A stretch of DNA of 64,000 nt from Dehalococcoidia bacterium (GTDB lineage: Bacteria; Chloroflexota; Dehalococcoidia; Lucifugimonadales; UBA3495): contig OZ244136.1 in assembly GCA_965215975.1 (NCBI GenBank), forward strand, positions 1,556,516 through 1,620,515. The letters are read 5' to 3'. The stretch's first letter is position 1; every line of letters begins with the position of its first letter. A program made the position numbers and the translations under genes. A model generated the notes under the pieces. It ran no database searches, was not told the origin of the DNA, and worked only from the letters and a program-made list of their open reading frames with translations. Shown piece after piece: positions 1-64,000 of the stretch.

Positions 1-163
1 TAATCCATTGCTCAACCTCCGCCGGTCTACGGCAAAATATGATTGGATGCAACCGGGATCGTCATGGCGGACACGGGCTATGTGCTGCTCCTTTCGTTAC
101 GAATTATTATCCATCCAAGAAAAAACATCTGCCCTTGCCCGGCAATTCAACGTAATATACGAT

Positions 164-190
164 TGTAATATTGTATATGTCAATATTACA
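164..190. promoter_or_regulatory. Inverted repeat, probable operator of a minus-strand gene starting at nt 8
   Basis: TGTAATATTG-N7-CAATATTACA perfect 10-bp arms in AT-rich DNA; on the minus strand GGAGG precedes an ATG at nt 8. Confidence 0.5.
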
Positions 191-230
191 TGCAGGCAAA
201 GGCAGAATATATTTGCATAATTGTGAGTTG

Positions 231-2537
231 TTAAGTTATTGGGCCGAAATCAGGTGGCATAACTCTTCTACGTGATGCTGATTCGTAAGACGATGCTACG
301 TTCAGCAGCAGGTCCTCTTTTCCCGGCTCGGTCCGGAATACCAGCGAGAATGGCAGGCCAGGCGCGTCCAGCGCCGTGGGTTCAGTGGACGGCGCCGACT
401 CGTACCTTGTGCCATCTTCCGATAGCCGGAAGACCGGATCATAGGCGGTCTGCACATATCCTGCCGGTATCAGCACTTCGGTAAGCCCGGCGTTGGGGCC
501 GTTGGTGGACTCTTGCCGGATGTTGTTTCCGCCGCTGCTCTGGTTGGCCCCGCCGATTTTCGCCGGCGGATAGGGGGTATGCAGGCGGACCAGGGCATCC
601 AGCTTGTTCTCCAGGATTACCATCATATCCACCCGCCGCAGGAACTCCCGCAGCATGATCCGCTCGTCCACGCCCTGCCGGCCGCCCAGGGGGTTACGCA
701 GGTCAGTGACCTCCTCCCAGTTCTTGAAGGCCGCCCGCTGGTCGTCGCCCCAGAACTTGGAACGGGCATTGAGGGTGGGCCAGTCAATAATGGTCTCGGT
801 GTAGCCCAATGCCCGCCAGTCGGCGGCGCGACGGGTCAGGTACTGCTTTATGTGGTAGCGGAACGACATGGCCAGGATCTGGTCCTGGATGGTGGCCAGG
901 TCCAGGTTAACCGGCGGCTCAATCAGCCCGTCGGCCAGTTCCACGAAGTAGTCCACCGGCTGCATCTCGCCGGAGCCGAAGAAGACTCCGGGGGCAAACT
1001 CGGTGGGGACGATAACCTCGGCAAACTCCTTGAACACCGGTTGCCCGTCGGGGCCCAGCCGGTAAAGAATATCCGGCATGAAGACCGGCAACAGGCAGGC
1101 GATGGCCCGTCGGAAGTCCACCTTCATCGGCTCTATTTCCGGGTCGGCCGGGAAGTTCCGGTCTGAAGACTCCACCAATGTGGCGCCCAGGTGGTCCCGC
1201 AACACTTCCTTTATTTCGCGGTTAACCGCGTCCACGATTGGCTTCTCGGTAAGGGAACCGGCCGGGTAGGCCATGGACTCCCGGATAACGCCCAGGCGGA
1301 CGCCGGCAAGAGAACCGGCCTCGCCGGAACCCCGGGCATGGACCTGGTATGAAGGCAAGACTGAGGAACGGGGCACCGTAGTGAAGGGGTCGCGGGGGTC
1401 GTAATAGCCTTCCTCCGGGTCCTTCAGCGCGTCCAGCACCCTGGAGCAGTCCTGGATGGTGCGGGAGTGAATGCCGCTGCGGTCGCAATATATGTCGGCG
1501 CCTATGGCCCCGCCGTCAAACCCCAGCATGGCCTTGTGGGGCAGGATCAGGGCCACCGAATTGTGGTTGGCCGGCCCGCGGGTGGAGGCCCGAGTCTCCT
1601 CGCCCAGGCTGGCCATCACCATGTTGGTGCTGACCGACAGGGCCGACCCCGAGCTTGAACCCAGGGACGCGGAACGGGAGGTGTCGTAGGGGTTGGAGGG
1701 GTTGCCGCCCCAACTGCTGCGCTGGTATCCCAGCACCGAGGGCAGTATTTTATCGGGGGTGTGGCGCCCGCCGGGGTCGCCGGCACGACCGTTGTACTCG
1801 GTGTTGACCGCCTTGGCAAAGATAATGGCCCCCTTGTTTCGCAACTGCTCCACCAGGACGTGGTCGCGGGCAGGAAAGTCGATGTCGTATGCCGCATCGC
1901 CGCCGCCGGTGGACCGCATATCCCTGGTGTCGAAGGGGTCTTTAAAAGAGAAGGTGACACCGTACATGGGCAACGCTTCCAAATCCGGGTTGGTCCCGTA
2001 CTGGGCGTCCAGTTCCGCAGCCCGTTCCAGGGCGTCCGGGAACTGGCGGAAGTGTTCGCACACGGGAGGCGCATCTGGCGGGAGCGGCCCCTCCGAAGGA
2101 TGCCGGTCAAAGTCGCCCTTACAGGTAACCGACCGTTCACCGCGAATGTTCAGGGTGCCCAGGGCGTTCACCTGTCCCGCCTTCCGCCTAGCAACAATCA
2201 TCCCGTACTGCTGCTGCACCGTCGGGTCGGAGGCGGTGGGCTCCATCCGGCCAAATTCCAGGGGCTTGCCCTGGTACTTGTCCAGGTCGGGGAACAGTTC
2301 TGTTGCCTTGACCGTTTCAGTGGGAAACTTGATCGGGTCACCACCCCGCATGGTTCCAGTGGCCTCGGGGATGGACTCCCCGTTCTCGGTAACCAGCACG
2401 CTGGGTACGCCGTTGTATGCCCTTACCCGGTCAATGTAGCCCTGGACAATATCCACACAGGTGGTCTGGCCGGCCTGTATGGCGGCGTGCAGGTCTGCAA
2501 TGGTGGCCTCCTCCAGGCGGAACCGGTTTGCGCTCAT
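231..2537 (-). CDS. Amidase signature family protein
   Basis: FKDPF lysine, GSSSGS and GEETRASTRGP motifs; GGAGG before ATG at 2537. Confidence 0.85.
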   Translation of the reverse strand: MSANRFRLEEATIADLHAAIQAGQTTCVDIVQGYIDRVRAYNGVPSVLVTENGESIPEATGTMRGGDPIKFPTETVKATELFPDLDKYQGKPLEFGRMEPTASDPTVQQQYGMIVARRKAGQVNALGTLNIRGERSVTCKGDFDRHPSEGPLPPDAPPVCEHFRQFPDALERAAELDAQYGTNPDLEALPMYGVTFSFKDPFDTRDMRSTGGGDAAYDIDFPARDHVLVEQLRNKGAIIFAKAVNTEYNGRAGDPGGRHTPDKILPSVLGYQRSSWGGNPSNPYDTSRSASLGSSSGSALSVSTNMVMASLGEETRASTRGPANHNSVALILPHKAMLGFDGGAIGADIYCDRSGIHSRTIQDCSRVLDALKDPEEGYYDPRDPFTTVPRSSVLPSYQVHARGSGEAGSLAGVRLGVIRESMAYPAGSLTEKPIVDAVNREIKEVLRDHLGATLVESSDRNFPADPEIEPMKVDFRRAIACLLPVFMPDILYRLGPDGQPVFKEFAEVIVPTEFAPGVFFGSGEMQPVDYFVELADGLIEPPVNLDLATIQDQILAMSFRYHIKQYLTRRAADWRALGYTETIIDWPTLNARSKFWGDDQRAAFKNWEEVTDLRNPLGGRQGVDERIMLREFLRRVDMMVILENKLDALVRLHTPYPPAKIGGANQSSGGNNIRQESTNGPNAGLTEVLIPAGYVQTAYDPVFRLSEDGTRYESAPSTEPTALDAPGLPFSLVFRTEPGKEDLLLNVASSYESASRRRVMPPDFGPIT

Positions 2538-2709
2538 ATTTGCACCTCCCATGCTTCGGTAAACAAGAATCGATAAACAAGAAGTTGATGCTAGTTAACA
2601 GGGCAGCCACAAGGACTGCCCCGGAAATGGCTACCTGTAATTTTCTTCAGGAAGACCGTTGCGGACCTTCCTTCACCCCGATGTATGCCCCGGTGCGGGG
2701 AACCCGAAT

Positions 2710-3732
2710 TTAGTCAACCACCACCTGCTCATCCAGCAGAACGCCACCCTCGGTGTAAGCGATGGTTATGGGGTCGCGCTGCAGGGCGGCCTGGATGGCT
2801 TCGATTGGCATGCTGCGGGGGTTGCCCGGCGCAACTATGCGGCGCACCGCGTTGCGATGGACCACCCTGCCGTCGGCGGCGCTGCCCTGGGCCTGGTCTC
2901 GGCCTCCGGAGATGTTCACGCCCACTTCTACCTGAATATCCCGGGGGTCCAGGTTGTCGGACAGGGGCAGCAGGCGGCTCAAAGTGGTGGCCGTAGAAGC
3001 CGCCCAGCCGGCCTGGGCAGAAGGGAAGGGAGGGGGAATCAGCCCCGGGGAACTATGGCCTGCCATAAGAGTCCAGCGGCTGGTGTGGGTCAAGTTCTGG
3101 GTTTCCACATAAATTTTGGCCTCACCCTCGTGCTGCATGACGCCTTCTTCGTCGTACTCCTTGGTATCCAAAAGGTAGCTGCCGTGGACCGTTCCTGGCT
3201 GGATGACCGGCAGGGTGCCATCCAGGGTGGGCAGGTTGCCCAGGCTTGAGGGTATGGCGGTGATCTCGCCGGACCGCCACTGCACTTCGTCCTCGATTAC
3301 CATGGAACCTTTGGTCAGGGCCTGACCCACCGGGCAATAGCGAGATGCCCGCTGTAGCCGTACCCGTTCGCCCTCGGAAATGTTCCCTTTGAGGGTGACG
3401 ACTTCTCTTACGCCGAAACCGATGGAACCGGCGCGCTCGACAGGCTCAACCTCAAAGTCGACTTCAATATCTTCCAAGGGTATGCCGCCACGGTAGGCCA
3501 CGCCTACCACCGTGACAACCGTTCAAGCGGCCCAGGCGGCCACCGACAGGTATTGGGCCGGCGGACCGGCCAGGTCGGCGTTCAGGTTGGGTATGCCGGT
3601 AACGAAGGGCCAGGGCCCCCGGTTAATGTCGCCGGCGCCGATGAGGGTCAAGACCGCATCGTTGCCTATGGGTCTGGATACGATGGTCCTGCGGGTTTCC
3701 AGGGTTACCGGGGGCGGATTGTTCTGGGTCAT
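2710..3732 (-). CDS. OsmC/Ohr-like protein, probable selenoprotein (UGA at codon 70), 340 aa
   Basis: ORFs 3523..3732 and 2710..3510 are in one frame joined by TGA (AWAA-U-TVVTV); second Cys in RYCPV; AAGGAGG RBS only at 3732; hairpin right after the TGA. Confidence 0.8.
3489..3514 (-). promoter_or_regulatory. Putative bacterial SECIS element
   Basis: CACGGT-GGTAGGC-GTG-GCCTACC-GTG starting 9 nt after the UGA; perfect 7-bp upper stem with G-containing loop. Confidence 0.65.
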
Positions 3733-3936
3733 TGTGCCCTCCTTGTCGTTACATTGCAGCTGAGCCGATCGCTACTGGGCAGCTTGCAATCGGGGAAAAG
3801 TGGCAGTAGTTCGGAATACCCGCACTATAGGGGAGCGCTTGGCGGTGGTCAACCGGAGGATTGGGCGGATGCAGAGCCTGCCGTACACGGCAACGGCAGG
3901 CCTTGTTCTGTTCTATCCTGGAGGGGGGCAATATGG

Positions 3937-4173
3937 TTACATAGAATCCATTTCGGCGAGAAACCTCGCTACGTCGACACCTTCATATTCCAGAACAAAC
4001 TTGAAGTCGGCCCAAGGTATTGGGCCCCTGCTAAAATCCAGTTTGAGGGAGGGACCAAGAAGATTGGGGTTGTGGAGTAACGCGAAACCACCCTCCAAAA
4101 CGATAACTTTGTAACCTAATCGTTGGAGGGTAGCAATGGCGATTGCTTGGTAAACAGGTTCAGGCAAATACAC
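3937..4173 (-). CDS. Small protein, possible HicA-like toxin
   Basis: 78 aa, LQRLGY motif, overlaps 3' end of the HicB-like gene. Confidence 0.4.
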   Translation of the reverse strand: MYLPEPVYQAIAIATLQRLGYKVIVLEGGFALLHNPNLLGPSLKLDFSRGPIPWADFKFVLEYEGVDVARFLAEMDSM

Positions 4174-4468
4174 GGTTCTCTATGCGAGCAGTGACGGGCA
4201 GAACGCGACGGGCAGTATTCCCGGTGTCGTCGTCGCTGGCGTATCTAACATGGTGTGGTACATTGTGAAAGTCCAGGTATTGACGAACATCGGGAGTGTT
4301 CTTCAAGAAGAAATCTACGGCCTCAGATACCCGCCGTTCCACTTCCTCTCTGGTATCACCATATACCACCATTCCGATTGGGTCGACTTGAGCTGCCCAA
4401 TATTCTTCCCGTTCTTCCACCGTAACCAGGGCGTCAAAACTGATTATTAAGTCTTTCCTCCCTTCCAT
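4160..4468 (-). CDS. HicB-like antitoxin
   Basis: YWAA...GDTREEV...EAV pattern typical of the HicB N-terminal fold. Confidence 0.55.
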   Translation of the reverse strand: MEGRKDLIISFDALVTVEEREEYWAAQVDPIGMVVYGDTREEVERRVSEAVDFFLKNTPDVRQYLDFHNVPHHVRYASDDDTGNTARRVLPVTARIENRVFA

Positions 4469-4699
4469 TTCTATTGTTCTCCTCTGCGATGGTTAGAATA
4501 TTGGTGCTCAGAATATTGGTGCCACGATTAAATTTTAGCACAGGCGATGCTACCGCAATCGGCTTCTACACCGGACGCTGACATTGGTTCAGCGTCACCA
4601 CCCCAAGGGTAACTTCGGTAGCGGACGATTTCCCAGTGAGGACGCAAATCACCGACGGCCTGGAATCGTTGGACTCCGCGACAACGGAGGCTTCACTGC

Positions 4700-5926
4700 T
4701 TAAGGGTCAATGTCAAAGGGCCCGGGCAGTTCCAGTTCATCGCCAATTTCGCGGATGGCGGGCAGCACTTCCTGGTCCATCAACTGCAGGCAGCGCATGG
4801 TGGCTTCGTGTGAAATGGAGCCGTCGTTGGTCCACACGGCCAGGATACCGGGACGCACCTGCTCCAGTACCTCTCGCACCTTGCGAATGACGGTGTCCGG
4901 ACTGCCGATGACCATACGGTTGTCGTCTATCATTCCCTGGAAGGTCTCGTCGGTTACCGGGCCGGTTCGGAAGGGGTCGCTGGCCCTGGTTTCACGCACC
5001 TTGGCCTCGCGCTCGTCGTCGGCCCACATGTCCCGCGTGGCCCGGTTGTAACCAGGCGGGAAGGAGTATTCGCGGGGCATGGGAACGCGGCCAACGCCGA
5101 CCAACGCCTCCAGGAAGCCGCGACCTTCGACCTTCGCCTTTTCATCGGTGTCCTGCACGTGGATGGGCAGCATGTAGCCAAAGTTCTGGGGGCCGGCTTC
5201 GTAGCCGTGCATCCTGGCGGCGTCGCGGTAGATGTCCTGCATGTAGCCGAAGGTATAGGGCACGATCCCCAGGTAGAAGTAGGGATAGTGGTGTTCGGCG
5301 CACCAGGCCGCCGTTTCCGCGCTGCCGGTGCCCGGGATCCATACCGGGGGATGGGGCTTCTGCAGCGGCACCTGGAAGGGATTGACGTGCCGGAAGTGGT
5401 AGTGCTTGCCTTCCCAGCGGAAGGGGCCAGGGGTAGTCCAGGTCTTGATGACCAGATCGTGGGCCTCTTCGAACCGCTCGCGGTTGTAAACTGGATTGGT
5501 GTTGGTAGCCCAGCTTTCGGTGCCGCCGCCCCGCACAAAGCCGGACACCAGGCGGCCCCGCGATATGCAGTCGATCTCGGCCAGTTCTTCGGCAAGGCGC
5601 AGGGGGTTTTCGTGGATAGGCAGCGGGTTGCCCATCAATACAATCTTGGGTTTCTTGGTGATGCGGGCCAGGATGGCGGCCTCCAGGTTCATCGCGGCGC
5701 CCAGGCTGGTGGGGGTGCTGTGATGCTCGTTGAGCATCATCCCGTCGAAACCTATCTCCTCGCAGTACTGCCACTCGTCAAGGTAATAGTTGTACTGGTC
5801 GGCGGCCACCGCCGGATCAAAGTGGGAATTGGAGAAGGTGACGCGGTGAGCGCCGCCGGGACTGTTCTTAACGTCCTCTTCGGTGTAATTGAAGTAGGCC
5901 CGCTCGGTAAATCTCATTACGAACAT
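4700..5926 (-). CDS. LLM class flavin-dependent oxidoreductase
   Basis: NEHH, PLRLAEE, SRGRL, QKPHPP, IGSPDTV motifs. Confidence 0.92.
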   Translation of the reverse strand: MFVMRFTERAYFNYTEEDVKNSPGGAHRVTFSNSHFDPAVAADQYNYYLDEWQYCEEIGFDGMMLNEHHSTPTSLGAAMNLEAAILARITKKPKIVLMGNPLPIHENPLRLAEELAEIDCISRGRLVSGFVRGGGTESWATNTNPVYNRERFEEAHDLVIKTWTTPGPFRWEGKHYHFRHVNPFQVPLQKPHPPVWIPGTGSAETAAWCAEHHYPYFYLGIVPYTFGYMQDIYRDAARMHGYEAGPQNFGYMLPIHVQDTDEKAKVEGRGFLEALVGVGRVPMPREYSFPPGYNRATRDMWADDEREAKVRETRASDPFRTGPVTDETFQGMIDDNRMVIGSPDTVIRKVREVLEQVRPGILAVWTNDGSISHEATMRCLQLMDQEVLPAIREIGDELELPGPFDIDP

Positions 5927-6207
5927 GGGAAATTCTCCTGGATGCTGAGGTAGCCGAATTTATTGGTAACTTACCCTACGGCTTTACGTTAGTCAAACCA
6001 GGCGGAGCAAGCAAGTCAGAGTGGCCCCATCCCACACTCCTGTCCCAGAGGGAGAAGGAGGGTCGTCCACGAGGGACCACGAAGACCTGTTTGATAGATG
6101 AAAGGACACGGATAGCCAAGAGTCAGGGAAATATCGGGGTGGCCGTGGTAGGGGCACACGGCCGTGCGTCCCTACGGGATCTAATATTTAAACAGTGCGA
6201 TTACGCC

Positions 6208-7356
6208 TTACGACCACAACTGCTCCGAGGCCATTTTTGCCCCCTCTACCAGCGACGCCAGCTTCATCCACACAATCTTGGAATCCACCTGCAGGCGACC
6301 GGCGAAGGTGCCGAACCCGCAGTCCACGCCGGCGATCATATTCTCCTTGCCTACCACCCCGGCGTAGCGGACGAGGCGGTCGCACACCACCTCGGGATGT
6401 TCAACAAAGTTGGAGGTGGAGTCGATGACGCCGGGGATGATGATCTTGCCCTCGGGTAACTTGATGAAATCGCGCCACACCTTCCACTCGTGCTCGTGGC
6501 GGGCGTTCGCCCCGGGGAAAGCCACGGCGGCGGGCTTGGCCTTCAGCACAATGTCGATGACGTCGCTGATGGGCACGTCGGTATGATGGGGGCCCAGGGT
6601 GCTGCCCCAGCAGATGTGCATCCGCATCCGGTCGGCGGGTATGTCGGCCACCGCGTAATTCAGCGCCTCAACATGCATCTCGGCTACTGCGCGAAACTCC
6701 TCCAGGGTCAGGTGGGAGAAGAGTTGATGGCGACCCAGGGCCAGGTCGGGGCAGTCCAGTTGCAGCAGGAAACCGGCCTCTGAGATGGCGTTGTATTGAC
6801 GCTTCATCACCTCGGCCAGGGCGTAGATGTACGCCTCGTCGGTGGGATAGTACTCGTTGTGCAGGAACCTGGAAATCTGACCAGGCGACGGCGAGGTCAT
6901 AAAGACCTCCTCGGCGCTTGCACCGGTGGAAGCTGCCCGCAGATTCTCAATATCCATCTCCACTGCCGGCCAGTCCATCCACTCGATGGGACCGGTGCAG
7001 GTGGGCCGTACCTGGAAGGGAGAGGCAAAGGGCTTCAGCAACTCGGCCAGTTCGGGAAACTCCACATCGCTGGTCATGCCGCCCAGGGGTGTGCTTTCGC
7101 CGTCGTAGCCGGTTAGCCGGTCTTTAACGTAGACGGTGTAGTCCACCCTGCCTTGCTCGCCGTCGTTGACAACGTTCAGGCCAGTCTCCACCTGCCGGTT
7201 GAACACCTCCTGCACGGCGGCGCGAACCGACGAGTCCAGTTGGGCCCGCTCCGACAGGCGTGCCTGCTGCTCTTCTACCAGCAAGCCCAGCATATCCGGG
7301 GGCCGGGGCAGGCTGCCCGTGTGGGTTGTGAGGATACGATCAACGCTTTGCTTCAT
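6208..7356 (-). CDS. Cobalamin-independent methionine synthase II family protein
   Basis: TTHTGSLPRP, DGEQ, HICWG, DCGFG motifs; start set at MKQSVDR. Confidence 0.9.
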   Translation of the reverse strand: MKQSVDRILTTHTGSLPRPPDMLGLLVEEQQARLSERAQLDSSVRAAVQEVFNRQVETGLNVVNDGEQGRVDYTVYVKDRLTGYDGESTPLGGMTSDVEFPELAELLKPFASPFQVRPTCTGPIEWMDWPAVEMDIENLRAASTGASAEEVFMTSPSPGQISRFLHNEYYPTDEAYIYALAEVMKRQYNAISEAGFLLQLDCPDLALGRHQLFSHLTLEEFRAVAEMHVEALNYAVADIPADRMRMHICWGSTLGPHHTDVPISDVIDIVLKAKPAAVAFPGANARHEHEWKVWRDFIKLPEGKIIIPGVIDSTSNFVEHPEVVCDRLVRYAGVVGKENMIAGVDCGFGTFAGRLQVDSKIVWMKLASLVEGAKMASEQLWS

Positions 7357-7491
7357 GGTTGTGGGCTCTCCTGTGGCAGGTAATGAAATGTTTTGATTTC
7401 CGGGAAACTGCATCCTGGGTTTGGTGTGCCAACTATCCCAATAGCATGTGGTTCTGAGTGAAGCCGAAGAACCCGAGGAACCCCTGAACAA

Positions 7492-7532
7492 GTCCCTTTC
7501 CCCGTCAAGGAGGAAGGTTAGGATTGGGGGTG
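7492..7532. repeat. REP-like element (GTCCCTT...GAAGG..GGATGGGGGTG family)
   Basis: Similar copies at 25271, 25546 and interrupted at 29213-29705. Confidence 0.6.
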
Positions 7533-7620
7533 CCGGCGCTCATTGCATAGCTGACGCAACTAAGCTCCGCCCGGAGCTTTCGGCTTTCGCGGCAATGCCA
7601 ATGACCTAATCACAGATTCC

Positions 7621-8028
7621 CTAGCTGTGCTCACCCTCGGCCAACTGGAAATGGATGTTGTGGGAACTGCTTGGCTCGATGTTGGCCGTTTTGTAGCCGT
7701 AAGGACTGACCGACGGTCCCTCGCCCCGCAATTCGTTGCCCTTGGCTTTCAGGTCGTTGAACATGCCGTCTATGTCGTCCACGCCCCAGGCCACGTGCAT
7801 TACTCCGGGGCCGGTCTCGCGTAGCTGGCGAGCCAGGGCCGTGTCATCCCGGATTGGCTCGAAGAAATCCACCAGGGTCTCCCCGACCTGGAAGAGGACT
7901 GACTTGAAGCCCCGGTCGGTGAACTCGTCGACGCGGATGGGTTTGAGGTCGAAGTTGTTCTCCATGTAATCGGCTATGTCGGCAATGCTGTTAACGGCAT
8001 AGGTAACGTGGTGGACCTTGTTCAACAT
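7621..8028 (-). CDS. VOC family protein (methylmalonyl-CoA epimerase-like)
   Basis: MLNKVHHVT, GPGVMHVAW, FQLAE; C-terminal part of the 553-aa ORF. Confidence 0.85.
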   Translation of the reverse strand: MLNKVHHVTYAVNSIADIADYMENNFDLKPIRVDEFTDRGFKSVLFQVGETLVDFFEPIRDDTALARQLRETGPGVMHVAWGVDDIDGMFNDLKAKGNELRGEGPSVSPYGYKTANIEPSSSHNIHFQLAEGEHS

Positions 8029-8106
8029 GATGGACCTCCCCGCTGTTAGAATTGCTGCAAGCCTATTGCATTTGACGCCGCTATTCAACCCGCGGGAGGC
8101 AACGAG

Positions 8107-9120
8107 ATGAGCGACTACAAGATTTTTGAACTGGGCGATGTGGACCTCCAGTGCGGCCTGCGGTTGCGGGGTGCGCGCTTGGCTTACCAAACCTACGGAG
8201 AACTGAACGCCAACCGGGACAACGTCGTCGTCTTCCCCACCTTCTTTTCTTCCCGCCACGAGGCCAACGAACCCATGATCGGGCCGGGGATGGCGCTGGA
8301 CCCGTCCCGCTACTTCATCATCGTGCCCAACCTCTTCGGCAACGGCATTTCCTCGTCGCCAAGCAATACGCCGGAGCCCTACGACCGTGCACGTTTCCCC
8401 ACAATCACCTACTACGACAACATCAGCTTCCAGCATCGCCTGGTGACGGAGCAGTTTGGCATCGAACGCATCGCCCTGGTGTGCGGCTTTTCCATGGGAG
8501 CGCAGCAGTCCTTCCACTGGGGCGCGCTCTTTCCCGACATGGTGGAGCGGATAGCCCCCTGGTGCGGTTCGGCGAAGACTTCCCGGCATAACTTCGTTTT
8601 CCTGGAGGGTGTCAAGGCCGCCCTCCGCTCCGACGATGCCTGGAACAACGGCTGGTACGACACACCGCCCAGCAAGGGCCTGCGGGCTATGGCGAGGGTC
8701 TATGCCGGCTGGGCGCCGTCCCAGGCTTTCTACCGGGACAAGGTGTACCTGGACCTGGGGTTTTCGTCGCTGGAGGACTACCTGATTACCGCCTGGGAGG
8801 GTCGCTATCTGCAATTGGACGCCAACGACATCTTGGCCATGGTGTCCACCTGGCAGGCCGGAGATATCAGCGACAACCCACTGTACGAAGGCGACTTTGA
8901 GAAAGCGCTGGGCGCCATCAAAGCCAGGGCCCTTGTCATGCCGTCTCGGACCGACCAATACTTCCCGCCCGAGGACAACGAAATCGAGGTTGGCCTGATG
9001 CCCAACGCCCAGCTGCGGGTCATAGAGACTATCTGGGGTCACACCGGCGGTGGCCCGGGCCGCAACCCTGTGGACACGGCGTTTATTGACGCGCAGTTGA
9101 AGGAGTTGCTGGCGAGTTAG
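8107..9120 (+). CDS. Alpha/beta hydrolase, homoserine O-acetyltransferase-like
   Basis: AYQTYG, GFSMG nucleophile elbow, DQYF, WGH. Confidence 0.85.
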   Translation: MSDYKIFELGDVDLQCGLRLRGARLAYQTYGELNANRDNVVVFPTFFSSRHEANEPMIGPGMALDPSRYFIIVPNLFGNGISSSPSNTPEPYDRARFPTITYYDNISFQHRLVTEQFGIERIALVCGFSMGAQQSFHWGALFPDMVERIAPWCGSAKTSRHNFVFLEGVKAALRSDDAWNNGWYDTPPSKGLRAMARVYAGWAPSQAFYRDKVYLDLGFSSLEDYLITAWEGRYLQLDANDILAMVSTWQAGDISDNPLYEGDFEKALGAIKARALVMPSRTDQYFPPEDNEIEVGLMPNAQLRVIETIWGHTGGGPGRNPVDTAFIDAQLKELLAS

Positions 9121-9141
9121 CGAATCGGGACGCTGGAAGGG

Positions 9142-9873
9142 ATGGCAATAGGGCCGATGTCTCTGAGCATAGTCAACTGGAATGTCGAATGGGCCACGCC
9201 CCGCTCGCGGAGAACCCCGGAAATCCTCACCCGCATCAGTCAACATAGTCCCGAGGTTGCCTGCCTCACCGAGGCTGATCATCGGTTGTTTTCACAGCAG
9301 GGTTACACGATTTGCTCTCAACCCGACTACGGGTACGCGATAACCGAGGGCAGGCGGAAAGTCATGCTCTGGTCGAAGAATCCGTGGGAGCAGGTTGATG
9401 ATGTGGGGATGGATTCGCTGCCGCCGGGGCGGTTCGTTGCCGGTTCAACCCAGACATCCTTGGGTCAGGTCACCGTTGTCGGAATCTGTATACCCTGGTT
9501 TGGGTCGCGGACCAGGGATAAGCGCAAGAAGCGGTGGGAGGACCACGGGGATTACCTGGTCGGCCTGACTGAAATTCTGGATCGTATGGCGGGGTGGCGC
9601 CTGATAGTAATTGGGGACTTCAATCAGCGTATCGGCAAAGGCAGCCGCGCCCCCAGGGAACTTCAACTGGCGCTCCAAAAGGCCTTTGCTCCTAGCCTGG
9701 CAATCGTTACGTCCGGCCTTGCTCTTGAGGGGCGCGGCAGTATCGACCACATCGCGCTCAGTGCGGACTTGGAGTTGGAATCCCTGGGTGCCATCAGCAA
9801 TATCCAGGAAGGGGAAAAGCTGTCAGACCATTTTGGAGTCTTTGCCCAGGTGTCCGCGTTGCCTGCGCGTTAG
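9142..9873 (+). CDS. Endonuclease/exonuclease/phosphatase family protein
   Basis: NWNV, LTE, GDFN, IDHI, SDH motifs. Confidence 0.88.
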   Translation: MAIGPMSLSIVNWNVEWATPRSRRTPEILTRISQHSPEVACLTEADHRLFSQQGYTICSQPDYGYAITEGRRKVMLWSKNPWEQVDDVGMDSLPPGRFVAGSTQTSLGQVTVVGICIPWFGSRTRDKRKKRWEDHGDYLVGLTEILDRMAGWRLIVIGDFNQRIGKGSRAPRELQLALQKAFAPSLAIVTSGLALEGRGSIDHIALSADLELESLGAISNIQEGEKLSDHFGVFAQVSALPAR

Positions 9874-9979
9874 CGGAGCGGACGTACCCTGAGAGTATGA
9901 CACCGGCAGAGCGACAACCCAGCCCGTTCCTACAAGCTGACGGACTCACCATTGGGTCGATAGCCTCTCTGCCCCGGGC

Positions 9980-11227
9980 TTAAGTCTCCAGCCGGCGCAG
10001 GGTTGGCCGCGCGATGGCCAGCCACAGGGTAAAGGCAAAGCAGATGGTGGCCCCGCCGGCCAGCGCTATTGGCCAACTGACCAGGTCTGCCACCAGGGCC
10101 ATGGGCAGGGACCCGATAAACATGAAGCCGGCGGAGGCGTACCAAATGCTCATCACCCGTCCCTGCAATTCTTGAGGCACAGATAACTGGAGCATCGTGG
10201 TTCCCAGGGAAATGTAGCTGATGCTGCCCATTCCCACGAAGAACAGGATGACCCAGGAAACCCAGAACCATTGCGACCAGGCAAACACGAACAGGCTGCC
10301 CTCGAACAGTAGCAGAGAACCAATGAGCAGCAGGTTCTTCCGACGGTAGTTGCCCAGAAGGGCAAGCAGCACATTTGCTACCAGCGAACCTATTCCCGCG
10401 GCAGTTATCAACAATCCGGCTTCCGCCGCCGAGGCGCTCAGCACCTCCCGGGCGAAGGCCGGCATAACCTGGACGTGGGGCATCCCGAAGAACCCGAACG
10501 AGAATCCTATGCCTATTATTGTGAGGGCCAGCGGCGTCTTCCAAAAGTAGACCAGCCCGTCCCGCAGCGCCCCCATAATGTCTCTGCGTCGTTCCGGCGT
10601 ATCCTGTTTAAAATTGCGGATCATCAACACGCAACTGGCAGCGGCCAGGAAGAAGCAGGCATTCAGGAAAAGCGCCGCCCCCGTGTCAACCAGGTCGATT
10701 ACGAACCCGGCCAGGGCGGGGCCGATGATCCTGCCGGCGTTCATTACTCCGGCGTTGAGCACCACCGCATTCATGATGTCTTCCCGCTCCACCAGGTTTA
10801 CCACCATGGCTAGGCGGGTTGGCATATTGAAGGCGTGCAGGGTGCCTAGCAGGAATGAGGCAGCGAAAATCTGCCACACCGCTATCAAATCCATAACTGT
10901 CAGTGTGGCTACGACGAACATGATTGACGTGACGCCAAACTGGGAAAACAGCAGCAGCTTCTTTCGGTTAACCCGGTCGGCAAATATGCCGCCGAACAGG
11001 ACCAGGGTGAGGTTGGGGATTCCGTAGAAGAAGACGGTCAGGCCCAGTTGGGAAGTCGACCCAGTCAGGTCCAGGACCAACCAGCCGAGGATGAGAAACT
11101 GCATCCCCTGGGCCATGGCCTGACCTGAGGTGCTAATCCAGAACCAGCGGAAATTGGGGTAACGCAAGGCCTGAAATTTGGAAAGGCCCGGAGCCCTGCC
11201 CTTTAGAGGTGCCAAGCGTTGGGCCAT
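9980..11227 (-). CDS. MFS transporter
   Basis: About 12 hydrophobic segments, GIFADRVNRK, QGRVMS. Confidence 0.92.
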   Translation of the reverse strand: MAQRLAPLKGRAPGLSKFQALRYPNFRWFWISTSGQAMAQGMQFLILGWLVLDLTGSTSQLGLTVFFYGIPNLTLVLFGGIFADRVNRKKLLLFSQFGVTSIMFVVATLTVMDLIAVWQIFAASFLLGTLHAFNMPTRLAMVVNLVEREDIMNAVVLNAGVMNAGRIIGPALAGFVIDLVDTGAALFLNACFFLAAASCVLMIRNFKQDTPERRRDIMGALRDGLVYFWKTPLALTIIGIGFSFGFFGMPHVQVMPAFAREVLSASAAEAGLLITAAGIGSLVANVLLALLGNYRRKNLLLIGSLLLFEGSLFVFAWSQWFWVSWVILFFVGMGSISYISLGTTMLQLSVPQELQGRVMSIWYASAGFMFIGSLPMALVADLVSWPIALAGGATICFAFTLWLAIARPTLRRLET

Positions 11228-11382
11228 TCAGTTTCCTTGCTGCGGGGCAGGCGAATTCATGGGGTTCCTGTTCTATGTACTCGTAGGTGTAGCGTTGATG
11301 AAAGGAATGCTGAAAAACCTCCGCCACTATAGCACTTATCCAAAGTTGGTGAACCAGTAGTTGAAAAAGAAGAGATGACTCG

Positions 11383-11402
11383 ACCATAGTCATGACTATG
11401 GT
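11383..11402. promoter_or_regulatory. Palindromic operator upstream of TA operon
   Basis: Perfect 20-bp palindrome ACCATAGTCATGACTATGGT 37 nt before the antitoxin start. Confidence 0.65.
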
Positions 11403-11439
11403 AAACTAAGGACACAATTAGTAATGGTATGGAGACTAA

Positions 11440-11721
11440 ATGGTTGTTGAGAAAGGAACCCCAAACGGCCCGAAAACCATCAAGGCATCAGAATTCAAGG
11501 CCAAATGCTTGAAGCTGATGGATGAAGTAGCGGAAAGCGGCGAGGAAATAGTTATCACCAAGAATGGTCGTCCGACAGCCAGGTTGGTGGCGTACGTGGA
11601 AAGACCCAAGACACTGTTTGGCATCGATCGCGGCAAGCTCGAAATTCTTGGCGACATCATCTCCCCAATAGATGTTGATTGGGAAGTTGACACAGACCCT
11701 GACCGGGTCCTTTACCCGTGA
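11440..11721 (+). CDS. Phd/YefM family antitoxin
   Basis: ASEFKAKCLKLMDEV...ITKNGRPTARLV. Confidence 0.9.
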   Translation: MVVEKGTPNGPKTIKASEFKAKCLKLMDEVAESGEEIVITKNGRPTARLVAYVERPKTLFGIDRGKLEILGDIISPIDVDWEVDTDPDRVLYP

Positions 11722-12116
11722 TCCTTCTCGACACGCATGTAGTTCTCTGGCTCAGGGCTGGTGATGCAAGGTTGGGAGAGAACTCACGGGTCGAAATTCA
11801 AGACGCTTGGGACTCTGGACAGTTAGGAGTGTCGGCTATTTCATTTTGGGAAATAGCCATGCTGCGGAACAAGGGCCGTCTAAGGTACCCGGGAAATGTT
11901 AGCCTATGGCGACAGGAACAACTGAGCCAAGGTACGATCGAGATTCCCGTCAATGGTGAGATCGGAATTCGAGCCTACGACCTGCCTGACTTCCATCCCG
12001 ACCCCGCAGATCGCATCATTGTAGCCACCGCCTTGGCCGGCCATCGCCTGATAACGGCAGACCAGCAGATTCTGGCGTGGAATGGCAACTTGGATAGATT
12101 GGACGCCAGGGGGTAG
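11718..12116 (+). CDS. vapC: VapC PIN-domain toxin
   Basis: LLDTH, SFWEI, DPADR, ITAD; 4-nt overlap with antitoxin. Confidence 0.9.
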   Translation: MILLDTHVVLWLRAGDARLGENSRVEIQDAWDSGQLGVSAISFWEIAMLRNKGRLRYPGNVSLWRQEQLSQGTIEIPVNGEIGIRAYDLPDFHPDPADRIIVATALAGHRLITADQQILAWNGNLDRLDARG

Positions 12117-12211
12117 CAGCCGGTACCGGAACAAAAGTGTGTACTACCAACGCTTCACGTAGCTGGAGTCAATTCTTCCCGGCAACGCCGGAATCAAGGT
12201 AGCTTGACCAG

Positions 12212-12727
12212 TCAACTGTTGGAACGCCGGTAGCGGGGGGTAAGGCCCCGGGCTTCTGCTTCCAACAGCAGTTCAACGCACTTTACGGCGCGGCGGGTCC
12301 GGGTCTCCGGCCGCTTGGCCCTGACCACATGGTCGCAGAAGTCCTTGCGGTGGGAGTAGGAGACCTTCTCGAATATCTCCAGGGCAGCGGGTTGGGATTG
12401 GAGCGCTTCGGTTAACTCGGAAGGTATATCCACCTGGCGGGGTATGGTGTCCCGCTCCAGGGTTACCTCAGCCACATCTCCGGCGGTGACCCCGGCCTTG
12501 TCCCTTATTTCCTTCTTGACCACCAGGATGTGTACTCCCTCGCCCTGGGGCAGCAGAGAGTTTTCGTAAGGAACGCCGTTAATGGTGCCTTTGACCGGCG
12601 CCTGTCCTTTTATCCCGAATTCGTCGGCTACGCTGAAGGGCACTCTCACGAAAGTCCAGGCGCCCCGCATATCGGGCCTTTCCAACTGTGCCTCAAACCG
12701 GTAAACGCTCATGGTTTCCCTTTCCAT
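12212..12727 (-). CDS. DUF1905 plus YdeI/OmpD-associated domain protein
   Basis: VKGTING, SYSHRK, AKRPETRTRR. Confidence 0.85.
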   Translation of the reverse strand: MERETMSVYRFEAQLERPDMRGAWTFVRVPFSVADEFGIKGQAPVKGTINGVPYENSLLPQGEGVHILVVKKEIRDKAGVTAGDVAEVTLERDTIPRQVDIPSELTEALQSQPAALEIFEKVSYSHRKDFCDHVVRAKRPETRTRRAVKCVELLLEAEARGLTPRYRRSNS

Positions 12728-12744
12728 GCCGCAATCCCGAAATA

Positions 12745-13296
12745 CTACTGCTGCACAAAGCGGTGGAAGACTTCCTCTTCCGTCAGCGACTCCGACCCAA
12801 ACCAGCGGTGCTCAATTTCCTCGTAAATTTGGGCGATGTGGTCGGCGATGCTGTCGGTAACGCTTGCTACCATATCGGCAGATTTCAGGGAGTCTGCGTC
12901 CATTTGCTCCAGGGCCATTATGGCGTCGGATATAGCCCGGATAAGTTCCACCGGCGCCACCTGGGTTGCATTCAAACGGGCGCCCGAAAGGCAGTGCAGC
13001 ACCGAGGACGTCTGGTTATTCAGGATAATCTCTTCGGCCAGTGTTTCCTGTTCGCCAACAGTAATCCCCAAGGTATTTGCCACGGGAAGCAGGGTCTCCC
13101 CCAGGCTGCTTCCCTTTGCGTTGCCCGTTTCCACCGACCGCGCCGCAGCGTTTACTGCCCGCGAAATCCCTTCCGCTCGCTCCAGCCAGCGCCCCAGCCA
13201 AATCAGGTTATATACGCGCGAATCGGTCAGCCAGCTGTCCGGGGCTATTGCCAACGATCTGGGTTCCATCATGGAAGAACCTTCCTCACGCCTCAT
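12745..13296 (-). CDS. Alpha-E domain protein
   Basis: WLGRWLERAE motif; operonic with CP-ATP-grasp. Confidence 0.85.
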   Translation of the reverse strand: MRREEGSSMMEPRSLAIAPDSWLTDSRVYNLIWLGRWLERAEGISRAVNAAARSVETGNAKGSSLGETLLPVANTLGITVGEQETLAEEIILNNQTSSVLHCLSGARLNATQVAPVELIRAISDAIMALEQMDADSLKSADMVASVTDSIADHIAQIYEEIEHRWFGSESLTEEEVFHRFVQQ

Positions 13297-13304
13297 GCAG
13301 CGAT

Positions 13305-14207
13305 TTAGTGCTGACCCTCAATCAATCCAAGGGCGTCGTCAAAGGTTACCGAGTCCTTGTCGAATTGCACCTGCGCCCTGGCCACATCCAGCCAACCGGC
13401 GCCCTTGGAAACGAAGCTTCCAACTACGGGGGCAGCTTCCGTGTAGTCCCGCCCCACGGCTAACTTGATCAACTCCCCGTGGCGCGTCACCGCCTGGCCG
13501 CGGGTGGGGTCCGTGGGAATCCATCCCAATTCTGGGTGCATGAATTCCAGCCAGGCGTGGGTCTCTCCCACCTCGGTGGTCAGCAGCCCGCAAACGTAAC
13601 GGCAGGGAATCCCCAGGGCTTTCAGCAAACCCATGGTCAGATGGGCCATGTCCTGGCAAACTCCCACCCCGCTGTCCAGGACTTCTTCGGCGGTGGTTGC
13701 CACCGTAGTACTCTGGCTTACGTATTGAATATTCCGATAAACCCAGTCCGTTATTTTCTCCACAGACTCCATCAAGCCCTTGGATGCTCCGGTAATGTCC
13801 CTGGCGTGGTTGACCAGTCGGTCCGGGTCGACCAGGGGCGTTGGGGTCAGATATTGGTCCAGGGACCAATCATTGGTCGGAGAACCCAGGGGAACTTCCC
13901 ACGGGTAGGCGGGGGGGCTGCGGAACCGTACCACGCCGATGGCCATAATGGTAAATTCCTGGTGGGGTGTGGTTACCCTGGCGCGATGGGTAGTATTGTC
14001 GTAGGCGTCCTGAAAAAGAACCTGGCGGCAGGCCGGTCGGGTCAGCACCGAGGTTGTCAGGGGAGTTTGGTAAAAGTCGGCGCCGGCCGTCAGCCGGAGG
14101 AAGTTGTCGTTCTGCACTACCACTTCGCTGTAGATATAACGCGCAGCATAGCTGTATGCGGCCACAGTGCCCGTATCACTTAGCGAACTACCCAGGTTGG
14201 TTTGCAT
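13305..14207 (-). CDS. Transglutaminase-like protein
   Basis: GVCQDMAH, HAW, DPT triad, GRDY; start uncertain. Confidence 0.9.
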   Translation of the reverse strand: MQTNLGSSLSDTGTVAAYSYAARYIYSEVVVQNDNFLRLTAGADFYQTPLTTSVLTRPACRQVLFQDAYDNTTHRARVTTPHQEFTIMAIGVVRFRSPPAYPWEVPLGSPTNDWSLDQYLTPTPLVDPDRLVNHARDITGASKGLMESVEKITDWVYRNIQYVSQSTTVATTAEEVLDSGVGVCQDMAHLTMGLLKALGIPCRYVCGLLTTEVGETHAWLEFMHPELGWIPTDPTRGQAVTRHGELIKLAVGRDYTEAAPVVGSFVSKGAGWLDVARAQVQFDKDSVTFDDALGLIEGQH

Positions 14208-15559
14208 AGGCCACCCGATGAGTTGTTGGTAATCCGGCTGTTGGCTCGGGACACCCTGGTAAGGCCGCCCGGGAATGCAGTGGCCTCGCCGCGTCCATTC
14301 TGCACGGCGAACACACGGAGGTCGATGTATCGTTCCTCAAACTCGCCGCTCTCCTCATCGAATATCAGATGCTTGGAAAAGTCAAGAGTTTCCTGTGCTA
14401 TGAACATTCGGGGCTGCTCAATAATGCTGCGGGCCAGGTTGGTGCGGAACTCTCCGCCCAGGTCGGGCATGATATAGACGCCCAGACCCCCGTAACCCTG
14501 CCTGGTCTTCACTACCAGGCTCTCCAGATTGTCCAGTACATACTTCCTGCTCTCTGCATCTTGCAGGTCGTAACTCACCGCCTGGCCCAGGATTGGTTCT
14601 TCGCCAAGATAGTGGCGGATCATGTCTGGCACCCACTTGAACACCAGCTTGTCATCGGCGGCGCTGGTGCCCATTCCGTTGACCAGCACCACCTTGCCAT
14701 TCAGGTAGGCGTCGGTAAGACCGGGGACAAAAATTTCCAGGTCCTCGACCCGCCGGTAAATCAGGTCCACCGGAAAGTCTCCATCCAGGCCCTTGGCCAG
14801 AATGCGACCGTCATACCCCACGTACAAATCGGACCCTTCTACCAGGGGTATGCCCAGCAATTGGGAGAGGTAGCGATGCTCAAAGAATGCGGCCCCGAAC
14901 TTGCTGTCCGACAGCAGTACGCACACCGGGTCATCTACATCGCAAAGGGATGTAAACAGGTCGTGGTATGTCTCCTTAATGTCGTAGGGCACTACGTCGT
15001 AACCCGCCGCCAGTTCGGGCATAAGCTCTTTGACCATATCCAGGGACTTCAAGTGGTAAGAGATGCCTGAGGGGATGCGGAGGTTGTCCTCGAGGATTAC
15101 GTAGCGGCCATCCTCCAGGTGCACCAGGTCAATGCCGTAAATGTGGACGAAGACGTCCTTGGCCGGCCGGAAGTCCTGGTACTCGGGATAGTAGTACTGG
15201 CAGGAGTAGATAACGTCGTCGGGGACTACTTGCTGCTGGCCCGTGTACAGGTCCAACAGAAACAGGTTAAGGGCCTTCAGTCGCTGGGTAACGCCGGCGC
15301 CGATGACCTCCCACTCCGATTGAGGAATGATGCGAGGAATCCAGTCGGTGGGTATGGTGCGGAACACCTTGGGGTCCAGAAGAAAGGTAAATCCGTCCAG
15401 TTCCGCAATCCGCCTGCCCTGCCGCCACAGTTCACCCAGTCGTTCCCTGCCCATGGATTCAATGGCCCCGAGGGCGTCCTGGTAGCTGGGGAGGACGGCG
15501 CCGTTGGCGTCCAGGTACTCGCTGTGGGCAGCGTCCGCATTGGCTATTGAAGGAATCAT
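14180..15559 (-). CDS. Circularly permuted type 2 ATP-grasp protein
   Basis: LEDNLRIPSG, YRRV, DDK, DLR, GGLTRV, NSSGG. Confidence 0.92.
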   Translation of the reverse strand: MIPSIANADAAHSEYLDANGAVLPSYQDALGAIESMGRERLGELWRQGRRIAELDGFTFLLDPKVFRTIPTDWIPRIIPQSEWEVIGAGVTQRLKALNLFLLDLYTGQQQVVPDDVIYSCQYYYPEYQDFRPAKDVFVHIYGIDLVHLEDGRYVILEDNLRIPSGISYHLKSLDMVKELMPELAAGYDVVPYDIKETYHDLFTSLCDVDDPVCVLLSDSKFGAAFFEHRYLSQLLGIPLVEGSDLYVGYDGRILAKGLDGDFPVDLIYRRVEDLEIFVPGLTDAYLNGKVVLVNGMGTSAADDKLVFKWVPDMIRHYLGEEPILGQAVSYDLQDAESRKYVLDNLESLVVKTRQGYGGLGVYIMPDLGGEFRTNLARSIIEQPRMFIAQETLDFSKHLIFDEESGEFEERYIDLRVFAVQNGRGEATAFPGGLTRVSRANSRITNNSSGGLCKPTWVVR

Positions 15560-15779
15560 AAAACTTTGCCCTGCAACAATTTTGCGATTACACGATAGTG
15601 GGATATCGAATACATGTGAAAATGATACTATGGGTTAGTTACAATTGTGTTTCGGATTCCATCCTTCAGTTAAAATCCTTTGGTTCTTAATGCTATTCTT
15701 CGAAGAGTGAGACTTGTTATACGATGTATTTCGGCATGTAATCCCGGGTTCTCAAATTTGACGGCTGGGAAGAGTCCGA

Positions 15780-17269
15780 TGGACGTTCAACCAAAGGGAA
15801 GCCCGCGCTCTGTGGCCTACAACGTCGTTGACGACCGCTACTTTGAAAGACGCCAGCTGCGGCGGTACGCCGGCGCGTGGTCCCTGTGGGCATTGGGGGT
15901 AGGAGCCGTAATCTCGGGGAACTTTTTTGGCTGGCAGTTCGGCCTGGCGGTGGGTGGTTACGGCGGTATGGTAGTGGCTACGGCTATCGCTGCCCTTATG
16001 TACCTCTGTATTTGCTTCTCCATTGCCGAAATGTCTCCGGCCATGCCGCACGCCGGCGGCGCCTACTCCTTTGCCCGCACTGCTCTTGGCCCCTGGGGTG
16101 GGTACATTACTGGCCTGGCCGAGTTCATAGAATATGTACTGACCCCCGCCGTAATCGTGGTGGCCATCGGCGGCTACGTCGGAACCGCCGTCAATTCGCT
16201 CTTCGGGATAGACATTGCCGCGCCCGTCTGGTGGCTTGGCTTCTACGTAATTTTCGTCGGCATCAACATCGCCGGAGTGGCGGCTACCTTCCGCGTAGCC
16301 ATGGTCCTCACTTTTTTGGCCCTGGGAATCCTGGTCCTGTTCTGGGCCGATTGGGCTTTCCGTTTCAGTTGGGACAGGGCCCTTGCCATCGTGCCAGGAA
16401 CGGCCAATTCCGACTGGCTGCCGACTGGCTGGATAGGCATAGCTCAGGCCTTGCCCTTTGCTATCTGGTTTTTTCTGGCTATTGAACAACTTCCCTTGGC
16501 AGCGGAGGAATCCCGACGTCCGGGCGTTGATATGCCCCGAGCCCTTCGCTGGGGTATTTTGACCCTAATCGTCGCAGCGGCGCTGACCCTGTTGCTTGGC
16601 GCCGGCCTCCCGCGCGGATGGGCCACAATCGAATCGTCCGGACAGGCCGCTGGGACTCTATTTGGCTTCGGCGTGAACCCTGCGATCCCGGCCTTGATGG
16701 TAGTGGGCGGATTGGTGGCCAGCTTTCATGCCATCATTTATGCCTACGGGCGCCGGATATTTTCTCTTTCCCGGGCCGGCTACCTGCCCAGGTGGCTCTC
16801 GCTGACCCAAAGCCGGACCAGGACTCCCCACCTGGCGTTAATCGCGGGCGCGGTCGTCGGGTACCTGGTAGCCCTGTTTATCGAGTTTGGCGAAGGATGG
16901 GTGGGAGGACATGTGCCAGTGGCGGCGGTGCTGTTGAACATGGCAGTGTTTGGCGCGGTCATCGCCTACATCATGCAGATGGTCTCCTTCCTGCGCCTGC
17001 GTCGGCGATACCCGGGACTGTACCGCCCCTACAGGAGTCCCCTGGGTAACGTTGGGGCACTGGTGGCAGGACTAATCGCCTGCGCCACATTGGTCTTCCT
17101 GTTCGTCAACACCGACTACCGGATGGGCCTCTACGGCTGCGGGATATTCTTCGCCGCAGGCCTGCTCTATTTTGCCCTCATTGGCCGGAGAAGGCTGGTT
17201 AGTTCGCCGGAGGAGAGCTTTGCACTTCGATTGGAGGAGGAAGAGAGCAACCAGACAGGTGGACGATAA
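15780..17269 (+). CDS. APC family amino acid/ethanolamine permease
   Basis: GVGAVISG, PHAGGAY, WFFLAIE, RPYRSP; start set at MDVQ. Confidence 0.88.
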
Positions 17270-17509
17270 AGCTGCGGAGGTTCGCGGAGGTTATTCGCGG
17301 AAGTTAATCACGGAGGTTAATTAATCCCGTGGGCAATTAACTACGACGTATTGTACCGCGCGCATAGTACCAAGGTATTGTCCCTTACAGGTGGTCTAAA
17401 CGATGGGAATCGCAGGGTCAACCTTGGTGGTTGCCCTCCCTATTGCGCTACATTGAGGCAGGGCCGTCCAGTGTTGAGGAGTTGGGGCCTGCCGTTGGCA
17501 AGAAGGCCG

Positions 17510-17857
17510 TTACTCCCCGTACTCAGTGGCCTTGTCCAGCATCAGGCAGGGTTCTCCCCACTGGCTGGCATTATCCAGGTCCCAGGTTGTCTCGTCTCCG
17601 TCGGACTTAAGCCGGATGCCCTCGTTGCCGCCAAATATCAAAAGTATTACCCCGTCTCCCGAATCCTCTGCCAACGCTGCCATCGCCTGGCAGGGGCCGC
17701 CGTCGTCCCAGCCCGTAACCTGGCACCAACCATCTTCTCCGGCCGGATCTGCTGTAATTAGCCTGTTGACGGGCTTCGGGTCTTCCAATAAATCAAATAC
17801 GCGGTCCAGGGCCATGGGGCTGTTGCCCCCGTCGTTAACTTCCACTTCGTAAAGCAT
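17510..17857 (-). CDS. Hypothetical acidic protein
   Basis: 115-aa ORF with genome-like codon usage. Confidence 0.6.
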   Translation of the reverse strand: MLYEVEVNDGGNSPMALDRVFDLLEDPKPVNRLITADPAGEDGWCQVTGWDDGGPCQAMAALAEDSGDGVILLIFGGNEGIRLKSDGDETTWDLDNASQWGEPCLMLDKATEYGE

Positions 17858-18212
17858 GGCATGTCCGTCTGCTGGTTTTGGTTTGGGCCCTTAATCGCAG
17901 TTGATTGTATGGGAAACTACCACCGATAACCAGTTTGAGTTGCCCCCAGCGGCCGTAAAGCCTTGAGGGACTATTCTGGTCCTCAAATGGTACTTCTGAC
18001 GAAACCCGGAATCCAGGACTCACCCCTTCCTGCGAAGTTGACCCTACCCACTCCTTTTGGATTCCGGCGTTGAGCCGGAATGACCGGCCCTGCCCTGCGG
18101 TATCTACTTCGCCTTTGATTCCCCCTAACCAATGGCTTATACTTACGCAAATTCCGGCTGGACCCGCTATTTTCAATGCTCCCTGTTCCAATGCTGCTCG
18201 CAGGAGGCGGTT

Positions 18213-19295
18213 ATGCGCTTAGGCTACTTTACGATGCCCCTCCATCCTCCTGGCTCCGACCTCTCAGCCACCCTGGAATCGGACCTGGTCCAGATGGAAA
18301 CCCTGGACCGGCTGGGTTACAGCGAAGCCTGGATCGGTGAGCACTTCACTACCGTCTGGGAGAACATTCCCGCCCCCGACCAGTTTATCGCCGCTGCCCT
18401 GTCTCGCACCAGGAACCTGATCTTCGGGACCGGCGTCACCTGCATGCCCAACCACGACCCCTTCATGATCGCTCACCGCGTTGCCCAATTGGACAACCTG
18501 GCCCGTGGTCGCTTTTACTGGGGGGTCGGCTCCGGCGGGTTTCCTGGTGACTTCGAGGTCTTCGGTATGGACACTTCCGAAGGAGCGCACCGGGGCATGT
18601 CCCGCGACATGATCGAGCTGATCCTGGATATGTGGGAGAACCCCCAGCCCGGTTCCTACCAGCACCCATACTGGAAATTCGCCATACCTGAGCCCGTACC
18701 CGAAATCGGGCTGCGGTTCCACGTCACCCCCTACCAGAAGCCGCACCCGCCCATCGGCGTGGCCGGCGTATCCGCCAAGTCTGATACGTTGCTGCTGGCC
18801 GGGGAAAAGGGATGGCTGCCGCTCAGCATAAACCTGGTGCCGCCGGTTACCCTGAAAAGCCACTGGGAAGCGGTGGAGACCGGGGCAGAACGTACCGGCA
18901 GGACACCCGACCGGTCGGAATGGCGGATCGCCCGGGAAATCTACGTCGCCGAAACCACGGAGCAAGCCAGGGAAGAAGTCCTGAACGGCACCATCGGCCG
19001 CGACTTCCGACAGTACTTCATTCCCCTTATGAAGCACGTGAACGGTATCAGCCTGTTCAAGACTGACCCGGATATTCCCGACGAGGATATAACTCCTGAA
19101 TACCTGGTGGACAACGTCTGGATTGTCGGCAGCCCCGACGAGGTAACCGAAAAGGTACGGCAGATGCACAAGGACGTGGGAGGCTTCGGCGTCCTGCTGG
19201 CCATGGGCCACGAATGGCAGCCCGAGAAGGGCTGGGTCAACTCGATAACGTCCTTGGCCAACGATATTATGCCCCGGCTGGCCGATCTGAGTTAA
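18213..19295 (+). CDS. LLM class flavin-dependent oxidoreductase
   Basis: MRLGYFTMPLHP, GEH, QKPHPP, VGSPD; AGGAGG RBS. Confidence 0.92.
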   Translation: MRLGYFTMPLHPPGSDLSATLESDLVQMETLDRLGYSEAWIGEHFTTVWENIPAPDQFIAAALSRTRNLIFGTGVTCMPNHDPFMIAHRVAQLDNLARGRFYWGVGSGGFPGDFEVFGMDTSEGAHRGMSRDMIELILDMWENPQPGSYQHPYWKFAIPEPVPEIGLRFHVTPYQKPHPPIGVAGVSAKSDTLLLAGEKGWLPLSINLVPPVTLKSHWEAVETGAERTGRTPDRSEWRIAREIYVAETTEQAREEVLNGTIGRDFRQYFIPLMKHVNGISLFKTDPDIPDEDITPEYLVDNVWIVGSPDEVTEKVRQMHKDVGGFGVLLAMGHEWQPEKGWVNSITSLANDIMPRLADLS

Positions 19296-19354
19296 AACAA
19301 CTTAGTGATTCTTCGTGTTCCTTCGTGGAAAGTAAATTGCCCGGAGGTATTGTT

Positions 19355-21121
19355 ATGGCGCTGGGACTCAGGACTTATCGGCCCCTAATCGCTGGCAGGA
19401 CTCACATGGCCGCCACCGGCCATTACCTGGCCACCGCCGCTGCCTACCGCATCCTGGAGCAGGGCGGCAATGCCACCGACGCCGGTGTGGCCGCGGGCAT
19501 TGTCATTAACGTGACTCTTCCCCAGTACACCAGCTTCGGCGGCGTGGCCCCCATCATGGTCCACGACGCGGCGCGGGGCGAGACTGCCACCATCGCCGGT
19601 CTCGGCCGCTGGCCCAAGGCCGCCAGCGTGGACTACTTCAACGCCAACCACGGCGGCGTATTGCCCGGCGGCGTGCTGCGGACGGTAACTCCCTCGGCCG
19701 CCGATGCCTGGCTGTCGGCCATACAGCTGTACGGCACCATGACCTTCGAGCAGGTGGTCGCCCCGGCCCTGGAACTGGCGGAAAAAGGTTTTCCCATTCC
19801 CCACTCCCTCCACCGCGCCCTGGCCCGTGAGGAGGACAAGTTCTCCAACGGCAGTCGAGACCCCAGGCACTGGTCCGCCACCATGGAGGTCTTCTTCCCC
19901 GGCGGCAAGGCTCTGGGCACGGGAGATGTCGCCATTCAGAAAGATCTGGCCAACACCTTCAAGCGGCTGGTCTCGGCGGAACGGTCGGCTTCCGGCAGGG
20001 GGCGGGTTATGGGTCTCCAGGCCGCTCGCGACCTCTTCTACCGGGGCGATATGGCCCACAAGATGGTGGAGTTCAATCGGGCCCAGGGCGGGTTGCTGTC
20101 CCTGGAAGATATGGCTACCTTTGAGGCCAAGCTGGAACCGCCCGTATCCATCGACTATAAGGGCATTGAGGTCTTCACCTGCGGCCCCTGGTGCCAGGGC
20201 CCCACCACAATTCAGGCCCTGGGCATCCTGTCCGGCTTCGATTTGCAAGGTATGGGCCACAACAGCCCAGATTACCTGCACACTGTTATCGAGTCCCTGA
20301 AGCTGGCCTTCGCCGATCGCCATTCATACTATGGCGACCCCGACTTTGTGGACGTGCCGATGAAGGGCCTGCTGGACCCGGACTACGCCGCCCAGCGTCG
20401 CCAGGAAATAGACTCGACCCGCGCCTGTCCGGACATGCCCCGTGCCGGCGACCCCCACGCCTACCAGGCCTACAACGGCCAAAACGGAAACAGGGCCAAG
20501 CCGGCCCACCCCGAACCGGTAGTCGGCGCAGCGGAACCTGACACCAGCTACATCTGCGTGGTGGACCAGTGGGGCAACGGCTTCTCGGCCACGCCCAGTG
20601 ACGGCATTGGTGGTGCGGCAGTGGTCCCGGGCCTGGGCTTCGCCATGTCCACCCGCGGCTACCAGACCTGGCTGGACCCGGACCATCCGGCCTGCCTGAT
20701 GCCTGGCAAGCGGCCGAGGCTGACTCCTAATCCGGCCATGGCATTCCGCGACGGCAAGCTATGGATGCCCTTCGGCACCCCCGGCGGCGACGTGCAGTGC
20801 CAGTCCATGACCCAGCTTTTCCTGAATGTGGTGGAGTTCGGCATGGACGTGCAGCAGGCCATCGAGCAGCCCCGGGTGGCAAGCTGGAGCTTCCCCGATT
20901 CCGGCTTCCCTCACGGTTATACCCCGGCTGCCATGTCTGCCGAGGGCCGCATCGACCCGGATACAATCAGGGAACTGGAACGGCGTGGCCACGTGGTGGA
21001 AGTATGGGACGATTGGACGCCTCGCATGGGCGCCCTCAACGCCATCACCATTGACCGTGAGAAGGAAACCCTGGAGGTCGGCGCCGACCTGCGCCGCGAC
21101 AACTACGCCATGGGCCGGTAG
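19355..21121 (+). CDS. ggt: Gamma-glutamyltransferase family protein
   Basis: GGNATDA, DTS autoprocessing Thr, PGKRPR, GTPGG. Confidence 0.9.
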   Translation: MALGLRTYRPLIAGRTHMAATGHYLATAAAYRILEQGGNATDAGVAAGIVINVTLPQYTSFGGVAPIMVHDAARGETATIAGLGRWPKAASVDYFNANHGGVLPGGVLRTVTPSAADAWLSAIQLYGTMTFEQVVAPALELAEKGFPIPHSLHRALAREEDKFSNGSRDPRHWSATMEVFFPGGKALGTGDVAIQKDLANTFKRLVSAERSASGRGRVMGLQAARDLFYRGDMAHKMVEFNRAQGGLLSLEDMATFEAKLEPPVSIDYKGIEVFTCGPWCQGPTTIQALGILSGFDLQGMGHNSPDYLHTVIESLKLAFADRHSYYGDPDFVDVPMKGLLDPDYAAQRRQEIDSTRACPDMPRAGDPHAYQAYNGQNGNRAKPAHPEPVVGAAEPDTSYICVVDQWGNGFSATPSDGIGGAAVVPGLGFAMSTRGYQTWLDPDHPACLMPGKRPRLTPNPAMAFRDGKLWMPFGTPGGDVQCQSMTQLFLNVVEFGMDVQQAIEQPRVASWSFPDSGFPHGYTPAAMSAEGRIDPDTIRELERRGHVVEVWDDWTPRMGALNAITIDREKETLEVGADLRRDNYAMGR

Positions 21122-21210
21122 ACGGACAGCAACCAGCAGTTAGGCTCAACAATGTTTGAGGGGCAGGCTGGCAAACCTGCCCCTCAAATCTTGGCCAAAC
21201 CATTTTTGCT

Positions 21211-21324
21211 GTCATTCTGAGCGGAGCGAAGAATCCCAACCGCTGAAGGTTTGTATCTTGCGTTCAGGAAACAACTTTATCGGGAATCGTTGGGATTCTT
21301 CGTAGCTGTGTTTCTCAGAATAAC
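21211..21324. repeat. REP-like inverted repeat pair between convergent genes
   Basis: GTCATTCTGAG...CGAAGAATCCC and GGGATTCTTCG...CTCAGAATAAC. Confidence 0.6.
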
Positions 21325-21396
21325 CGCAAGAAGAAGGGGATTGTTCTGCCAAGGTAGCGCATCCGAATTAACCTAACCCCCTTCTGCCCGCTTGCC

Positions 21397-22146
21397 CTAC
21401 ATCGCCGTCCTTCCCCCATCTATCACCAACTCGCTGCCGGTGACGAAGGAAGATTCATCAGAGGCCAGGTACAGCGCCCCGAAAGCCACGTCCTCGGGCC
21501 TGCCGATGCGACCGATGGGGGTGCGGCCCAGCCGATATTGGTACTGCTCCGCGTCGGCCAGCATATGTGCAGTCATGGGCGTCTCGATAATCCCCGGGTG
21601 GATGGAGTTAGCCCTGATCTTGTCTCCGGCGTACTGGATGGCTGTGGCCTTGGTGAAGATTCGCACCGCGCCCTTGGAAGAACCATAGGCTGCCGACATT
21701 TCGCTGCCCACCAGCCCTGCCACGGAGGAGATGTTGATAATCGAACCGCCGCCGGCCTTGCGCATCTCCGGAATGGCGGCCTTGGTGCCCAGGAACACGC
21801 CCTTGCCGTTGATGTCCATTACCAGGTCCCACAATTCCTCGCTGGTCTCCTCCACCGTCTCGGTCCGGTAGATGCCGGCGTTGTTGACCAGGATATCCAG
21901 CTTGCCGAACCGCTCCACCGTGGCGGCCACCACGTCCTGCCAGTTGGCCTCGCTGGTCACGTCAAGCCGCAGGAAGAGGCACTCCCCGCCCTGCTCGTTG
22001 ATTTCCGCCTCAACCTGCCGGCCCTCGTCTTCCAGAACATCGCAGATGACCACCCGGGCTCCCTCGGTGGCAAACATGCGGGCTTCCACGGCTCCCTGGC
22101 CCCTGGCCCCGCCGCTGATTAACGCTACCTTGCCTTCCAGTCTCAT
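21397..22146 (-). CDS. SDR family oxidoreductase
   Basis: GGARGQG, NNAG, YGSSK. Confidence 0.93.
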   Translation of the reverse strand: MRLEGKVALISGGARGQGAVEARMFATEGARVVICDVLEDEGRQVEAEINEQGGECLFLRLDVTSEANWQDVVAATVERFGKLDILVNNAGIYRTETVEETSEELWDLVMDINGKGVFLGTKAAIPEMRKAGGGSIINISSVAGLVGSEMSAAYGSSKGAVRIFTKATAIQYAGDKIRANSIHPGIIETPMTAHMLADAEQYQYRLGRTPIGRIGRPEDVAFGALYLASDESSFVTGSELVIDGGRTAM

Positions 22147-22337
22147 TTTTCTGACCTCCTACGGAACGGTGGCTTTGCTTTCTCAATTTTGTTTTCTTAA
22201 CCTTTATGGTGGGATTGTAACTTGGGAGAGGCTGGAGTCAAGATCAGCCGCAGTCAATTGACCCAACATACTTCCGCAAATAGAATGTCCGAGCCTTAAT
22301 CAATATAGAAAAAGCGCTGGGATAATTAACCGAACTC

Positions 22338-22820
22338 ATGAACGTCCTCGACTGGATACTGCTGGCCATACGCTGGGCCCACGCCCTGGGCGCTGTGGCC
22401 TGGGTGGGAGGCGGGATATTCTACCTGATGGTTCTGCGGCCTGCTTTCCAGCGCAGAGACCCAGGCCAGGAAACTCACCGGGCCATCGGCGAAGAATTCC
22501 GCAGCCTCGTTAACACGGCCATCATTGTTCTTGTGGTTACCGGAGTCATCCTGACCGCCAGCCGCTTGACTGCGGATACGGTTACCGTCTCCTACATCGC
22601 TGTGTTGGTCCTGAAGGTTTCCCTAGCCCTGTACATGTTCGCCGTAATGAGGTTCCGGCGCCCGGCGCCCCGCAGCGCCAATAGCACTGAGGCTTTGGGC
22701 ACCTGGGCTAAAGCGCGGTCAACGCTCACCGGCCCTACGGCTTTGCTGGTCATCGGCGTGGTAATATTTGGCTTGGCCGACGTGCTGAGCGCCCTGTTTG
22801 AAAGCAGCCTTTCCGGTTAA
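22338..22820 (+). CDS. CopD-like four-helix membrane protein
   Basis: RWAH...WVGG, TG, K pattern with four hydrophobic segments. Confidence 0.65.
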   Translation: MNVLDWILLAIRWAHALGAVAWVGGGIFYLMVLRPAFQRRDPGQETHRAIGEEFRSLVNTAIIVLVVTGVILTASRLTADTVTVSYIAVLVLKVSLALYMFAVMRFRRPAPRSANSTEALGTWAKARSTLTGPTALLVIGVVIFGLADVLSALFESSLSG

Positions 22821-22855
22821 GATCCCCGGCCGGAGGGCCAGGCATAGGAGGAAAA

Positions 22856-23038
22856 TTGAAGAAGGACTTGATGGAAATACTGGCCTGCCCGGTCTGCAAG
22901 GGCGAATTGACCCTGAACGTGGAAACGGAAGAGGATGACGAAGTTATGGAAGGCTCGCTCCACTGTGCCAAGTGCGATGAGACCTACCCAATAAATGACG
23001 CCATCCCGAATTTGCTCCCGCCGAATATGCGGGTTTAG
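22856..23038 (+). CDS. Trm112 family protein
   Basis: LACPVCKG...CAKC..YPI..IPNLL; AGGAGG before TTG. Confidence 0.88.
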   Translation: MKKDLMEILACPVCKGELTLNVETEEDDEVMEGSLHCAKCDETYPINDAIPNLLPPNMRV

Positions 23039-23302
23039 GTAAGCGACAGCACTTTAAAGTAAGAGCTATTGGGCGGGTTTAATACCCGCCCTCCTCTACA
23101 AGTACTCGGTGCAATTCGAACCATAAGCCTGCGCAATTAACCCACCCCAGGAGACATGCCACCCCGAGCCTGCCCAAGGGCCCAAACTCCTGGCATAAAG
23201 ACCTGTTCAGGAACCGAAACTTTTCTGACACCTGAGCAATTTAGGATCTGAACACCACAATAACAAGAGTAAATAGACCCCTATCAGAAAAAGGAGGCAA
23301 CC

Positions 23303-24106
23303 ATGCCCACAGTAATGCTCCCAGACAACCTGGAAATGTACTACGACGATGACGACTACACCGACCCCTGGCGCACCCCGGAAACCATCGTGCTGCACCA
23401 CGGCAACGCCAAGAACGGCCGCCTCTGGTACGCCTGGGTGCCCCTCCTGGGACGCCAGTACCGCGTGATTCGGCTGGACGCCCGAGGCTTTGGCCGTTCC
23501 ACGGTGCCGCCCGCCGGTTACGACTGGTCGCTGGGCGGCTTTGCCACCGACCTCCTCGGCCTGCTGGACCACCTGGAACTGGACAAGGTGCATCTCATCG
23601 GGGAGACCGTCGGCGGCACCGTAGCCCTTCAGTTCGCCTGGGAACACCCCGAGCGCCTGCACACGGTCACCACCTGCACCTCGCCCTACAAGTTTGTCGG
23701 CGCTCCCCAGTACCTGGAAAACTACAACCTCATCAAGGAACAGGGCATCGAGGAGTGGGTCCGGCGCTCAGCGGACCGGCGCATCGCCCCCAATCCCGCC
23801 ACTGCCGCCCACAACCAGTGGTATGCCCAGCAAATGATGCAGGCGTCGCCGCAGGTTGTTATGGAGACTCTGGCCTACCTGGCCAACCAGGACCTGTCTC
23901 CCATATTGCCGGAAATCAACACGCCGGCCCTTGCCTTGGTGGCGGGGGACAGCGACACCAACACGCCCGACCGCGCCTCCGGTATGGCTGCCCTGATGCC
24001 CAACTGCCGGCTTGTGGCCATTCCCAACGCCACGGGCTACGTGCAGCACTCGGAACCGGAAAAGTGTGTTGCGGCGTGGCGGGAGTTTATTGGCAGTCTG
24101 GGGTGA
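23303..24106 (+). CDS. Alpha/beta hydrolase fold protein
   Basis: LHHG, DARGFGRS, GETVGG elbow. Confidence 0.85.
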   Translation: MPTVMLPDNLEMYYDDDDYTDPWRTPETIVLHHGNAKNGRLWYAWVPLLGRQYRVIRLDARGFGRSTVPPAGYDWSLGGFATDLLGLLDHLELDKVHLIGETVGGTVALQFAWEHPERLHTVTTCTSPYKFVGAPQYLENYNLIKEQGIEEWVRRSADRRIAPNPATAAHNQWYAQQMMQASPQVVMETLAYLANQDLSPILPEINTPALALVAGDSDTNTPDRASGMAALMPNCRLVAIPNATGYVQHSEPEKCVAAWREFIGSLG

Positions 24107-24340
24107 TGCGCCAGGGCGCCACCATCGGAGACTTCCTGGCAGGGCTAGCCTGCCTTGACGGCCCTGTCGAAACGATTTGCGCCATCAACACCCGGCCAAA
24201 AGCCAAGCACGAAGGGGGCAATCAATCCAACGAAGGGGACTAGAAACCTGGCCGGGAACCCCGATTCTCCACAAGTCGTTATTTTCTTGACGTCGATTAG
24301 AGATATAATTATGGGCTTGTGAAACGTATTACACAAACTA

Positions 24341-24658
24341 TCATGCCATGTATGACTGTAATACGTTTGCTTGGCGTTGTGCGAAACCCTGCCAATGGCT
24401 TTCCGGCCAGACCTCTAGGAAGGCGATCAGCCACCACGAAGAGAGATTCAGGTCGTGAAACCGCTTGGCCGAAACTGCGAAATACGGGTATATCAAGGGA
24501 AAGGGGGCGAGCAATATTCCCAGTCCCATGCTGTTGGGCACAAGCCATGCCCCGAGGGCGGCAAACGAAATCAACAATACAGTCAGGGGAAGTATCCCCT
24601 GCAGCCAGTAAACTTGCCGGTCTATCCGCCCTTTCGGTGATAGCAACACGTGCACCAT
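24341..24658 (-). CDS. DUF805 family membrane protein, C-terminus possibly degenerate
   Basis: GRIDRQVYW and KRFHDLNLS motifs. Confidence 0.7.
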   Translation of the reverse strand: MVHVLLSPKGRIDRQVYWLQGILPLTVLLISFAALGAWLVPNSMGLGILLAPFPLIYPYFAVSAKRFHDLNLSSWWLIAFLEVWPESHWQGFAQRQANVLQSYMA

Positions 24659-25033
24659 GTCCGCCTCCCGTTGAATTAAGATCTCGTAATTAAGTATATA
24701 TTATACCGATGCTCTAAAACATATACTGTCGCTTACCTTTCTATTATAAGAAAATGTGGATTGGCTTGGGAATAGCAGACGTGGAAATGTGAATCATTTT
24801 TTATAACTTGCCCTGTCTTGCGGCCTCGGAAAGGCGATTTCGCAACGGGAAAGTGATTCGAGGGTTATCCGGGGCAATTGCGCCGGCGCGCTTTTGGTCC
24901 CGGGTCCAGCCCTGGGTTTTACAGCTCTCGACCTCGCACTCGAAATGCCTTGAAAGGTAAGAAAGCTGCTGTTAGTCTGGAATGTAGAGCCATGTTTTTA
25001 TGGTAACTGAGGCCGAAGTGAGGAGGATTGAGG

Positions 25034-25252
25034 ATGGCCACCCAGCGAATCGCCTATGCCTGCGCAAAGTGCAACAACAATAGCTACACAACGGACGAAT
25101 TCCGCGCCACCGGCGGCGGTTTCTCCAGGTTCTTTGACGTCCAGAACAAGAAATTTACCACGGTGTCCTGCTCCCAGTGCGGCTACACGGAAATCTACCG
25201 GGGCGACACCTCAAAGTTCGGCAACATAGCCGACTTCTTCCTCGGCGGTTAG
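25034..25252 (+). CDS. Zinc-ribbon putative nucleic acid-binding protein
   Basis: CAKC...FFDVQNKKF...CSQCGYTE. Confidence 0.85.
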   Translation: MATQRIAYACAKCNNNSYTTDEFRATGGGFSRFFDVQNKKFTTVSCSQCGYTEIYRGDTSKFGNIADFFLGG

Positions 25253-25270
25253 GCTGCGAGTATCTCAAGA

Positions 25271-25313
25271 GTCCCTTCCCCCGTCGAGGGGAGAAGGCTG
25301 GGATGGGGGGTGA
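25271..25313. repeat. REP-like element, intact copy
   Basis: GTCCCTTCCCCCGTCGAGGGGAGAAGGCTGGGATGGGGGGTGA. Confidence 0.6.
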
Positions 25314-25672
25314 CGCCTTGCGAAATGTCTCCGCTGGGTACTGCTGAGAATTTCACCACCGCTTCCGAGTTAGTTTCTAAGTCAATAAACTGCCCCAGAC
25401 CGTCGTTCCTGCGAAGGCAGCAACCTCGATGGTTTAGGGCAGAGGTTCTTGAATCACCGGGCCCTGCCCCGGAATCAAGCGGCGCAGGAGCGGTTCCTTT
25501 GAAACGCCACCTGGTTAACTTCCACCCTGATAAACCTCTGAAAGGGCCCTTCCCCCTCGACGGGACAAGGCTGGAATGGGCTTCCCGACGCTCATTCCAT
25601 AGCTGAAGCGCCTTATCTCCCCTCAGGGATTTCCCCTATCGCAGCAATGTCGATAACTCAATCAAAGACGTC

Positions 25673-26449
25673 CTAAAACAGCGACTTCGATTGCCCTCCG
25701 TCCACGTTGATACACGCCCCTGTTATCAGGTCGGCCCGGTCCGAGGCCAAAAAGGCCACCGTTTCCGCGATGGGTTCCGGCCAGCCAAACCGCCCCATGG
25801 GCAGGTTCCGGCCGATGAACTCTGCCACCACTTCCGGCGACTGTGTGTTCTGGAACCGCTCCCACGTGCTCCCCGGAAAATCAATGGATCCCGGGGCAAC
25901 GCAGTTGACCAGCACTCCGTGGGGCGCCATCTGCAGTGCCAGGTGCTTGGAAAAGGCGATCAGTGCCGCCTTGCCCGTCATGTAATCGATGGACCCGCCG
26001 TGCTCCCGCCCGTATATCGACGAAATGCTGATAATCCGGCCCCAGCCCTGCTCCTTCATGTGCGGCAGCACCAGCGCCGCCAGTTGCACCGCGCTGAACA
26101 GGTTGACCTCCATACCATCCCGGAACTGCTCCATGCTGGTCTCTTCAAATAGCACCGACCCGCGCCGGCCGCCCACGTTATTGACCAGGATGTCCGGTTT
26201 GCCCATACCCGTCACCGTCTCATCGTAGAAGCGCTGTGCATCGGACTCCTGCGTAACATCCGCCGGCGTCCCCTGCACCCGATAACCCATGGCTGCCATC
26301 TCAGCCACCGATGTATTCAACTGCCCTTCGTCCCGGGCACATATGGATATGGCGCACCCCTCGCGTCCCAGCGCTTCCGCGATGCGGCGACCCAGACCTC
26401 GGCTGCCGCCGGTTATCATAGCTGTCTTTCCTTCCAAACCCAGTTCCAT
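25673..26449 (-). CDS. SDR family oxidoreductase
   Basis: TGGSRGLG, NNVG, YMTGK. Confidence 0.92.
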   Translation of the reverse strand: MELGLEGKTAMITGGSRGLGRRIAEALGREGCAISICARDEGQLNTSVAEMAAMGYRVQGTPADVTQESDAQRFYDETVTGMGKPDILVNNVGGRRGSVLFEETSMEQFRDGMEVNLFSAVQLAALVLPHMKEQGWGRIISISSIYGREHGGSIDYMTGKAALIAFSKHLALQMAPHGVLVNCVAPGSIDFPGSTWERFQNTQSPEVVAEFIGRNLPMGRFGWPEPIAETVAFLASDRADLITGACINVDGGQSKSLF

Positions 26450-26670
26450 CGGTCCCTCCGGTAATCTGCCGACGCTGCGCCATTAATTGGCATCGTCGTC
26501 GGACGGTTTTGCGCCGATTATAAGGGTTGGCTTGGGGTATGCCTATGGGCGCGAGGACTGGCCGCAATAGTCGATGTTCCGAAGGCAGGAATTTCATCCC
26601 TCCAGCAAACCTTACAACTCAGTCACGAATTATGGCCTTCCTTCGTGTCCACTTACAGATAACTCTCCAC

Positions 26671-27085
26671 CGAAACCCATGACAACCCGCCCTTGTCGAT
26701 CCGCGTGACCCTCTTCTACCATAAATACTGTGCAACCCTGCCTCGCCCCCACCAACCCGCGCATCCCGAGCTTGTGGAAGGGTCATCCCTTGTGGTTGCC
26801 CTGGGCATGGAAAATGTCGCCCCACCGGCAACACTGCCCCAGCTACAAAATGGGGGGAAATGAGCGGAAATGGCAGGAAAACAAAAAAATCACTCTGCTC
26901 CCCCAGGGACAGGACCGGGGGTAAGGGCGTTCCCGCCAACCCTAAACCCGTCGCGTAACACCGAACGCAGGGGCAACCCTTGTAGTTGCCCTGGACATGG
27001 AAAATGTCACCCCCACCGGCAACTCTGCCCCAGCTACAAAATGGGGGGAAATGAGCGGAAATGGCAGGAAAAACAAAAAATAATT
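26671..27085 (+). repeat. Leader plus two ~190-nt tandem units (locus A)
   Basis: Units start at 26781 and 26971; core CCAGCTACAAAATG-GGGGGAAATG-AGCGGAAATG; homologous to 43036-43633. Confidence 0.85.
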
Positions 27086-27134
27086 GGCGAATATTCGTGC
27101 CCCTTCGTAGACAAAAACATCAGGAGGCAATCCC

Positions 27135-27458
27135 ATGACCTTGTCCCAGATCAGAAACCAGGTTCGCGCCCTGCAGCGCAAGTACGCTAAAGAGCTGGCC
27201 GTCTACCGACTCCGCCGCATGGCCGAGGAAATCTTCCACGACTGGAACGTTACCGTCGCCGACGGCAAGGAGGCCCCTGAATCGCATACCGTAATCTGGC
27301 GGATAGCCCAGCGCGGCTTCCGCCTCTATACCTACACCTCCCTTCATCACTACCTTGCAAAGTGTAAAGAAGCAGGCAAAAGTCCCGAACCACGCCAGAT
27401 CGTAAGTGTCCTGCTCCCCTGGGCCGAAACCGGCGGCTACCTGGAAGGGTTCCGCTGA
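27135..27458 (+). CDS. Hypothetical protein downstream of repeat locus A
   Basis: 107 aa, AGGAGG RBS, basic helical N-terminus. Confidence 0.75.
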   Translation: MTLSQIRNQVRALQRKYAKELAVYRLRRMAEEIFHDWNVTVADGKEAPESHTVIWRIAQRGFRLYTYTSLHHYLAKCKEAGKSPEPRQIVSVLLPWAETGGYLEGFR

Positions 27459-27664
27459 GACCTGCCCGCCCAGGCCTGATCACCCCTCTCCCTCAGAGAG
27501 AGGGCCGGGGGTGAGGGCGTCCCTGCTAGGGTCTAGAGCCAGCGCAAGGCCGTGCTATAATTAGCGCTGCCATTTGGCGCCTTATCTGAATCTCCTTGGG
27601 GAACGGGCAACAAAGACAGGTCCGGCCCAGGGGCAGAGACCTTAGTTTCACGGAGATATTTCGA

Positions 27665-28840
27665 ATGATTAAGCGGTTTTCCGTCTTGTACGTCGGCCAG
27701 ATCGACCTGGATAACGTGGGTGCCGACGGCACACCGGCCAACGACCGGCGCTATCCCAACGAAAAGCTGGTGCAGGCCTACGACCACGCCGTCGCCTTGG
27801 CAAAGCACATGGACGAATTAGGCTTCTACTGCATGTGGACGGCGGAGCACCACTTCCAGCGTGAGGGCTACGAGTGCCTCCCCAACATGACCCTGCTGGG
27901 GGTTCACCTTGCCGGCCTGACCAAACAGCTGAAGTTTGGCGCCGCCTTCAACATCGTGCCCATGTGGCACCCCCTGCGCCTGGCCGAGGACTACGCCATG
28001 GCCGACGTGCTGACCGGTGGCCGGCTGATTTTCGGCGTGGGCCGCGGCTACCACTCTCGTGAGGTGGAGACCTTCGGGTCGCCGGTAATCGACAATGACG
28101 CCAACCGCGAGCTTTTTGAGGAACAGATGGAAATCATCCTGAAGGCCTTCAACGAAGAGTCCTTCAGCCACAAGGGCAAGTACTACACCATCCCCCCCGA
28201 CGTGCCCTACCGGGGCTACCAGGTAGAGGACGTTACCCTGGTTCCCCGACCGTTGAACCGGCCTGTGGAAATCTGGCAGCCCATCGCCAGCGGCCGGACC
28301 CTGGAGTGGATCGCCCAGCGGGGAATCAAGGCCATGGTCGCCCTTTCCGGTGAGATACTGGTGGACCGGATGTTCAACGCCTACCACGACGCCGCCAATG
28401 CCGCCGGCCTGAACATCGCCCTGGGTCAGAGTATGGGATTGGGGTTCGGCTTCTGCCTGGACGACACGCAGCAGAAGGCCATCGAACGGGTGCGCCCCTA
28501 CCACGATGAGCGTTACAAGTGGTTCGCTCCCTTCGGATTCGTCCGTTACACCGACTCGCAGGGACGGGCCTGGGGCACCCCGGGCGCGCCCACCGGCGTT
28601 CCCCGGATTGAGGACGGAGTGCAGCAAAAGGCATGGTACTGCGGCCCCTCGGACGGCTTCATTCCCTTCCTGCAAGAGGTTGAAGAAAAGTACCCTGGCC
28701 TTGAGGACATCATCCTCCAGTGGCCCGAAGGCATGCCCTGGCTCGAGTTCAAAGACCAGCTTTCCCAGTTCGCCGCCGAGGTAATGCCCGCCTTCACCGG
28801 CAGGGAAACCGCCTCAATGGCCGGCGCCGACGGCAACTAG
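27665..28840 (+). CDS. LLM class flavin-dependent oxidoreductase
   Basis: AEHH, WHPLRLAED, GRGY; start set at MIKRF. Confidence 0.92.
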   Translation: MIKRFSVLYVGQIDLDNVGADGTPANDRRYPNEKLVQAYDHAVALAKHMDELGFYCMWTAEHHFQREGYECLPNMTLLGVHLAGLTKQLKFGAAFNIVPMWHPLRLAEDYAMADVLTGGRLIFGVGRGYHSREVETFGSPVIDNDANRELFEEQMEIILKAFNEESFSHKGKYYTIPPDVPYRGYQVEDVTLVPRPLNRPVEIWQPIASGRTLEWIAQRGIKAMVALSGEILVDRMFNAYHDAANAAGLNIALGQSMGLGFGFCLDDTQQKAIERVRPYHDERYKWFAPFGFVRYTDSQGRAWGTPGAPTGVPRIEDGVQQKAWYCGPSDGFIPFLQEVEEKYPGLEDIILQWPEGMPWLEFKDQLSQFAAEVMPAFTGRETASMAGADGN

Positions 28841-28891
28841 GCACAGTTCTCGATTCCTGGCATTGTTCCTGACCTACTAAGCGAAAAACCA

Positions 28892-29134
28892 ATGACAACA
28901 ATGGACGCAGAACCGAATCAAAGCCTTGATTACGTCGTGGGGAGATTGGGGGGAGTGGTCAACACACTACAGGACTTAAAGACTGGTCAGGCGGAGTTAA
29001 GTCGTCGGGTGGACCAGACCAACGACCGCATTGATAAGCTAGTTTTTGCTATTTTCGGAGTTGGCGGAGGCCTGTTGGTTGCAGTAATTGGTGGAATGAT
29101 TGGACTTGGCTGGCTTATTGTCCAAACGGGGTAG
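28892..29134 (+). CDS. Small coiled-coil plus C-terminal TM protein
   Basis: Heptad-like LQDLKTGQAELSRRVDQTNDRID followed by a hydrophobic helix. Confidence 0.65.
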   Translation: MTTMDAEPNQSLDYVVGRLGGVVNTLQDLKTGQAELSRRVDQTNDRIDKLVFAIFGVGGGLLVAVIGGMIGLGWLIVQTG

Positions 29135-29239
29135 CCTGTCTGCAAACCCGGTTCTTGGGTTTGGATTTCCCCTTTTCGCTCAGAGTGGCTACTCTTAGAT
29201 ACTACCTAAAAGGTCCCTTCCCCCTTGACGGGGGAAGGC

Positions 29240-29682
29240 GGCTTTGCACCAAAAGTGCCACTTGCATCAAAAGTCCGTCTAATCGACCGTACCAGGACGG
29301 AAGCGTGATTTCAGGCAGCGAGGGGTCATGATTAGACGCACAAGATTATTGCCGCCGTTGAGCCAATGATCTGAAGCCCAAAGCCGACAACTACAGCAAC
29401 AACTCCGATACGGGCGTACAGTCTCCGGCGGCTTTCGATTCGTTCATCTATTCCGTCCGCTCGCAGGTACAGATTGTGGTCCTGCCTATCAGGAAGGTCG
29501 CCTGGCACTACCCTAAGAAATAGACTGTGCCCGTAACGAATAATCAAAAGAAACCCGACTATATCGAGCATCAATCCCACAGGTGCCGTATAAAGCAGAA
29601 TCGCCAAATCCATCATTCCTCTCATCCTTACCCTCGGCTTGCATCAATAGTCGGGGTTTTTCGGCACTTTTGATGCAAAGCC
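29240..29682. mobile_element. Non-autonomous insertion cassette (MITE/MIC) with passenger gene
   Basis: TIRs GGCTTTGCA(C/T)CAAAAGTGCC 19/20 identical; imperfect 9-bp flanking duplication; splits a REP. Confidence 0.75.
29332..29625 (-). CDS. Two-TM hypothetical protein (cassette passenger)
   Basis: 97-aa ORF, GLMLDIVG and GFGLQIIG helices, lower GC. Confidence 0.65.
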   Translation of the reverse strand: MRGMMDLAILLYTAPVGLMLDIVGFLLIIRYGHSLFLRVVPGDLPDRQDHNLYLRADGIDERIESRRRLYARIGVVAVVVGFGLQIIGSTAAIILCV

Positions 29683-29736
29683 CGGAAAGGCTAGGATGGG
29701 GGTGACCACCTGCCCGACTTGGAAAATTTTCCCCAT

Positions 29737-30573
29737 TCACCGCAGCCCCGCCAGCATCTCCCGAAAGCGCTGGTCTTGCTGGTCCGGGGGCAACAGGATG
29801 CAGTTGGAGCAATAATCGTTGGAACGGGGCGACCGCCACCACAGGCAGCACCCCCGGCGGCGCGAGAAGAACCCCGTGCGGCCCTGGTATTGGAACTCCT
29901 CCATGGTCAGCTGCCCGTAAATGGGCGAGTCAGGGTCGGTAAGGAAGGAGGCGGCTATCCGGACCACCTCTTCGGGGCGGCCTGCCGTGGCGTAAAGGCG
30001 GTTTAGTACTTGGGAAAAGGCGGCGGCCACTGCGTTCAGCGACACTTTCCAACTGGCGCCCGCAGCACGCAGCAGACTGTCAATCACGATGTTCAGGTTG
30101 TCATCGAACAACCAAACCTTTAGCTGGGCGTAAAGGGCATCAGCGTCGGCTACGGCCATCGCATCTAAGTGGTTAACGGCCGAATCGTCAGGCAATGCGG
30201 CGAAGGCAAGACAGTTCAGGCCGGTGGCGTCAATTCCCGAACCGTTCCAGTGGAAGGAAAGGTTGTCCAGGGACACATCGGGCACCCGCCGCTCCAGGAC
30301 ATATTGCCCCACCAGGGGGAAAACAACGCGGCTGAGGTAGGCAACCAGGAAAGCGGAGCCGGCCACGTGGCGGTTGTCACTTTCCCAGGCCCGCTGCCCA
30401 TAGGCCATAACCAACTCGCCCAGCCGTTGGTCGTCACCCTTGAACAGGTCGCGGGCGCTGGTCCAGCCTTGTTCCTCGGGCTGGCGCTGGGGCAGGGCAA
30501 AGAAACCGCCCAACTCCTGGGCACGGGCCATGCTGTCTGCCAGGGGATGCCTGTCCCCCGCCATATCAGCCAT
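29737..30573 (-). CDS. FhuF-like ferric siderophore reductase with 2Fe-2S C-terminus
   Basis: RRGCCLWW...YCSNC motif. Confidence 0.8.
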   Translation of the reverse strand: MADMAGDRHPLADSMARAQELGGFFALPQRQPEEQGWTSARDLFKGDDQRLGELVMAYGQRAWESDNRHVAGSAFLVAYLSRVVFPLVGQYVLERRVPDVSLDNLSFHWNGSGIDATGLNCLAFAALPDDSAVNHLDAMAVADADALYAQLKVWLFDDNLNIVIDSLLRAAGASWKVSLNAVAAAFSQVLNRLYATAGRPEEVVRIAASFLTDPDSPIYGQLTMEEFQYQGRTGFFSRRRGCCLWWRSPRSNDYCSNCILLPPDQQDQRFREMLAGLR

Positions 30574-31126
30574 GGAAGAACCTGGAGGCCGAGCGGTCTA
30601 CCGGATCGTAGCCTTGGGAAAGGTATTTCTCCCTCAGCCGGTCCCACAGGTACAGCCGGTCCCAGTCTGGACTGTCCATGTAGTTTTGCTCTTCATCTAG
30701 GTGGGGATTGGGCAACAGGACGGTAATCTGCTGCTGGCCGCCGCCGTTGAAGAGGCGGAACCCCCAGGAAGTGGGCTGGTGGTCAGGGTTTAGGCGGCGA
30801 TAAAGTTCGGCGCGGGCAGTGCGCCGCAGCCGGACCGTTTCCGGCGGCGCCGCTTTCGACTCGCCAATGCACAGGTGCAGGTGCCACTCCTGGAAGTCCA
30901 CAGTAATGTAGCCGTCCAGGAATCCGGTACGCGGTTGGCAGGGAGGCTTGATTTCCCACACCGCCCCGGGCACCAGCATGCCGATTCGGACGTGCTCCCA
31001 TTCGGCCAGGCAGTCCTCCAGAATGCCGCGCAGAGTGTCCTCGTCCGTAGGCAGGGAGAACAACTCGTAGGTGCCGTCCAGTTGCTGGATGATTTCGCCG
31101 CGCGAAAGCGGGTCAACTGTTGTCAT
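30566..31126 (-). CDS. Hypothetical protein coupled to the FhuF-like gene
   Basis: 186 aa, WHLHLCIG motif, 8-nt overlap with downstream gene. Confidence 0.7.
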   Translation of the reverse strand: MTTVDPLSRGEIIQQLDGTYELFSLPTDEDTLRGILEDCLAEWEHVRIGMLVPGAVWEIKPPCQPRTGFLDGYITVDFQEWHLHLCIGESKAAPPETVRLRRTARAELYRRLNPDHQPTSWGFRLFNGGGQQQITVLLPNPHLDEEQNYMDSPDWDRLYLWDRLREKYLSQGYDPVDRSASRFFHG

Positions 31127-31466
31127 GGCGTTGCTCCCGTTGAGATTGCGGTTGTTGCTTGGGTGACAGGTGATAGATCACCAGTCGGCGGAGTGCTCAG
31201 AAGCTAGCGGTTATCCAGCTTCCCCCTCTTGCTGAAGGAATAATACACCAAATGATGGGGGTTGGGATGAGCTACCCGTCCGGACCGGCCCTGGGGAATA
31301 GCCGGTGGTATCATACCTGGTCAGGCAGTTCATGCTCTCCTGCCTGAAAATCAGCAGGGCCGCCAACCCTGTATAATCCGGTCAGAGAGATATACCCGCT
31401 TTCAAGACTGCGCGGGCAAGTACTCGGCCAATACGGGGCCAACACGCGGCCAATCGGAGGTGTCGC

Positions 31467-32426
31467 ATGGCAACCATAAACTCGGTGCTCGGCCCACTGG
31501 ATACGGCGGACCTGGGGTTCACCTTGCCCCACGAACACCTTATCGATTCCTCCGCCGGAATACGGCAGACATATTACGAACTGGAATTCCGCGACCATGC
31601 CCTGGACATGGCCTTGCAGTCCTTTACCGAGGCCAAATCCGGCGGCGTGGACACCGTCGTAGAGGTTTCTCCCCTTGATCTGGGGCGGGACGTTCTTCTT
31701 ATGAAGGAGGTCTCGGAGCGAACGGGAGTGCAGTTCGTTTGCTGCACCGGCTGCTGGCTGGACGTTCCCCGCAGCTTCTGGGGCCGGGACAAGGACTTCA
31801 TTGCGGACCTTTGGGTAAGGGAAATCGAGCAGGGAATTGAGGGTACGGGAATCAAGGCCGGCATCATCAAGGTGGCTACCAGCGACCCCATTACTGAGCA
31901 GGAAGAGTTGATGCTCCGTGCCTCGGCCCGGACCCACCTCCGCACCGGCGTCCCCATTACCACCCACACGCCCGCCGAGTCACGGATAGGCGAAGAGCAG
32001 GTGCGCATCCTGAAAGAAGAGGGAGTTGAAACCCATAACATATACGTGGGGCACATCAACAACACTCTCGACCCCGATTATCACCATGAGTTGGCCCGCC
32101 TGGGAGTCTGGCTGGGCTGGGATATTAACAACCCCTTCGGCCGCCCCAACCTTCCTCCCTGGCAGGAGAGGACCGACTACCTCAAGGAACGGCTGGACGA
32201 GGGCCTGGCTGCCAACATGATGCTGTCCCACGACTGGAACATCGTCCTGTCCCGCATCGGCTCACCGGGTATGCCCACCAGGGACCAGAACCCGGACGGC
32301 TACCTCTGGCTCAGCCGCGCCGTCATCCCCAGGCTGGTGGAGTCGGGGGTTCCGGAAGCGGTCATCGACCGCATGATGGTCGAGAACCCCAGAAGATACT
32401 TTGAAGGCGTACGCCCGTCTGACTGA
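31467..32426 (+). CDS. Phosphotriesterase-related protein
   Basis: HEH, GIIKVA, TTHT, GH, SHD metal ligands. Confidence 0.9.
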   Translation: MATINSVLGPLDTADLGFTLPHEHLIDSSAGIRQTYYELEFRDHALDMALQSFTEAKSGGVDTVVEVSPLDLGRDVLLMKEVSERTGVQFVCCTGCWLDVPRSFWGRDKDFIADLWVREIEQGIEGTGIKAGIIKVATSDPITEQEELMLRASARTHLRTGVPITTHTPAESRIGEEQVRILKEEGVETHNIYVGHINNTLDPDYHHELARLGVWLGWDINNPFGRPNLPPWQERTDYLKERLDEGLAANMMLSHDWNIVLSRIGSPGMPTRDQNPDGYLWLSRAVIPRLVESGVPEAVIDRMMVENPRRYFEGVRPSD

Positions 32427-32430
32427 CTGC

Positions 32431-33591
32431 CTATACCAGCCCTTTAACCGCCTGCGCCAGTTGGTCTGCCTCGTCTTCGGTGTTAAAGAAGTGGAGGGAT
32501 GCCCGGATTCCCGGGGGATATTCTACCTGCCGCACCACGATGCGATGGTCGTTCCACAGCCGTTCCACTGCCGCTGGTGGCTCCCAGCCCGACAAGGCGA
32601 AGGCCACCAGGCCGGAGGACAAGCCCGGTTCCATGGGGGAATACAGGTGCACCCCGGGGATATCCGCAAGCTGCTGCTTTAAACGTGAGGCCAATTGACG
32701 GTTGCGGTCCTCGATGTCCTGGACGCCAATCTCCTCAATGAAGCCGACGGCTTCCAGGAAGGCGGCCTGCAGGGGCACACTGGACGAACCGCCGTGGAAC
32801 TTCTCCATGTCGGCAGCGTTGAGCTGAATGTTGTCATAGTCCACCGGATGCACTACGGCACGCCCCCCGGAATGGGCCGGGTGTATCCCTTCAATCAGTT
32901 CCCGGCGGATGTACAACGCACCCACGCCCTCGTAGCCCAGCACCCATTTCTGGCCGGGGATTGAATAGTAGTCAAACCCCTCCGCCGCCATATCGAGGTG
33001 AAGGTGCCCCCCCGTCTGGGCGCCGTCCAGCATTATTTGCGCGCCCCGGTCATGGGCCAGTTGAGTAAGCTCAGGAGCAGGCATCCGCAGCCCGGTGGAG
33101 TACTCGACGTGACTGACGAAGAGCAGGCGAGTCCGAGGAGTGAAAGCAGCCTCGAACTTCCCGAGGATGGTCTCGCGCGAGTCCTGGGGGTCCAGGTCCA
33201 CCACCCGTACCTTGACGCCGTGGCGCTTGCCGGTAACCAGGCTGGTGACAAGAACTGAGCCGTGCTCCAGGTTGCAGGTTATGATTTCATCCCCGGGCTG
33301 CCAGTCCAGCCCGCTCAGCACAATGTTCAGGCCCTCGGTAGTGTTGCGGGTTACCATTACCTCTTCGGTGTCGGCGTTGAACAGCCGGGCCGCGGCCCGG
33401 CGGGCCTGGGCCTGCACCTCGCGCCCGCTTTCCTGGACCGGACGGGAAGTGGGCCCCTCCTCCATCTCCAGGTCAATGCGGTCCTTCATCGCCTGCGCCA
33501 CCCGGCGCGGCGGCGGCCCGGACCATCCGGTATTCAGGTAGGTCACGTTGGCCAGGACAGGAATCTCGTCCCTCAGCTTCTGTACATCCAC
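32431..33591 (-). CDS. Class V PLP-dependent aminotransferase-fold enzyme
   Basis: NTTEG, LEH, DGAQ, GQKW, RASLHFFN; GTG start inferred. Confidence 0.88.
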   Translation of the reverse strand: MDVQKLRDEIPVLANVTYLNTGWSGPPPRRVAQAMKDRIDLEMEEGPTSRPVQESGREVQAQARRAAARLFNADTEEVMVTRNTTEGLNIVLSGLDWQPGDEIITCNLEHGSVLVTSLVTGKRHGVKVRVVDLDPQDSRETILGKFEAAFTPRTRLLFVSHVEYSTGLRMPAPELTQLAHDRGAQIMLDGAQTGGHLHLDMAAEGFDYYSIPGQKWVLGYEGVGALYIRRELIEGIHPAHSGGRAVVHPVDYDNIQLNAADMEKFHGGSSSVPLQAAFLEAVGFIEEIGVQDIEDRNRQLASRLKQQLADIPGVHLYSPMEPGLSSGLVAFALSGWEPPAAVERLWNDHRIVVRQVEYPPGIRASLHFFNTEDEADQLAQAVKGLV

Positions 33592-33857
33592 GCTGGCTAC
33601 CCCCAAAGTTTTGCGAATCATTATACCCGGTCGGATTCCCGGCCACTCCCCACCTGGCGCCTTGGAATCGGCTATTCGATCACGGAAGGGAACGGTCACT
33701 GATTCCAGAGAGGAAACATTCGTCAAACATTGATTGGGACTCCGGAAGTCCCAGTACGACCGGACCAGGACAGGACCAGGTTCAGGGCGAACAGGCGACC
33801 CACCAACCACCCCCGGCCTTGGCCACCTTGACGGGTTAGACGAGTTGGTGCCGCCCG

Positions 33858-34958
33858 CTATTGCAAACCCACTGCTTCAGTAGAGGCGAGGTCTGATATG
33901 GCGGCGTCCAATCGCTCCAGGGTGTTGCGCAAGTACCTCTTGGCCCGCTCGTCTTCATAATCGCAGTAGCCTCCGGTGACTATCCAGAATACGAAGACTT
34001 CCAGCATGGACAGCCGGTAGTCATGCAGGCACTCGTCGAACGGGTAGCCGCTTACCCCATTGTCCTCCAGGATTGAGTGGTATTCGTGCAAAAGACCAGG
34101 CTCTTCTTTCTTTCGTTGCTCTGGAGAGAATGTCTCGCTGATGAAGGTGGCAACATCGTAGGCGCCCCGACCCCGTCCACAAAACTCCCAGTCGATTACT
34201 GTAACTGATTGACAGTCCCCGGATGTGGAAAAGAAACAATTGTCCAGTCGAAAGTCCCCGTGAACAATTGTCCTGGGCGACTTGGAGAGTTGGGTCTTTA
34301 ACCTGTGAACCTCCGGCGCAAGACGGTCACCCAAATGACGCAGCTTCGGAGGCATTCCTACGCCCGCCTTCCGCACCAGAGACTCCCATGCTCCCGCGTA
34401 CATTTCCTGGTAGACAAAGGCCTCGGCATCCTTCAATGGCATCCAGTCATAGCGGTCCAGGAGCGGGCTGTTCCACCACGCTGCCTGGAATCTGGCCAGT
34501 TGTCCTATGCAGCGGCGCGCCTCATCCAGGGAGCAGCCGGCCACGCTGTCGCCTTGCCGGGCATAGCTCATATCTTCCAGTATCAGAACAGTGTTCCCGT
34601 TTGCCGGGTCTATGCCGCAATAGTAGCCGCGAGGGGTCTGAAGAAGAACATTGGATGCCAGTTCGATGTAAAACCTGACCTCTCGCTTGTTCTGTCCCAG
34701 CCTGTCAAAGATCGTCCTGAGTTGCGGGTCTGCGGACGGGAGCTTGACTATCATGGTCTGTGGAAGTTCTGCGGGACCAGAGTCGTAGTCGAGCCTCAGC
34801 CGGAACAGTTGGCTCATGAATCCCTTGCCCTCGGCAATGGCCTCGACCGAGTATCCCCTCACGGACGCGCCGGCCTGTCGCCCACCGCCATTGAGGGCTC
34901 TGGTTAACCAGCAGGGTGTAATGTCCTGAAGACCGCTGGGAATTCTAAGGCCGCTCAT
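33858..34958 (-). CDS. APH/EcKL-like phosphotransferase
   Basis: VKLP, LED, HGDFRLDN, IDWE. Confidence 0.88.
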   Translation of the reverse strand: MSGLRIPSGLQDITPCWLTRALNGGGRQAGASVRGYSVEAIAEGKGFMSQLFRLRLDYDSGPAELPQTMIVKLPSADPQLRTIFDRLGQNKREVRFYIELASNVLLQTPRGYYCGIDPANGNTVLILEDMSYARQGDSVAGCSLDEARRCIGQLARFQAAWWNSPLLDRYDWMPLKDAEAFVYQEMYAGAWESLVRKAGVGMPPKLRHLGDRLAPEVHRLKTQLSKSPRTIVHGDFRLDNCFFSTSGDCQSVTVIDWEFCGRGRGAYDVATFISETFSPEQRKKEEPGLLHEYHSILEDNGVSGYPFDECLHDYRLSMLEVFVFWIVTGGYCDYEDERAKRYLRNTLERLDAAISDLASTEAVGLQ

Positions 34959-35009
34959 CTCAGACCTGAGGTTGCCAGATCAGCATTGATGAGCAGGGAA
35001 CCCTTGCCA

Positions 35010-35702
35010 TCACCCATCCTTGCGAACAAAAAAGACGCAATGATCCATAGGTTTGGGATCTTTGAAGTACATAATTCCACCCAGTCCTTCTCCCTCCGCC
35101 GGAATCACACTAAACCTCTGCTCCATCATCGTTGCAAGCACCTCGTCCACTTCGTAAAGCTGGAAAGTCCGGTCCGAGCCATAGTCCCTATCGTAGACGG
35201 TGGTAATGCCGTTCCCGTACTTGAACATAAGCTGGAGAATACCGCCCGTTTTCAGGACCCTGGCAAACTCCGGCAGGGTAGTCCCCAGGGCGATGTCCGG
35301 TTCGATGTGCTGGATGACCGCATTACAAAGGACAAAGTCGAAAGAGGAATCGGGATAGTCAAGGGGTTCGCGAAGGTCGACAACCGACACCCTATCGGCA
35401 ATTTCGGAATGCAGCCGGCGGGCCTCCTGGATATTCTCTTCCACAGCGTCTATCCCGTAGACGTCGTACCCCTTCTGCCAGTAGAAGTAGACGTCCCGGG
35501 CGCCAGCGCCACAACCTGCGTCCAGCCCCCGACATCCTGGAGGAACAAGCTCCTGGAGACGGTCGATAAGGGCTGTATCACCCGTCAAGCCCGGGTGGGA
35601 GACATCGGTGTACACCGATTGAATGAAATTGTGGCTCACCTCGGCATAACGCTGGGCATAACTTCGGTAGAAGGACTCGGAGAAATCGGGGTTGTTGCTC
35701 AT
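35010..35702 (-). CDS. Class I SAM-dependent methyltransferase
   Basis: LDAGCGAG, FDFV, VLKTGG. Confidence 0.9.
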   Translation of the reverse strand: MSNNPDFSESFYRSYAQRYAEVSHNFIQSVYTDVSHPGLTGDTALIDRLQELVPPGCRGLDAGCGAGARDVYFYWQKGYDVYGIDAVEENIQEARRLHSEIADRVSVVDLREPLDYPDSSFDFVLCNAVIQHIEPDIALGTTLPEFARVLKTGGILQLMFKYGNGITTVYDRDYGSDRTFQLYEVDEVLATMMEQRFSVIPAEGEGLGGIMYFKDPKPMDHCVFFVRKDG

Positions 35703-35732
35703 TGCTGCACCGTCGCTTAACAGGTTGGGGAA

Positions 35733-36440
35733 TCAGCCTCCAAACAGGTCGATGAACTGGCCGGTCATAAGCCTGGGCGCATGAGCCGCCAGGTACAGGG
35801 CCGCCTGGGCTACCTGTTCCCCGGTTATCCACCCCGGGTCTCCGTCGGGATAATAGGCCCTGGCCATATCGGTGTCCACCCAATCGGGATTGATGCCGTT
35901 AACGTTGATTCCATAGGGGCGGAGGGAGTGGGCAAGGGAGGCCGTGTAGCCTATGACGCCCCATTTGGAGGTCACGTAAGCTCCGAAATCGCCCTCGGGT
36001 TGCCTGCCGGATGACGACCCGATGTTGATGATAATCCCTTCCTCCCTCTCTATCATTTGAGGTGTGACCGCGCGGCAGACCAGGTGAATTCCCCGCAGGT
36101 TGGTGTTCATGACCTCGTCCCACTGTTCCGGAGATGTCTCCCATACCGGGGTGTGATAAGTGATGACCCCGGCGTTGTTGACGAGCAGGTCAATACTGCC
36201 CCATTTACCGACGACTTCCTCGACTACGCTGAGGGCATCACTCTCCCGTGTCACGTCCAAGGTGAAGGCCTCAGCCTCGCCTCCGCCGGCGCGTATCTCG
36301 TCAACCACTTGGGCCAGGCGGTCGATGTTGCGGCCGGTCACGGCGACCTGTGCTCCTTCGCGGGCGAAGGCCAGAGCAATGGCACGACCTATTCCCCGAC
36401 CTGCGCCGGTGATCAACGCTACCTTACCCTTAAGCAGCAT
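35733..36440 (-). CDS. SDR family oxidoreductase
   Basis: TGAGRGIG, NNAG, YVTSK; start set at MLLKGK. Confidence 0.92.
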   Translation of the reverse strand: MLLKGKVALITGAGRGIGRAIALAFAREGAQVAVTGRNIDRLAQVVDEIRAGGGEAEAFTLDVTRESDALSVVEEVVGKWGSIDLLVNNAGVITYHTPVWETSPEQWDEVMNTNLRGIHLVCRAVTPQMIEREEGIIINIGSSSGRQPEGDFGAYVTSKWGVIGYTASLAHSLRPYGINVNGINPDWVDTDMARAYYPDGDPGWITGEQVAQAALYLAAHAPRLMTGQFIDLFGG

Positions 36441-36554
36441 ATCCCGCTTCTTACCTTCAACTACAAACTGCCCCGACGGGTCCTGCAACCCGGTGCATAT
36501 TGCCTGAGACTCAGGTTTGCCCATTATACGAGCTGTGTCGTTCGGCCACTGGAC

Positions 36555-37949
36555 CTACATTCGCAATTCCAGGCGAGGCTTCAACAGGCGGTCGGGGACT
36601 TGGGTCTCTCGCATAAAGGCCACTAGCATCTGATGGAGTTCCCCTGCCACGTCCAGATGCTTCTCTATAACGTTGTTGGCCTGAGCCGTGTCGGTGGTCA
36701 GGTTGTACAGTTTTGAAACGCCTTCCAGGGGACTGTATAGCAGACTCCAGCCACCCGAGGTGATGGTCGTCACAGGTGGTTCCGTTAGCGTGCGGAGCAG
36801 GTTGTCCACTGAGTGAACCGGATCGCCCGGGTTGGCGAAGGGCAGGCTGCTGACCACGTAGTCGCGTCCGGATTGCGAAGGATCGCGTAACGCGGGCGCA
36901 AGTGAACGGCCTTGCACAAAGTCCGGGACATCCATGCCCAACAGGTCAAGCACGGTGGGCATGACATCGATGGCGGAACTCAGACCCCGGTACGCGCCAG
37001 GAGACACTTCGGGCGCGCGAATCAGCAGGGGCAGGTGAACAATCTCTTCAAATAGCGGCGAGTAACTCCACTGGGAACCGGGTTCGTCGTACGGCCGCAG
37101 TGTCCCGTCCGGATACTTGCCCGAACTCATCTTGCCGAACAGGCCGCCGTGCTCTCCAAAGTAGAAGCCGTGGTCGGTGGTGAATATGACCACCGTCTTC
37201 TCTGCGAGCCCCATGTTTTCCACCGACTTGAGGAGAAAGCCCACCCAGGTATCTACCATTGTGATTTCGCCACAGTAGGTGGCATGCCCCTTGCGCATCT
37301 GGGACTCTTCGTATCCGGGGACGTCATGCCAGTTTCCATAGAGGGGCAGGACGAGTTCGCCGTCGTAATCCGGCAGGTAGAGTTCAGTGTAGTAGGACGG
37401 CGCATCCCAGGGCTCGTGGGGGTCCCAGGTGTCGACATACAGGAAAAAGTCCTCCTTGTAGTGCCTCTCCAGCCAGCGCATGGCGCCCATGAAGGTCTGT
37501 GGCGCGTTTCTGTCCGCTTCATTCCGCCACGCCGCCCGAACATCCAGGGATTCATTGTGATAGCCGGGCTGGGGAATCAGCGACCACAAGGTGTCCTGTC
37601 CCCGGTTGAAAACGAAGGACTGAAAGCCCCGGTCGTAGTTCATTCCATCCCGGAGGTAGTAGGGGGTGTCCACGGAGGCCGCCGTGTGAAAGCCTTGTCC
37701 GGCCAGAATCTCTGCCAGGGTGGTCACCCCGGAGGGAAGAGGCTCCCACCCCATGAAGGACATCGTCCAGCGGCCCGTCTGATGGTCGGCACGGGTGGGC
37801 ATGGTCGGGAAACCGGCAGAGTAGTGGCTGTCGAACCGAACCGACCCAGCTGCAAGGGCATCGAGGGAAGGAGTTCGAATCCATGGATTGCCGTATGCGC
37901 CGACGTGGTCTTGCCGGAAGGTGTCCGAAACTATCCAGATGACGTTCAT
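36555..37949 (-). CDS. Sulfatase-like alkaline phosphatase superfamily hydrolase
   Basis: NVIWIVSD, TMPTR, DPHEP, TDHG; start set at MNVIW. Confidence 0.88.
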   Translation of the reverse strand: MNVIWIVSDTFRQDHVGAYGNPWIRTPSLDALAAGSVRFDSHYSAGFPTMPTRADHQTGRWTMSFMGWEPLPSGVTTLAEILAGQGFHTAASVDTPYYLRDGMNYDRGFQSFVFNRGQDTLWSLIPQPGYHNESLDVRAAWRNEADRNAPQTFMGAMRWLERHYKEDFFLYVDTWDPHEPWDAPSYYTELYLPDYDGELVLPLYGNWHDVPGYEESQMRKGHATYCGEITMVDTWVGFLLKSVENMGLAEKTVVIFTTDHGFYFGEHGGLFGKMSSGKYPDGTLRPYDEPGSQWSYSPLFEEIVHLPLLIRAPEVSPGAYRGLSSAIDVMPTVLDLLGMDVPDFVQGRSLAPALRDPSQSGRDYVVSSLPFANPGDPVHSVDNLLRTLTEPPVTTITSGGWSLLYSPLEGVSKLYNLTTDTAQANNVIEKHLDVAGELHQMLVAFMRETQVPDRLLKPRLELRM

Positions 37950-38419
37950 TCCAGCGCCTCCTGAGAATACCCCTGGGAAGTAGCCAACAGGAAAAGGGAA
38001 TAGCTCCCGGTCTGCGGGACTGGAGATGATCGAGCCAAGCCGCCGGACAACCTTGGAGGACACTAACGTGTGTTGGTCGCCGGGTAGCTGGTGGAAGTGG
38101 CACCGGTGAGCATGGACAGGCGGATCAGCCCACCGTCGTTCCAGTGGATGATACGAAGCTTGCGAGGCATCGTCAATAGCGGTAGCTATTCCGTCTGTTA
38201 CAAAACAGGCTACGGTAGCGCAAGCACACTTCAATTTTTCGGTTTATACCCTCGGCCGCCCGCAATGAAGCGAATCTAACGCGGGTTTGGATGTTCGGGG
38301 CCCTTTCGCTCATACCTGCAATCGCAGTTGGAACGGCAACTTCGCCATAGTTTGCGCGCGTTGGGGGTTTGGCAGGATAATTGGCCCATCTTTGGAACAA
38401 CCAGCGGGGAGGTGTTGCT

Positions 38420-38950
38420 TTGTCCAAGATAAACATGATCCACCACATCAACATCCAGATTACCGACCGGGAACGGACGCGGGAATGGTACGAGCGGGTG
38501 CTGGGCGCCGAGTTTCTGGACCGGGGCCCGGCATTGAACCGCCGGCAGCTCCAGTTGCGGTTGGGGACCGGAGAAATCCACACCTCCGACACGGAAGACC
38601 TGGTCAAAGTACCCCGAGTCCACTTTGCCATTGAGGTTGAGGACTTCGACTCTATGCTGGCCCACCTGGATTCCCAGGGTGTGCCCTACAGCAGAACGGG
38701 TGGCGGCGCATTCACCGGTACGGGCGGCGACGATCCCCGGCAGGGAACCAGGGAAGACACCGGTGAGCGCTACACCTACATCAGCGACCCCGATGACAAC
38801 CTCATCGAGTTGGTGTACCACGCCGGGGGACTGGAAAACTCTTCGGGAGAGGCCGTAGATTTGACCCACGACACAGGCAACGTCCGCTGGACCCAGATAG
38901 AGGGATTCGTTGAAGCCGCCTACGCCGAGGAGCAGGTTACTGTTAGCTAG
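38420..38950 (+). CDS. VOC family protein
   Basis: HHIN, HFA, DPDDNLIEL; GGAGG before TTG. Confidence 0.85.
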   Translation: MSKINMIHHINIQITDRERTREWYERVLGAEFLDRGPALNRRQLQLRLGTGEIHTSDTEDLVKVPRVHFAIEVEDFDSMLAHLDSQGVPYSRTGGGAFTGTGGDDPRQGTREDTGERYTYISDPDDNLIELVYHAGGLENSSGEAVDLTHDTGNVRWTQIEGFVEAAYAEEQVTVS

Positions 38951-39172
38951 CCTTGGAGGAATATTCGTACATAGGTGCGGAAGAATCCGGAACCTGACTT
39001 GCCCCGTACCGCTGGCTGCGCCAACCCCTCTGGATTCCGGCTCAAGGCCAGATTGACGGTTGGGGGGCCCGGAAATCACCCGTGATGAAAACGGTTACTG
39101 GTCAACTACAGGTCTTGACTTGGGCAGCAATACGTTTCAAGCTAGGGTCATCCTCGTTAAAGGAGTGTACAG

Positions 39173-39928
39173 ATGTATAGCACTGAAATGTACGAAGGGA
39201 TGATTGCGGAAACTACCACGGTCCAGGGCCACAATGGGGACTCCATTGGCGCCTACATTGCCAAGCCCCTGGGCTCCGGCCCCTTCCCCGGTATGGTGTT
39301 GATTCACCACGCGCCGGGTTGGGACGAGTGGTACCGCGAGGCAGCCCGCCGCTTTGCTCACCACGGCTACGTAACCATTTCCCCCAACCTCTACCACCGG
39401 AACGGCCACGGCGACCCCAGCGAGGTCGGCGCCAGGGTGCGGGAGTCAGGCGGCATATCCGATGCGCAGGCTTTGGGAGACATAGAAGGCGCGCTGCGCT
39501 TCCTGCAGACCCTCCCTAACCTCAACGGCAAGGTCGGCGTATTCGGCACCTGCTCCGGCGGCAGGCTCACCTTCCTCTCCGGTTGCCGCATCCAGGGCTT
39601 TGATGCCGCGGTGGAGTGCTGGGGTGGACGGGTGGTTGCTTCCGGCGACGAACTGACCGCAAACCAGCCCGCAGCCCCCATAGACTTTACCGCCGACCTG
39701 TCCTGCCCCTTGCTGGGATTATTCGGCAACGATGACCAGTCGCCCACGCCAGAGCAGGTGAACTTGCACGAGGAAGAGTTAAAGAAACACAACAAGTCCT
39801 ACGAGTTCCACCGCTACGATGGCGCCGGCCACGGTTTCTTCTACTACGACCGCGCCATGTACCGGCAGGAGCAGGCCGTGGACGGCTGGAACAACATCTG
39901 GGCATTCCTGGGGAAGAACCTGGCTTAG
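39173..39928 (+). CDS. Dienelactone hydrolase family protein
   Basis: GTCSGG, D, AGHGF triad. Confidence 0.92.
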   Translation: MYSTEMYEGMIAETTTVQGHNGDSIGAYIAKPLGSGPFPGMVLIHHAPGWDEWYREAARRFAHHGYVTISPNLYHRNGHGDPSEVGARVRESGGISDAQALGDIEGALRFLQTLPNLNGKVGVFGTCSGGRLTFLSGCRIQGFDAAVECWGGRVVASGDELTANQPAAPIDFTADLSCPLLGLFGNDDQSPTPEQVNLHEEELKKHNKSYEFHRYDGAGHGFFYYDRAMYRQEQAVDGWNNIWAFLGKNLA

Positions 39929-40031
39929 CTCAGGCAACGAGCCGGTACCTGACCCATACCGCATGGCTTAGGAAAAGGTGCCAGGCGGGGACAACGTGAA
40001 CCGATACCCCCGGGGGTTCATCCCGACAAAC

Positions 40032-40060
40032 GCCATCGCCGCTCACGGAGCGGCGATGGC
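40032..40060. terminator. GC-rich hairpin, possible terminator
   Basis: GCCATCGCCGCTC-ACG-GAGCGGCGATGGC 13-bp stem; GTTTGT follows on minus strand. Confidence 0.55.
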
Positions 40061-40425
40061 CTTGGGTGGCTACCGTCGATATTCACCTGCTTAACCCCTC
40101 CTCTCCCTAAGACCTGTCCCGGGGCTTCATAACTGGCCTCACCCAGATATTCAACACGAGTGGCATGGCCTACTCCCAAGAAAGCCGGGCACTGCTACTC
40201 TGCTTCACCTGAGACTCAAACTGCCTTTCACAGCCGTTACCTTTACATGTATGTTTGGGCGGACTTTCTGGTACAGCATTGGAACCCGCGACATCGGGAA
40301 GGCAAAGCTGTAAGTCACCCATCCCCGTCCTAATCGGTCCCGTCAACTTGCCCTTCAGACCCCGCGCGTCGTAACGGCGACTGTTGCGGCCCTCCTGTAG
40401 TCCGCGTCTACCGGACGCCGCACTG
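40061..40425 (-). ncRNA. Candidate large structured non-coding RNA, family unknown
   Basis: No ORF of 60 aa or more; several nested helices found by eye; strand tentative. Confidence 0.4.
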
Positions 40426-40592
40426 CCGGAAGGTGGGCCCGAGATCTCTCAACACTTGAACGTGCAAGAGTTGGGGAGACCCCGAGAAGCATCGAAGCCT
40501 TGTGGTTGATGATAGAATTTGTCGAACCACGGCATTAGCCTGCGGACATGCAAATTGGATGCAGGATGCCAGCACTTTAAGGAGCATGCTTT

Positions 40593-41690
40593 ATGCCTAA
40601 CAAGATTCGCCTGGGATTTGTGGGTGCCAACGTAAACTCGACCTGGGCTTCCCAATCTCACTTTCCGGCGCTGCTGGCCAGTCCGGACGTTGAGTTTACT
40701 GCGGTCTGCACCACCCGGCCCGAGAGCGCGGAAGAGGCTCGCCAAGCCTTTGGTGCGAAGCTGGCCTTCCACGATTTCAGGGACATGGCTGCGTCGCCAG
40801 AGATAGACGCGGTGGCCGTGGTCGTGCGGGTGCCGTCGCACTACGAGCCAACGAAGGCCGCCATCGAAGCCGGCAAGCACGTCTACACCGAGTGGCCCCT
40901 GGGACGGAACACCGCCGAAGCCGAGGAACTGGCAGCCCTGGCCCGGGCCAAGGGTGTGCAGACCGCAGTGGGTCTGCAATCGCGGGTCAGTCCCGCGCTG
41001 TTGTATGTCAAGGAACAGCTTGAAGCCGGCTATGCGGGCGAGGTGCTGTCTTGTCATGTAACCACCATGCGGGATGGGGCGCTGGAACGTCCTTCCAGCC
41101 GCACCTGGCAGCGCGATGCCAGCCTGGGAGCAAACACCCTGACCATTGCCAACGGACACGTCATTGACGCGTTGCGCTTCGTGGCTGGCAACTTCACGCG
41201 GGTAGCGTGCATGGTCAGCACCCAGGTAAAGCAATTGTACGAGACCGATACCGAGCAGATGGTAGACGTGACCTCCCCGGACAACGTGCGGGTCAGTGGA
41301 CAACTGGAGAGCGGCGCGGCTGCGTCGGTACATGTTGGGGCCGTCCCCTGGGCCGGCAGCGGCTATCGAATGGAGATCTACGGTCGGGAAGGCACACTGG
41401 TCGTCACGGGAAGTGTCTCGTCACAGCGGGGTGAGATGCTGCGAGTGCAGGGAGCGCGGGGAAGTCAAACGTTGCAGGACCTGGATATACCTGAGCGTTT
41501 CGTTTATGTGCCATCCGACTTCCCCAAAGGCGACCCCTTCAACGTGGGGCAGATGTATACCCTGTTCGCCGAGGCAGTCCGGACCGGAGAGAACCGCCTG
41601 CCAGACTTCGATGCAGCCGTTGAACTGCACCGGTTTATTGATACCATCCAAGAGGCGTCGGACACGGGTCGGGAGCTGCCTGTGGGGTGA
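40593..41690 (+). CDS. Gfo/Idh/MocA family oxidoreductase
   Basis: LGFVGA, AGKHVYTEWP, GHVID. Confidence 0.92.
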   Translation: MPNKIRLGFVGANVNSTWASQSHFPALLASPDVEFTAVCTTRPESAEEARQAFGAKLAFHDFRDMAASPEIDAVAVVVRVPSHYEPTKAAIEAGKHVYTEWPLGRNTAEAEELAALARAKGVQTAVGLQSRVSPALLYVKEQLEAGYAGEVLSCHVTTMRDGALERPSSRTWQRDASLGANTLTIANGHVIDALRFVAGNFTRVACMVSTQVKQLYETDTEQMVDVTSPDNVRVSGQLESGAAASVHVGAVPWAGSGYRMEIYGREGTLVVTGSVSSQRGEMLRVQGARGSQTLQDLDIPERFVYVPSDFPKGDPFNVGQMYTLFAEAVRTGENRLPDFDAAVELHRFIDTIQEASDTGRELPVG

Positions 41691-41851
41691 GGCAACATTT
41701 TCCCAAGAAGCGGAAGCGCGCCCGCAACCAATGGTCGAAGGTTGCCCGGTACTTGCGTTAGACCCGTAACATGATGGTAGCCTGGTCCACATCACATTCT
41801 TGAGGATGACCTGTGAGCTGGGCTGGGATCTGTCTCCTTGCCGAGATTCGA

Positions 41852-41904
41852 GGGCCCCGCTACCTATATTCATTGCCAGGCAATGAATATAGGTAGCGGG
41901 GCCC
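41852..41904. repeat. Perfect 26-bp inverted repeat between convergent genes
   Basis: GGGCCCCGCTACCTATATTCATTGCC-A-GGCAATGAATATAGGTAGCGGGGCCC. Confidence 0.85.
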
Positions 41905-41928
41905 ATTACATTTGGCGACTCGGAGTGG

Positions 41929-42690
41929 TCAGGCTTTGGCGGCTACCGGTTCGTGGGTTTTCAGGAAGCGCCGGGCGTGGGCTACGGCCTCGTCGATGTG
42001 CTCCTGGGTGTCTTTCCAGGGGAAAATGGTTGTTTCAGAGTTCGGGGCGAGGCCGGCAACTTCCATGGCGACCTCGTATGGGTGCGCCGGCACATTGTCG
42101 GGTGCGATCAGCAGCGGAGTTTGCAGGTTACGCACGAAATCGCGGGAAACGGTGAAAACGAAGTCGGCGCGGTTGGTGTACATGCTGGTCAGGAAGTCAT
42201 GGACCATTTCCATGGTGACTTCGGGGCGCTTCTCGCAAAGGGGCGGCCCCCAACCAACGATGTTGTTCTGGTAGAAAAGGTCCGGCATCTCCGGCCTGAA
42301 ACCGCTGGGCTGCATCATCGCCGCCGCCACAACACGCTCCGGGGCCAGCCTGAGCAGGTTGTGGATCATCGGCCCGGCGATGCAGAAGCCCATGACCAGG
42401 AACTTGTCGATGCCGAGATGGTCCATCAGTCCAAGCTGGTCGGCAGAGTGGGAATCCCAAGGGCCGTCGACCTCCAGCGGGCCACTGGACTGGCCCCCGT
42501 TGGCATTGCGCAGATCGGCGGCGATACAGCGGAAGTCGTCCTTGTAGGTCTCCAAAGGGTTGAAGGGGTGGGACGTCCGCAAACCTTCCACGGTGGAATT
42601 AAGTCCGCCACCGGGGATTACCAGCAAGGGGAATCCCGAACCGACCTCTTCGTAATAGATACGGGTGGAGCCTCTTTCGTAGAAGGGCAT
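41929..42690 (-). CDS. Alpha/beta hydrolase with Cys nucleophile elbow
   Basis: IYYEEVGSG, GFCIAG, AHP; start set at MPFY. Confidence 0.87.
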   Translation of the reverse strand: MPFYERGSTRIYYEEVGSGFPLLVIPGGGLNSTVEGLRTSHPFNPLETYKDDFRCIAADLRNANGGQSSGPLEVDGPWDSHSADQLGLMDHLGIDKFLVMGFCIAGPMIHNLLRLAPERVVAAAMMQPSGFRPEMPDLFYQNNIVGWGPPLCEKRPEVTMEMVHDFLTSMYTNRADFVFTVSRDFVRNLQTPLLIAPDNVPAHPYEVAMEVAGLAPNSETTIFPWKDTQEHIDEAVAHARRFLKTHEPVAAKA

Positions 42691-43035
42691 GGTGATTTCC
42701 TCCATCAGCGAGTTGTAAAGCTAAATTGGGGCTTGGGGAGCAGGCAGGCCCGAGATTGGGGCACAACGTCCGGAGGCGGAGTGTTGCGCGGGAGCATGCT
42801 TCTACTGCTGCCTGTTACTGCTGCCTGTTCTAAAGTTGACTCTAACCCACGCTGACTTGAGTGGTCAAGAAAACGGCCCGGGCCGGCGAGGTGAAAAAGT
42901 GGGCGCCCGTCGACGGCGGCCCTGCCCCTCAGCCCGCGGCCTCATGAAGCAGGGTATCGGCAAAATCAGCTTCATTCTCTTACCTCTTACCTCTGACCTG
43001 TGGACCAATTGTTCCGATGCTACGCTCCGCGCTTC

Positions 43036-43633
43036 TCTCCCTTAAGGAGAGGGCAGAAATTTTGTTTTTCCCACCATTTCCGCTCATTTCCACCCATTTT
43101 ATAGCTGGAGTGTTGATACCGTCGGCAGGGCTTCTTCCATGCCCAGGGAAGCCACAAGGGTTGCCCTTGGGTTCGGGAAACTTTTGTGGGCACAGGATGA
43201 TCCTGGGCGGGTTTGGGGTGTGCGGTGCCCTGGCCCCCCGACGATATCTCCCAGAATCTCCGAGAGGAAGGGGGAGCAATTTTTTGTATTCCCACCATTT
43301 CCGCTCATTTCCACCCATTTTGTAGCTGGAGTGTTGATACCGTCGGCGGGGCTTCTTCCATGCCCAGGGAAGCCACAAGGGTTGCCCTTGGGTTCGGGAG
43401 ACTTTTGTGGGCACATGATGATCCCTGGGCGGGTTTGGGGTGCCCTGGCCCCCGACCATTTCTCCCAGAGGGAGGGGGCAGAAATTTTTGTTTTCCGCTC
43501 ATTTCCGCTCATTTTGTAGCACAGACCGCTGGCCGCTGGGCAAGCGAAGTAGAGCAGGGTTAGATGAACGGTATAGAGATTATGGTAGTGGGGTGCATTA
43601 CGGACTGACAATGGGCGGGTGTCATCGGTTTCG
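43036..43633 (-). repeat. Leader plus about 2.3 tandem units of ~220 nt (locus B)
   Basis: TTCCCACCATTTCCGCTC recurs with 220-nt spacing; same leader and core as 26671-27085. Confidence 0.85.
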
Positions 43634-43774
43634 ACGCGTGATTTTCCACGAAGGAAGACGAAGAGCCACGAAGGGAGGGCTTATCTATCGGCAGGAGGGT
43701 TCGTTGCTGAGGGCCTAAATGAGATTGCCCAGAGGTTGATTGCAGTCTGTTGGCCCAAATGACGGAATGATTTT

Positions 43775-44047
43775 ATGGATGTAGAGATAACGATAATGGG
43801 AGTCCCTGAAGAAGTTCACGACGAGCTTGCCGCCCGGGCCGCACCTAGAGGCCAGTCAATGCCGGAATACCTGCGGGGCGAATTAGTGATGCTCGCATCC
43901 AAGCCCTCGGTGGAGGTGTGGCTGGAAAGGGTGCAGGAGAGGAAAGCGGCCTACGGGACACAGGTAGCGGATGCTGAAATTCTTGGGGTGCGGGAACAAC
44001 TTCTTTATGGACCGGTATTCCGAGGAGATACCGGAGTTAAGAGTTGA
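43775..44047 (+). CDS. FitA-like ribbon-helix-helix antitoxin, no adjacent toxin
   Basis: ITIMGVPEEVHDELAARAA..GQSMPEYLR. Confidence 0.7.
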   Translation: MDVEITIMGVPEEVHDELAARAAPRGQSMPEYLRGELVMLASKPSVEVWLERVQERKAAYGTQVADAEILGVREQLLYGPVFRGDTGVKS

Positions 44048-44521
44048 AGGAGGTCGCCTCCAACCACACTGTGGACAGCTTCTTGTTCTTGTTTCTGCAT
44101 CCCTGGCGCCAAGGTGGGATGATGGGCCAAAGGGGACACTCCTAGCATACGTGCCGAAACCCCAGAGACTTTGCCATGTATCTGCAGGCAGGTCTTCAGT
44201 TGTCGGAATGGCCCCTCCCTGGAGCACAAGTCTGGTCTGTAGTGAGGCCTTAAAGACACTTCGGACTCGCCACCCAGGGCTGGGAGCCCGTGGTTCCCTG
44301 GCCTTGAACCATAATCACGTGCCGCTATTGACCCTCCTTCAGGCCTCATATACCTTTGTAACTGATACTCTATGACTCCAGGGGGATTTATAGGGCACTT
44401 CTCTTTTTCCCCCACAGAATTTCACCTTCCGGCCAGAATTCACATACCCGTAATTCTGACTGGCTGACTTACCTGAAAATCCCGCCGTTGCTGAGGAATA
44501 AGAATAGAGACTCTGCTTGCA

Positions 44522-46438
44522 TTGGCCGGCGCTGGGACCGATGACAGCATTGGCCTGATCCGCGATTTCGCAATCACCATGGCAGTGGCGGGAATAGCCC
44601 TCCTGGTTTTTCGGGTCATCCACATGCCTCCGGTGTTGGGATACCTGCTGGCCGGCTTAATTGTCGGCCCTTTCACTCTGGCCAGTTTGAACTTTGGTCC
44701 CTTTGAAAACATTCAAGGGCCCGTTCAGAATTTGCAGGCCATCCGGCTGCTAGCTGAACTCGGTCTGGTGCTCCTGTTGTTCGGCATCGGCCTCGAAATC
44801 GGGTGGCAACGAATCCGGCAACTGGGGTTAAAGGTGATTGTCATCGGCACGGTAGAAATGACCATCATGTTTGCCCTTGGATACGAACTGGGTCACTGGC
44901 TTGGCTGGACTCCAGTAGAACGAGTCTTCCTGGGGGCGGCCCTTTCCATCAGCAGTTCGGCAATACTGATCAAGATGCTCCGGGACACCGGAAGCCTGTT
45001 CGAGCCACGGGGCCAGCTGATAGTTGGCATCTTGCTGGTGGAGGACTTCGTTGCGGTTATTCTGCTGACTGTCCTGTCCGGCGTCGCCACCACCGGCAGC
45101 GCCAATCTAAGCGACATAGGAATACTGGCGACCAGGCTGGCCATATTTGCCGTTGCCGTGTTGACCATCGGAGCGCTGCTGGCGCCCCGGCTGATGAACT
45201 ACATAGACCGGTTCGAGTCCGAAGAATTGATTTTGATAGCCAGCCTGACCCTCTGTTTTGGCCTAGCTCTGGCCGCTCACGAATTGGGCCTGTCCGCTGC
45301 CGCCGGCGCTTTCCTGATCGGGATGATTCTCGGGGACACCGAGCATCACGAGCAGATAAGCCGGCTGATGAACCCACTGCGCGATATGTTCGCCGCCCTG
45401 TTCTTTGTGTCTTTGGGCATGTTGATGAACATTTACAGCATAGGAGACTACATTGTCCCTGCCATGGTCATCTCGGTAGTATTCGTGTTGGGAAAGGTGC
45501 TAGCCGACACCCTGGGCACCCTGCTGGCCGGCCAGGACGGGCGGACTGCCTTGCAGGTCGGCACCGGAATGCCCCAACTGGGGGAGTTTTCGCTGGCTAT
45601 GGCCAAGACGGGCGCGGACCAAGGATCGGTGTCCGCCTATTTCAGCCCTGCCTTGACGGTCGCCACAGCCATCACTGCCCTGATTTATCCTTTCATATTC
45701 CGTTCACCAAACGCCTTGGCCAATTTCATCGAGCGTACCTCGCCCCGCTGGCTTCGTCATTTTAGCGCCGTAGTTTTCCTTTGGCTCACGAGTTCCAGGA
45801 GCAGCTTCGTCTTGGGAAGTCGGTTGGCAGGGGAAATAAGACACTTGGTGCAGGGCATAATGCTCAACCTGGGGATTATTGTTGTATTGCTCGGCCTGGG
45901 CGCAATCGGGCTGCAGTTTGGCCAGCAATTGTCTGAATGGACCGGATTGACCATAGGAATCTTGGATCTGGCGATCGGAGGAGTGGTCCTGGCCCTCTGC
46001 ATCCCGTCGGGTGTGGTGATCTGGCGGCACCTGAATGAGCTAACCGAGGAGCTGTTGGGATACTTTCTGCCTCCGTGGCGAAGGGCTCCCGAGAACGTAA
46101 CAAGGCAGACTTTGAAAAGGGTAATGCGAAACAGCCTCGTGATCATATTGATGCTGTTGCCCTTGATATGGATTGCTCCCTTCGCCGTCCATATTTATCT
46201 GTTGGGAGGCGTATTTGCCCCACTGATCGCTATTTTATTGCTGCTGATGATTGCGGTAGTCGCTTTCGCGGCATTCCAGATACACGGGACTTTTGAGGCC
46301 GCTTTTCGCCGTACTTTCCTCGGAACCTCTGAGTACTACAGGTACGACGAACATCAATGGGACTACCTGGCCCCAGATTCACATCTGTATGATCACGACG
46401 GCAACTATTTTGAGCAGTTTGCCGAAGCTGACGATTAG
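44522..46438 (+). CDS. CPA2 family cation:proton antiporter
   Basis: GYLLAG, LLFGIGLE, SISSSA, ILLVED, FFVSLG, QLGEFS. Confidence 0.92.
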   Translation: MAGAGTDDSIGLIRDFAITMAVAGIALLVFRVIHMPPVLGYLLAGLIVGPFTLASLNFGPFENIQGPVQNLQAIRLLAELGLVLLLFGIGLEIGWQRIRQLGLKVIVIGTVEMTIMFALGYELGHWLGWTPVERVFLGAALSISSSAILIKMLRDTGSLFEPRGQLIVGILLVEDFVAVILLTVLSGVATTGSANLSDIGILATRLAIFAVAVLTIGALLAPRLMNYIDRFESEELILIASLTLCFGLALAAHELGLSAAAGAFLIGMILGDTEHHEQISRLMNPLRDMFAALFFVSLGMLMNIYSIGDYIVPAMVISVVFVLGKVLADTLGTLLAGQDGRTALQVGTGMPQLGEFSLAMAKTGADQGSVSAYFSPALTVATAITALIYPFIFRSPNALANFIERTSPRWLRHFSAVVFLWLTSSRSSFVLGSRLAGEIRHLVQGIMLNLGIIVVLLGLGAIGLQFGQQLSEWTGLTIGILDLAIGGVVLALCIPSGVVIWRHLNELTEELLGYFLPPWRRAPENVTRQTLKRVMRNSLVIILMLLPLIWIAPFAVHIYLLGGVFAPLIAILLLLMIAVVAFAAFQIHGTFEAAFRRTFLGTSEYYRYDEHQWDYLAPDSHLYDHDGNYFEQFAEADD

Positions 46439-46515
46439 CTGATATTGATGGGGCCCAATTGGGCAATGTTCCCTTATCGCGAAGAGAAGATCATGCGCAT
46501 TTGCACTTTCCTGCC

Positions 46516-48418
46516 CTAGAAATCTGGCCGGAAAGTGGCGGTGGCCGGGCGGGCGGCTATACTTGGAGTCAACAAGAGTAGCGAGGGCGGAGAATGCTGG
46601 GAGAGCGATCGGACCAGAGGGGTCTCTGGGAAGCGGACCGGTTGTACCTGGACCACGTGGGGCGGGACACCTTCTACGGTCTGCTGGCCTCGCTGCGGGG
46701 CCGGTTGTTCCGAGACGCCGATTTCGCCGAGTTCTACTGCCCGGACAACGGCCGGGACAGCGTGCCGCCCAGCCTGCTGGCGACGGCGCTGCTGCTCCAG
46801 TCCCACGACAAGGTGAGCGACGCCGAGGCCAAGGCCCGGGCTGACTTTGACCTCCGCTGGAAAGTGGCCCTGGGGATTGAGGTGGAGGACCGGCCCTTTG
46901 CCAAGAGCACATTGCAGGTGTTCCGCGCCCAGCTGATCCTGCACGACAAGGTGCGGGAGGTGTTCGAGTCCAGCCTGCGGCTGGCCCGGGAGTCGGGCTA
47001 CCTGAAAAAGCGGAGCATGCGGGTTGCGCTGGACACGACCAACATCCTGGGTCGGGGCGCGGTGAAGGACACCTGCAACCTGTTGGCGGACGGGGTCGTC
47101 AAATTAATGCGTGCGCTGGCAGCAGTGGAGAAGTCTAGCGTCAAAGAATGGGCCAAGGCCCGGGGATACGGGCGGTACCTTGCCTCCAGCATCAAGGGCG
47201 AGGCCGCCATCGACTGGTCGGACCGTAAAGCGCGGCAGGCGCTGCTGGCCGGGATTGTGGCGGACGCGGACCGGCTGTTGGAGTTGTCGCGGCAGGCGCA
47301 GGGGGAGTTGCCCGAGAATGGTGAGGAGCGGCAGCACATCGTGACGGCGGCGGAACTGCTGGGGCAGTTGCTGCTCCAGGACATTGAGCGCAAGAGCGGC
47401 GAGTTGAGATGGCGGCGTGAGCCTCAAGGATGGAGTGAGCCGGGACCGGATGATGTCGGTGCATGATCCGGAGATGCGCCACGGCCACAAGAGCAGCAGC
47501 CGGCGCTTTGACGGGCACAAGGCGGCGATTGTGGTGGATACCGATTCCCAGCTGATCACCGCCGTGGCGGTACTGCCCGGCAACGCTCCGGACAACCTGG
47601 GGGCGCTGGAACTGGTGGAACAGAGCGAGGCCAACACCGGTGTACCGGTGCAGGAGGCCATGGGCGACGCCGCCTATGGGGACGGAGCTACCAGGCAGAC
47701 CTTCGCCGATGCGGGCCGCAAGCTGGTAGCCCGGGTGCCAGGCCGGCCCGACCGGAAGCACTTTCCCAAGGATGACTTTGTCATCGACCTGGCCGCGGGC
47801 AGTTGCACCTGTCCGGCGGGACAGGTCACCCACACCATCGTGCCAGCGGGAAAGCGGACGGATGCCGCGGGGCGGGTATACCGCTGGCAGGCCTTCCAGT
47901 TCGACGGGGCCGAATGCCGGACATGTCCACTGCGGTCCCAGTGCATCGCAGCCAAGGGCAGGAAGGGACGGCGGGTGCTGATCCATCCCCAGGAAGGCCT
48001 CCTGCAGGAGGCACGGGCGTTGCAGCAGAGCGCCGCCTACGACGAATATCGAGCGCGACGCGTGGCGGTGGAACACCGGTTGGCCCGACTGGTCCAGTTG
48101 GGGATTCGGCAGTCCCGCTATTTCGGCAGGGTCAAGACGCGATTCCAGCTGTACCTGGCGGCTACAGTGGCCAACCTGACCCTGGTGGCGGGCAAAAGCG
48201 GGCTGTCGGACAGTGTCGGCGGCGGAGCGGAAGCCCACCGCGTCGTCCTCAGTGCCGTCCGCAGTGATGTCCAGGCTGTTTCCCACGGTGTTGTCGCCAA
48301 TGCTACGGCCATTTTCGGCGCGGTCCGGCTCGGAATACTGTGGACCGTGATTCTGCTCAAGCCGGCTTTACTGCCGAAATCCCTCTCCCCAACCAGGGCT
48401 TTTCGGCCCGGTTTCTAG
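46516..48418 (+). mobile_element. IS1182-family-like insertion sequence
   Basis: Ends CTAGAAATCTGGCCGGAAAG and CTTTTCGGCCCGGTTTCTAG form imperfect IRs with CTAG at both boundaries. Confidence 0.85.
46594..48418 (+). pseudogene. Frameshifted IS1182-type DDE transposase
   Basis: ORF1 has GRDSVPP, STL, LDTT; ORF2 has DPEMR, GHK, GDAAYG, CPAG, RVAVEH; frames switch near 47400-47417. Confidence 0.85.
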
Positions 48419-48850
48419 GCCACGGGAATCGTGTATATGCTGAGCCCTGATGCCAAGTCCTACGACGTAATCCACGAATGCATCTACCCCGCGGCGGCGG
48501 CAGACAATCCCTGGGTTGCGCGAAGCGTTGTCGAGGATATGGCCTCCAGCTCAGGACAGGACCGCATGAACCCGCGCCAATCCCGCGCTCCACGACGGGC
48601 AAGTCGAGTTCACCATGGATTCGCACTTTGGAGAGACTCGCAGGGACTACTTCAGCTATAGAACGCCCGGGGACCATGTATTCACGGCGACGGGGCCGAC
48701 GTGAAGCGGGCGCGGCAGCACGGTATCCCTGACCCTTGAAGACAAGACGGGGCCGTGTGGCTGAGGTGGACGGTGTGGTCGACGTCGATTGTGACTTTGG
48801 CCTACACCAGATGGCGTTCCCAGTAGCACTTTAGAATATTTCCTAATGGG

Positions 48851-49428
48851 GTGATAGAGTGCAGACCGTCAATGCTGAGCAAATTAAATGCGCAGTGGTG
48901 GGTGCGGATCCTTGCTCTTGAGGGCCGACAGGTCTATATAAGGCTTCACCGTCACTGGATGAATTACCTCTTCCAATGTGGGTTGACCGCATTGGCGCTA
49001 TTGATCATTCTGCTAGTCGTGGACGTGCTGCTGCAAGCTGCCATCGCCGTAGCGATTGCATCCACTGCCTTTATTGTTTTTGTGATGCCCCACAGCAGGG
49101 CATCGACTCCCAGGAGAGTTGTGGGTGGCCACGTAGTAGCAGTGATTGTGAGTTCCGGGTTCTCCGTGCTGCATTTCATACCGGTGCTTGGTCCGTATGC
49201 CACAGAGTCTCACTTTGCTGGCGACCTCGTGGCCGTGTTATCGGTCGCCCTGAGCATCTTTTTTATGATCTTAACCAGAACCGAGCACCCGCCCCCGCGG
49301 CAGGCACCGCCCTTGGACTTGTTATCGGTGGATGGACTCTTTCTACGGTCCTGTTCGTGCTCCTGGGAGCGGTCATCCTTGCCATCGCGCATATGATCAT
49401 GCAGCGAAGGCTGACCGACTTGTTTTAA
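48851..49428 (+). pseudogene. HPP family membrane protein, frameshifted
   Basis: ASTAF, PRRVVGGH, TEHPP; expected AAGTALG continues in another frame after a C run near 49292. Confidence 0.8.
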
Positions 49429-49643
49429 CTTCTCTGATCGCTTTGTTGGGGCAGCCTCTTTCCCGGAACCGGCCAAGGACACCGATTGGGGGGCATGCCT
49501 ACACCTTGGGCACTACATCGCGGACATTGTCCCGCTGTTGGGCCGCCGAGTAGCCGGCGGACAAACCGGTCACGAACCAGCCGAAGGCCAGAATCCCCAC
49601 GGCGAACATGGAGTGGCCATCGGTTCTTCCTCCAGAAGTATGT

Positions 49644-50831
49644 TCACTGGTGGGCCCTGCCCTGGTAGGGATGCTCTGCCTCCAGGGGTTCGCCCTGTGC
49701 GAAGCGGTCTGCTCGGAATGCTTCGACAGGGTGATCCTCGCTCTCGCCCTGGAGCACCAGTTCGGCCATCATGCGGCCCACCACCGGTGAGAGCTTGAAG
49801 CCGTGGCCGCTGAATCCTGCCGCCCAGTAAAGTCCCTGTATCGTTGCCGATTCGTCGAGAATCGGGTTGCCATCCGGGGTCATGTCGTAAAGTGACCCGT
49901 AGCCGCCCAGGGGTGTTGTGGCAGCGAAGTCGGGAAAACGGTACCTGGCACGCTCCCAGAAGCGAGTGATGGTGTCATGGTCAGCGTTTAGTCCGTAAGC
50001 GTCCGGATTCACCACCTCGTTCATTTCTTCCGGCGCTTCGCCTCCCAACAGGGTGTGGAAGCCCGCGTTTCTCCGGTAATATGCCCCGCTGGTCTGGTCG
50101 ATTACAGTAGCCGTGAATGCCTCCAGCGTGGGTGGGCGCCGCAGATGGACCATCTGGACGCGGATAGGTGTGATGGGAAGGACCTGGCCCAGAGGCGCGG
50201 CCAACCGGTTAGTCCAGGGGCCGGTGGCAACTACGGCAGCGTTGGTCTCAATCAGCCCTGATTCCGTTTCCACGCCGGCGAGGCGTCCCCCGGAGATCTT
50301 GAACCCGGTGACCGGACAGCCGGTGAGTATTTTTGCGCCGTGGTCGCTGGCCCGTTGGGCGAAGGCATAGGTGGTGGCTATAGAGTCAGCATAACCCGAG
50401 TTTGGCTCGTACGCCCCCAGCGCTACTCCATCGGTGCGCATTTGCGGTACCAGGTCACTGAGTTCAGTGGCTGTCAGGGTTCGGATGTCTACACCCAGGT
50501 CTCGGTTCATGGCCACATTGGCTCGTGCCGCAGCGGCATCGTGCTCGGCGAAGAGCAGGATTCTTCCCGTTTGAATGAACCGGGAATCTCCCCCGTAGAG
50601 GTCTCCGAAATTGTGGAAGGCCTGGCTGGCTTCCATTGCCATCTTAACCAGTATGGGGTGCTGGTAGTGTTCGCGAATCATCGCCCCCGACCGGCCCGTG
50701 GCGCCGCTGGCCAGGTGTCCCCTTTCAACGATGGTCACCTTCCCCGCTCCTTTAAGGGACAGGTGCATGGCGATGCTCGCCCCGATTACACCCCCGCCGA
50801 TGACGACTACGTCCGCTGAGTTTGAAGCCAT
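49644..50831 (-). CDS. FAD-dependent oxidoreductase (DAO/sarcosine oxidase beta-like)
   Basis: IGGGVIG, TPDGNP, GFSGHGFK. Confidence 0.92.
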   Translation of the reverse strand: MASNSADVVVIGGGVIGASIAMHLSLKGAGKVTIVERGHLASGATGRSGAMIREHYQHPILVKMAMEASQAFHNFGDLYGGDSRFIQTGRILLFAEHDAAAARANVAMNRDLGVDIRTLTATELSDLVPQMRTDGVALGAYEPNSGYADSIATTYAFAQRASDHGAKILTGCPVTGFKISGGRLAGVETESGLIETNAAVVATGPWTNRLAAPLGQVLPITPIRVQMVHLRRPPTLEAFTATVIDQTSGAYYRRNAGFHTLLGGEAPEEMNEVVNPDAYGLNADHDTITRFWERARYRFPDFAATTPLGGYGSLYDMTPDGNPILDESATIQGLYWAAGFSGHGFKLSPVVGRMMAELVLQGESEDHPVEAFRADRFAQGEPLEAEHPYQGRAHQ

Positions 50832-51603
50832 AATTCCCCTTTAGGGTTTTCGCCATTGGATTGCTGCCAGATGGTCTTACAAAATCAGATGAGAGGTTGC
50901 AGGTACTGAATTGTGTGGAAAATAAGAGCAGGCCGATGCTCTATTATAGTTCAATTCTTCCCAAAGATTGACGATTTCAGTTTCATGACCCGACAAATGC
51001 GACACTTAAGTAGAGAGGTGGGGGTTTTCTACGGGGGCAAAGAACGGTCTCCTAACTCTCCCAGGTGGTACAATTCAGGAAAGCAAGAATCATTTGGGAA
51101 CGTCATGGCCACAGCAATACGCCGTGGCCCTTTTCTTCTTGCCTCTACTTTCCTTGCAATATCAGAACAGAGGAAAGGCTCGGGTCAGGTAAGTCTTAAA
51201 AGAGCTTCGATTAACCACGTCAGAAGCAAAGATGCAACTGAACCAGCCATCACCAACGTAAGGAACCGGAATGCTCCCTCATAAGTCGTGGAAGTTCCCC
51301 TTGGTCCCTCTGATGGCTCTTCCCTTAGTCCGTGCAATTGGTTGCGTAGCTCTCTGTTAAACAGCCGTGCATACACTATCTCGTTCAGGGGTATTACAAT
51401 CGTGAATTCAAAGGGGTCTTGCCCCCTGTCTTCTGGGAGTTGGTTGTCCGGCAACAATCGCCGGGGTACAGAGTGGCCAACTATTGCCAGCCAGCCCAAC
51501 TTCCACAACCTGGAATTGGTTACCCCAGCAAGATAGGTGGCGGGATTACCGGCCTGCCCAGATGGGGCCCGCATGCCTGGCACGCAGCCAGTGAGGTGAA
51601 TGG

Positions 51604-54030
51604 ATGACAACTCCTGGAACTAATACGGATTGGAAATGGATTGGCAAGCACTTCCCACCCATTGAGGACACGCGATTTGTCCTGGGCAAGGGACGGTATG
51701 TAAATGACATCGTCCTGCCGGGCATGCTTCACATGGCTACCGTCTCGTCTCCCCACGCCCACGCGGTTATTCGCAGCATAGACACTTCAGAGGCGGAGCA
51801 GGCGCCGGGCGTAGTCAAGGTGATTGTGGGCGAGGACTTGTCGGAGTGGATGGAGCCAATACCGCAGAACATGTACCTGCCCAGCGTTGTCTGGTATCCC
51901 CTGGCAGTGGGCAAGGCCCGCTTTGCCGGCGAATGGGTGGCCGTGGTGGTTGCCACCAGCCGCTATCTGGCAGAAGACGCTGCGGAGCTAGTCAAGGTGG
52001 AGTACGAACCCCTGGGAGCGTTGGTCGACCCCGAAGAGGCGATGCTCCCCGACGCGCCAGTGCTGCACGAGGAACACGGCTCCAACATCGCCTTTCAGGC
52101 TTCACTAGACTTCGGCGACGTTGACACTGCCTTCGATGATGCCGCCCACGTTTTCGAGGGGCGGTTCCGCTGGAATCGCCACTCGGGGGTTCCCATGGAG
52201 ACCTTCGGCTGCGTGGCCTCCTGGGACGAAATCGGAGGGATGGTGGATGTCTGGGCATCCCAGCAAAACCCCCAGATCAACGAACAGATCGCCCGCACGA
52301 TGCGTGTGCCCTCCAACCGCGTCCGCGTCCACATGGACGTGGACATCGGTGGCAGCTACGGCAACAAGCGAGGCCGGAAGCAGATTTTCCTTTGCTGCCT
52401 CGCCAGCCGCGCCATAGGGCACCCCGTCAAGTTCATCGAGGACCGCCTGGAGAACATGGCCGCCGGGGACGCGCACGGCCCAGACCGTATATGGACAGTG
52501 CGAGTGGCCAGTGACGACGACGGCAAGATTCAAGGCCTGGACCTGGCGGTAATCGACGATGCCGGCGCCTATGCCGGTCGCGGCGCCATGCAGATAGGCA
52601 AGCCCATAACCGCCCTGGTCGGACCGTACACCATACCGGCCGTACGCTATTCACCCACCTCGGTACTCACCTGCAAGACGAACCAGGCCCCCTACAACGG
52701 GTTCGGCCAGGCACCCACCAACTTTGCCATCGAGCGGGCCGTGGACATGGTGGCCAAGGGACTGAACATAGATCGGGCCGAGGTGCGCCTGCGCAACTTC
52801 ATTCAACCGGACCAGTTCCCCTACGAAATTCCCACCGGTGCCACCTACGACAGCGGCAGTTACCCCACCGTCCTCACCAAGGCCATGAAGATGTCGGGTT
52901 ATTCACAGGTAGCAGATATGAAGGCCGAAGCCTTGGCACGGGGCAAGCTTCTGGGGGTGGGCGTTGCCAGTTGCATCGAACCCAGCGCCGGTGCCGGCAG
53001 CGTCTTTAACCTCTTTAACAACCCGGGAATGATCGGGGGCGGAGATGTGGGCGAGGGAGTCCGCCTCCAGGTAGACGTTAACGGCAACGTAACCGCCGCC
53101 ATCGGCTTCCAGTCCGCCGGACAGGGCCACGAGACCACGGTCACCCAATTGGTATGCGAGTCCCTCCAGGTGGAACCAGGGAAGGTCTCGGTGACCCGCG
53201 CCGACTCGAACGGAGGCGTACCCTCGGTGGCTACCACCGGCAGCCGCATGCACCTTATGATGGGCGCCGCCGTCCTGGGCGCCGCCGCCAAAATCAAGGA
53301 GAAGATGGTAGCCATCGCCTCCCAGGCCCTGGGGGTCGAGCCCAGCCTGCTTGAACTCAAAGATGGTGAGTTTGTCGCCCGGCTTCTTCCCAGTCTGCGC
53401 ATGGGATTCGACCAGGTGGCCCAGATTGCCTACCGGCGGGCCGACCTGCGCCCCTCCAACATGGAGCCCGCCCTGGTGGAGACCTACGTTTACCGCAACC
53501 CCAAGAGCGGCGAACGCGAGGACGGCACCCACGAGGGCGCATTCAAGACCCGGGGCTTCATATCCTTTGCTTTCGCAGCCCACATTCCTATTGTCGAGGT
53601 GGACGCCGAGACCTTTGAAATCGATCTGGTCAACTACTACATCGTCCACGACTGCGGTGTCCAGATGAACCCTCAGATTGTGGAAGGCCTGGTCTTCGGG
53701 GGAACCATGCGAGGCATCGATGCGGCCCTCCTTTCTCAATACGTTTACAGCGAAAACGGCCAGTTGCTCAGTCAAACCTTCATGGACCACTTGCTCTCAA
53801 CGGCCATGGAGGTGCCTCACATTACGGTGGACGATGTTTGCACCCCGGCCCCAGGTCATCCGCTGGGGGCGAAGGGCGCGGGTGAGGGCGGCTACATGAC
53901 CGCCCCGGCCGCCGTTGTCAGCGCCATAGAGGACGCCCTGTCCGGCTACGGTCTGGAGCTGGCCGATATTCCGGTAACACCTACCGGCCTGCACGAACTG
54001 GTGAGCAACCTCTCCGCCAGGCAGGACTAA
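51604..54030 (+). CDS. Xanthine dehydrogenase family molybdopterin-binding subunit
   Basis: SPHAHA, IGGSYG, YNGFG, GQGHET, HDCG, KGAGE. Confidence 0.93.
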   Translation: MTTPGTNTDWKWIGKHFPPIEDTRFVLGKGRYVNDIVLPGMLHMATVSSPHAHAVIRSIDTSEAEQAPGVVKVIVGEDLSEWMEPIPQNMYLPSVVWYPLAVGKARFAGEWVAVVVATSRYLAEDAAELVKVEYEPLGALVDPEEAMLPDAPVLHEEHGSNIAFQASLDFGDVDTAFDDAAHVFEGRFRWNRHSGVPMETFGCVASWDEIGGMVDVWASQQNPQINEQIARTMRVPSNRVRVHMDVDIGGSYGNKRGRKQIFLCCLASRAIGHPVKFIEDRLENMAAGDAHGPDRIWTVRVASDDDGKIQGLDLAVIDDAGAYAGRGAMQIGKPITALVGPYTIPAVRYSPTSVLTCKTNQAPYNGFGQAPTNFAIERAVDMVAKGLNIDRAEVRLRNFIQPDQFPYEIPTGATYDSGSYPTVLTKAMKMSGYSQVADMKAEALARGKLLGVGVASCIEPSAGAGSVFNLFNNPGMIGGGDVGEGVRLQVDVNGNVTAAIGFQSAGQGHETTVTQLVCESLQVEPGKVSVTRADSNGGVPSVATTGSRMHLMMGAAVLGAAAKIKEKMVAIASQALGVEPSLLELKDGEFVARLLPSLRMGFDQVAQIAYRRADLRPSNMEPALVETYVYRNPKSGEREDGTHEGAFKTRGFISFAFAAHIPIVEVDAETFEIDLVNYYIVHDCGVQMNPQIVEGLVFGGTMRGIDAALLSQYVYSENGQLLSQTFMDHLLSTAMEVPHITVDDVCTPAPGHPLGAKGAGEGGYMTAPAAVVSAIEDALSGYGLELADIPVTPTGLHELVSNLSARQD

Positions 54031-54108
54031 CGACGAATTGGCTTGGGCAGGTCGCAGGGACCTTTCAAGCCTTAAGTTCAAACTTTAATCTCAACCATCA
54101 AGCGGAGA

Positions 54109-54615
54109 ATGCTTATGCTGGGCCCATCCGCGGAGCCAACCAGAGCCATAACCGTCAACGTGAACGGCACAACCTACAACGCCGTTATACCGGTACGAAA
54201 GACCCTTCTTGACTTCATCCGCGAAGACCTCATGCTGACCGGCTCCCACGCCGGATGCGAGCACGGGGTGTGCGGCTGCTGCAACGTCCTCCTTGACGGT
54301 GAACTGGTCCGCTCCTGCATAATGCTGGCGGTTCAGGCCAACGGTCATCAGGTGACCACCATTGAGGGATTGGGCACTATGTCCAACATGCACCCCGTGC
54401 AAAGGGCCTTTGCCGAGCATCATGGCCTTCAGTGCGGCTACTGTACTCCTGGTATGATCTTGGCGGCCTCCTACCTGCTGGAACACAACCCGACTCCCAC
54501 CGACCTGGAAATCCGCGAGGCCATCGCCGGCAACCTTTGTCGATGCACCGGCTACATGCAAATTGTAGAGGCAGTAAAGGCCGCTGCCGGGGACACTGAT
54601 AGTGTGGGAGATTGA
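54109..54615 (+). CDS. CoxS-like 2x[2Fe-2S] subunit
   Basis: GCEHGVCGCC, QCGYCTPG, NLCRCTGY. Confidence 0.95.
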   Translation: MLMLGPSAEPTRAITVNVNGTTYNAVIPVRKTLLDFIREDLMLTGSHAGCEHGVCGCCNVLLDGELVRSCIMLAVQANGHQVTTIEGLGTMSNMHPVQRAFAEHHGLQCGYCTPGMILAASYLLEHNPTPTDLEIREAIAGNLCRCTGYMQIVEAVKAAAGDTDSVGD

Positions 54616-54687
54616 ACGGGTGCGAAACCCGGGCCAATACAGCAGTTGCTACTTGATTGAACCCAGATACGCCCACGGGAGGCCTCA

Positions 54688-55569
54688 ATGAAACCCGCTC
54701 CCTTTGAATATTTCGCCCCCGCCGACACGGCTGAAGCCCTTGACCTCCTCCACCAGTGGGGCTACGAGGCCAAGGTACTGTCCGGCGGACAGAGCCTGAT
54801 GCCGATGCTCAATTTCCGGTTGCTCAAGCCGGCTGCACTGATAGACATCAACGCCATCGGAGACTTGTCCTCTATCCAGCTGGACAAGTCCGGTCTGACC
54901 ATTGGTGCGGGCACCCGCCAGAGCAGGGTCCTGGCGTCCTCAGCCGTTGTCGAAGAATGTGGCCTCATTACCGAGGCTCTCGCCTTTGTCAGCCACCCAG
55001 CTATAAGAAACCGCGGCACCATCGGCGGAAGCGTCGCCCATGCGGACCCTTCCGCGGAGCTCGCAGTTGTTGCTGTTGCTACCGAGGCCCAGATGAAGGT
55101 TCAGAGTGTTCGGGGCGAAAGAGTCCTGGCTGCGGAGGACTTCTTTGTAGATGCCCTCGCCACCGCGCTTGAGCCCGACGAACTCCTTACAGAAATTCGA
55201 TTCCCCACATTTTCGGGCCGTACCGGATGGGGGTTTCAGGAAGTCAGCCGACGGCGCGGCGACTTTGCAGTGGTCAACGCCGCCGCGCTGGTAAGCATTG
55301 ACGACGATGGGCTCTGCCAACAGGCGCGGATAGTTGTCGGCGGCGTAAGCGGCACCCCGCTGCGCTTGAAATCCCTGGAGGCCGGCCTCGTTGGCAGCAC
55401 ACTGGACCCCCATATCCTGGCTGACGTTGCCGAACAGGCCAAAGATGGCCTCAGTCCCCAGTCTGATGTCCACGCCTCTGCGGAGTATCGCCGAGACGTG
55501 GCCGCTGTCCTCATTCGTCGCTCCCTGGAGATCGCGGCTGAACGGGCCCGTAATTTTGTTCAGGGCTAA
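54688..55569 (+). CDS. CoxM-like FAD-binding subunit
   Basis: GGQSL, IRNRGTIGGS, RRRGDFA. Confidence 0.95.
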   Translation: MKPAPFEYFAPADTAEALDLLHQWGYEAKVLSGGQSLMPMLNFRLLKPAALIDINAIGDLSSIQLDKSGLTIGAGTRQSRVLASSAVVEECGLITEALAFVSHPAIRNRGTIGGSVAHADPSAELAVVAVATEAQMKVQSVRGERVLAAEDFFVDALATALEPDELLTEIRFPTFSGRTGWGFQEVSRRRGDFAVVNAAALVSIDDDGLCQQARIVVGGVSGTPLRLKSLEAGLVGSTLDPHILADVAEQAKDGLSPQSDVHASAEYRRDVAAVLIRRSLEIAAERARNFVQG

Positions 55570-56087
55570 CCATTAGTCTTGGCGTAAGATGCCTGGCTAC
55601 ACCAGGCAGTCGGTCCCTGGGAACAGACTTCCCCGGGGCCCGGGCAGGCATGACCTTCCAGGCGGATGAGCACCTGCTCCCTTCTAGCGGTTGGGACACA
55701 ACTCCTTCTGGGTGTCCCTAATGCGGGCGCCTGCCTTAGCGCTCCCATATTAGTTTTACTCGGTTCAGGACATGGATCGGATGGCAGTTCCGGGTACAGC
55801 GAATTGATTAGCCTGAGTTTGACAGGACCTGCGACTGATTTCCGATGATTTTCGACAAGGGAAGTACGAAGGGCTTTCCCTGCTGAGCGCGGCCCTTCAT
55901 GCGTTCTTTTCCTGTTCGCTATTCCAGATCTACGCTTGAGGAAGGAGGCTAGCCCGGCTGTGGTTGTACCGTGACTATACCGGTATATACTGTCGGTTAA
56001 AGGAAATCCTTGGACAGGCTTGGGAGGAACGGATAGGTGGGGCGGTGGCCCAGCACCCTGAGCAGTCCTCACGTTGAGGTGAAAAGG

Positions 56088-57551
56088 ATGCCAGCACGTA
56101 CCGGAGCCGAGTATATCAAGGGGTTGCAGGAGCACCCCCGCGAGGTTTGGATTGACGGGGAGCGGGTAAAGGACGTGACCACCCACCCAGCACTGAAGAA
56201 CGGCGTCAAGTCGGTGGCCGCCCTGTACGACATGCAGCACGATCCGGTGCTGCGGGAAGAGATGACCTTCGCCTCACCGTCCACGGGCGACCCGGTGGGG
56301 CTGTCTTACCTGGTTCCCCGGACAATGGAAGACCTGGAACGCCGCCGCCGCATGATGACCCGGTGGGCTTGGGCTTCCTGCGGCATGATGGGGCGATCAC
56401 CGGACTTTCTTAACACCATATTCTCTTCGTGGGCCGGGGCCTCCGGTTATTTCGCCCAGGACCGCCCCGAATTCGAGAAAAACGTCCTGAACTACCACGA
56501 GTTTCTTCGGGAAAACGACGTGGCGCTGACCCACGCCCTGGTCAACCTGCAACGGCGCCGCACTTCCAACCCCACCGACACCCTGAGCGAAGAGGTGGCC
56601 CTCACCCTGGTCAAGGAGACCGACGCGGGGATTGTGGTCAAGGGCAGCCGCGTGCTGGCGACCCTGGGTCCCATCTCGGATGAGATTGCCATCTATCCGG
56701 TGGCGTCCCATCGGCTGGCAGGTGACGACGGCCGCCAGTCCTTCTCATTCTCCATCCCGTGCGATACACCCGGCGTCAAGTTCCTGTGCCGGGAAAGCTT
56801 CGACTTGGGCCGCTCGCACTTCAACCATCCTTTGGGCTCACGCTTTGAGGAAATGGACTCGGTGGTGTTTTTCGACAATGTATTTGTGCCGTGGGAGCGG
56901 GTGTTCCTGCTGGGGAACGTGGAGCTTTGCAACGGCTACGCCCAGGGGACCAATTCCGACGCCCACACCGGCCACCAGGTGCTGACCCGCTGCCTGGTAA
57001 AGGCCGAGTTCATGCTGGGACTGGCTGACTTGATTGTCGATACCCTGGGGTCGGGAACTATTCCCCACGTCCAGGAGCAGGTGGCGGAGCTTATCACCCA
57101 GCGGGACACGCTTTGGGCCTGCCTCAGGGCCGCCGAGGCGGATGCGACGCCCAACCGGTGGGGGGTTATGAGTCCGGCGCTGCCGGCATTACGGGCGGGC
57201 CGGACAATCTTTGGCCGGTCGATCTACCCGCGAATGGTGGAGATCATCCAGCTTCTGGGCACCAGCAGCCTGATGGCCCTGCCCGCCGAGGCCGACTTCG
57301 ATACGGATATCGCAGCCGAGGTTGACCAGTACATGGCCACCGATACGGCCAACGCATGGGACCGGGCCAAGCTGTTTCACCTGGCGTGGGACGCCTCGTG
57401 CAGCGCGTTCAGCGGCCGACAGGTGTTGTACGAGCGCATGTTCGGCGGCAATCCGGTACGCAACTCGCTGGCGCTCTACACCAACTACGACAAGGAACCG
57501 TTCAAGCAAAAGGTGCGCGCCTTTCTGGACCTGGAAGACTCCAAGCTTTAG
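56088..57551 (+). CDS. hpaB: 4-hydroxyphenylacetate 3-monooxygenase oxygenase component family
   Basis: RTGAEY, MGRSPDF, HPLGSRFEEMD, RQVLYE; start set at MPART. Confidence 0.85.
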   Translation: MPARTGAEYIKGLQEHPREVWIDGERVKDVTTHPALKNGVKSVAALYDMQHDPVLREEMTFASPSTGDPVGLSYLVPRTMEDLERRRRMMTRWAWASCGMMGRSPDFLNTIFSSWAGASGYFAQDRPEFEKNVLNYHEFLRENDVALTHALVNLQRRRTSNPTDTLSEEVALTLVKETDAGIVVKGSRVLATLGPISDEIAIYPVASHRLAGDDGRQSFSFSIPCDTPGVKFLCRESFDLGRSHFNHPLGSRFEEMDSVVFFDNVFVPWERVFLLGNVELCNGYAQGTNSDAHTGHQVLTRCLVKAEFMLGLADLIVDTLGSGTIPHVQEQVAELITQRDTLWACLRAAEADATPNRWGVMSPALPALRAGRTIFGRSIYPRMVEIIQLLGTSSLMALPAEADFDTDIAAEVDQYMATDTANAWDRAKLFHLAWDASCSAFSGRQVLYERMFGGNPVRNSLALYTNYDKEPFKQKVRAFLDLEDSKL

Positions 57552-58126
57552 CTGCTTTGCTGACAGAGGTTTCAAGGTTCCAGGAGGATCTCGCCGTAGG
57601 AGGTCTGGTGTGGCCTGGTGAACCGGGATTCGTCTATCTTGAAAGAGGACCAACTCGTCATCTTCGAAGTACACCCCTTTGTACGCCTGTGCAAGCAAGG
57701 AAAAATCCTTTGCGGGTCACGCGGGGAAGCTTGTCCCTGCCGATGTAGTCTTCATCCAAGTCTACACTTCCGTCGCCTAACCGCGCCGCGCCGCGCCTGC
57801 GGTGGTAGGCTGCTGGCGGAGGAGGCTTCAAGCAGGTGTGTGGGGCCACAACGAGTGAGGACTCTGCTGCGATGATGCGGGGGGGGGCGTGGAATCCGGC
57901 ATGAACGTTTTGGACCTGGCCCCTCCTGCGACAATGGCGAAGCGGAGAGCGTCAATTGATGCTACGCTTCTCCGTTTCTCGAAAACCCAACCACCCAGGC
58001 CGGCACCCGGTGACTGACTTTTCCCGTTTGACGCTGTTGTCGGCAAGTGATAGCGTTGGCCCAAATAGTTGGCGTGACTGCGGGCTTATTTGGCCAGCCT
58101 TGCACCGAGTCCCCAAGGAGCGAAGC

Positions 58127-59185
58127 ATGAAATTTGGCCTGATGATGGAATGCGATTACCGGGAAGGCAGAACCCAATCCGACGCCTTCGACGAGGCTTT
58201 CACCACCGCCACCAGCGCGGAGGAATGGGGCTTCGACGGCGTGTGGCTGGCAGAACGCCACTTTGCTCCCCCGGGCAGCGGGCGGGCAATTCCTTCAGTG
58301 GTGGCCTCGCCGCTGATAATCGCCACCGCCATAGCCGCCAGGACCAGCCGCATCCGGGTGGGCACTGCGGTGCTGGTGTTGCCCCTGGGTCACCCGGTAC
58401 GCATGGCCGAGGAGGTGGCTACCCTGGACAACATCAGCCAGGGAAGGCTGGACCTGGGCATCGGCCGCAGCGGGTTTCCCTGGGCCTATGACGGGTATGA
58501 CATTCCCTACTCCGAGAGTCGGGAACGGTTCATGGAGTATTACCAGGTGATGAAGCTGGCCTGGACCGAAGACCGCTTCTCCTACCAGGGCGAACACTAC
58601 AATTTCCAGGACGTTTGTCTGATTCCCAAACCCTACCAGCAGCCACACCCGCCGCTGCGCTACGCCGCATCCACCCGGGAAACCTTCGCAGATATGGGAC
58701 GCCTGGGCATCCCCATATTCGCCGGCTTGGGTGGCTCCGGAGTCTCCGACGTTGCCGAAGCCATCTCCGAGTACCGGGCTGCCTGGAAAGAGGCTGGACA
58801 CCCGGGCGAGGGCGACGTGATACTCCGCGTCGGCGTCTATGTGGCCGAGGACATGGAGCGTGCCGTGACCGAACCCCGCGAGAGCACCATGTCCTTCTAT
58901 GACCGCATCCGCCAGGGCCTGATTCAGACTGCCACCTCCTTCGGGGGCGAACGGAGAGTGCGGCGGGCCGAACAGATGGCCAACATGACCTACGAGGACG
59001 CCCTGGAAGACCGCCTCATCTACGGCACTCCCGACTTCGTGGCCCAGCGACTCGAAGAGTGGCGCGACCTTCTGGGCCTGTCGGGCGTCATCATGGAGCC
59101 AAACGTGGGCGGCACCATATCCCCGGAGTTATTGGATACATCGGCCCGTCTATTCGGGCAGGAAGTAGCTCCCCGTTTCCGGTAG
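58127..59185 (+). CDS. LLM class flavin-dependent oxidoreductase
   Basis: MKFG, AERHF, HPVRMAEE, QQPHPP. Confidence 0.92.
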   Translation: MKFGLMMECDYREGRTQSDAFDEAFTTATSAEEWGFDGVWLAERHFAPPGSGRAIPSVVASPLIIATAIAARTSRIRVGTAVLVLPLGHPVRMAEEVATLDNISQGRLDLGIGRSGFPWAYDGYDIPYSESRERFMEYYQVMKLAWTEDRFSYQGEHYNFQDVCLIPKPYQQPHPPLRYAASTRETFADMGRLGIPIFAGLGGSGVSDVAEAISEYRAAWKEAGHPGEGDVILRVGVYVAEDMERAVTEPRESTMSFYDRIRQGLIQTATSFGGERRVRRAEQMANMTYEDALEDRLIYGTPDFVAQRLEEWRDLLGLSGVIMEPNVGGTISPELLDTSARLFGQEVAPRFR

Positions 59186-59248
59186 ACTGGCCCCCGGCTC
59201 TTGCTGCAGAAGCTCTAATCTCAAATTTACAATAAAGGAGGTAGCACA

Positions 59249-60322
59249 ATGGCAGTACCCGAGAAGGTAAAACCGGAAGATGCCCAAAAGTATTACGACA
59301 CCGCAGACAGCATCGGCCTTAAGCCCGGCTGGATGCAGGGGGAAGGTCAACCCTTGCCCGAAATGGAACCCTTCCTCTGGCGTTGGAACGAGGTGGAGCC
59401 CCTGGTACTCAAGAGCGGCGAGTTGGTCACACCGGACCGGGACGTGGAACGGCGTACCTTGCGCCTGGCCACGCCGGGCCTGGACCGGGGCACTACCCAT
59501 ACCATCACCGCGGCGCTGCAACTGCTCCTGCCCGGAGAGTGCGCCCCGGCGCACCGGCACACGCCCACGGCCATCCGGTGGGTACTGCAGGGACAGGGAG
59601 CTTACACGACTGTCGAGGGTGACAAGTGCTACATGGAGCCGGGCGACCTGGTTCTCACGCCTTCCTGGACCTGGCACGACCACAACAATGAGGGCGATGA
59701 GCCCATGATCTGGCTGGATGGGCTGGACGTCCCCCTGGTCCGGTACCTGCGGGCTAACTTCTACGAGGCGTTCCCCGAAGACCAGCAGCCCATAGTCGGC
59801 GTGGCCGAGTCGGAAAAGCGGTTCGCCTCCGGCGCTATGCGTCCGGCCTGGGAAGATACCAACGTACCCTATTCCCCCCTGTGGCATTACAAGTGGGACA
59901 AGACATATGATGCCCTGCAAAAGTTGGCGGAAATAGACGCCAGCCCCTTTGACGACGTTGCCATGGAGTTCAGCGACCCGGTGACCGGCGGACCGGTGCT
60001 CCGAACCATGACCTGCTGGGCCCAGTTGATTCGTCCCGGCATCTGCACCCGCGCCCACCGCCAGACCAGTTGCGCCGTGTACCAGGTGTACAAAGGCCAG
60101 GGGTACAGCGTGATCGACGGGCAGCGGTTCGACTGGAACGAAGGAGATTTCTTCGTTGTACCGCCCTGGGTCTGGCACGAGCACGCCAATGACTCCACCG
60201 ATGAGGCCATCCTGTTCTCCATCCAGGACATTCCGGTGATGAAGGACATGGCCCTATACCGCGAGGAAGCCTACCCGGAAAACGCCGGCCACCAACCCGT
60301 AACCAGCCAGTTCAAGGGGTAG
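59249..60322 (+). CDS. Gentisate 1,2-dioxygenase-like bicupin
   Basis: ERR, AHRHT, WHDH, WLDGLD, second cupin AHRQ/WHEH. Confidence 0.88.
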   Translation: MAVPEKVKPEDAQKYYDTADSIGLKPGWMQGEGQPLPEMEPFLWRWNEVEPLVLKSGELVTPDRDVERRTLRLATPGLDRGTTHTITAALQLLLPGECAPAHRHTPTAIRWVLQGQGAYTTVEGDKCYMEPGDLVLTPSWTWHDHNNEGDEPMIWLDGLDVPLVRYLRANFYEAFPEDQQPIVGVAESEKRFASGAMRPAWEDTNVPYSPLWHYKWDKTYDALQKLAEIDASPFDDVAMEFSDPVTGGPVLRTMTCWAQLIRPGICTRAHRQTSCAVYQVYKGQGYSVIDGQRFDWNEGDFFVVPPWVWHEHANDSTDEAILFSIQDIPVMKDMALYREEAYPENAGHQPVTSQFKG

Positions 60323-60487
60323 GGACGCCAGGAGACCTCGGGGAGCCACAGTGGCCTGGGCAGTACGCCCGTATACACAAGGCCAGCAGCCTCACTGGGA
60401 GCAGCGTATCCCGGCATCCGGCAAGGGTGAATGACATGGGCCGCACGTACTTAAGTGCGGCCCAAAATTATTGCCAGGGCGGGAAGC

Positions 60488-62764
60488 CTACCCCGCAGCC
60501 ACGCCATCAATCAGCACAACTCCCGAATCCAACAGGGCTTGGTAGCGGCTTCCCAGGCCATGTTCTTCCAGAATCTCCCGGGCGTGGGAACCAGGCTTGG
60601 GGGCAGGAATGCCCGGGCGCACCGGGGTGCGCGACAGTCGCGGCGCAGGACCGCAGGTTGTCACCATTCCCAATTCGTCGTGCTCCCGAGTGATGCTAAG
60701 GCCGTGGGACTCCACCCAGGGGTCGGTCATCAGTTCCCTGACGTTGGTGACAACCCGCTGCGCGCCGATACCGGCAGCGGCCAGTCGCTCTACCCAGAAC
60801 GCCACGCTGTTCCCCTGGAACCGCTCTTCCAGCGACGAAGCCAGGGCATCCCCCTGAAGGGAATCTACTCCAGACAGTCCCTCCAGGCCTGAAAGCATTG
60901 ACAGGTCCGATGCCTGGGCTCCAACAAAGAACCAGCCGTCACTGGCCTGGTAGGCCCGATGCAGCGGACCGGTTCCCAGGGCGTCCTGCCCGCTGGTCTC
61001 GTTCCACTGCTTGCCCTCGTAAAGCTGCATGAAGGGCGATTGCAGCGTCATGGCGGTGTAGGCCAGGGCTGAGTCTATATGCTGGCCCTCTCCGGTGCGC
61101 TGCCGGTGCAGCAGGGCAAGAGCCACCCCGTAGGCGCCCATGAAACCCGTCCCGTAGTCGTTCACCGGATTGGGCTGCGACTCGGGCATACCGTCGCCGC
61201 CGAAGCGACGGGTCATCCCGGAAGTGGCCTGGGCAAAGCCCTCGTGACCGGGACGCTCCGCCCAGGGGCCGATGTGCCCGTAAGCGTTCAATGAAGCGTA
61301 GATTATGTCGGGCTTGCGCTTTCGCACTTCCTCGTACCCCAGGCCCAGCCTTTCCAGCCTGCCGGCCCGGTAGTTCTGGGCCACCACGTCGGCATCCTCC
61401 AGCAGCTTCCAGAAGACGTCGCGCCCCTCTTCAGATTTCAGGTCCAGCAGGATACTGCGCTTGCCCCGGTTGATGTCGTTATGCCGGGCCACGGTGGAGC
61501 CGCGGCTGGGGTTATCTATCTTGATAACATTGGCCCCGTATTCGGCCAGCGTCCGGCCCATAGTCGGGCCGGCCAGGATAATGCACAGGTCCAGCACCTT
61601 CACCCCGTCAAGGGCGGAACGCATGGCGTCCTGGTGCACCGGCGCCTCGGAAGCGGGACGAGGCCTCAACTCCGCGAGGATTTCTCCCCGGTGCTGGTCG
61701 GGAGTGGGAGCCGGGCCGCGCACGCTGCCCGGTGTCAACGACATGCGGGCGTTGATTCCCGGCTGCAGCATCTTGCCGTAGGCGGGGTCGTCTAATTCCA
61801 CCACCATCTGGGCCGCGCGGGTGTGGGGATGGTCAAACCACTCGGCGCTGGTGCGGCAGACCGCCCCCTCGCTGCCCGCCTCGGCGATCAGGTCTTCCCA
61901 TTCCTGGGCGGTACGAGTCAGGAAGAGTGCCTGAATCCGCTGCTGTGCCTCGCCGCGGAATTGGGGGCCGTCCAGAGGACGGTCAAAGTCGGTAAGCCCC
62001 TCGTCATCCCACGATGTAATCCCGGCCGCTTCAACAAAATTCCGGAAGTTCTGGTTACCAGAGCCGCCGAATCGCACGTACTCGCCGTCGCTGCACTGGT
62101 AGATGCCGCCCCACAACTCTTGCAGTGTCGGAATCGAAGGCGGAGCGTTGTGCACCCGCACTCCGAAACGCCCCAGGGACTGGAACATGCTGTCGAAAAG
62201 GGGGATTTCAATTCGCTGCCCCAAGCCATCTCGCTCCCGGGCGTTCAGGGCAACGACGATGGCCACCACCGACTGGAAGGCCCCATAGACCGAGGCGATG
62301 GGAATGGCCGTGTAAACCGGACGCGGGCTACTGGCGTTGGGCGGTCGGAAGGTGGCCGCCGCCGCTCCCACCACTCCTTCGTAAGCCGGCATGGCCGCCC
62401 TGGGATCGTCCGACGCAAATCCCGGAATGGAGCAGTAGACCAGGCGGGGGTTGGCCCGAGTCATCTCCTCGGGGCCCAGCCTCAACCGGTCCATAGTCCC
62501 GGGCCGGAAGTTTTCGACCACCACATCGGCGCCCTGTATAAGGGACTGAGCGGTGGCCAAGTCATCGGCCTGCTTGAGGTCCAGGGTTATGCTTCGCTTG
62601 CCCCGGTTCCACGTCGAGTTGGCCGGGGTATTCCAGCGGGGTCCGCCGGGTGGGTCAACCCGGATAACGTCGGCGCCCTGGTCCGCCAGCAACATCCCTG
62701 CCAAGGGCCCGGAAATGTACTGTCCAAAGTCAATTACCCTTATGTGTTCCAGCGTTCCCGCCAT
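60488..62764 (-). CDS. CaiB/BaiF family III CoA-transferase, two fused domains
   Basis: NRGKRS twice, ENFRPG and QNYRAG; start set at MAGTLE. Confidence 0.9.
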   Translation of the reverse strand: MAGTLEHIRVIDFGQYISGPLAGMLLADQGADVIRVDPPGGPRWNTPANSTWNRGKRSITLDLKQADDLATAQSLIQGADVVVENFRPGTMDRLRLGPEEMTRANPRLVYCSIPGFASDDPRAAMPAYEGVVGAAAATFRPPNASSPRPVYTAIPIASVYGAFQSVVAIVVALNARERDGLGQRIEIPLFDSMFQSLGRFGVRVHNAPPSIPTLQELWGGIYQCSDGEYVRFGGSGNQNFRNFVEAAGITSWDDEGLTDFDRPLDGPQFRGEAQQRIQALFLTRTAQEWEDLIAEAGSEGAVCRTSAEWFDHPHTRAAQMVVELDDPAYGKMLQPGINARMSLTPGSVRGPAPTPDQHRGEILAELRPRPASEAPVHQDAMRSALDGVKVLDLCIILAGPTMGRTLAEYGANVIKIDNPSRGSTVARHNDINRGKRSILLDLKSEEGRDVFWKLLEDADVVAQNYRAGRLERLGLGYEEVRKRKPDIIYASLNAYGHIGPWAERPGHEGFAQATSGMTRRFGGDGMPESQPNPVNDYGTGFMGAYGVALALLHRQRTGEGQHIDSALAYTAMTLQSPFMQLYEGKQWNETSGQDALGTGPLHRAYQASDGWFFVGAQASDLSMLSGLEGLSGVDSLQGDALASSLEERFQGNSVAFWVERLAAAGIGAQRVVTNVRELMTDPWVESHGLSITREHDELGMVTTCGPAPRLSRTPVRPGIPAPKPGSHAREILEEHGLGSRYQALLDSGVVLIDGVAAG

Positions 62765-63036
62765 GTCTGGACCTCCCTCTGGTTGGCTGAAGAGATTGGC
62801 TCCGTGAATGAAGGGTAGGCTAGCACTGTGGGTATGGGCGGTCAACCGCCGGCTTCGGAACAAGGTGACATCACATCCGTGGCGACTGGGCCATTCAATA
62901 TATCGCTTGGAATCACAAAATTGACCCTGTCGGTATGGGTCAATATAATGGGCGGAGTCCACGGCAGCAGCGGGCCTTTGCCCAGGCAGCGGAAACCGTG
63001 GCTGCCAGGTTCACAGCATACGTGAGGAGGACTTTC

Positions 63037-63555
63037 ATGGTTGAACAGCAGGCAGCGGTCCTGAGCCCCGAAAACCTGATAGAGGAGTTCAAGAAGAACG
63101 GTGTCACCCATGTGGTGACCATTCCTGACAGCGAGACCAACTACCTTTATGAGTTGATGAAGGAGCAGCCCTGGCTGGACATTGTCCCTGCTTCCCGAGA
63201 AGGTGAGACATTCGCCATAGCCCTGGGGCTGATAATTGGCGGCAAGAAGCCGGTGTGCCTGATTCAGAACACGGGCATGATGGAATCGGGCGACTCCATC
63301 AGGGGTATGGCCCTGGACTCCGGTTTCCCACTGGTTATGGTGGTAGGCTATCGTGGCTGGAACCGCCACGGCGTAATAACCGACTCGGTGGCCCGCTATA
63401 CCGAGCCGTTCCTGAACGCCTATCGCATCAACTACTACCTGGTGGAGCAGGACGCCGACGCTGAGCGTATCTCCACAGCCTTCGAGGAGGCGCGGACTAC
63501 CAAGCGGCCCGTAGCTATCCTGGTGGGCGACGAATACCACGGGTTCAACCGCTAG
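63037..63555 (+). CDS. Sulfopyruvate/phosphonopyruvate decarboxylase alpha subunit-like (ComD-like)
   Basis: IPDS, SREGE, QNTG, GYRG. Confidence 0.82.
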   Translation: MVEQQAAVLSPENLIEEFKKNGVTHVVTIPDSETNYLYELMKEQPWLDIVPASREGETFAIALGLIIGGKKPVCLIQNTGMMESGDSIRGMALDSGFPLVMVVGYRGWNRHGVITDSVARYTEPFLNAYRINYYLVEQDADAERISTAFEEARTTKRPVAILVGDEYHGFNR

Positions 63556-63670
63556 GCGGATAACCCCTCGCAAAAATTATTGCTCCACCTGCGCCCTGCC
63601 AGCCGGGGTACGTCATTCCAGGGCGGGATGGGAGTCGGAGCAAGCTATAACCACTTAAGGGAGGCAAAGA

Positions 63671-64000
63671 ATGATTCAGTCCACGGACGTATTCCGAGCA
63701 TTCCAGGAACACCGGGGCGATGCTATCGTGATTCCCACCGGCACTTCCGGTCGCCACTGGCGGGAAGTCAGCACCAACGAGAACCGGGACCTCAATCTGG
63801 GTGGAGCAATGGGCCAGACCACCTCGGCGGCCCTGGGACTGGCCCTGGGACTGCCCGACGAAAAGGTGGTGCTGTTCGATTCCGAAGGCGCGCTGCTGAT
63901 GAACCTGGGGATACTGGCTACTATCGCCGGCAAGCAGCCGCAAAACTTCTGTCACATTTTGTTGGACAATGAGTGCTACGCTACCACCGGAGGGCAGCCG
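63671..64000 (+). CDS. TPP-binding beta subunit (ComE-like), truncated by window end
   Basis: GAMG, DSEGALLMNLG, LDNECYATTGGQP; AGGGAGG RBS. Confidence 0.82.
   Translation, partial: MIQSTDVFRAFQEHRGDAIVIPTGTSGRHWREVSTNENRDLNLGGAMGQTTSAALGLALGLPDEKVVLFDSEGALLMNLGILATIAGKQPQNFCHILLDNECYATTGGQP

Follow-up and report, generated by a model that had tools for sequence, protein, structure and literature searches.

If a stop codon lies at the seventieth position of a reading frame, is what follows a second gene, the remains of a dead one, or the continuation of the same protein? The question is raised by two ORFs on the minus strand of the window, the whole stretch of 64,000 nucleotides (64 kb) from a Dehalococcoidia bacterium that was analysed. 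One ORF of 69 aa starts with ATG and ends in TGA (3732..3523, the TGA being 3525..3523), and another of 266 aa, with a GTG start (3510..2710), lies in the same frame. An initial annotation had taken the two for a hidden selenoprotein, namely a tandem OsmC-like protein with UGA at the catalytic Cys. Is that reading correct? From the comparisons described below, it is highly probable that both ORFs belong to a single gene, which encodes a selenoprotein of 340 residues with two fused OsmC/Ohr-type domains.

A reading frame interrupted by UGA

The features on which the reading of the gene depends are as follows.

2710..3732, minus strand: complete coding sequence of 340 codons plus the TAA stop, with one in-frame UGA at codon 70, from the reading of the ORFs
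3730..3732, minus strand: start codon ATG, from the ORF list and homologous loci
3738..3744, minus strand: ribosome-binding site AAGGAGG, 5 nt before the ATG
3824..3852, minus strand: promoter-like TTGACC-17-TATAGT, about 90 nt before the ATG, a weak candidate by consensus match only
3523..3525, minus strand: UGA, the putative Sec codon (U70), at the column of the first (peroxidatic) Cys of OsmC/Ohr

Both ORFs indeed share one frame, and their coordinates and translations agree with those first given. They had been said to be separated only by TGA; the TGA does stand between them, but four sense codons (T V V T) also intervene before the GTG. This TGA is the single one in frame between ATG 3732 and TAA 2710, and reading through it gives a product of 340 aa with AAWAA-U-TVVTV around the position. 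The ribosome-binding site is, as had been claimed, found at the upstream start only, and no GGAG precedes GTG 3510. In homologous loci an ATG lies 61-70 codons upstream of the TGA in all 23 cases, 21 of these 23 having GGAG within 18 nt before it (read by eye), and the 69 residues N-terminal to the TGA are conserved. Is the TGA an error of assembly? Contigs of four runs from four studies carry this stretch with zero differences over the TGA, which argues against it. None of the sequencing runs listed as carrying the stretch is marked as RNA, one of them being RNA by a guess at most. The scan for promoters and terminators gave one promoter-like site, upstream, against 0.9 expected from shuffles, which is the chance level, and the tRNA scan of the window gave none. 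Flavin (luciferase-like) monooxygenases adjoin the OsmC-like gene.

How far is this UGA kept among relatives? A search of 61 related genomes yielded 23 near-full-length matches at 50-100% identity, each of which has exactly one TGA, at the same column in 23/23. When 80 further loci were added, five of them partial and not reaching the column, TGA was found at the column in 98 of the 98 loci that reach it (67 distinct 72-nt sequences, identity down to about 47%), and TGG, TGC or TGT in none of the 98. More distant relatives have Cys instead, in single-domain as well as two-domain proteins. Among the single-domain relatives, five (L049, L053, L054, L055 and L056) have Cys at the column and two (L048 and L052) have TGA. 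All nine proteins aligned with the query in alignment A5 have Cys there, so that C70 is invariant in it, and six of the nine are two-domain proteins (P0122, P0130, P0134, P0140, P0131 and P0151; 31-40% identity to the query). It is to be noted that one called protein, P0042 (332 aa, 66% identity), shows W at the UGA column. A metagenome scan for its DNA gave 28 loci, with identities of at most 77% and without P0042's own 1362-nt contig among them. Since the loci nearest to it (77% identity) have TGA, the simplest explanation of the W is that the gene was called with a table in which TGA stands for Trp. Gene callers for metagenomes sometimes apply such a table. A Trp or another non-Cys residue at this column, which had been named as an observation that would speak against a selenoprotein, is thus seen in this single called protein and, as TGG, in no locus.

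It had also been expected that gene callers would mis-handle the gene, and they do: 119 of the 120 database entries listed are truncated calls of 222-279 aa, with members of the cluster of public calls being 255-269 aa long. Because the Sec codon looks like a stop, these calls miss the first 70-odd residues. The products in the databases are consequently without their active-site residue, so that function prediction and proteomic searches miss the real protein; reading through the UGA corrects a systematic annotation error.

The hairpin behind the UGA and the selenocysteine machinery

Bacterial decoding of UGA as Sec would need a signal on the mRNA, and a candidate lies directly downstream.

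3492..3508, minus strand: hairpin GGUAGGC-GUG-GCCUACC of putative SECIS type, with 7 bp and a 3-nt loop starting GU, from pairing, covariation and synonymous constraint

This is the hairpin that the initial annotation had noticed just after the TGA (GGTAGGC-GTG-GCCTACC at 3508..3492), and it proves to be conserved, with compensatory changes. It starts 14 nt after the UGA, its loop 21 nt after, and codes for V75 (last base)-V76-G77-V78-A79-Y80-R81 (first base). Across the 67 distinct sequences the seven pairs are intact in 469 of 469 cells, a count inflated by kinship among the sequences, and the loop begins with GU in 67/67. When the same positions were slid along the alignment as controls, just 16-60% of cells were paired. 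Two pairs vary in type, pair 33-43 (AU 40, GU 15, CG 8, GC 4) and pair 31-45 (GC 61, GU 4, AU 2). Cells changed on both sides number 14 against a mean of 2.2 in shuffles, none of 500 shuffles reaching 14, and the covariation score of 0.156, against 0.069 in shuffles, is likewise reached by 0/500; as for the two pairs that have double changes, 75/500 shuffles give as many or more.

The compensating changes are not silent for the protein, as they bring about the replacements Y80D, Y80H and V76M. The SECIS and the protein helix would therefore constrain each other, changes in the stem forcing these replacements. Synonymous sites tell a similar story. Over codons 75-80 the normalised synonymous entropy is 0.059 against a gene mean of 0.689, the lowest of 157 six-codon windows, the next independent window having 0.33, while codons 71-74 directly before the hairpin vary freely. 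L054, a single-domain relative with Cys, does not maintain the same stem, nor do other Cys forms.

How unusual is such a hairpin by itself? In the whole genome, a perfect hairpin of at least 7 bp lies in the same range behind only 807 of 107,887 TGA triplets (0.75%). Folding of the single sequence, 81 nt around the TGA, gave z -1.07 with 30 of 200 shuffles as stable, which is not unusual; the evidential weight therefore comes from the comparison of homologues. RNAalifold and pair counts found neither double changes nor covariation among the 23 closest loci, all of which have the hairpin unchanged. A lower stem pairing GCCGCU with GGCGGC was tried and rejected, as it is not kept across loci, and Rfam at gathering thresholds gave no match in the whole window. 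Taken as a whole, the pattern of conservation supports the hairpin as an element of SECIS type.

Does the genome have the machinery to use it? The check that had been proposed gave a complete set, with selA (551.5 bits), selB (343.5 bits), selD (389.7 bits) and tRNA-Sec (selC; 67.5 bits, anticodon TCA) all above curated cut-offs. The selD gene has itself one in-frame TGA, followed by a similar hairpin, GGACCUG-GUA-CAGGUCC, and two further OsmC-type genes of the genome have a TGA with a GU-loop hairpin. An OsmC-type paralogue at C1:3952129-3952644 reads U-E-M-T. Elsewhere TGA is a normal stop, since it terminates 680 of 2345 frames of at least 300 codons and reading past it to the next stop adds a median of 21 codons, the medians past TAG and TAA being 20 each. 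A genome-wide scan for TGA with a GU-loop hairpin in open frames gave 113 raw matches, many of them false, and missed the OsmC-like gene itself owing to its limit on wobble pairs; it thus provides no count of the selenoproteome. Several UxxC/UGSC selenoprotein candidates are seen in the same genome. Together with the present gene and the two more OsmC-type TGA genes, these candidates suggest a heavy reliance on selenium in this group of Dehalococcoidia/SAR202, which bears on the ecology of trace elements in the ocean.

What else could the UGA and its hairpin be? If UGA were a true stop, the locus would be a pseudogene, or it would encode a 69-aa peptide and a separately started protein of about 263-266 aa. 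The lengths of the database proteins and the normal use of TGA elsewhere in the genome are what such a reading can call upon. However, the OsmC domain match crosses the TGA, the truncated product would be without the first strands and the start of the helix bearing the active-site residue, and the GTG has no GGAG before it. Also, the Cys-form homologues are continuous proteins of 321-361 aa, and the TGA with its 69 upstream codons is kept in every locus reaching the column, down to about 47% identity, which is not the behaviour of a pseudogene. It is very hard to believe in a true stop. Hardly more can be said for the idea that UGA is translated into one of the standard amino acids (Trp, Cys or Gly), whether by read-through or because the code is altered. 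The W of P0042 would fit, but its nearest loci have TGA, no locus has TGG, TGC or TGT, and TGA acts as a stop genome-wide. The relatives with Cys at the column, the full Sec machinery and the conserved GU-loop hairpin at SECIS distance also speak against it. Could the hairpin then be something other than a SECIS, kept for the V-V-G-V-A-Y peptide or for another role of the RNA? The peptide VVGVAYRG is itself highly conserved, and in the 23 closest loci none of the pairs varies. Yet synonymous sites are frozen in the hairpin and free in the equally conserved T-V-V-T codons before it, the stem arms change together at the price of amino-acid replacements, and the Cys forms do not keep to this stem. 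Elsewhere in the genome, selD and two further OsmC-type genes each have a hairpin of like shape behind their UGA. This explanation too is very improbable. The reading that remains, selenocysteine at position 70, is on the evidence of these sequences very probably the correct one.

Two domains and one redox site

N- and C-terminal halves of the 340-aa protein can be described separately.

3253..3732, minus strand: N-terminal OsmC-like domain, aa 1-160, with the Sec/Cys pair, from Pfam, the model, Foldseek and the family profile
3334..3336, minus strand: codon of Cys133 in the Y-C-P-V motif, the second, resolving Cys of OsmC/Ohr, from alignments A2 and A5
2713..3195, minus strand: C-terminal diverged OsmC-like domain, aa 180-340, from hhalign and the model

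The Pfam OsmC family (PF02566) matches aa 59-144, across the TGA, with 35.3 bits against a cut-off of 27.5; NCBIfam gave no family for the read-through protein at E up to 1. The family profile aligns aa 56-149 with the OsmC domain of PDB chain 9wo1_A, matching AAC-T and CPV and placing the U70 column on the Cys of its GLGAC-T. Both redox positions of OsmC/Ohr are thus present, U70 on the long helix and C133 in C-P-V, the latter invariant in the 24-sequence alignment A2 and nearly invariant in A5.

The C-terminal half had been described as a repeat of these motifs without redox residues, and its motifs are as claimed, GWAAS-TATTL at aa 242-251 and RDPI at aa 319-322 against YCPV at aa 132-135. 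Thus W-A-A-S246-T and R-D320-P-I replace W-A-A-U-T and Y-C-P-V. That this half is a diverged OsmC copy is borne out by hhalign of the two halves (probability 89.1%, E 2.2e-6, 111 columns), which pairs WAACT with WAAST and CPV with DPI, and by the order of elements in the AlphaFold model of the 340-aa chain (pLDDT 85.0, pTM 0.89), which is identical in both halves: three strands, a long helix, two strands, two helices and a strand. The prediction of the whole structure, another check suggested at the outset, therefore came out in favour of the fold, and the best Foldseek matches in the PDB are OsmC/Ohr chains (1ml8, E 4.4e-4; 1vla_A, E 5.9e-4; TM about 0.6 by target). Taken alone, the C-terminal half gave no Pfam match in any of 14 members, a model of low confidence (pLDDT 63.6) and weak Ohr/OsmC matches in Foldseek (best E 2.9e-3, TM 0.43, rmsd 11), while three of five Cys-form homologues have two matched stretches of Pfam OsmC. 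It also has conserved motifs of its own, EGEAK, GHSS and PPPFP, with E202-G-E204, G225-H-S-S, P235-F-P, R293 and R297 invariant in A2, and its mean pairwise identity is 0.70 against 0.75 in the N domain. The C domain probably stands in for the second subunit of the OsmC homodimer, which would make the protein a single-site pseudo-dimer.

How might such a protein be made and work? Comparison shows that the gene is continuous, that its UGA and its covarying hairpin are conserved, that relatives have Cys at the place of the UGA, and that the Sec machinery is present; a course of events may be proposed from there. Translation would start at ATG 3732, the hairpin 14 nt past UGA 3525-3523 would recruit SelB with Sec-tRNA(Sec), and, with Sec inserted at position 70, the ribosome would continue to TAA 2710. 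In the folded protein Sec70 would sit on the long helix at the place of the peroxidatic Cys of OsmC/Ohr and Cys133 of C-P-V at that of the resolving Cys, with Ser246 and Asp320 occupying the two redox places in the C domain. The Sec70 selenolate would reduce a hydroperoxide, Cys133 would resolve the resulting selenenic acid into a selenenylsulfide, and a dithiol reductant, a lipoyl protein or one of thioredoxin type, would regenerate the enzyme. By analogy with the known enzymes, this peroxidase chemistry and this type of reductant are somewhat favoured.

It might also be that the selenoprotein performs another thiol or selenol chemistry, such as persulfide or lipoyl-linked transfer or redox sensing, with the C domain as the real substrate site. 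The best structural matches, 1ml8 and 1vla, are uncharacterised OsmC-like proteins from structural genomics, and presumably belong to a subgroup of OsmC with poorly defined substrates. Ohr/OsmC enzymes use a catalytic Arg and Glu, and these were not located in the 340-aa protein. Moreover, the C domain is about as strongly conserved as the N domain, and its invariant motifs exceed the needs of a mere scaffold. On the other side, the protein retains the two redox positions of an OsmC/Ohr peroxidase, the characterised members of the family are peroxidases by their PDB names, and Sec at the peroxidatic position parallels the selenoperoxidases in Table 3 of the 2005 survey, as far as that table goes (PMC1088965). 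Another chemistry is therefore the less likely choice, with enough behind it to be taken seriously, and we keep to the peroxidase.

If so, how did the protein come about? Tentatively, one may imagine an asymmetric single-site selenoperoxidase in whose origin an OsmC subunit was duplicated and the two copies fused; the second would have lost its redox residues and gained motifs (EGEAK, GHSS, PPPFP, R293/R297) that would form a docking side for substrate or reductant. Together with the neighbouring flavin (luciferase-like) monooxygenases it might clear organic hydroperoxides from the oxidation of recalcitrant organic matter in Dehalococcoidia/SAR202, while the SECIS stem would dictate residues 76 and 80. 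This larger picture is a possible one that we would not yet call likely.

Relation to known OsmC-type proteins and SECIS elements

OsmC-like selenoproteins have been known since their description by Zhang, Fomenko and Gladyshev in 2005 (PMC1088965), and the family is listed in PMC2398784 and in a 2026 review (PMC13188914), as the accessible parts of these papers tell. From the same parts, the published proteins share with the present one the OsmC fold (PF02566), Sec where the first active-site Cys would be, a marine metagenomic origin and a post-UGA hairpin with a small G-containing loop. The published motif there is UxxT (PMC1088965; PMC2398784), whereas U-T-V-V-T here is UxxxT and falls outside it; the paralogue with U-E-M-T at C1:3952129-3952644 fits the motif, so given, better than the 340-aa gene. 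The published entries are described there by COG1765/PF02566 only, and it is by those descriptions, not by sequences, that the two-domain gene is set apart. In the passages and tables of the papers searched, a two-domain, single-site OsmC-like selenoprotein of Dehalococcoidia/SAR202 was not found described; the texts retrieved on tandem or two OsmC domains, so far as they go, describe no two in one chain; and none of the papers retrieved for SAR202 with selenocysteine named them in its title or abstract. The fused single-site form is thus apparently undescribed in this part of the literature.

With the SECIS of E. coli fdhF type, the hairpin shares its position within the coding sequence directly 3' of the UGA and a small apical loop with G, as described in the accessible part of PMC1088965, and then U. 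Here, in contrast, the stem is very short (7 bp), the loop has 3 nt and no lower stem is conserved, SelB binding being putative.

The nearest counterparts in architecture are the two-domain Cys homologues P0122, P0130, P0134, P0140 and P0151, called 'uncharacterized OsmC-like protein'. Over nearly their whole length they are 31-40% identical to the 340-aa protein, with C...CP in the N domain and L-A-A-S-T and D-P in the C domain. They have Cys, not Sec, at the first redox position, and they therefore need no SECIS and are called full-length.

The Cys-based OsmC/Ohr proteins (1vla TM0919, 1ml8, Ohr 6ecy and E. coli OsmC 1nye) have the fold (Foldseek E 4e-4 to 1e-2, TM about 0.5-0.68 by target) and both redox residue positions in common with the 340-aa protein, but their identity to it is just 14-21%, and Sec replaces their first Cys here. 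OsmC and Ohr are intertwined homodimers of subunits of about 140 aa with two active sites. Here, a single chain of 340 aa combines an active copy with one that has no redox residues. To the OsmC-like selenoproteins is thus added a fused single-site form, in which a homodimeric thiol peroxidase would have become a pseudo-heterodimer with one Sec site, and which could serve as a case for asking how a single site can be enough and what part the silent half plays.

A single reading frame through an in-frame UGA

The gene and the elements around its start and its UGA, all on the minus strand, are as follows.

2710-3732, minus: coding frame from ATG 3732 to TAA 2712-2710, with TGA 3525-3523 as its only interruption
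3744-3738, minus: AAGGAGG ahead of the ATG, read from the sequence
3508-3492, minus: inverted repeat GGTAGGC-GTG-GCCTACC, 14 nt after the TGA

Mechanical ORF listing splits the gene into a 69-aa ORF and a 266-aa ORF starting at GTG 3510, with four sense codons (T V V T) between the TGA and this GTG, ahead of which no GGAG is found. Read-through of the TGA would yield a 340-aa product containing ...SVAAWAA-U-TVVTVVGVAYRG... The initial annotation was accurate in describing two in-frame ORFs split by a TGA with a hairpin after it. The match to the Pfam OsmC model (35.3 bits; cut-off, 27.5 bits) runs from aa 59 to aa 144 and spans the TGA, and in a family-profile alignment aa 56-149 correspond to the OsmC domain in PDB chain 9wo1_A, with the TGA column opposite the Cys in G-A-C-T and C133-P-V opposite C-P-V. 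The 61 related genomes contain 23 homologous loci, in which an ATG is located 61-70 codons ahead of the TGA; by our own reading, GGAG precedes it in 21 of them. The 69 N-terminal residues are conserved. Judged from sequence comparison, the locus is one gene, not two.

How else could a TGA come to stand inside this frame? An assembly error is excluded, because contigs assembled from four runs, each of a different study, carry the stretch with zero differences over the TGA. General reassignment of TGA is another possibility. TGA terminates 680 of the 2345 open frames of at least 300 codons in the genome, and the median distance from frame end to the next stop is 21 codons for TGA and 20 each for TAG and TAA. 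Since what follows TGA resembles what follows the other two stops, general reassignment is also ruled out.

Conservation of the TGA and of the hairpin

Exactly one TGA, at the identical column, is found in each of the 23 near-full-length matches among relatives (50-100% identity). Scans of metagenome contigs and of species-representative genomes added 28 and 52 loci, respectively (80 in total; the set from species-representative genomes overlaps with that from the related genomes), of which 75 reach the Sec column and all 75 have TGA there, the other five being partial. Altogether, TGA occupies the column in 98/98 loci, representing 67 distinct 72-nt sequences, and TGC, TGT or TGG in none of the 98. 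The genomes carrying these loci are labelled Dehalococcoidia, SAR202 cluster or Chloroflexota MAGs. In single-domain OsmC-like genes from this phylum, the column is occupied by Cys (L049, L053, L054, L055 and L056) or by TGA (L048 and L052). An exhaustive HMMER search over 1.84 billion representatives found six two-domain proteins (P0122, P0130, P0134, P0140, P0131 and P0151; 297-361 aa, 31-40% identity), all with Cys at the column, and C70 is invariant in alignment A5, which includes Cys-form proteins. Therefore, the classical Sec/Cys pairing is seen both within and beyond the two-domain form, and the proposal of the initial annotation that the UGA replaces a catalytic Cys agrees with these homologues.

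Among protein sequences the sole exception is P0042, called as 332 aa on a contig of 1362 nt. It has W at the Sec column and is the only full-length call of the Sec-type family among the database calls listed. Its nearest loci carry TGA, and its own DNA is not among the loci recovered by the metagenome-contig scan. Probably, the W comes from gene calling of a short contig under a table reading TGA as Trp.

In a same-genus genome, the gene appears as two overlapping pieces (L041 and L051, G001:C5:2298227-2299242; residues 1-263 and 229-339). A frameshift, whether genuine or introduced in assembly, accounts for the split, and the TGA and hairpin are intact. Two loci of same-family genomes, L046 (G025) and L047 (G033), match residues 272-335 only (53-59% identity); their open frames measure 82 and 60 aa, and they may be gene remnants or small C-terminal-domain fragments.

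As to the hairpin, the window's own sequence folds no better than shuffles (z -1.07), and no covariation is found among the 23 closest loci because the stem is invariant there. The case for this putative element is carried by two comparative results, one on synonymous sites and the other on pairing in the 67 sequences. In 22 aligned genes (frameshifted L041 was excluded), normalised synonymous entropy of codons 75-80 is 0.059, and the gene average is 0.689. None of the other 157 six-codon windows scores as low, the next-lowest independent one being at 0.33; the equally conserved T71-V-V-T74 just upstream of the hairpin uses three or four codons per residue. All 469 cells of the seven stem pairs in the 67 sequences are standard pairs, one pair varying as AU 40, GU 15, CG 8 and GC 4 and another as GC 61, GU 4 and AU 2. 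Changes on both sides occur in 14 cells, versus 2.2 in shuffles and with 0/500 shuffles reaching 14, these cell counts being inflated by relatedness among the sequences; the number of pairs with double changes, two, is matched by 75/500 shuffles and is not significant alone. When the partner is slid as a control, pairing falls to 16-60%. The stem changes are striking because they are paid for by amino-acid replacements: GGUCGGC/GCCGACC gives Y80D, GGUGGGC/GCCCAUC gives Y80H, and GAUGGGC/GCCCAUC gives V76M as well. The loop begins with GU in 67/67 sequences, and a perfect hairpin of at least 7 bp follows only 0.75% of the genome's TGA triplets in the same range.

Two domains and a proposed reaction

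When profiles of residues 1-165 and 166-340 were compared with each other, they aligned at 89.1% probability (E 2.2e-6, 111 columns), W-A-A-U/C-T being paired with W-A-A-S-T and C-P-V with D-P-I. The AlphaFold2 model from a 24-sequence alignment (pLDDT 85.0, pTM 0.89) has the same order of elements in both halves, namely three strands, a long helix, two strands, two helices and a strand, and Foldseek matched it to OsmC/Ohr chains in the PDB, such as 1ml8 (E 4.4e-4), 1vla_A (5.9e-4), 6ecy_B and others, with TM of 0.5-0.68 by target. The C-terminal half by itself gave no Pfam match (0/14) and a model of low confidence (pLDDT 63.6, pTM 0.59), whose weak structure matches are nearly all Ohr/OsmC chains (best E 2.9e-3). 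The OsmC dimer is intertwined, and from such a fold a half dependent on its partner would be expected, though this modelling result is not proof. Pfam recognises two OsmC stretches in three of five Cys-form homologues. Mean pairwise identity is 0.70 in the C-terminal domain, 0.75 in the N domain and 0.53 in the linker; because the C-terminal domain is nearly as conserved as the N domain and has invariant motifs of its own, it is not decaying.

Most likely, as the comparative evidence suggests, the UGA is decoded as Sec: SelB and Sec-tRNA would bind the hairpin, and Sec would be inserted at codon 70. Sec70 would be the peroxidatic residue and Cys133 the resolving one, a dithiol reductant would recycle the selenenylsulfide, and the second domain would complete a dimer-like fold and perhaps contribute to the wall of the active site. 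Such peroxidase chemistry is the most likely one by analogy with the family, from names of PDB entries and earlier work on Ohr/OsmC; the catalytic Arg/Glu of OsmC/Ohr was not located in the 340-aa protein.

Selenocysteine in the genome and standing of the gene

The genome, a single contig of 3.97 Mb (97.6% complete), encodes the machinery whose presence the initial annotation had asked to be confirmed: selA (551.5 bits), selB (343.5), selD (389.7) and tRNA-Sec (67.5; anticodon TCA) all exceed curated cut-offs. Three further genes have an in-frame TGA, the latter two being of OsmC type and outside the window.

G000:C1:843048-843971, minus: selD (L012), TGA in H-C-A-G-U-A-A-K
G000:C1:260339-260782, minus: L139, 148 aa, TGA at the second site
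G000:C1:3952129-3952644, plus: L138, 172 aa, TGA in A-I-L-F-U-E-M-T

After the UGA of selD comes GGACCUG-GUA-CAGGUCC, a 7-bp stem with a GUA loop and the same kind of short GU-loop stem. In L139 the first site is Cys (G-I-T-A-C-A-V), and the second, of C-P type, is TGA (R-R-U-P-L-Y-G) with a hairpin after it, GGUCGC-CGUG-GCGACC; among 40 relatives, 26 of 27 matches have one internal TGA. It would be unusual to find Sec as the resolving and not as the peroxidatic residue. In L138 the hairpin UUGAGCG-GUA-CGCUCAG starts 13 nt past the UGA, an internal TGA is found in 23/23 matches among 40 relatives, and a candidate CxxU gene (C1:3951223) adjoins on the opposite strand. A crude scan for TGA with a GU-loop hairpin in open frames, which is neither specific (many of its hits are false) nor complete, pointed to other likely selenoprotein genes: a run of four neighbouring thioredoxin-fold genes with UxxC (C1:2361423-2363643), three with D-U-G-S-C (622979, 1730731 and 2241116), one with W-U-P-Y-C (763975) and one with C-U-x-x-C (3444245, minus strand). 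One read-through peptide (APTSSGP...U...GSRRPQLVPRPG, 43 + 72 codons) recurs at about 25 chromosomal places on both strands, and probably marks a repeat dispersed over the chromosome or a mobile element.

Two genes flank the locus.

231-2552, minus: amidase-family gene, 773 aa, directly downstream with a 157-nt gap
4700-5926: luciferase-like monooxygenase gene, upstream

Homologues of the amidase and of the luciferase-like gene lie within 1.5 kb in 40 and 26 of 74 loci, respectively, some contigs being represented more than once in this set, and this conservation reaches distant marine loci. Among the matches listed, the amidase gene is better conserved than the selenoprotein gene (82-96% identity over its first 430-480 residues versus 75-96% in the genus). 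Such an arrangement would fit a function alongside flavin monooxygenases, though it demonstrates synteny and no more.

On comparative grounds, the locus is a true selenoprotein gene belonging to a known superfamily, and it is wrongly annotated throughout the clade: as had been predicted of gene callers, 119 of the 120 public calls listed are shortened to 222-279 aa, and members of the database cluster are 255-269 aa. In the main texts of the literature, neither two OsmC domains in one chain nor Sec use in SAR202 was found described, nor was the fused single-site OsmC selenoprotein form. OsmC-like selenoproteins themselves are reported in the Sargasso Sea study (three sequences, COG1765, motif UXXT; PMC1088965), again in the GOS study (five sequences; PMC2398784), and in a 2026 review that lists them (PMC13188914). 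Compared with the motif UXXT as given there, the present gene has UxxxT, and L138 of the same genome, with U-E-M-T, is the closer fit.
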